DNA from: a virus
Lineage: Duplodnaviria; Caudoviricetes
Direction: 5' to 3' (one strand)
IMG/VR virus record: IMGVR_UViG_3300044475_000311
Span: 1 to 25,939 of that record
Length of the DNA: 25,939 nt
Shown: piece after piece, positions 1 to 25,939 of the stretch
Position numbering within the stretch: position 1 is the first letter of the stretch
Layout: each line of letters starts with the position of its first letter
Translations under genes and position numbers: made by a program
The notes under the pieces: model-generated
Database searches by the model: none
The model's input: only the letters and a program-made list of their open reading frames with translations
Told to the model about the DNA's origin: nothing

Positions 1-120
1 AAGTACACCAACAAACAAGAGATTACTGGTGCGGGCGGTACTCCACTACAAACTACGACTGTTCAAGCAACCCAAGAGCAAGTAAATGAAGCTGTGAGGA
101 AAGCCCAAGAGGAATACTAA
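1..120 (+). CDS. terS: Terminase small subunit, C-terminal fragment (5' truncated by window)
   Basis: Frame 1 reads KYTNKQEITGAGGTPLQTTTVQATQEQVNEAVRKAQEEY*. The E[IL]TGxxGxP[LI] motif is typical of TerS C-termini, and TAA (118-120) abuts the terL ATG. Confidence 0.75.
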   Translation, partial: KYTNKQEITGAGGTPLQTTTVQATQEQVNEAVRKAQEEY

Positions 121-1659
121 ATGGATCTACAAACACAGGTAGAGAAAAAGCTGTGTGAGGATGAGCATTTATATTTCACACGAAGATTCTTTAAGCCTCG
201 AATGGGCTTTAAGTTCATGGTGAATTGGCACCACCAGTATATCGCTTGGCTGATTGATGAAGTAATTAAGGGCAATATTGCCAATTTGGTGATTAACGTT
301 CCTCCTGGTGCGGGTAAAACTGAGTTAACGACAAATCTGATACCCCGTGGACTTGCACTGAATGCTCGCTCCCGTTTTCTGTATTTATCTTTCTCACAGT
401 CTTTGGTCGAAGGGGTATCTGATACAGCACGTGACATAGTGAAGTCTAAGGACTTCCAAGCGATGTGGAACCTGCAGGTATCAAATAGCACTGACTCGAA
501 GAAAGAATGGAAAATTACTGTAGATGATTATGATGTCGGGCATATCTACGTTGCTTCAATGGGCGGTCAGGTTACTGGTCGCCGTGCAGGAACCTTAGCT
601 GAGCAGGGCTTCACGGGTTGTATCATTATCGACGATCCACTTAAGCCCGAGGATGCCTTTAGTAAGATCAAGCGCGATTCAGCAAACCGTAAAATTCTAA
701 ATACGGTGAACTCACGTAAAGCCAAGTCTGATACGCCAATCATCATGATTATGCAAAGACTACATGTTGAAGATCCAACGAACTTCGTCATGACAGGTAA
801 TTTACCAGGTGATTGGGAACAGGTCTCAATCCCAGCGCTGATTGATGATGCCTACATTGATATTTTACCTGATCATATTCAGCGATTGGTACCAAGGGAT
901 GTTGAACGTGATGAAAAGGGGCGTCAAAGTTACTGGCCGCAGAAAGAAACACTGAAATCTTTACTACAACTTGAAAAAGGCGGGCAAGACAAAGAGGGGG
1001 CAACGGTATCTCGTTATACCTTCAGCAGCCAGTACATGCAGAATCCGAAAAAACTGGGTGGCGATTTAATCAAGGCTGAATGGTTTGGATCTTATAAGGA
1101 CCTACCTCCGCTTCAATGGCGTGCAATTTATGTCGATACAGCCCAGAAGATCAAAGAACATAACGACTTTACCGTGTTTCTTTTGGTTGGATTGGGCATC
1201 GATGGAAAGCTCTACCTGATTGATCTGCTTCGAGGTAAATGGGAAGCACCTGAGATGAATAGGCAAGCCAAGGCATTTATCGATAAGCATAAGGACTATA
1301 CCTACGAGACTAGACCTATACGCTGGATGAAGGTCGAGGATAAAGCGCATGGCACCCAATTGATTCAAAACCTCGGCACCTATGCTGGTGTGCCAGTTAT
1401 TCCAGTGCAGCGAAGCACAGACAAGTTGACACGTTTTATGGACATTCAAGTACCACTCGAAAACGACTTTGAAAATAAACCAGATGATCGTTTTGTATTA
1501 CTGCCAATCAATGCGCCGTGGGTTGCAGCATTTATTGAAGAGTGTGAGTCCTTCAATGCTGCTATGACACAAGATCATGATGACCAAGTAGATACCTTGA
1601 TCGATGCAGTAGAAGAAGCAACGGTAATGCAGAACTATCATGAACCAATGACGGGTTAA
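121..1659 (+). CDS. terL: Terminase large subunit
   Basis: Walker A PPGAGKTE, Walker B IIIDDP, motif IMQRLH, RNase H-like nuclease motifs YVDTA and HDDQVD; 512 aa. Confidence 0.96.
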   Translation: MDLQTQVEKKLCEDEHLYFTRRFFKPRMGFKFMVNWHHQYIAWLIDEVIKGNIANLVINVPPGAGKTELTTNLIPRGLALNARSRFLYLSFSQSLVEGVSDTARDIVKSKDFQAMWNLQVSNSTDSKKEWKITVDDYDVGHIYVASMGGQVTGRRAGTLAEQGFTGCIIIDDPLKPEDAFSKIKRDSANRKILNTVNSRKAKSDTPIIMIMQRLHVEDPTNFVMTGNLPGDWEQVSIPALIDDAYIDILPDHIQRLVPRDVERDEKGRQSYWPQKETLKSLLQLEKGGQDKEGATVSRYTFSSQYMQNPKKLGGDLIKAEWFGSYKDLPPLQWRAIYVDTAQKIKEHNDFTVFLLVGLGIDGKLYLIDLLRGKWEAPEMNRQAKAFIDKHKDYTYETRPIRWMKVEDKAHGTQLIQNLGTYAGVPVIPVQRSTDKLTRFMDIQVPLENDFENKPDDRFVLLPINAPWVAAFIEECESFNAAMTQDHDDQVDTLIDAVEEATVMQNYHEPMTG

Positions 1660-1662
1660 GTT

Positions 1663-3147
1663 ATGGCTAAGAAAGACAAAAAGAAAGAATCGAATAGCCC
1701 CCAATCAGTTGGGGGCTATTTGTATTCGCAGCAAGCTGAAATGGCATTTCTGAACTTTCTGACACGCATGCCTGATTTGGATGAGGTGTTAAGAAAAGCA
1801 GGTGTACCACGTCATCGATTATCAGTATTGATGTATGACGATGAGATCTATCAGTGTGTTGAGAAGCGTCAGGATAAACTTGAAGCCGCTCCATTTCGAT
1901 TGGAGCCAGCGGAAGGATTACCTGCTCAAATTCTACAGAGTGAACTTAAGAAATGGTGGTCTGAACTGGTATTGGGTACTCAAGATGCGCGCTGGTATGG
2001 ATATTCAGTTCTTGAGGCTGTTTATACAAAACCAGAAAATCCATCTTTATTTATTGAGGGTCCCAATATCACCACATTCATTGGCTGGCAATGGGTTGGC
2101 AAAAAGCCCATGCAGTGGTTTGAGCCTAAGAATGATGGTCGATTGATGTTATTGCAAAACTATAATGATCAGCACCGTGATATTGAGTGTAATCAACAGT
2201 TCAAGCATTTCTTAACGCAGTGTAAGCCTAGTTTTGAAAATCCTTATGGTGAAGCTTTATTCAGCCGACTCTACTGGTTGTGGTTCTTTAAGAATGGAAC
2301 TGTGAAATACTGGGCGAAGTTCGTAGAGCGCTATGGTAATCCAATATTAAAAGGCAAGTCTAAGAATGTGCCAGCTATGCTTAAAGCGCTACTAAATGCA
2401 CATGCAAGTTCAGTACTCTCACTTAATCCAGATGAAGATGCTGATATTATTTCGGCATCATCAAATGGTACTGGTGGATCAGCAGCATTTGAGAGTTTTG
2501 ACAAGAAGATTGAGCGAAGCATTCAAAAGCTCGTGCTTGGCCAGACCTTAACCAGTGGTACCGATGGAGCAGGATCAAGAGCCTTGGGTGAGGTTCACCT
2601 AGAGGTTCAGAATAATAAAGTTGATGCTGATATTCGGATGATTACCTCGACTATTCAAGCCATGATCGATGCAATTTGTGCCTTGAACAACTGGGAACGT
2701 CACATCATCGTCATTGGGGATGAGAAATCCTTGAATGCTCCTAAGGCTGACCGTGACGTGAAGCTAAAGAACGCAGGTGCCAACCTGACGAATCAGTACT
2801 TCATGCGAGAGTATGGATTGCAGGAAGGTGATGTTGTGGATATTCAGCAATTGCCGGCCAACACTCAATTCTCAGCATTACCAAGACGTGCATTTAGTTT
2901 TAAAGCTGATGTTCAGGGTTTAGATGCAAATCAGCAAGAAGTTGATGAAAAGATTTCTGAGATTGATAAAACGCTATTTTCTGAATCAGAATTAATGGAA
3001 TTAGTTGAAGCATCAATTGATGTGAATGATTTGCAAACAAAGCTTTATGGCTTGATGTCTGGTGAGTCTGTTGAAAAATTCACTGAAACAATGGCTAGAG
3101 CTTTGTATTTATTTGATGTGATTGGATATGTGCAACGGAGTAAGTAA
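1663..3147 (+). CDS. Portal protein (DUF935 / Mu gp29-like)
   Basis: Follows terL; motifs NPYGEALF, WAKFVERYGNP, LVLGQTLTS and SRALGEVH are characteristic of DUF935 portals. Confidence 0.92.
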   Translation: MAKKDKKKESNSPQSVGGYLYSQQAEMAFLNFLTRMPDLDEVLRKAGVPRHRLSVLMYDDEIYQCVEKRQDKLEAAPFRLEPAEGLPAQILQSELKKWWSELVLGTQDARWYGYSVLEAVYTKPENPSLFIEGPNITTFIGWQWVGKKPMQWFEPKNDGRLMLLQNYNDQHRDIECNQQFKHFLTQCKPSFENPYGEALFSRLYWLWFFKNGTVKYWAKFVERYGNPILKGKSKNVPAMLKALLNAHASSVLSLNPDEDADIISASSNGTGGSAAFESFDKKIERSIQKLVLGQTLTSGTDGAGSRALGEVHLEVQNNKVDADIRMITSTIQAMIDAICALNNWERHIIVIGDEKSLNAPKADRDVKLKNAGANLTNQYFMREYGLQEGDVVDIQQLPANTQFSALPRRAFSFKADVQGLDANQQEVDEKISEIDKTLFSESELMELVEASIDVNDLQTKLYGLMSGESVEKFTETMARALYLFDVIGYVQRSK

Positions 3148-4412
3148 TGACGATCAGTTATACAGATGCTCTGCGTTATGCACGTAATAAGAAAGTTGTT
3201 TTACCTGAAGAGTTTTATTTGCTGGATTTGAATGCAAGGCAGTATGCAACCACAGTTAGTAAACTAGCTTCTCTTGATCAGATCCGAACCGTTATTAATC
3301 TATCCAATAAGGCGATTGAAAGCGGTTCAACATTTCAAGAGTTTAAAGAATCCATCAAAGCAGAAGGTATTGAGCTAAGTCCACACCATCTTGAGAATAT
3401 CTTTCGAACCAATATTCAGAGTGCTTATGCACATGGTATTTGGACGCAGCAGCAAGAGAATAAAGTCAATAGACCTTATTTGCGTTACTCATCTTTAACA
3501 GATAGTAGAGTTCGCCCAAGTCACTTAGCTTTAAACAATATTGTTCGGCACATTGATGATTCATTTTGGTACACATACTACCCGCCAAATGGCTATTTAT
3601 GCCGATGTGGTGTAGATGCATTAACTGAGGCGCAGGCGATAAAGTTAGGTATTACACCTGATGATAAGCTGCCTAGTGTTCAGCCTGATAAGGGCTGGGC
3701 TGTAAGTCCTGCGAGTTATGGAAAGCATTTAAATGTGGTGGTTCAGGAAAAGATTACTGATGCACTAGCTGTTGATGCACCTCTTGCATCTGAATTGATC
3801 AATGTGCGAGACGAGGCATTGCTTGCTCAACAAGCGAATGATGAAATCGTTAAAGTTTTTCAACCTATGTCTGACCAATCTCGAAAGAATCTTGAAGTGA
3901 TCGTAGATCGTGTGATTGATCAAAACAAGGATGTAGAGCCGAGTGCGATACGAATGTTGACTGAGTTGATTCGTGAAGATGAACAATCACTGACTGACCT
4001 ATTCAAAACTTCAATCATGAAAGACGATACACAATCGAATGTCATTGTGAATTGGATGAAGCGTTCTTTTGATTCCCTTATGAAAGTCGCCAAGAATCTT
4101 AAAACTAAGCTCACAGGTAATAACATCAAAGGTTTTGATTCGCTGAATTTGCAGAAAGGCAATGTTATCGGTATTCAAACGCCAACATTATTTAGAACTG
4201 CGGAACAAACAGGGAAGAATATTGTCATTACAGATGCAAATGGTGCTGCATTGGATTTGACTAAATTTAATGGTTTGAATGGTGCCTTACTTGCTCCTGA
4301 TTTGAATCTAGAGGTAATTAGCATATCTGATACAGAAATAGTGCTTAGAAAGACAAACGAGGTTGCTACGCGACTATTTGTTGCGAATAACACCGTATAT
4401 AGCTTGAGTTAG
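3147..4412 (+). CDS. Minor head protein, MuF (Mu gp30/SPP1 gp7) family, with C-terminal extension
   Basis: NIFRTNIQSAY, DSRVRPSH and FWxxxYPPNGYLCRC motifs in the first ~190 aa; about 230 extra aa follow. Confidence 0.9.
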   Translation: MTISYTDALRYARNKKVVLPEEFYLLDLNARQYATTVSKLASLDQIRTVINLSNKAIESGSTFQEFKESIKAEGIELSPHHLENIFRTNIQSAYAHGIWTQQQENKVNRPYLRYSSLTDSRVRPSHLALNNIVRHIDDSFWYTYYPPNGYLCRCGVDALTEAQAIKLGITPDDKLPSVQPDKGWAVSPASYGKHLNVVVQEKITDALAVDAPLASELINVRDEALLAQQANDEIVKVFQPMSDQSRKNLEVIVDRVIDQNKDVEPSAIRMLTELIREDEQSLTDLFKTSIMKDDTQSNVIVNWMKRSFDSLMKVAKNLKTKLTGNNIKGFDSLNLQKGNVIGIQTPTLFRTAEQTGKNIVITDANGAALDLTKFNGLNGALLAPDLNLEVISISDTEIVLRKTNEVATRLFVANNTVYSLS

Positions 4413-4429
4413 GTAAGAAATTAAACAGG

Positions 4430-4452
4430 ACCGCCGTAAAGGCGGTTTTTTT
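4430..4452 (+). terminator. Intrinsic terminator
   Basis: ACCGCC-gtaaa-GGCGGT followed by a T-run, directly before the next RBS (GGAG). Confidence 0.8.
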
Positions 4453-4459
4453 ATGGAGC

Positions 4460-5431
4460 ATGAAAATGCCAAAAGAACAACAGCAAGATCATTATTGCTT
4501 TCGGCTCGGAGATCTAAGTGTAGATCCTGTCGAGGAAGGTAAGAAGAAGCGAACCTTTTCAGGAGTTGCTTATAGTGGTGAAGTCATTACAGACCATTGG
4601 TATTGGAGCCGCGTGATTTTTGATTTGGATAGCATGCAGATCAAAGGTCGTATTCCTGCCTTACTAGAACACAGTTCTCGACAGCGTGCTGGAGCAATTA
4701 ACACTCATACGATTAGTCATCAAGAAGGTTTAGTTGTCCATGGCGACTTAATGAGTAATGAGTTTGGTACGCAGGTAGCTCGAGACTCTGATGACGGCTT
4801 TCCATGGCAAATGTCAGTACGTATTGAACCAGCTAAAACGGAAGAAGTAGCTGCTGATCAAACCGTCATTGTGAATGGAAAGACACTGCAAGGACCAATC
4901 ACGATCTTTCGTGGAGGTCGAATCCGAGAAGTTTCATTTTGTGCCTTAGGCGCAGATGAAAACACCATGGCGGTAGCTGCAAGCCATAACCCTACTAACC
5001 CAACCAAAGAGGAAACGGACGTGACCGAACTCGAAAAAGAAAAAGCTGCTCGTGAAGAAGCGGAGCAAGAACGTGATGCTGCGCAGAATGAGCTGAAAAA
5101 GTTCAAGGCGGATAAGCGTGAAGAAGACATTAAATTGCTTGAAACGTCTTTGAATAAGCAGTTCAGTGCTGAAGAAAAAACGTCATATACCAATATGGAT
5201 GACGCTTCATTTGCCTTCATGTCTCAGCAACTAAAACAGTTCTCAGGACAGCAACCAGCACCACCTGCAGGTCAACAACAGCAGACCAACATCGTTCCAC
5301 CTCACCTTCAGCACTTGTTTAGCCATCAAGCTACAGGTGGTCAGGGTGGACAACAGGGGCAAAGTGGTAACGATAAACATCAATTCACATCTGGTGCTGA
5401 GGCTTTTGCAGCACAGAAAAAAGGAGGCTAA
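4460..5431 (+). CDS. Capsid maturation protease/scaffold
   Basis: FSGVAYSG, IPALLEH, FPWQMSV, IREVSFCALGAD (HK97-fold protease His/Ser motifs); coiled-coil and Q/G-rich C-terminus. Confidence 0.88.
   Translation: MKMPKEQQQDHYCFRLGDLSVDPVEEGKKKRTFSGVAYSGEVITDHWYWSRVIFDLDSMQIKGRIPALLEHSSRQRAGAINTHTISHQEGLVVHGDLMSNEFGTQVARDSDDGFPWQMSVRIEPAKTEEVAADQTVIVNGKTLQGPITIFRGGRIREVSFCALGADENTMAVAASHNPTNPTKEETDVTELEKEKAAREEAEQERDAAQNELKKFKADKREEDIKLLETSLNKQFSAEEKTSYTNMDDASFAFMSQQLKQFSGQQPAPPAGQQQQTNIVPPHLQHLFSHQATGGQGGQQGQSGNDKHQFTSGAEAFAAQKKGG
5021..5431 (+). CDS. Putative nested scaffolding protein from an internal in-frame GTG
   Basis: AGAGGA (5008-5013) lies 7 nt before an in-frame GTG at 5021, exactly where the protease domain ends and the coiled coil starts; same layout as Mu gpI/gpZ and lambda C/Nu3. 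Confidence 0.6.
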   Translation: MTELEKEKAAREEAEQERDAAQNELKKFKADKREEDIKLLETSLNKQFSAEEKTSYTNMDDASFAFMSQQLKQFSGQQPAPPAGQQQQTNIVPPHLQHLFSHQATGGQGGQQGQSGNDKHQFTSGAEAFAAQKKGG

Positions 5432-5434
5432 GTC

Positions 5435-5809
5435 ATGGGTCAAACCATTATCCCGACAATTCAGCGCACTCACCGAGTATTCATTTTAGATAATGAAAAA
5501 CTACGCCGTGCGAACGCCAAAGTTACTACAGCAACTGCTTATCAGGAGGGGGATTTGTTGGTTCTTTCTGCTGGCAATGTACTCACTCATGCGGCTGATG
5601 CCTCTACATGGGATGTGATTTGCGGAGCTGATGTAACCTCTGCAGAGGCGACAATTAAGGCTGCCAGTGGCATTGAAATCCCTATTTTTTATGGTGGGGT
5701 TTTTAGTGTTGAGGCTGTAAAGCTAAATGGGGTGTTTTTAGTAACAGCTGCATATGACGCTGCTCGCGCAAAAGCAACCAAAAATAAAATCGAACTATCA
5801 AAGGTGTAA
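5435..5809 (+). CDS. Head decoration protein (lambda gpD-like)
   Basis: 124 aa, beta-rich, located between scaffold and major capsid genes. Confidence 0.7.
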   Translation: MGQTIIPTIQRTHRVFILDNEKLRRANAKVTTATAYQEGDLLVLSAGNVLTHAADASTWDVICGADVTSAEATIKAASGIEIPIFYGGVFSVEAVKLNGVFLVTAAYDAARAKATKNKIELSKV

Positions 5810-5815
5810 ATAAGC

Positions 5816-6895
5816 ATGCCACAGTCTTTTAGCATTGAAGGCGCTCCATTAGAGCTGCTTGATGTAGGTGAATTAACCTTAATTCACAACAATTACCGTC
5901 CGATGGATACTTGGTTATTAGATCAGTTTTTTCCAAACCGACTTTCATTTGATCGAGATGAAGTGCCTGTTGCAGAAGTTGCATCAGAACATGATCTAGC
6001 TCCACTAGTATCTCCACAAAAGCCAGGTAAACCTTTTGATACTACTCAGGCTGGCGAAGTACGCTTTGTTAAACCTGCTTACTATAAGCCAAAGAACCAA
6101 GTGACCCCTGCGGATACATTTGATATTGCGTTGTTGGAGCGTCTACGTAGTGCAGGGATTATTTCTACTGGCTCTCAAAAGCTATCCGACCAAGAGCGTA
6201 TGATCATTTCGCAAATTGCGGTGATGAAGCGCAACCACGATGCAATTGATAACTCTGTATTGTTGATGGCAATCCAGTTGATGATGACAGGGAAGTATGT
6301 ATTGCATTCGGATGATTATGAATACAACTTAGTTGATTATCGCCGTGATGCATCGCTGATCTACACTCCAACAACTGCATGGAACCAAGCAGGTGCGACA
6401 CCTGTTGATGATATGAAGCGAATGGCAGAGCGCCAATTAGAAGCTGATGGTGGTGAAGCGAAGAAGTACTTGATGTCAGGCTCTGTCTGGGCTGCTTTGT
6501 CTAAAAACACTGATTTTCAGGCGGAATTTGTAAAACCGTATTCTGGAATTTCTGTACCTTATGCCCCTAGTTTGAATGTGCATGAAAAGGCAACATTCAA
6601 AGGTCATATTGGTGATAAAGAAATTTGGGTATATGACGCGACATACCGTGCAAATGGACAAGTAAACCGATTCATTCCTAAAGATTACTTTGGCATGATT
6701 TCAGATACGAATGGCTCTGTCGCAAATTGTAAGATTAAAAACACACTGGCTAATGGGGCAACCATGCAGTACTTCGATCGCCAATGGTATAGCGAAGATC
6801 CAAGTGGAATCATGCTGATGACTGAATCAGCACCTCTAGCCCTACCATCAAACAAAAATGGTGTTTGTGGTGGTACAGGATTCATCACTCTATAA
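5816..6895 (+). CDS. Major capsid protein (lambda gpE-like)
   Basis: 359 aa; LLDQFFP, LAPLVSP, KPAYYKPK, EIWVYD and LMTESAPL motifs typical of the Phage_cap_E family. Confidence 0.92.
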   Translation: MPQSFSIEGAPLELLDVGELTLIHNNYRPMDTWLLDQFFPNRLSFDRDEVPVAEVASEHDLAPLVSPQKPGKPFDTTQAGEVRFVKPAYYKPKNQVTPADTFDIALLERLRSAGIISTGSQKLSDQERMIISQIAVMKRNHDAIDNSVLLMAIQLMMTGKYVLHSDDYEYNLVDYRRDASLIYTPTTAWNQAGATPVDDMKRMAERQLEADGGEAKKYLMSGSVWAALSKNTDFQAEFVKPYSGISVPYAPSLNVHEKATFKGHIGDKEIWVYDATYRANGQVNRFIPKDYFGMISDTNGSVANCKIKNTLANGATMQYFDRQWYSEDPSGIMLMTESAPLALPSNKNGVCGGTGFITL

Positions 6896-6905
6896 GGAGG
6901 CTTAA

Positions 6906-7202
6906 ATGCCAAAGTACATTGCAAAGCAATCCATCGGGCAGTTTATGCCAGGTGATGAAATCAAGGGCTTGAATGAAGAACGCATTCAGGCCCTTTTAGC
7001 ATCTGGGGCTATTGAAGAATATCAAGAGCCTGAGGAACCTAAGGCGGATGGTACCGCAGCACAGTTGGCAAATCTTGCCGCAGAAAACGCAGAGCTGAAA
7101 GCGAAGGTTGAAGGCTTGGAGAAATCACTAAATGCTTCAGAAGCTGCTTTGAAAAAGGCTACCGCCGAGGCTAAGAAGGCTGCCACGCCAACTGACAAGT
7201 AA
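6906..7202 (+). CDS. Small virion/head assembly protein with C-terminal coiled coil
   Basis: Strong RBS AAGGAGG; N-terminal PGD-x-LLASGAIEE domain; positioned after the capsid gene. Confidence 0.75.
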   Translation: MPKYIAKQSIGQFMPGDEIKGLNEERIQALLASGAIEEYQEPEEPKADGTAAQLANLAAENAELKAKVEGLEKSLNASEAALKKATAEAKKAATPTDK

Positions 7203-7213
7203 GTAGGTGATCT

Positions 7214-7660
7214 ATGTACGCAGAACGTAATGATATGGTTTTGCGTTTTGGTGAGCGCGAAATAAAGCAACTTGAAGCGAGTATACAGGCAGAAAACTCA
7301 ATGAGTGTGGATGCTACGCTTCAAGACGCAAGTGAAGAAGTTGACGGCTATATTGCTGTACGTTATTCACTCCCACTCACTGAAACACCGCAGAACCTCA
7401 AGCGCTTAGTATGTGACATTGCGCGATACAAACTTTGGAAGTCCAGAGCATCTGATGAGGTTCGACAGCGTTATGAGGATGCAATAGCGTTCTTAAAACT
7501 TATTGCGAACAATAAGGCATCTTTACTAATCAAGGATGCTGTAACAAACGAAACCCTGCCTGATCCGCCGAAACAACAACCTTCAACAGTGCCAATTGGC
7601 ACGACCTACACTGGTGGTGTATTTGGTGACTCGATTCTGAATAACATGCCGAGTATTTAG
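7214..7660 (+). CDS. Head-tail adaptor (gp436 / DUF1320, Mu gp36-like)
   Basis: MYA...DASEEVDGYIAVRYSLPL...CDIARYKL...RYEDAIAFL signature. Confidence 0.9.
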   Translation: MYAERNDMVLRFGEREIKQLEASIQAENSMSVDATLQDASEEVDGYIAVRYSLPLTETPQNLKRLVCDIARYKLWKSRASDEVRQRYEDAIAFLKLIANNKASLLIKDAVTNETLPDPPKQQPSTVPIGTTYTGGVFGDSILNNMPSI

Positions 7661-7662
7661 TT

Positions 7663-8166
7663 ATGACTGATTCTATTCAATTCCACGGTCAGGAAAAGAT
7701 CACAAAATGGTTGAATCGGGTTTTAAAGGAGGCGGGCGATCACTCCAAGTTAATGCATAACATCGGTTCAATACTTGAACATAATACAAAACAGCGTATT
7801 AACACAGGTATTGGCACCGATGATAAGCCTTGGCAGAAATCATGGCGTGCCAAAATGCAAGGTGGAACAACTTTGCGTGATACAAGTCGATTGTACAACT
7901 CAATTAAGTACACCGTTTTGGATGGTGGAAAGCGTGTAATTGTTGGAACCAATGTTTTTTATGCACCTGTTATGCATTTCGGTGCAACGATTAGAGCTAA
8001 ATCAGGCAAGTACTTAAAGTTTAAAACAACCATGGGTGGGTGGGCACAGGTTCAGAGCGTAATTATCCCTGCACGTCCATTTTTGGGTATGTCTGTTGAT
8101 GACTCTCAAGAGGTCTTGTTTGAAATTGAAGAGCATCTATTGGAGTTATTAATGAATGCAAAGTGA
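7663..8166 (+). CDS. Virion morphogenesis protein (Mu gpG / P2 gpS-like)
   Basis: LRDTSRLYNSI, VGTNVFYAPVMHFG and IPARPFLG motifs. Confidence 0.9.
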   Translation: MTDSIQFHGQEKITKWLNRVLKEAGDHSKLMHNIGSILEHNTKQRINTGIGTDDKPWQKSWRAKMQGGTTLRDTSRLYNSIKYTVLDGGKRVIVGTNVFYAPVMHFGATIRAKSGKYLKFKTTMGGWAQVQSVIIPARPFLGMSVDDSQEVLFEIEEHLLELLMNAK

Positions 8167-8596
8167 ATATTTTGCGCTTGAGCCTGCGATTGTTGAACGA
8201 TTAAAAGATATTGAAGGCATTTTGGCAATCAATACACCTTTTAGCGTCGATGACATGCTTCAAGTGGTTAATGTATCACCCTCACTGAACGTGATTTATG
8301 TCGGTGACCAAGTGGGTGAAAGTGCGGGTCGTGGTCGATCTGCACCAATTACACAACAATGGTTGGTTGTTTTAGCTGTCCAAGATGCATCTGCTCAGCT
8401 TGAAGAGACATCAAATATTAGAAAAATTGCCGATCCTTTCATACGTGAAATATTAGCAAAAATGCAAGGCTTTGATCCAAACATTGCAGGCTATCGGCCT
8501 TTTGATCGAGTAAATGCAGGCGTCCAAGTTGGATCAGCAGCAGGATTTGCGTACTTTCCATTTTTATTTGAATCCCAAATGATGAAATCGTGGTGA
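8156..8596 (+). CDS. Tail terminator/completion protein (Mu gp37-like)
   Basis: Position, size and QQWLVVLAV...GF.P motif pattern. Confidence 0.65.
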   Translation: MQSEYFALEPAIVERLKDIEGILAINTPFSVDDMLQVVNVSPSLNVIYVGDQVGESAGRGRSAPITQQWLVVLAVQDASAQLEETSNIRKIADPFIREILAKMQGFDPNIAGYRPFDRVNAGVQVGSAAGFAYFPFLFESQMMKSW

Positions 8597-8598
8597 TT

Positions 8599-8787
8599 AT
8601 GAAAACATATAAGGCACTAAAGCCCGTAGGGCGTTTTCGCTCTGGAGATATTGTTGGTGGATTGACCACTGCACAGATCCAAGACTTACTGCAGCGAGGT
8701 GTGATTGAAGAAGTGAAGGAAGCTTCTGAGACAAAGCCTGCGACAACAATCAAAGCAACAAAAGAGGTAAAAGCTGATGGCGAATAA
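8599..8787 (+). CDS. Small hypothetical virion protein, paralog of 6906..7202
   Basis: ATG at 8599 preferred over GTG 8590 because it aligns ungapped with the 6906 protein N-terminus (17/38 identical). Confidence 0.65.
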   Translation: MKTYKALKPVGRFRSGDIVGGLTTAQIQDLLQRGVIEEVKEASETKPATTIKATKEVKADGE

Positions 8788-9520
8788 ACCTGATTTAATT
8801 TCCTTACAAGGGGAAATGTTTTTAGCAAAGATGATTAATGGTCAGCCCGCGGCTTTGCTATCTGTTGGCAGTACACCAGAGCTTCAAATTCAAATTAGCT
8901 CTGAGTCAACCGACCATTACGAGTCTAAAACAGGTATGCGTGCTAAAGATGCCGTGCTGCGCAAACAAACGGGTGTTTCGATTAGTGGCACATTGGAAGA
9001 AGTGACCAAAGCAAACCTAGCAATGGTTTTGAGTGGTAAATCAATTGAGGTTGCTGCTTCAACTATTACGGATCAAGCTATTGGTGCGGTGAAAGTTGGG
9101 GAAATGGTTGATTTAGGGATTCGCAATCTAACAGGTGTTGCATTCAAAGGTCCAGCAGATGCCGCAATCACAGCCGATAAGTACACCTTGGATGAAGTTT
9201 TTGGGACTGTGATTTTCAACGAAGCAATCACTGATGTGAAGTGGTCTGGTAGTGCAGGAGCAATCACTCGAACAACCATCGCTGATAATGTTGGTGATGA
9301 ATACCGCTTCTTCTTTAAAGGGGTGGATACCTATCAGGGTGATAAAGTTGCAGTAACGTTATGGCGTCTTGAGCTTTCTCCAGACACCGAGTTTGACTTA
9401 ATCCATGAAGACTTTGCTAGTTATAGCATCGAAGGTGAGTGTCTGGCCGATATTACCAAGGCCAATGATGCAGAACTGAGTATCTTCGGTCACATCGATC
9501 GTTTCTCAGTTACCACTTAA
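8777..9520 (+). CDS. Major tail (tube) protein
   Basis: 247 aa; HYESKTG.R..D motif, central beta insertion, C-terminal LIHEDF..YSIEGECLAD; followed by a terminator and the chaperone gene. Confidence 0.82.
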   Translation: MANKPDLISLQGEMFLAKMINGQPAALLSVGSTPELQIQISSESTDHYESKTGMRAKDAVLRKQTGVSISGTLEEVTKANLAMVLSGKSIEVAASTITDQAIGAVKVGEMVDLGIRNLTGVAFKGPADAAITADKYTLDEVFGTVIFNEAITDVKWSGSAGAITRTTIADNVGDEYRFFFKGVDTYQGDKVAVTLWRLELSPDTEFDLIHEDFASYSIEGECLADITKANDAELSIFGHIDRFSVTT

Positions 9521-9526
9521 TGTTTT

Positions 9527-9578
9527 ACAGGCACAAAGAATACCAGGCGCATGAGCGTCTTTTTTTGTGCCTGTTTTT
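9527..9578 (+). terminator. Compound (nested) terminator hairpin
   Basis: Inner AGGCGC-atga-GCGTCT plus T-run. Outer ACAGGCACAAAGAA (9527-9540) pairs with TTTTTTGTGCCTGT (9561-9574) and is followed by more Ts. Confidence 0.75.
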
Positions 9579-9589
9579 AGGATTCCATC

Positions 9590-10183
9590 ATGAATGATTT
9601 CTTTATTGCAGCGAACCGTAGCTTAAGCCTTGAGATTGATGATGTCTCGCTTGAGGTTCGCCAGATCCAAATGAGCCAGTTTGACTTATGGGTGGGTGCT
9701 GCTGATGCTATTAAGAATACACTAGGAAATGTAAGCGATTATTCAGATGAAATTCTTAAGAAGGTAATTCAAAAGCATCTGATTGAATGCGTAGTGATGC
9801 TTCAACTCATCACCGATTTGGACCATCAGTCCGTATTGAAAACGGCAGAAGATCAGGACGTATTTCGACAACTTCTTAAAACTGGCCTAAAAGCCAATCA
9901 GGCATATTTCGTTGATAAAGAGCAGAAATCGAAACGACGTAAAAAGCGCACCGAAGTAAACGATCAGAGTTCAACTTGGTTTGATTCATTCCAGTTATTG
10001 GTATCGAATGGTCATAGCCATGAAAGCATTATGAATATGACCTATGGAGCATTTAAGTTCTATACGGAAGCAGTTGTGAAACGTGAAAAGCAGAGCATCA
10101 CTACTCAATCCAATATTATTCGTATGGCGCATCACGCAGCAGCGAAGCAATTTAAAAGTTTTATTGATGAATTGAAGGAATAA
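9590..10183 (+). CDS. Tail assembly chaperone (gpG- and gpT-like parts in one ORF)
   Basis: Directly after the tail tube gene. First half ends in N.AYF; second half W....LVSNGH....I..MTY resembles the usual downstream chaperone ORF. Confidence 0.7.
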   Translation: MNDFFIAANRSLSLEIDDVSLEVRQIQMSQFDLWVGAADAIKNTLGNVSDYSDEILKKVIQKHLIECVVMLQLITDLDHQSVLKTAEDQDVFRQLLKTGLKANQAYFVDKEQKSKRRKKRTEVNDQSSTWFDSFQLLVSNGHSHESIMNMTYGAFKFYTEAVVKREKQSITTQSNIIRMAHHAAAKQFKSFIDELKE

Positions 10184-10256
10184 AAAATCTTTAATTTCCT
10201 GCTATTTATTTTTACCTTTAATTAAAATATTATTCCTGAAAATTAGAGGGGATAAC

Positions 10257-11369
10257 ATGAAAAAGATAATTTTATTAGCAATAATGCTGGGGCTTGTTGG
10301 ATGTGGGGAGAATGGTTCATCTGATGTCACTTCAACTACAAACAATCAAAGCACAGAACTAACATCGAATAACATTCAACAAGCGTCTGCTCGATCAATA
10401 TCTACGTATTCAATGACAGTGCCTTTTGATGGGTGGCATTTATATAATCCAAAGGCTCTGGGAGCTTCAGCATTATATGAGGGGATTAAAGACGCACTTA
10501 CATCATCAGCTGTACTGACAGCAGATGCTTCTCAGGTAGCTAAAGTCTTAGGGAAAGGAGTTGCAGGTTATGCGCTTTCAGTAGCAGTTGAGGAGTTGCT
10601 CGGGGCTGTTGATTGGGTGTTGGATCCTGAAAATAATCGAATTAAATATACAGTTAAGCCTTTAGATCCTAAAGATCCTACTGTCCAATATTATTACTCT
10701 ACAGGTTCAAAAATGAGTAATGGCCAATCAGCATTTGGTCTAACAGCATTGCAAGCTTGTCAGAATTTGATAGCAGGTTCTACATTTATGGTAGGCAAGA
10801 CTGCTAATGCTGAGGAGATAGCAAAGTACAACGATAGATATTGCTTTTATGATAAAATTTCGATGTTTGGTAACATTTATAGAGATAAAAATCCAGCTTA
10901 TGACCCTTCCGCAAAAAAAGAAGAATATCTACCTCTAGAAACCGTTGCCCAAAAAGTAATTGAAAATGCTGATGCTGGCAGCCAAGATGCTCAAGTGGCC
11001 ACAATGGCGGCAGCCGCACAGAAACTTGCAGATGCTGCAAATGATGAAGAGATAGAGCAAGAAATTGTTGATCAGTTAGAAAATAAATCTCAATGTCCAA
11101 GTGGTATTGTTAGAAATGGTAGCTGTTGGGTTTGTGATAGATCACAATTTATGCCGATAACCAGAGCGACAAGGGATGCTAAAACTGCTGCAAGAGGAAA
11201 GAGCTGCGAATATGTAACAGATCCAGTAATTAAGGCAACTAATGCTGTTTTTTGGAGAAATTTAATAAATGCAAGAATTCAGGAAAATGCTTGTTGGTCA
11301 CCTGTTGATCCAAACCATCTTATAGAACTAAATAATAATCGAAATGCTCTAAGCCGATGCGAAAATTAA
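10257..11369 (+). CDS. Lipoprotein with inovirus pIII/TspB-like central region and Cys-rich Ntox16-like C-terminal toxin domain
   Basis: RBS GAGGGG; MKK + hydrophobic core + lipobox LVG-C16; S/T/N-rich linker; GVAGYALSVAVEELLGAVDWVLDPENNRIKY and YLPLETVAQKVIENA blocks recalled from Acinetobacter filamentous-phage TspB-like proteins; C-terminal ~90 aa with 6 Cys and an AR-x5-C-x4-DxxH-x11-C pattern. Confidence 0.7.
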   Translation: MKKIILLAIMLGLVGCGENGSSDVTSTTNNQSTELTSNNIQQASARSISTYSMTVPFDGWHLYNPKALGASALYEGIKDALTSSAVLTADASQVAKVLGKGVAGYALSVAVEELLGAVDWVLDPENNRIKYTVKPLDPKDPTVQYYYSTGSKMSNGQSAFGLTALQACQNLIAGSTFMVGKTANAEEIAKYNDRYCFYDKISMFGNIYRDKNPAYDPSAKKEEYLPLETVAQKVIENADAGSQDAQVATMAAAAQKLADAANDEEIEQEIVDQLENKSQCPSGIVRNGSCWVCDRSQFMPITRATRDAKTAARGKSCEYVTDPVIKATNAVFWRNLINARIQENACWSPVDPNHLIELNNNRNALSRCEN

Positions 11370-11371
11370 TT

Positions 11372-11902
11372 ATGAAAGTAAATACCAAAGAGCTTCTCGA
11401 AGAGATTTTCCCTCCTTTCCCATTAGGGGATAACCGCTCTCTACTTGAGTGTGATTTTTATGATACACATTATGGATATTTTGAACAAATTGATGATGAT
11501 TACTTATCTTCAATAGGAGTGTCTGCAGAAGACTTGATTCTTGAATATAACTTTGACTGGCCTGAATTTTATTTAAAAATTGGATTAGAAGCAGCTTGTT
11601 CACGTAGCAGACCGCATGAGGGGATCAAAACATGGAAAGATGTAAGTTATGAATACTTGTATTACTTTGGGCAAAACTGTAGTTATTTAAGCTCAGAGGG
11701 CTTTAAATTCTTTTTACCTGCTGCATTCTATTATTTTCTATCAACTGATGAAAATAAAACTTACATGGACTCATTCGTTTTTAGGTTGAACTCACAATGG
11801 GAAAAAGATCAACACGTTTTTGACGATGACCAAAAAAAATTTATTATTGAATTTGTAAGTGACCATTATAAAGGATATGTATCCTGGATACCTGAACTTT
11901 AA
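11372..11902 (+). CDS. Putative immunity protein, DUF6714-like
   Basis: ATG 2 nt after the upstream stop (alternative ATG at 11357 overlaps it); acidic and aromatic, no signal peptide; TW..V....L.....CSYLSSEGFKFFLPA motif recalled from DUF6714. Confidence 0.62.
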   Translation: MKVNTKELLEEIFPPFPLGDNRSLLECDFYDTHYGYFEQIDDDYLSSIGVSAEDLILEYNFDWPEFYLKIGLEAACSRSRPHEGIKTWKDVSYEYLYYFGQNCSYLSSEGFKFFLPAAFYYFLSTDENKTYMDSFVFRLNSQWEKDQHVFDDDQKKFIIEFVSDHYKGYVSWIPEL

Positions 11903-11918
11903 TAAAATTACCAGTAGT

Positions 11919-11980
11919 AGCTCAAATTTAACCTGACAGGGACACTAAAAAATGGGTAACTGTCAGATCGGGTTTGAGCT
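11919..11980. repeat. 21-bp imperfect inverted repeat / long hairpin
   Basis: AGCTCAAATTTAACCTGACAG (11919-11939) versus CTGTCAGATCGGGTTTGAGCT (11960-11980): 16 Watson-Crick pairs, 3 G-U, 2 mismatches. Confidence 0.8.
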
Positions 11981-11990
11981 GGTACAGATT

Positions 11991-12013
11991 AAAGCACCCT
12001 AGGGTGCTTTTTT
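11991..12013. terminator. Probable bidirectional terminator between convergent genes
   Basis: Perfect 20-bp palindrome AAAGCACCCTAGGGTGCTTT plus further Ts, abutting the stop codon of the minus-strand repressor. Confidence 0.85.
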
Positions 12014-12611
12014 AAATCAAGCCTTGTCTGTAAACAATTTTCCCTAATACGATTATTTCGGACTCGTTTATTGATTCTTGATCAGAATATGATTTGTTAT
12101 CTCTAACAATGTTAATCAACCCATCTTGGCTTCGATAAAGGCGAACAGCCATTTTTTCGCCATAAAAGTAAATCAAGAAGAGTCTTCCGGAAATAATATC
12201 TCTAAATGTTGTATCAACCAAAACCAAATCTCCATCCAAAAGAGTTTCCTCCATGGCATTTCCTTGGATTTTATAAACACTCAAGTCTTTGATTGGGTGG
12301 AAACGGTTTTTAGTACAAAACTCTCGAGATAAGATGATTTTATCGCCACTATCATTCCGGAAAATGACTTGTTGATCATCCTCAAGATCATTTAAATCAA
12401 GAGAACATAGGTCACTATTGCTAAAGACCTGATCGCTTATCTCAAGTGCATTTAATATTTTCATATAAGTTGATTGGCGTGGTTTAGATGAGCCAACTTC
12501 ATAATCAGAGACTTGCTTACTAGATATACCAACGCGCTTTGCAAGCTCAACTTGAGAGAGATCTCTCAAGGAGCGGAAATATTTTAAGCGGGTAGAAAAA
12601 TCATTTTGCAT
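12012..12611 (-). CDS. XRE-family HTH repressor with degenerate S24 (LexA/CI-type) C-terminal domain
   Basis: RLKYFRSLRDLSQVELAKRVGIS..QVSDYE.G.SKP helix-turn-helix; IQGNAME..L.DGDLVLVD, RDNKSY and VLGKIV of the S24 fold. Confidence 0.88.
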   Translation of the reverse strand: MQNDFSTRLKYFRSLRDLSQVELAKRVGISSKQVSDYEVGSSKPRQSTYMKILNALEISDQVFSNSDLCSLDLNDLEDDQQVIFRNDSGDKIILSREFCTKNRFHPIKDLSVYKIQGNAMEETLLDGDLVLVDTTFRDIISGRLFLIYFYGEKMAVRLYRSQDGLINIVRDNKSYSDQESINESEIIVLGKIVYRQGLI

Positions 12612-12621
12612 AGGGATCCTA

Positions 12622-12653
12622 TTTACACTTACATAAACTTATAGTAACTTACA
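12622..12653 (+). promoter_or_regulatory. Candidate promoter overlapped by three phased direct repeats
   Basis: TTTACA (12622-12627)-17 nt-TAACTT (12645-12650); ACTTA at 12627, 12637 and 12647 (10-bp period) in the divergent intergenic gap. Confidence 0.45.
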
Positions 12654-12686
12654 CAAACCAACAGAATATTATAGGAATCTATAAAT

Positions 12687-12884
12687 ATGTATACTTGCGC
12701 TTATGATGACGAATTAGCAGAGATTGTCAAGAAGGCAGCAGAAAGAGATGACAGGTCTATAAAAGGACAATTTACCTATTATTTAAAAAAGGTTTTGCGT
12801 GAAGAAGGTCTTCTGGAAAATCTAGACAATAAAAAAGCAGATTGCACTCGCCAAAGTAATCAATCTGCTTCTGTTCAACCCTAA
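12687..12884 (+). CDS. Arc-like ribbon-helix-helix DNA-binding protein
   Basis: DDELAEIVKKAAERDDRSIKGQFTYYL fits the Arc pattern (L...+...A....RS+..E/Q+...L); directly upstream of the antirepressor. Confidence 0.75.
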   Translation: MYTCAYDDELAEIVKKAAERDDRSIKGQFTYYLKKVLREEGLLENLDNKKADCTRQSNQSASVQP

Positions 12885-12901
12885 GCAAAGGAATCAAACT
12901 C
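12831..12901 (-). ncRNA. sar-like antisense RNA covering the antirepressor RBS
   Basis: Minus-strand promoter TGGAAA (12936-12931)-17-TAAACT (12913-12908) inside the ant start; minus-strand terminator AAGCAGATTG/CAATCTGCTT followed by a T-run. Confidence 0.65.
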
Positions 12902-13741
12902 ATGACAAGTTTAACTCAAATTGCAGTCCCTTTCCATAATGCCGAGCTTTATGTTGTAGAGCATAAAGGACAGCCTTACACACCATTGCGTCAAATTGTG
13001 CAGGGCATGGGATTGGATTGGGCTTCACAATTTGTGAAGATAAAACAGAAGTTTGAAAGCTGCGTTGTGGAAATCACAATGCAGATAATGGGTGATGATC
13101 AGGCACGCTCACACACATGCATCCCAGTGCGTAAGTTGACTGCTTGGCTATATTCTGTAAATCCAAACAAAGTAAAACCAGAACTCCGCGATACCGTGAT
13201 TAAGTATCAAGAGGAATGTGACGATGTGCTTTGGGATTATTGGACAAAAGGACAAGCTGTAAACCCAAGAACGACGAAAGTTGAGCGAACTCCACTTCAC
13301 GATGCACACGCAATGCTAGTTGCTAAAACCAAGCACTTAAACTCAAGTGATGCATGGAAGTTAATCCTTCAGCGATTCGATGTTAAAAGCATTAAAGAAA
13401 TTCCATACGAGGCAATTCCTGTTGCTGTGGAATATGTTCATCATTTGATTGCCATGTATAGCAATGCAGACAAGATGCAGTTGGCGGAACCATGGAAAGA
13501 CCAAGATGTGCAATTCCTAATGTGGTATGTGCCAAAAATAGCTAAGCTCATTAAAAATGAGTTTTATCCAGCATTGACGTTACTCAGAAGTGAGTATGCT
13601 GCGCAAATGATTGGGATGGCTCAAGAGATGGCTTGTCACGCAAACATACTGAATCAAGCAGCTATAAAGAATGGGATGACAACTTATAACTGTTTAGGTG
13701 GACAGGCAGTCCATACAATGAAGTGGTATTTAGAAAAGTGA
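12902..13741 (+). CDS. ant: Phage antirepressor (P22 Ant N-terminal domain)
   Basis: VPFHNAELYVVEHKGQPYTPLRQIVQGMGLDWASQF, WLYSVNPNKVKPELRDTVIKYQEECDDVLWDYWTKG. Confidence 0.92.
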   Translation: MTSLTQIAVPFHNAELYVVEHKGQPYTPLRQIVQGMGLDWASQFVKIKQKFESCVVEITMQIMGDDQARSHTCIPVRKLTAWLYSVNPNKVKPELRDTVIKYQEECDDVLWDYWTKGQAVNPRTTKVERTPLHDAHAMLVAKTKHLNSSDAWKLILQRFDVKSIKEIPYEAIPVAVEYVHHLIAMYSNADKMQLAEPWKDQDVQFLMWYVPKIAKLIKNEFYPALTLLRSEYAAQMIGMAQEMACHANILNQAAIKNGMTTYNCLGGQAVHTMKWYLEK

Positions 13742-13744
13742 ATG

Positions 13745-13767
13745 AAACCTCCTTCGGGAGGTTTTTT
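13745..13767 (+). terminator. Intrinsic terminator with UUCG loop
   Basis: AAACCTCC-TTCG-GGAGGTTT followed by TTT, immediately after the ant stop. Confidence 0.9.
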
Positions 13768-13800
13768 ATTTAGAGCTACACTTATAAGAGAGAAGTCAAA

Positions 13801-13845
13801 CCTTACAGGTGGTAATTAGCTGTTGACAGCTTACCCCCTGTAGGG
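13801..13845. repeat. Long imperfect hairpin in a non-coding gap
   Basis: CCTTACAGGTGGTAA / TTACCCCCTGTAGGG outer arms with inner GCTGT-tg-ACAGC. Confidence 0.7.
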
Positions 13846-13886
13846 ATTTTAAAACCTATTGACAACTTTTAAGATTTAACCAAGCG

Positions 13887-13914
13887 AAGCCGACCCTAAC
13901 AAGTCGGCTTTTTT
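13887..13914 (+). terminator. Intrinsic terminator not preceded by an ORF
   Basis: AAGCCGAC-cctaacaa-GTCGGCTT-TTTT. Confidence 0.8.
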
Positions 13915-14032
13915 AATGCCTGATGGAAACCGGGCCGGAGGAATTAAACGTCAAGATTTCAGAAAATGAAAAATAATCGGAAGTACTTCCGCCTGATTTT
14001 TTAGTTAGAAATTAATTAAAGTTCAGAAAAGC

Positions 14033-14106
14033 AAAAACCCCAGTGCGCCAACACTGAGGTTTTGGATTAACAGTTAAGGTGGATCAACTATTAATGAATC
14101 AAGTAG
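14033..14106 (-). ncRNA. Putative antisense RNA to the small membrane-peptide mRNA
   Basis: Minus-strand extended -10 TGtTACTAT (14121-14113); two hairpins (14034-14063, 14066-14095), each with a C-A mismatch on + that becomes a G-U pair on -; ends in a T-run. Confidence 0.55.
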
Positions 14107-14276
14107 ATGAAAATAGTAACATTAAACCCGGTATCAGTATAGAGGGAAAAATGAGCGCAAAAGATGCAGGTAGGGCAGCTATTATTATGGCGTGGGGAAA
14201 ATCCATATCCCTTGTTGTTAGTAGTATTGCTGGAGCGATAACTGCCATTACAGCTTTTATTAAATACATTTTGTGA
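14094..14276 (+). CDS. Small membrane protein (60 aa; alternative start 14151 gives 41 aa)
   Basis: AAGGTGG before ATG 14094 and GAGGG before ATG 14151; single C-terminal hydrophobic helix ISLVVSSIAGAITAITAFIKYIL. Confidence 0.65.
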   Translation: MNQVDENSNIKPGISIEGKMSAKDAGRAAIIMAWGKSISLVVSSIAGAITAITAFIKYIL

Positions 14277-14297
14277 ATGTTATGAAATTAAATTTAT

Positions 14298-14325
14298 AAA
14301 CCGTCCCATTGGAGGACGGTTTTTT
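14298..14325 (+). terminator. Intrinsic terminator (copy 1 of a 30-bp direct repeat)
   Basis: AAACCGTCC-cattgga-GGACGGTTT-TTT. Confidence 0.85.
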
Positions 14326-14344
14326 ATTGTCTGGAGTAATGTAA

Positions 14345-17300
14345 ATGGCTGGCAGTTTAGATTTCAACTTGAACTTATTGGCCAATACCACAGGCTTCAA
14401 TCAGGGAATGAATGGGGCAAAATTCGCTGTAAATGCACTTGTTGGTGCGATGGCGGCTCTGGGTGTTGGTTTAGGGATTAATGAATTAGTTCAAGCGGCT
14501 GATAGCTACACAAACCTTTCAACACGAATCAATATTGCTACCCGAGAGGGTGGGAATTTTAACGAGGCAATGGCTGGTGTCCATCAAGTTGCCCTGATGA
14601 CTAATTCAAGTCTTGAGGCCACAGGCAGTCTATTCACTCGTATCAATACGATTGGTAAAGACATGGGAATGTCTCAGCAACAAGCTTTGGATTTAACCAA
14701 GACTGTTACTCAGGCAATTCAAATTGGTGGTGGATCAGCTCAAGCAAGTGAAGCGGCTGTACAGCAATTTATTCAAGCTATGCAGGGTGGCGTACTTCGT
14801 GGTGAAGAGTTTAACTCCATCATGGAAAACGGCTATGGGCTTGCTGAAGCATTAGCGAAGGGTTTAGGAGTTACTACAGGCGAACTCCGTAAGATGGCTG
14901 AAAATGGAGAGCTTTCATCAGAGCGAGTCATTAAGGCTATTCAGTCTCAATCTGCATCGATCCAAGAAACGTACAACCAGTTCCCAACAACGATTTCCAA
15001 TGCTTTGCAAAAGATCGCTACTTCTTGGCAGATCTTGATTGGTGAAATGGATCAGGCAAATGGAGCGTCGGCTACTGTAGCGCAATGGCTGTCTACTCTT
15101 GCGGATAATTTAGATGTTGTTGAGGTGCTGCTTAATGATCTTGGGACTGGATTTGTCTGGTTTGGGGATCAGCTTAAGAAGATAGACCCAGCCACAATTG
15201 AGGCCTTAAAAACAGCATTACTTTCAGCATATGATGCCATTAAGTCTTTAGGTTCAATGCTTGCTGATGCTTTTGAGCGTGGTGTAGATGTAATTAATAC
15301 CATGCTAGGGCAAATATTTAATTTTTCTAGTGGTATTGATTCTGTTACTGATAAAACCAACGGGCTCACCAAGGCATTACAAGCTGTCAATGTGGTTTTT
15401 GGGTTTTTGAGTGATGGTTTTAACGGTCTAAATATTGGTATCAATTTAATTGTTGGTGCTGCTTATGATGCCGCTGCAGCCTTTAGTTATTGGAAATCAA
15501 AAATCACTTTTGGTGAAACATCAGCGCAAGCTTTAAAAGATTTTGAGGTGATGAGCGTAAAGGCTCAGGAGTATTATAAAAAATCAGCTGATGGGGCGAT
15601 GGAGTTTAAGTCTGCTGGAATTGAGGCGATAAGACAAATTGGGTTAACCCAAGAACAGAAGAATGATGAGAGTGTTGCGAATAATCAGAAAACTCTAAAT
15701 GACCTTAAAGCCCAAGAGGAAAAACATAAGTCTGATTACAAAGCTATCAGTGATGAGCGTCTTCGCTTAGAGCAGCAATTATTTGATGCTCGTAAGTCTG
15801 GTAACCAAGCATCTATTGATCTGGCTACGAAAGGCTTGGCTGAACTGGATGCCAAGGAAAAGGCATATCAAGCTGAAAGCCAAAAAATCACTGATGCCAA
15901 GATTGAGTCAGCACAAGCAATTGCTACAGCAATGATTCAATCAGCTGATGCTGCTGGTATGGCTCAACTGAAAGTTCTGAATGCTCAACTTGCTACCCAG
16001 GGCTTAAAAGCGGAGTTTGATAGCACTGGCAAGGTCATCGTTAGTGCGATGACAATCAGTGTTGAGTCTGTTGCCTCCTTGGAGGGAAAGTTGGCGGCAG
16101 GGCGTAAGGCAGCCAATGCCTTGGGTCTGGATTTAGATAATATCTTGAATCGTGTCTCAGATGGATTTTCTTCTAAGCAAACATCGCTTGATGGTTTTGC
16201 AAAAAGCCTAGAGTTGATGGGTGTTAAAGGTAAGGAGGCGGGTGAGGCAACGTATTTGGCTTGGGTTAAATGGCTGGAAACTGCTAAGAATCCGGCTGAG
16301 GTGGATGCAGCCAAAGCTAAACTTTTAGAGTTTGAGAAGCAGGGTGTTTTTTCCACTAAGCAAGTAGAACTTGGTGTGGAGGCTATTCGCCGTGTTACTC
16401 AGCAATTACCTGATGACCTTGATCCTGTTGAGCAAGCTTTTGAGCGTTTAGGTATTAAAACCAAGGAGCAACTTAAACTTGCTGCCCAGTCAGCCTTAGC
16501 AGATTTCAATACGATTCAATCAAGCGGCAAAGCTACTGCTGATCAGTTGAAACAAGCTTATGAACGGACAATGCAAGCTGCAGTTGCTTCTGGGGATCAA
16601 GTAACCATATCGGCAGCTAAAGCTAAAGCGGCTCAGTCTGGGTTGAATGTTGAGGTTGATGAAACAGGGAATGTGGTTGTACAGACTTATGATGAAATGA
16701 ATAGAGCTGTGGAAAGCCATTCTCAGCGGGTCTCAGGTAGTGCTATTAGTGCCTACCGTGAGATGGGACGAGCAATTCGTGAAGAAGCCAAAAGCTCAAT
16801 CGAAGCATGGAACGAGATGATGGATGCTCGATCCAAGGCCGAGAAAGAGAATAAGACACAGCGTGTTGGCGCTGATTTCACTTCATATAACATTGCTGAC
16901 ATTCAATCTAAATTGACAAGCATGGGATATGACGATGCAGAAGCAGCTAAACTTGCAAAAAACATTCTGAATCAAGGCTTAGAGATTGACAAGAATAAGG
17001 CGCGTGATGCGAGAAACACGGGTGGTCTATATGGTGATTACAATGCCAAGGCATTTGAAAAATTAATAGCTCAAGGGCAAACCTCAGCATTCGGTACCAA
17101 GAAAGTAGAAGAGCTCTTGGCGCGATATATGTCAGGTCAAGGATCTGCAACAGCAGGTACCAAGAGTGCAGCTGTTAATGCTCTGGCACCCGAAGTGAAT
17201 GTGGCGGTACCGACAGCTACTGTAGAGCAGCCATCAGCCAAAACTGTGACCTATAACCTTTCAATTGGTGGGAAAACGGTAGAGGTATCAGGGGATGAGT

Positions 17301-17362
17301 CATCTCAAGTCGATATGAATGCATTTATGAGTGAGTTAGAGCGACTCAAAAAAGGTATGTAA
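14345..17362 (+). CDS. Tail tape measure protein
   Basis: 1005 aa, Ala-rich and helical; N-terminal ADSYTNL..RI and QFIQAMQGGVLRGEEFNSIMEN tape-measure motifs. Confidence 0.95.
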   Translation: MAGSLDFNLNLLANTTGFNQGMNGAKFAVNALVGAMAALGVGLGINELVQAADSYTNLSTRINIATREGGNFNEAMAGVHQVALMTNSSLEATGSLFTRINTIGKDMGMSQQQALDLTKTVTQAIQIGGGSAQASEAAVQQFIQAMQGGVLRGEEFNSIMENGYGLAEALAKGLGVTTGELRKMAENGELSSERVIKAIQSQSASIQETYNQFPTTISNALQKIATSWQILIGEMDQANGASATVAQWLSTLADNLDVVEVLLNDLGTGFVWFGDQLKKIDPATIEALKTALLSAYDAIKSLGSMLADAFERGVDVINTMLGQIFNFSSGIDSVTDKTNGLTKALQAVNVVFGFLSDGFNGLNIGINLIVGAAYDAAAAFSYWKSKITFGETSAQALKDFEVMSVKAQEYYKKSADGAMEFKSAGIEAIRQIGLTQEQKNDESVANNQKTLNDLKAQEEKHKSDYKAISDERLRLEQQLFDARKSGNQASIDLATKGLAELDAKEKAYQAESQKITDAKIESAQAIATAMIQSADAAGMAQLKVLNAQLATQGLKAEFDSTGKVIVSAMTISVESVASLEGKLAAGRKAANALGLDLDNILNRVSDGFSSKQTSLDGFAKSLELMGVKGKEAGEATYLAWVKWLETAKNPAEVDAAKAKLLEFEKQGVFSTKQVELGVEAIRRVTQQLPDDLDPVEQAFERLGIKTKEQLKLAAQSALADFNTIQSSGKATADQLKQAYERTMQAAVASGDQVTISAAKAKAAQSGLNVEVDETGNVVVQTYDEMNRAVESHSQRVSGSAISAYREMGRAIREEAKSSIEAWNEMMDARSKAEKENKTQRVGADFTSYNIADIQSKLTSMGYDDAEAAKLAKNILNQGLEIDKNKARDARNTGGLYGDYNAKAFEKLIAQGQTSAFGTKKVEELLARYMSGQGSATAGTKSAAVNALAPEVNVAVPTATVEQPSAKTVTYNLSIGGKTVEVSGDESSQVDMNAFMSELERLKKGM

Positions 17363-17365
17363 CAC

Positions 17366-17785
17366 ATGAAGCTAATACGCAAATCAACAAACCAAACCGT
17401 CTCATTAGAAGACGGTTTTTTATGGTCGGATGAATTTGATTGGAAGCCGATTGAACAGACACAAGAGCGAGCTGTAGACGGCACCTTGATTATTCAGGAA
17501 GGTAAAAAGAAATCAGGGCGTCCGATTACTTTGCAACCAGCTACAGACGGCATGGGCTGGGTTAAACGATCAGTGTTATCTACTTTAAAAGACTGGTCAG
17601 CAGCACAAGGCGAAGAATTCACCCTGAAGTTTGAATATGCAAGCGATCAACGCGAGTTCAACGTCATTTTTAACCATGCTGAAAATGCCATTGAAGCTAA
17701 ACCGGTTAAGGGCATTCCCGCTGCTTCAGAAAACGAATTTTACAGTGTCACGATGCGATTTACGGAGCTAAACCATGCCAATTGA
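17366..17785 (+). CDS. Distal tail (Dit-like) protein
   Basis: First gene after the tape measure; W.DEF.W, DGTLIIQ and GRPITL motifs. Confidence 0.65.
   Translation: MKLIRKSTNQTVSLEDGFLWSDEFDWKPIEQTQERAVDGTLIIQEGKKKSGRPITLQPATDGMGWVKRSVLSTLKDWSAAQGEEFTLKFEYASDQREFNVIFNHAENAIEAKPVKGIPAASENEFYSVTMRFTELNHAN
17394..17421 (+). terminator. Terminator-like hairpin inside a CDS (copy 2 of the 30-bp direct repeat)
   Basis: AAACCGTCT-cattaga-AGACGGTTT-TTT starting at codon 10 of 17366..17785. Confidence 0.6.
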
Positions 17786-19742
17786 AACTAATAATCTGGT
17801 CATTTATAAGTCGCAGCGTTTGACTGACACAGAAGATGGTGGAGGAAAATACTCTGGTCAGATTGTGGTGGATGGGGAGAGCAATAACCTATTCCCCGAT
17901 ATCTCCGAACTTGACCGTACCATGGGCGATGTATCGATGCGTAAGATCTTTCCTGGTCTGACCAATGAAGATACGGATCCACTGATGGGTGCTACAGCAT
18001 TCATTTCCGAAAACCCAGCAGATCCGAATGTATCGGCTTTGCTGTTCAGCACAGAATCGTGGACAGATGAACGAGTAGCTGCTCAAAACCGTGTAGAGAA
18101 TTATTTAGCCAAAGGTGCACAGGCGGTTGGATCGTTACTTGATGAAGCCTACATTGGCATGAAGTCAATTCAAGTGGTCATGGATAAGTCTGAAACTGAA
18201 AACAACATTGGTGACTCGATCGTACTGGTTGTGAATGAAGGTACAGCAAATGAAGTCACTCAGTTCTTAAGAATTACAGCACTTGAGACGCGAATTGGTT
18301 TGTTAAGGGTAGATGGAAAAACAATTCAATATAAAATTGTTCTGTATTCTTTTAATGACCCACTCAGCCGAGATTTCATCGGTGTGTCCGAAACACAGTG
18401 GTACAACAATACTAAGCCAGCAACCATCATTCGGGACACGATTGTGGCAGATAGTGGTCGTTACTATGCCAGTGTGGATCTGGTTGAAGATGTCAATGTG
18501 GGCAGTTTTACGGTTAATGCAGAAAGTATCTATGCTCAGCTCATCCCATCTTCCCAGGTTGAAACGCCGTTGCTGGACTTGAATGCAGTCAGTGAAAATA
18601 CCGCACTGGTTGCTGGGAGTGATGGAACGATTACGGTTCAATTCACAACAAACGTGAATACAGCACAAAGCCTCTTTCTTGGCTCAAGTGTAATGCCAGG
18701 TAGCATGTCGTTTAGCTTGTTTGGTCAAGCAATCACGGACAATGGCGGTACACTTCGCACGGCAGCAGGCACCCAAGTGGGAAGTATTGATTATCAAACA
18801 GGTCAGATTGTGTGGACCAATGCCATCGGCACAGGTAATCAGGTATTGAATATCACTTTCACACCTGCAGCAGCACCAAACCAGCCTTTTGAGTCCTATG
18901 CTTTACCCGTAACTCAGAATAACCAAGGGACCAATTGGACAGGGGTACTACTTCCGATTCCTGCACCTGGCGCACTTTCGATTTCATATATGGCGCAAGG
19001 TAAGTTTTATGTCTTAAAGGACAATGGGACAGGGCGTTTGGTAGGGGCAAACAGTGCGGTGGGGAGTGGCACGGTCAACTATCAAACAGGTTCATGGCTG
19101 TTAACCACAGGTGCTTTACCCGATGTCGGAACACCAATTCTGTTGCAATGGGGTTCACCAATTACCACTTTTGCTCGATCAAATCTTGCAGTATTACCTG
19201 CAGCAATTGAATTTGATTTAGGACGAGAAGGGGTAAAGTCTGGCAGTGTGATTGCGACTTGGTTACTCGATGGAGTGACTAAAACTGCAACCAGCAATGC
19301 GCAAGGTCAATTCACAGGGGATGCGATCGGAAGCATCAACTATGCTGCAGGGACAGGGAAACTCATACCCACTAAGCTCCCACAGAAAGGTACCGTGTTT
19401 AACTTTGTCTTTGATTATGGGGAGCCTGAGTCCCAAGTGGTTACTGATGTTGTTCCAGATGCAAATAACAAGCTGATTTTTACCATAGGCACAGGTGCAG
19501 CCATTCAGCCCAACAGTGTAGAACTCGATATTCCCTTAACCAATCAGCTTTTACAGACGGGCGGTTCTGTCTTGGTGACAGATGTGCCAGTGAGTGGAAC
19601 CTTGGGTAATCTGGTCGATCGACTGGGTAATGTCATGGGCACGATCAATTACACCACGGGTGCAGTAGAGATTACCCCTCATTCGACTTACACGCGCTAC
19701 TCGCAAAATTTCAAATCTCAATCTTACTATTTAGCGGGGTAA
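17775..19742 (+). CDS. Large tail tip/structural protein, part 1
   Basis: S.RLTD..DGGG...G.SNNLFPDISELDRT N-terminus; repeated G[ST][IV][DN]Y.TG beta motifs. Confidence 0.75.
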   Translation: MPIETNNLVIYKSQRLTDTEDGGGKYSGQIVVDGESNNLFPDISELDRTMGDVSMRKIFPGLTNEDTDPLMGATAFISENPADPNVSALLFSTESWTDERVAAQNRVENYLAKGAQAVGSLLDEAYIGMKSIQVVMDKSETENNIGDSIVLVVNEGTANEVTQFLRITALETRIGLLRVDGKTIQYKIVLYSFNDPLSRDFIGVSETQWYNNTKPATIIRDTIVADSGRYYASVDLVEDVNVGSFTVNAESIYAQLIPSSQVETPLLDLNAVSENTALVAGSDGTITVQFTTNVNTAQSLFLGSSVMPGSMSFSLFGQAITDNGGTLRTAAGTQVGSIDYQTGQIVWTNAIGTGNQVLNITFTPAAAPNQPFESYALPVTQNNQGTNWTGVLLPIPAPGALSISYMAQGKFYVLKDNGTGRLVGANSAVGSGTVNYQTGSWLLTTGALPDVGTPILLQWGSPITTFARSNLAVLPAAIEFDLGREGVKSGSVIATWLLDGVTKTATSNAQGQFTGDAIGSINYAAGTGKLIPTKLPQKGTVFNFVFDYGEPESQVVTDVVPDANNKLIFTIGTGAAIQPNSVELDIPLTNQLLQTGGSVLVTDVPVSGTLGNLVDRLGNVMGTINYTTGAVEITPHSTYTRYSQNFKSQSYYLAG

Positions 19743-19745
19743 AAG

Positions 19746-21362
19746 ATGGGCTTCTATTTACCACAGACTGACAAAGTTATTACAACGCAAGAAACCTATA
19801 AAGCCTATGGCACGACTGATATCACTGTGCGGTATCGAGATACAGCAAGTGCAACAGCAGGCTCTAAACAAGTGACAGCATCAAACCTTCGGTTTGATCT
19901 CACTAATGGTTTTGATGAGCAGATTCTTACTGGTTCAGTACGTTTTAAAGCGGGTGCAGACACCTTTATTGATCGCAGTGGTTTAATTTACCGCAACGTA
20001 GATCCGACCACAGGCAGTGCAACGCAGAGTGGATCTATTCAATATGGCACGGGCGTGGCTATTGTTGATAGTTGGACACCGGGGGCGGATAACACGCTCA
20101 CCCTGCAGTCATTAACGACCACAACCGATCTTTTACCGATACACCATGTCAGTTTTAGAACGCCAACGATTCCGATTCGCCCCGGCTCGTTGACCGTTGT
20201 TGTAGGTGCAATCAGCGGAGGGCAGTTAACCCTGACTGCGAATGAAGCTGGTCTGATTGAGACGACACAGGCTTACGGTTCGATTAACTATGAAACTGGT
20301 TTTGTAGATCTTTATTTCTATACCAAAACCAAGATTACCGAAGCCAATCGTGCTGAAATCGAAGCTGAAGAATGGTATCTGCCTGAATTGGAGTTTATCG
20401 AGGGTGTAGATAGCTATATCAATGTGCCGTTCTGGATCGCTGCGGATAGCGTGCGTTTCAATGCGGTGGCATATACCTATATCCCACTTGATGCCGATAT
20501 TTTGGGACTCTCTGCAACACGATTGCCGCCAGATGGACGAGTACCGATTTTCCGTGTTGGTGATCTCGGCATTATCAGCGCAACCAAGTTACAGGAACTG
20601 CCCAGCCATGTTGCAGGGCAAACTTTTAACTTGAACGATCAGCGTATTTCATGGTGTGAGTTGCAGGATTCCAATGGAACTAAGGTCCCCTTTGATTTGT
20701 ACACTGTGGATTATGATTATGGGCGTGTGACTCTGGGTGGTGATTTTACTTTAGGTACTTTGGTTGCTCCTGTCTCGGCAAAATATCGCTATCAGGATAT
20801 GGGCTTGATTAATGATGTGCAGATTAATGGCCAAGTAACATTTACCAAGCCTTTGACGCACAACTATCAAGCAGAGAATACAGTGGTCGGATCCGCTTTA
20901 GTCATCAATGATATGCAGTCGCGCTATACAGCTAAGTTTGTACAGTCTGTGTGGAATAACACATGGGCAGATACAGCCTCAGGTGCAAGTCTTTCTGCCA
21001 ATTACAATGATGCGCTTTATCCGATTGCAGTCACCAATAAAGGTGCGATTCAGGAACGCTGGGCGATTGTGTTTACAGACACCACAAACTTCAGAATTAT
21101 TGGTGAAGATGCAGGTCAAATTGGTACAGGGTCAATTAATGTAGATTGCTCTCCGATCAACCCAGTTACTGGTTCTCCTTATTTCACTATCAAGAAAGAA
21201 GGTTGGGGAACGGGGTGGGCATCAGGCAATGTGCTTCGCTTCAATACCAAAGCTGCCACATTCCCAGTCTGGTGCATTCGAACAGTGAAGCAATCCGAGC
21301 CGACAACAATCTCGGATCAGTTTCAGATCATGTTTCGAGGCGATATTAATCGCAATGTCTAA
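19746..21362 (+). CDS. Large tail tip/structural protein, part 2
   Basis: Same GSI.Y.TG motifs; RLPPDGRVPIFR, N.GAIQERW and GWG.GW..GNVLRFNT; same reading frame as part 1. Confidence 0.75.
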   Translation: MGFYLPQTDKVITTQETYKAYGTTDITVRYRDTASATAGSKQVTASNLRFDLTNGFDEQILTGSVRFKAGADTFIDRSGLIYRNVDPTTGSATQSGSIQYGTGVAIVDSWTPGADNTLTLQSLTTTTDLLPIHHVSFRTPTIPIRPGSLTVVVGAISGGQLTLTANEAGLIETTQAYGSINYETGFVDLYFYTKTKITEANRAEIEAEEWYLPELEFIEGVDSYINVPFWIAADSVRFNAVAYTYIPLDADILGLSATRLPPDGRVPIFRVGDLGIISATKLQELPSHVAGQTFNLNDQRISWCELQDSNGTKVPFDLYTVDYDYGRVTLGGDFTLGTLVAPVSAKYRYQDMGLINDVQINGQVTFTKPLTHNYQAENTVVGSALVINDMQSRYTAKFVQSVWNNTWADTASGASLSANYNDALYPIAVTNKGAIQERWAIVFTDTTNFRIIGEDAGQIGTGSINVDCSPINPVTGSPYFTIKKEGWGTGWASGNVLRFNTKAATFPVWCIRTVKQSEPTTISDQFQIMFRGDINRNV

Positions 21363-21380
21363 AGTGAATTAACAGAATAT

Positions 21381-21403
21381 GACCGCTTGAAGCGGTCTTT
21401 TTT
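21381..21403 (+). terminator. Intrinsic terminator
   Basis: GACCGCT-tga-AGCGGTC-TTTTTT. Confidence 0.8.
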
Positions 21404-21417
21404 ATGAGTAATCGAAA

Positions 21418-22659
21418 ATGGTCGCAAGTACAGATCTTAAGTTCTATGTGCATACCAATAACAATGCACCACAGTTAACCAATAATTTTGGCTGCATGAT
21501 TGATGTACTCGATGCATGTTTAGTCAATGGGTTTGGTGCTCAGTCGGTCAGCACATTAACTACCAGTGGAACGACAGTGACAGCAACATTTGGTGCAGCG
21601 CATAATTTTATGCAGTATCAAGTGATTAAAATAGCCGGAGCAAATCAGGCTGAGTTTAATGGCGAGCACCGGATTATTAGTGTTCCAAATGCGAATACCA
21701 TTACATTCCAACTCGCATCAGTGCCAAGTGTTAGCACAGCCACTGGCACTATGACATGTTCACTACCACCACTAGGTTGGTCAAAGCCGTTTAGTGCTGC
21801 TGGAAAAGCCGCGTATCGCTCTAACAATATATTGCTGTCGAGCAGACCATATTTACGCGTCATTGATGCGTTAGATCCTGCATATATATCAACTTATGCC
21901 AAATATGCAAAAGTGGGCATTGTTGAAGATATGACGGATATCGATACGATGCTTGGGGTTCAGGCTCCCTATGATAGTGCTGCGCCCAATAAGAACTGGG
22001 TGGGTACAGGGAGTGGCACTACAGTCATAAATGGATGGGCAAAATGGTATTACGCAGGCGCAACTGCTAATTTTTATAGTGATAGTCAGGCGGTACCAGC
22101 GGGTAATAGAAATTGGTTTTTGGTAGGGAATAGTGACTATTTTTATATATTGCCTGCCTCAATTGCTGCTACTACAGATGTAATAATTTATGGATTTGGT
22201 GCATTTAATTCACTTGTAAATGCTGATACATCAAACACTTTTCTATCTTGTACGCTTAATAATGTAGCTGCAAATAGTAGTTATTTTCACGCCCAACTTA
22301 CAGGACTTGCAGATAGTCAAGCTACAACTAAAATTTTATTACAACGAGGTTATTCTCAAGCTGCTCAATCAATTACAGCTAAAAACACTTCTTTAAATAC
22401 TGGTGAAGCTGCTATGTATTCGGGTTCATCTAACTATATTGGAGCCTTTAACTTAACCAATGTTGCCCCATTTGCTCCAGTCTTTATTAATGAAACAGTT
22501 TTACGAGGAGAAATGTTTGGATTGTATTGGTTATTTCAGAATAGACCATATTCCAACTACCAGCTTATTGAAAAAAATAGCGGGCTTTATATTGCAGTGA
22601 ATGTAGTTCAATCGTCCTCTACACTTGGGCAAGTTGTTTTAAAAATAGGGGATTTATGA
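21418..22659 (+). CDS. Tail fibre / receptor-binding protein candidate
   Basis: N-terminal NAPQL...LDACLVNGFG and PLGW.KPF...AYRS motifs seen in siphovirus tail proteins; AT-rich C-terminal half. Confidence 0.6.
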   Translation: MVASTDLKFYVHTNNNAPQLTNNFGCMIDVLDACLVNGFGAQSVSTLTTSGTTVTATFGAAHNFMQYQVIKIAGANQAEFNGEHRIISVPNANTITFQLASVPSVSTATGTMTCSLPPLGWSKPFSAAGKAAYRSNNILLSSRPYLRVIDALDPAYISTYAKYAKVGIVEDMTDIDTMLGVQAPYDSAAPNKNWVGTGSGTTVINGWAKWYYAGATANFYSDSQAVPAGNRNWFLVGNSDYFYILPASIAATTDVIIYGFGAFNSLVNADTSNTFLSCTLNNVAANSSYFHAQLTGLADSQATTKILLQRGYSQAAQSITAKNTSLNTGEAAMYSGSSNYIGAFNLTNVAPFAPVFINETVLRGEMFGLYWLFQNRPYSNYQLIEKNSGLYIAVNVVQSSSTLGQVVLKIGDL

Positions 22660-22949
22660 TGCTAATAAATCTTCAAGTTATACCAGCCATTAGTGCAAAC
22701 AATGATTTTTTGTATGCAACTGATAAAGGTTTATCTATCAAAGGACAGGTGAGAGAGACTGGTGCGCCTATTCCTTGTCGTCTGCGACTGTTTGAGAAAT
22801 TATCTGGTCGTATGGTTGCGGAAGTGGTCACTGATCAAAACGGTTTTTACGAGTTTGATCATCTGACGAAGACGAAGTTTTTCATCGTTGCTCATCATCC
22901 TACTTCTGAATTCAATGCAGTGATTCAAGACAATGTGGTGCCAAAATGA
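22656..22949 (+). CDS. Small tail protein, transthyretin/carboxypeptidase-regulatory-like beta sandwich
   Basis: IKGQV...G.P...RLF...SG......TDQNGFYEF..L and NAVIQDNVVP; ATGA overlap with the upstream gene. Confidence 0.65.
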   Translation: MMLINLQVIPAISANNDFLYATDKGLSIKGQVRETGAPIPCRLRLFEKLSGRMVAEVVTDQNGFYEFDHLTKTKFFIVAHHPTSEFNAVIQDNVVPK

Positions 22950-23347
22950 CAGTACAAATATCAAAAAAAGCAGGAATTTTAGCCCTGCAAGCACATGCCG
23001 ACTTTTTGGATACAGGTAGTGGTTCCGCATATTTCGTGTATTACAGTGACACCATACCTACCAGCACAGAAATCGCAGCAAATCCTGCAAATGCATTATG
23101 TACATTGTCATTACCTAAGCCTTGCATTAAGCAGGTGTTAGTTGATGGGATTGAGCTTCATTCAACCAGCACAGCTCTTGCAACAAAAGCAGGTGTTGCA
23201 GTTTGGGCCCGCTTATACAATGGAAATGATGAGCCTTATGCTGATTTCACAATTGGCACGTTAGACACAGATATTGTTTTGAATAGTGCTGATATTGCGC
23301 TGGGTTCAAGTCAGAAACTCGACAGTATCATTCTAAAACCCTACTGA
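22946..23347 (+). CDS. Hypothetical tail protein
   Basis: ATGA overlap; G.A.WARL...D motif; located in the tail tip cluster. Confidence 0.65.
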   Translation: MTVQISKKAGILALQAHADFLDTGSGSAYFVYYSDTIPTSTEIAANPANALCTLSLPKPCIKQVLVDGIELHSTSTALATKAGVAVWARLYNGNDEPYADFTIGTLDTDIVLNSADIALGSSQKLDSIILKPY

Positions 23348-23361
23348 TTTAGAGGTGGTCA

Positions 23362-25263
23362 ATGTCTTACACGCCACCAGACGCACATAATGTCATACTT
23401 GATTTTGAGCAACCACTTACACCAATCGATAGCCATAATGTCGTATTAAATTTTACTGATGTTGAGCCACAATTAGGTGTTTTACTTGCTACGATCAATA
23501 CCAATATTCAGGCTGAAATCAGTGGTGGAAATTGGGGGAATATCGATAATCGAGGCGCCTTGCTTGCTGTTATTGATACGTCTATTCAAGCCAGCATATC
23601 TGGCATCAATGATATTAATCATACACGTGGTATTGAAACTTACTGGGCTGCTGAATATCAGAGAGCCATTCCATGTTTGACTACACCTGAAATATCATGG
23701 TCAAAACCAACCATTAAGGCACATCACAGTGCCTTTTTTTATGACTCAGGGTTGACTATCAGTCATTCTGCTGAGAGTAACTTTCAGGCGGGGCTTGCAC
23801 TTAGAGTAGCAGTGCAAAAAGCTTTCGAGCAGGACACAGGGCTAAGCAGTTCAGGTTATTTGTATTGGCAAGATAATCAAAAGTTCTTCATCAATCAAAG
23901 CTTAGTTTTTGAAGAATCAAGCAAGTTAAGAATTCAACGCTTCACAGGATGGGATGAGCTCATTCGCAAGCGCAAGCAGCTGACTTTCAGGTATGAGGTC
24001 GCTGAAGTTTTTGAGCATCGATTGGTATTCGAGTGGGATAAGGGTTTAGAGCTTGTCACTGATGATTCTATTCCCTGGGAAAAGGCTAGCCCCACTTATT
24101 ACCGCAAACATGTAATTGAGCCTTGGCCAGAAGCTGAAATCCCTGAATACGTTGGTCATGCAGATCTGGTTTTTAATTGTCTCTGCACAGATGTGGACTC
24201 ACATAACGCCATTCTGAATTTTGGCGTAGACGACTGTATTCCTGCATTTGGAGCAAAACCATGGTGGTATATCGTGAATGAAATTAGCGTAACGCGCCTT
24301 GATAATGGGCAAAAGATTCATGTGTTAAATGGGAACTACCGCACCGATCGACAGAGTTGGTGCTGGTCCTATGCTTTAGCGATTCCTGCGTTTGAACTGT
24401 CAAAGCTAGATCCAGTCGCAGGGCAACCGGTCATCTTGAAAATTGTAGTGAATGGCTTCGAGCATTTGATGCTAATTGAAAACCGTATTCGATCACGGCA
24501 GTTTGCTCAAGAAACCTATACTTTAACTGGGCGTAGTCCACCGGCTTTGCTAGATTCACCATCTTCACCACCCCGGGCATTCCTTCAAGAGAATGAGCGT
24601 ACATCGGTGCAACTGGTTCAGGCTGAGATTGATCGATCGGCTTATCCGGATCTTGGTTTGAATTGGCAATTGATAGATGCATTAGGCTGGATTGTTCCAA
24701 CGGAGAGCTTCAGTTACTCAGGATTGACGCCGATCAAAGCCATTCAGGAAATTGCAGCTGTAGGTGGAGGTTTTGTCTATAGTGAAGCGAACAGACAGGC
24801 GATTTCGATCAAGCCGCTTTATAAGAAAACCTTTTGGGATTCGATGAATACGAATGACTATGACATTCTGTTGCCTGAGTCGATCATCACAGAACAGTCT
24901 ACGGATTATGACACCTACCCAGACTATAACAGCATCAGCCTAACCAATGATAAGACAGGCGCTACAGGGCTGGTGAAACGCACTGGTACCAGTGGTGATG
25001 TATTGCTAGAGACTGTTAACAATAATCTGTTCACCTCCGCATCGGTGATGGGGGCTTATGCTAAGTCTGCGTTGGCCAAAGCGGGAATGGTCGAGATGCA
25101 TACATTTACCATGCCTTTAACCCAAGAAATTGGTCAATGCAAACCTGCAGATGTCCTGGCATTTAATGCAGAGTGGTGGGGAGTTGTAGATTCAGTGAGT
25201 TGCTCATTCACCTATAGCAAAGTCACACAGACCGTTACCGTTGAGCGAGTTAATCATGAGTAA
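23362..25263 (+). CDS. Tail hub/tip protein (baseplate-hub-like C-terminal half)
   Basis: RBS GAGGTGG; DRQSWCWS, GRS..ALLD.P, TPIKAIQEIAAVGGGFV and WWGVVD motifs; 633 aa. Confidence 0.68.
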   Translation: MSYTPPDAHNVILDFEQPLTPIDSHNVVLNFTDVEPQLGVLLATINTNIQAEISGGNWGNIDNRGALLAVIDTSIQASISGINDINHTRGIETYWAAEYQRAIPCLTTPEISWSKPTIKAHHSAFFYDSGLTISHSAESNFQAGLALRVAVQKAFEQDTGLSSSGYLYWQDNQKFFINQSLVFEESSKLRIQRFTGWDELIRKRKQLTFRYEVAEVFEHRLVFEWDKGLELVTDDSIPWEKASPTYYRKHVIEPWPEAEIPEYVGHADLVFNCLCTDVDSHNAILNFGVDDCIPAFGAKPWWYIVNEISVTRLDNGQKIHVLNGNYRTDRQSWCWSYALAIPAFELSKLDPVAGQPVILKIVVNGFEHLMLIENRIRSRQFAQETYTLTGRSPPALLDSPSSPPRAFLQENERTSVQLVQAEIDRSAYPDLGLNWQLIDALGWIVPTESFSYSGLTPIKAIQEIAAVGGGFVYSEANRQAISIKPLYKKTFWDSMNTNDYDILLPESIITEQSTDYDTYPDYNSISLTNDKTGATGLVKRTGTSGDVLLETVNNNLFTSASVMGAYAKSALAKAGMVEMHTFTMPLTQEIGQCKPADVLAFNAEWWGVVDSVSCSFTYSKVTQTVTVERVNHE

Positions 25264-25486
25264 TGCATATAAACGTCTGCTGGATCTTATTCCAAGGGAA
25301 TCTGAATTTGTAGGTACGGTTCAGAATGCCGAGCATCCTAACTATAAGGTATTGGTCGTTGATGGATCAGGTCTGGTGGCATGTACAGCATCGACCGCTT
25401 TTGAAGTAGGTAATCGGGTGTTTGTACGTGGGCAATTAATTGTAAGGAGTGCACCGACAGGTGAAGTTATAAATATTGAAGTTTGA
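25256..25486 (+). CDS. Small tail tip protein (OB-fold-like)
   Basis: ATG 25256 overlaps the upstream stop; N.YKRLLDLIP...VGTV...G.RVFVR pattern. Confidence 0.65.
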   Translation: MSNAYKRLLDLIPRESEFVGTVQNAEHPNYKVLVVDGSGLVACTASTAFEVGNRVFVRGQLIVRSAPTGEVINIEV

Positions 25487-25502
25487 GTGAAAAGAAATGA
25501 GT

Positions 25503-25523
25503 GCCGCGTTAAGCGGTTTTTTT
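25503..25523 (+). terminator. Intrinsic terminator before the lysis genes
   Basis: GCCGC-gttaa-GCGGT plus T-run. Confidence 0.65.
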
Positions 25524-25546
25524 ATGTCAAAAATTTGGGGAAATAT

Positions 25547-25939
25547 ATGGAGCCTGTCTCTACAAGTAGTTTTGGATTAACAGCACTTTTAAAATTTTAT
25601 GGTGCGGCAATTATGGTGACCTTAGCTGTGGCTTTAGTCGCTGCAGTCGTTTTGATGACGCGTATGCCACGCTCACCACAAGAGTGGGCTGTCGGCTTAA
25701 TTTGCACAGTGGTCTCCAGTCTAGCAGGTGGTTCATTCATCATTGTTAAATTTGCACTACATTCATGGGTGACTGACATTTGGGGGATGATCACGCTGGG
25801 TGGCTTCTTCTTTGTATGCGGATTACCTGGTTGGGCTGTTGTTCGGTGGACATTTAACTTCATCAATAAACAGGAGGGGAAGACCATTATTGAAGTGGTG
25901 AAAGATCTTAAAGCATCAAAGGATGAATTAACCAAATAA
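25547..25939 (+). CDS. Holin (130 aa)
   Basis: GGGG RBS before ATG 25547; three hydrophobic segments and a charged C-terminus; position after the tail genes. Confidence 0.78.
   Translation: MEPVSTSSFGLTALLKFYGAAIMVTLAVALVAAVVLMTRMPRSPQEWAVGLICTVVSSLAGGSFIIVKFALHSWVTDIWGMITLGGFFFVCGLPGWAVVRWTFNFINKQEGKTIIEVVKDLKASKDELTK

Follow-up and report, generated by a model that had tools for sequence, protein, structure and literature searches.

Tol-dependent colicins and S-type pyocins join a receptor or entry module to a toxin tip, are accompanied by an immunity gene and often lie next to lysis genes, and the Tol route is one that bacteriocins share with filamentous phages. Myxobacterial SitA is a lipoprotein with a variable toxin tip and an immunity gene, and is carried on mobile DNA. 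More generally, polymorphic toxin systems have been described as having a conserved carrier, an exchangeable tip, an adjacent immunity gene and orphan modules (Zhang et al., 2012, PMC3482391), and in the MuF toxins of tailed temperate prophages, mainly in Firmicutes, the polymorphic toxin is built on one of the phage's own head proteins (Jamet et al., 2017, PMC5576092). The locus analysed here, together with its relatives, shares these features of polymorphic toxin systems, but its carrier is not RHS, FilH, PVC, MuF or MafB. It also differs from the MuF toxins in that the carrier comes from another virus family, the ssDNA inoviruses, has an export signal and occupies variable slots; gene 1 has no Pfam match and no MuF domain, and the phage's own MuF gene lies separately at 3147-4412. 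As judged from sequence, an inovirus attachment protein acting as carrier would be a new trafficking class within the known polymorphic toxins, for which we infer both release and entry. We found no description of toxins carried by pIII/TspB proteins in open-licence papers and preprints, subscription papers lying outside this scope, and an earlier, sequence-only reading of this DNA likewise knew of no account of its architecture. Similarly, neither 'TspB' nor 'filamentous phage' occurs in the main text of Zhang et al. (2012, PMC3482391), although the alignments in its Additional file 1 may list such proteins.

The whole stretch of DNA that was analysed (the window, 25,939 bases) spans the head and tail genes of a tailed phage, with terminase, portal, MuF, protease, capsid, major tail, tape measure and tail genes. 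Within it, gene 1 is an ORF at 10257-11369 on the + strand encoding 370 aa with a hydrophobic N-terminus, and gene 2 (11372..11902, + strand) encodes a predicted cognate immunity protein of 176 aa. The sequence-only reading had taken the two as a polymorphic toxin with a linked immunity gene, and this is upheld by exchangeable tips, a covarying next gene and orphan arrays in relatives. Comparative genomics makes it very probable that genes 1 and 2 are a toxin-immunity pair.

Where our analysis departs most from that reading is in aa 53-277, which had been described as an unrecognised central domain followed by an acidic helical linker. By HMM comparison, this part of gene 1 corresponds to the N-terminal portion of proteins of 400-480 aa encoded on small viral contigs; the shared region is about 225 aa long and is ~40-48% identical to Acinetobacter inovirus proteins. 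It comprises carrier part 1 (aa 53-133, 10413..10655, + strand), a predicted beta-sheet with a helical hairpin whose homolog is the N-terminal end of the pIII-slot protein in Acinetobacter inoviruses, a hypervariable middle, and carrier part 2 (aa 222-277, 10920..11087, + strand), made up of acidic helices common to the inovirus protein and ending at the junction where tips are exchanged and from which orphan tips start. The supposed linker is, therefore, no linker but belongs to a conserved, inovirus-derived carrier. The long homologs lie in the order Rep-coat-X-DUF2523-Zot, with a Rep of the rolling-circle type, and in 48 of 54 long-form loci a pVI-sized ORF and a Zot-like Walker A gene follow downstream, the other six ending too early. 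All eight long homologs scanned contain the NCBIfam TspB C-terminal domain (NF041109), which gives no match in gene 1; one long homolog is annotated 'attachment protein [Inoviridae]', and phage M02 has a match at the corresponding slot. Identification of pIII usually relies on size and position (PMC7911016), and the likeness to Ff pIII and to Neisseria MDA ORF6 is one of slot, homology across the carrier region being shown for Acinetobacter proteins only. Whereas 87 of 93 long tails have a hydrophobic segment at the C-terminus, none of the 98 short ones does, so that the toxin would be a pIII-slot protein with its anchor half replaced. Compared with orf3 of Acinetobacter phage M02, gene 1 has a homologous N-terminal region and the same hypervariable middle, but it has a toxin tip in place of the TspB C-terminal domain and anchor, and no adjacent coat, pVI or Zot gene. 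By these sequence comparisons, gene 1 derives from an inovirus pIII/TspB-type protein but is not a virion pIII.

The carrier model is confident (pLDDT 90.4 overall, 94-97 over aa 63-132), and it gave a best Z of 4.5 with no clear match among PDB folds, no Foldseek match and no solved Ff or CTX pIII domain among the matches listed; a PDB sequence search returned designed repeats only. The full gene 1 model had no PDB fold match at E<=0.001, and this lack of fold matches for the gene 1 models is not evidence of a new fold. BFVD gave four unnamed matches at E<=4e-7. Pyocin_S appeared for the carrier as a sub-threshold Atlas lead (0.77), the window carrier had no Pfam match at E<=1, and Pyocin_S was not among the 25 families listed, out of 33, for 75 carrier rows. 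As a separate observation, the Pyocin_S family occurred in 0 of 201 sampled genomes, which left no profile for comparison with the carrier.

In quick, unrooted trees, the 21 toxin rows formed one group, or almost one, amid 54 phage rows. The origin of the toxin form required one change (support 58) in one tree and two in another, both being built on 145 columns with L082 left out of the second, and for the first L006 and L013 were counted with the lipobox forms although their N-termini have decayed. A single toxin clade was not rejected (p-AU 0.72), and the sequences hint, weakly, at a single origin of the toxin forms. The direction from phage to toxin is suggested by the phage protein being both essential and diverse.

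The middle of gene 1 (aa 134-221, 10656..10919, + strand), which contains a Cys pair, is swapped independently of carrier and tip, as far as sequence comparison can tell. Homolog P0002 has the same tip as the window protein and flanks that are 86-100% identical, with a middle of only 24% identity, and a contig of sequencing run X3 has 295 different bases in place of precisely 10628-10936. Mean identity over the conserved, hypervariable and conserved segments is 57/16/59% among toxin rows vs 67/18/64% among inovirus rows, and the likeness of the two patterns suggests the same kind of receptor-driven selection in toxins and phages. The middle is thus a candidate receptor-specificity module, and the window protein and P0002, as a natural pair differing mainly in this segment, could probe recognition for toxins and phages alike.

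Beyond the conserved junction near aa 277, the homologs split into unrelated tails. A homolog search gave 551 proteins, the best 120 of which were examined; across proteins and loci there were 98 distinct short tails; once three inovirus proteins truncated at contig ends were set aside, the remaining 95 fell into nine families unlinked by BLAST. The same carrier, therefore, bears at least nine unrelated tips by sequence. P0004, for example, matches gene 1 at 86-96% identity in each of the four carrier segments and at 12% in the tip, whereas P0008 has 94% of the window tip on a different, plain-signal carrier. The earlier reading had asked whether C-termini and downstream genes vary together among homologs, and they do: for 22 pairs from 19 loci, the 231 comparisons of tip and next gene comprised 46 in which both were similar, 171 in which neither was and 14 that were discordant, an agreement of 217/231 that is descriptive, since the compared loci are relatives and not independent. 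All 14 exceptions were borderline pairs inside the Ntox16/DUF6714 group, and within groups the identities of tip and next gene track each other. The window itself contains no orphan modules. In L130 (genome G003), however, a full gene behind lysis genes is followed by four tip-partner modules, each opening with the equivalent of the carrier end segment (aa 222-277), and two of these are close to the window's tip and DUF6714 gene. Orphan tips also occur in L012 and L019, and L084 has two extra DUF6714-like genes.

The toxin tip (aa 278-370, 11088..11369, + strand) is modelled as a three-helix bundle and is basic (pI 8.9). The six-Cys C-terminal domain recognised earlier is present, with cysteines at 280, 290, 293, 317, 346 and 368 and the first Cys codon at 11094. 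Its suggested relation to Ntox16 was confirmed by profile methods: by itself the window tip scores 13.8 bits against Ntox16 (PF15523; E=0.071), below the cut-off of 25, but its homologs P0051 and L006 (34-36% identity) exceed that cut-off at 28.7 and 26.5 bits, and HHalign of the tip profile against Ntox16 of the RHS/eCIS type gives 99.2% probability (E=3e-19). A profile of ten tips recovers RHS and eCIS proteins whose C-termini score above the Ntox16 cut-off (29 of the 101 profile hits were scanned). R340 and H354 are invariant among 49 sequences, the latter within a D351-x-x-H354 motif, and Zhang et al. (2012, PMC3482391) characterise Ntox16 by its alpha-helical structure, a conserved R and a [DNE]xxH motif. 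The first row of an Atlas structure search was an Ntox16 cluster (TM 0.74, under the naming threshold), and the PDB fold search with the tip gave generic three-helix bundles alone (best Z 8.0, MIT-like). We therefore regard the tip as a divergent Ntox16 clade, an assignment that depends on homologs and profile comparison and not on its own cut-off score. It is predicted to be a nuclease-type toxin, 'nuclease' being a prediction that Zhang et al. (2012, PMC3482391) make in general terms. When 401 genomes were searched with PF15523, neither the family nor the control gave a match, so that this negative carries no weight.

Gene 2, as the earlier reading had noted, begins 2 nt past the gene 1 stop (ATG at 11372), is acidic (pI 4.4) and has no evident signal peptide. 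This start is supported over the one at 11357 chosen by the ORF tool because the closest homologs are 176 aa long. The proposed match to DUF6714 (PF20461) proved correct by a narrow pass, at 27.4 bits against a cut-off of 27 (E=3.9e-6). The main text of Zhang et al. (2012, PMC3482391) lists no immunity family for Ntox16, and we found no description of DUF6714 in open-licence papers and preprints. Among 21 Ntox16 loci in other taxa, 19 offered a downstream gene for scanning; this gene matched DUF6714 at E<=0.01 in 14 of the 21 loci, and five of the matches exceeded the cut-off. Since DUF6714 trails Ntox16 in these unrelated loci, it is the likely Ntox16 immunity family, and naming it as such should make the uncharacterised Ntox16 toxin clonable and testable.

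Named homologs of both cassette genes are nearly all from Acinetobacter. The carrier profile matches 42 of 247 Acinetobacter genomes, and the toxin form was confirmed in at least 18 of the 247, some of them broken, with loci obtained for 30 of the 42. Among 400 genomes sampled from the class, the carrier turned up in the centre genome alone, and the other 399 gave no match. Fifteen toxin loci lie near a tailed-phage structural or lysis gene by PHROG match, L010 lies near a terminase fragment and eight toxin loci, L130 included, adjoin an endolysin-type gene, while L009, L011 and L012 lie among host genes. Inspection of flanking ORFs found no toxin locus within an inovirus gene set. The family is spread by tailed prophages.

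How such a protein might act between cells can be approached through what is known of phage entry. The N-domains of Ff pIII bind the pilus and TolA, and its C-domain drives uncoating and DNA entry (PMC7911016). A filamentous phage that binds type IV pili is known in A. baylyi (PMC12378983), and the adsorption protein ORF6 of Neisseria MDA, though required in transduction, is not a pilus binder (PMC12819557). We lean towards reading gene 1 as a bacteriocin-like polymorphic toxin whose carrier derives from a phage attachment protein and which would reach other Acinetobacter by the filamentous-phage route, and by this analogy the carrier may well still work as an entry module. Sec export would keep the toxin in the producer envelope, lipidated here and soluble in relatives, and prophage lysis or vesicles would release it from the periplasm; release by lysis is proposed in view of the eight relatives beside an endolysin gene. 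The middle domain would then bind a variable surface receptor of the target cell, and the conserved part would engage TolA/TolQRA or some comparable system of the inner membrane, in the way known for Ff pIII. Three points bear on these steps: the pilus step is weakened because MDA ORF6 does not bind pili; TolA binding depends on gene position and analogy because the carrier has no clear PDB match; and crossing of the inner membrane is unexplained because the part equivalent to the Ff pIII C-domain is missing in gene 1. Once inside, the tip would act in the target cytoplasm, probably on nucleic acid, as indicated by a partner without a signal peptide and by the pairing of a basic tip with an acidic partner, and DUF6714 would shield lysogens. 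The comparison with colicins and S-type pyocins is one of function, and gene 1 has a predicted signal peptide, which those proteins are not known to have. The predicted lipid anchor of the window protein would tether it, and we recognised no releasing protease.

That anchor lies at the centre of the best-surviving alternative, which the sequence-only reading itself had favoured: a SitA-like lipoprotein toxin delivered by contact or vesicle fusion. On this alternative, the pIII-derived part would be a stalk or adhesin and no device for entry. The lipobox (LVG-C16) and the S/T/N-rich linker noted earlier are both present in the gene 1 sequence. A predicted lipoprotein signal peptide occupies 10257..10304 (+ strand), judging by sequence, hydropathy and lipobox counts, with a weak match to the NCBIfam lipoprotein model (E=0.007), and is followed by an S/T/N/Q-rich tether (aa 17-52, 10305..10412, + strand) that is predicted to be disordered (pLDDT <50) and is missing from plain-signal forms in the alignment. 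A long disordered tether behind a lipobox is what this alternative expects, lipobox forms are found in at least two branches of the carrier tree, and the carrier shows no structural link to known Tol-binding domains. However, lipobox proteins supply 25 of the 63 Ntox16-like tails and the other 38 come from proteins without a detected lipobox, some being fragments, while the toxins keep the phage pattern of segment identities given above. Because lipobox and plain-signal versions bear the same tips, we take the anchor to be a variant and not the route; as judged from sequence, it is optional in the family, many relatives having a plain signal peptide. The same carrier, tips and partners occur with that plain signal, and a 'lipoprotein route' can no longer serve as the defining feature. 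Compared with SitA as it is generally described, the present system differs in its optional lipid anchor and inovirus-derived carrier, and delivery in the manner of SitA seems to us unlikely, though it deserves some weight.

A second alternative, for which we would allow a rather small chance, is defence against inoviruses, in which a periplasmic pIII-like domain occupies the receptor and the tip kills the producer when a filamentous phage engages. Ff pIII is known to exclude superinfection through receptor occupation. A carrier that comes from an inovirus entry protein and is targeted to the envelope would suit such a role, and the moron slot houses other accessory genes. Orphan tip-immunity arrays and spare immunity genes, on the other hand, fit conflict between cells and not suicide, the tip family is common to RHS and eCIS effectors, and PADLOC gave no match for gene 1 or the tip. 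The idea of an abortive anti-phage effector, also raised earlier, has accordingly gained no support.

Delivery on co-resident inovirus or tailed virions, in the manner of MuF toxins, is a third reading. Some genomes, such as G002, contain both toxin and inovirus forms, the genes sit among late phage genes and, in the MuF toxins, there is already a case of temperate phages that encode toxins (PMC5576092). Yet the hydrophobic C-terminal anchor of the pIII slot is missing in 98 of 98 short tails, a signal peptide would separate the toxin from cytoplasmic head assembly, and the three loci among host genes (L009, L011 and L012) also speak against carriage on particles, which makes this reading very improbable. 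More improbable still is a module for addiction, or cargo in decay, that does nothing between cells: several copies are indeed broken (L008 by an internal deletion, L084 and L010 by frameshifts, L006 and L013 by loss of their N-termini), but intact copies keep their export signals, the invariant residues are conserved and two modules are still exchanged.

We return to the reading of gene 1 as a toxin that uses a filamentous-phage entry route. Extended to the genus, it would describe a family of Acinetobacter bacteriocins in which toxin tips are fused to a filamentous-phage entry module, reach the inside of rivals by way of the phage's receptor and Tol, are retargeted by swaps of the very middle domain that varies among the phages, and are spread by tailed prophages, so that one virus family carries the key of another; to this wider claim we give slightly better than even chances. 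Acinetobacter would seem to have made a weapon against neighbouring bacteria out of a protein with which a virus enters cells. If true, this would amount to a new delivery class of polymorphic toxins and would directly connect the entry proteins of filamentous phages with bacteriocins in evolution, a shared domain not found in the open literature, and such proteins would be natural, small, narrow-range antibacterial candidates for Acinetobacter.

The setting of the cassette in the window was only partly as first described. The gene upstream (9590..10183, + strand) is the next after the major tail gene and is a tail chaperone by position (PHROG 14432, function not annotated). The cassette had been placed between tail chaperone and tape measure; it does lie downstream of the chaperone, but a cI-like repressor on the - strand, an Arc/ParD-like ORF and an antirepressor (12012..13741) intervene before the tape measure gene, which begins at 14345. 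This block accompanies the cassette in loci L001/L094. We had suspected that the tape measure gene was broken, and this was ruled out, 14345-17362 being intact. The moron position itself stands: the cassette follows the tail-chaperone gene in only 2 of 31 related prophage loci (L090, which is 100% identical to the window, and L094), and the remaining loci with the upstream gene hold assorted small genes. The site behind the tail-chaperone gene is, thus, a variable moron hotspot. In sequencing contigs there is also a weak joint skipping 9578-11991, with just 25 bases on one side, to which we gave no weight.

Similarly, the description of the cassette as AT-rich requires some qualification. Its GC content is below that of the window (36.8% vs 42.2%), but the bias is modest and gene 1 (38.6%) is near several phage genes (39.1-39.7%); gene 2, at 33.1%, is the lowest among 18 genes measured, and GC3 of the two cassette genes is 0.24 and 0.27 vs 0.28-0.43 elsewhere. 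A terminator of its own had also been proposed for the cassette. A hairpin with A and T runs at ~11991-12013 does fold (-12.5 kcal/mol) and is a predicted bidirectional terminator, but a consensus terminator scan did not include it among its calls, and because it lies directly against the stop codon of the convergently oriented cI-like gene it is probably common to both transcription units. In the promoter scan none stands out, with nine sites vs 9.6 in shuffles. In an RNA-library run, one contig spans 10936-11947, but contigs cannot demonstrate transcription, DNA being possibly present, and we did not take it as evidence of expression. Rfam gave no match anywhere in the cassette, including a long imperfect stem-loop predicted at 11914..11985. 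Multiple contigs cover 11918-11987 alone, and the stem-loop is seen in several other contigs with unrelated flanks.

The locus L130, at the end of a prophage in the Acinetobacter genome G003, is a textbook toxin-immunity array. Positions 5449-11415 of this locus (G003:C1) hold a full toxin, an immunity gene, four orphan tip-immunity modules (the exchangeable C-terminal toxin domain and its partner gene, without a full carrier) and one spare immunity gene. The same genome encodes two further full toxins, arranged in tandem in a different prophage (L016). In a damaged copy at L008 (5992-6297), an in-frame deletion has left little of the tip and next to nothing of the carrier in the toxin gene; the immunity gene is intact.

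The proteins P0217, P0213 and P0221 end in the tip as well, in the same cysteine-rich form, which is here joined to other, unrelated carriers, of which one has a transglutaminase domain. Among the other tips, that of L035 (6871-7113) gave a weak match to Ntox24 (E=0.069), and two more are each common to a pair of loci: L016/L020 (8102-8302 in L016) and L025/L062 (6071-6349 in L025). These two may resemble Ntox34 and Ntox33; the Pfam scan returned neither match for them.

One plain-signal cassette, with a signal peptide but no lipobox, is chromosomal (L009, 5938-7502) and is inserted between sbcC and genes read as yggS-pilT-pilU. It adjoins pilus-retraction genes, a proximity that may be due to chance.

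In the window, a long stem-loop (11914-11987) lies 3' of the immunity gene. Contig comparison found it in several unrelated contigs with differing flanks, and it is possibly a repeated intergenic element; an Rfam search gave no match. Its exact arm pattern was found in 6 of 179 loci, only those of the window's phage and of strain ANC 4173.

The MuF head protein (3147-4412) is extended at its C-terminus by ~200 aa, a stretch that itself matched nothing in Pfam or PHROG, and its gene is not followed by a small gene. Extensions of this kind in Proteobacteria are noted by Jamet et al. (PMC5576092). A second moron (12012-13741), comprising cI-like, Arc-like and antirepressor genes, occupies the same slot as the cassette, and related antirepressors recur in this slot at L093, L101, L104, L110 and L116.
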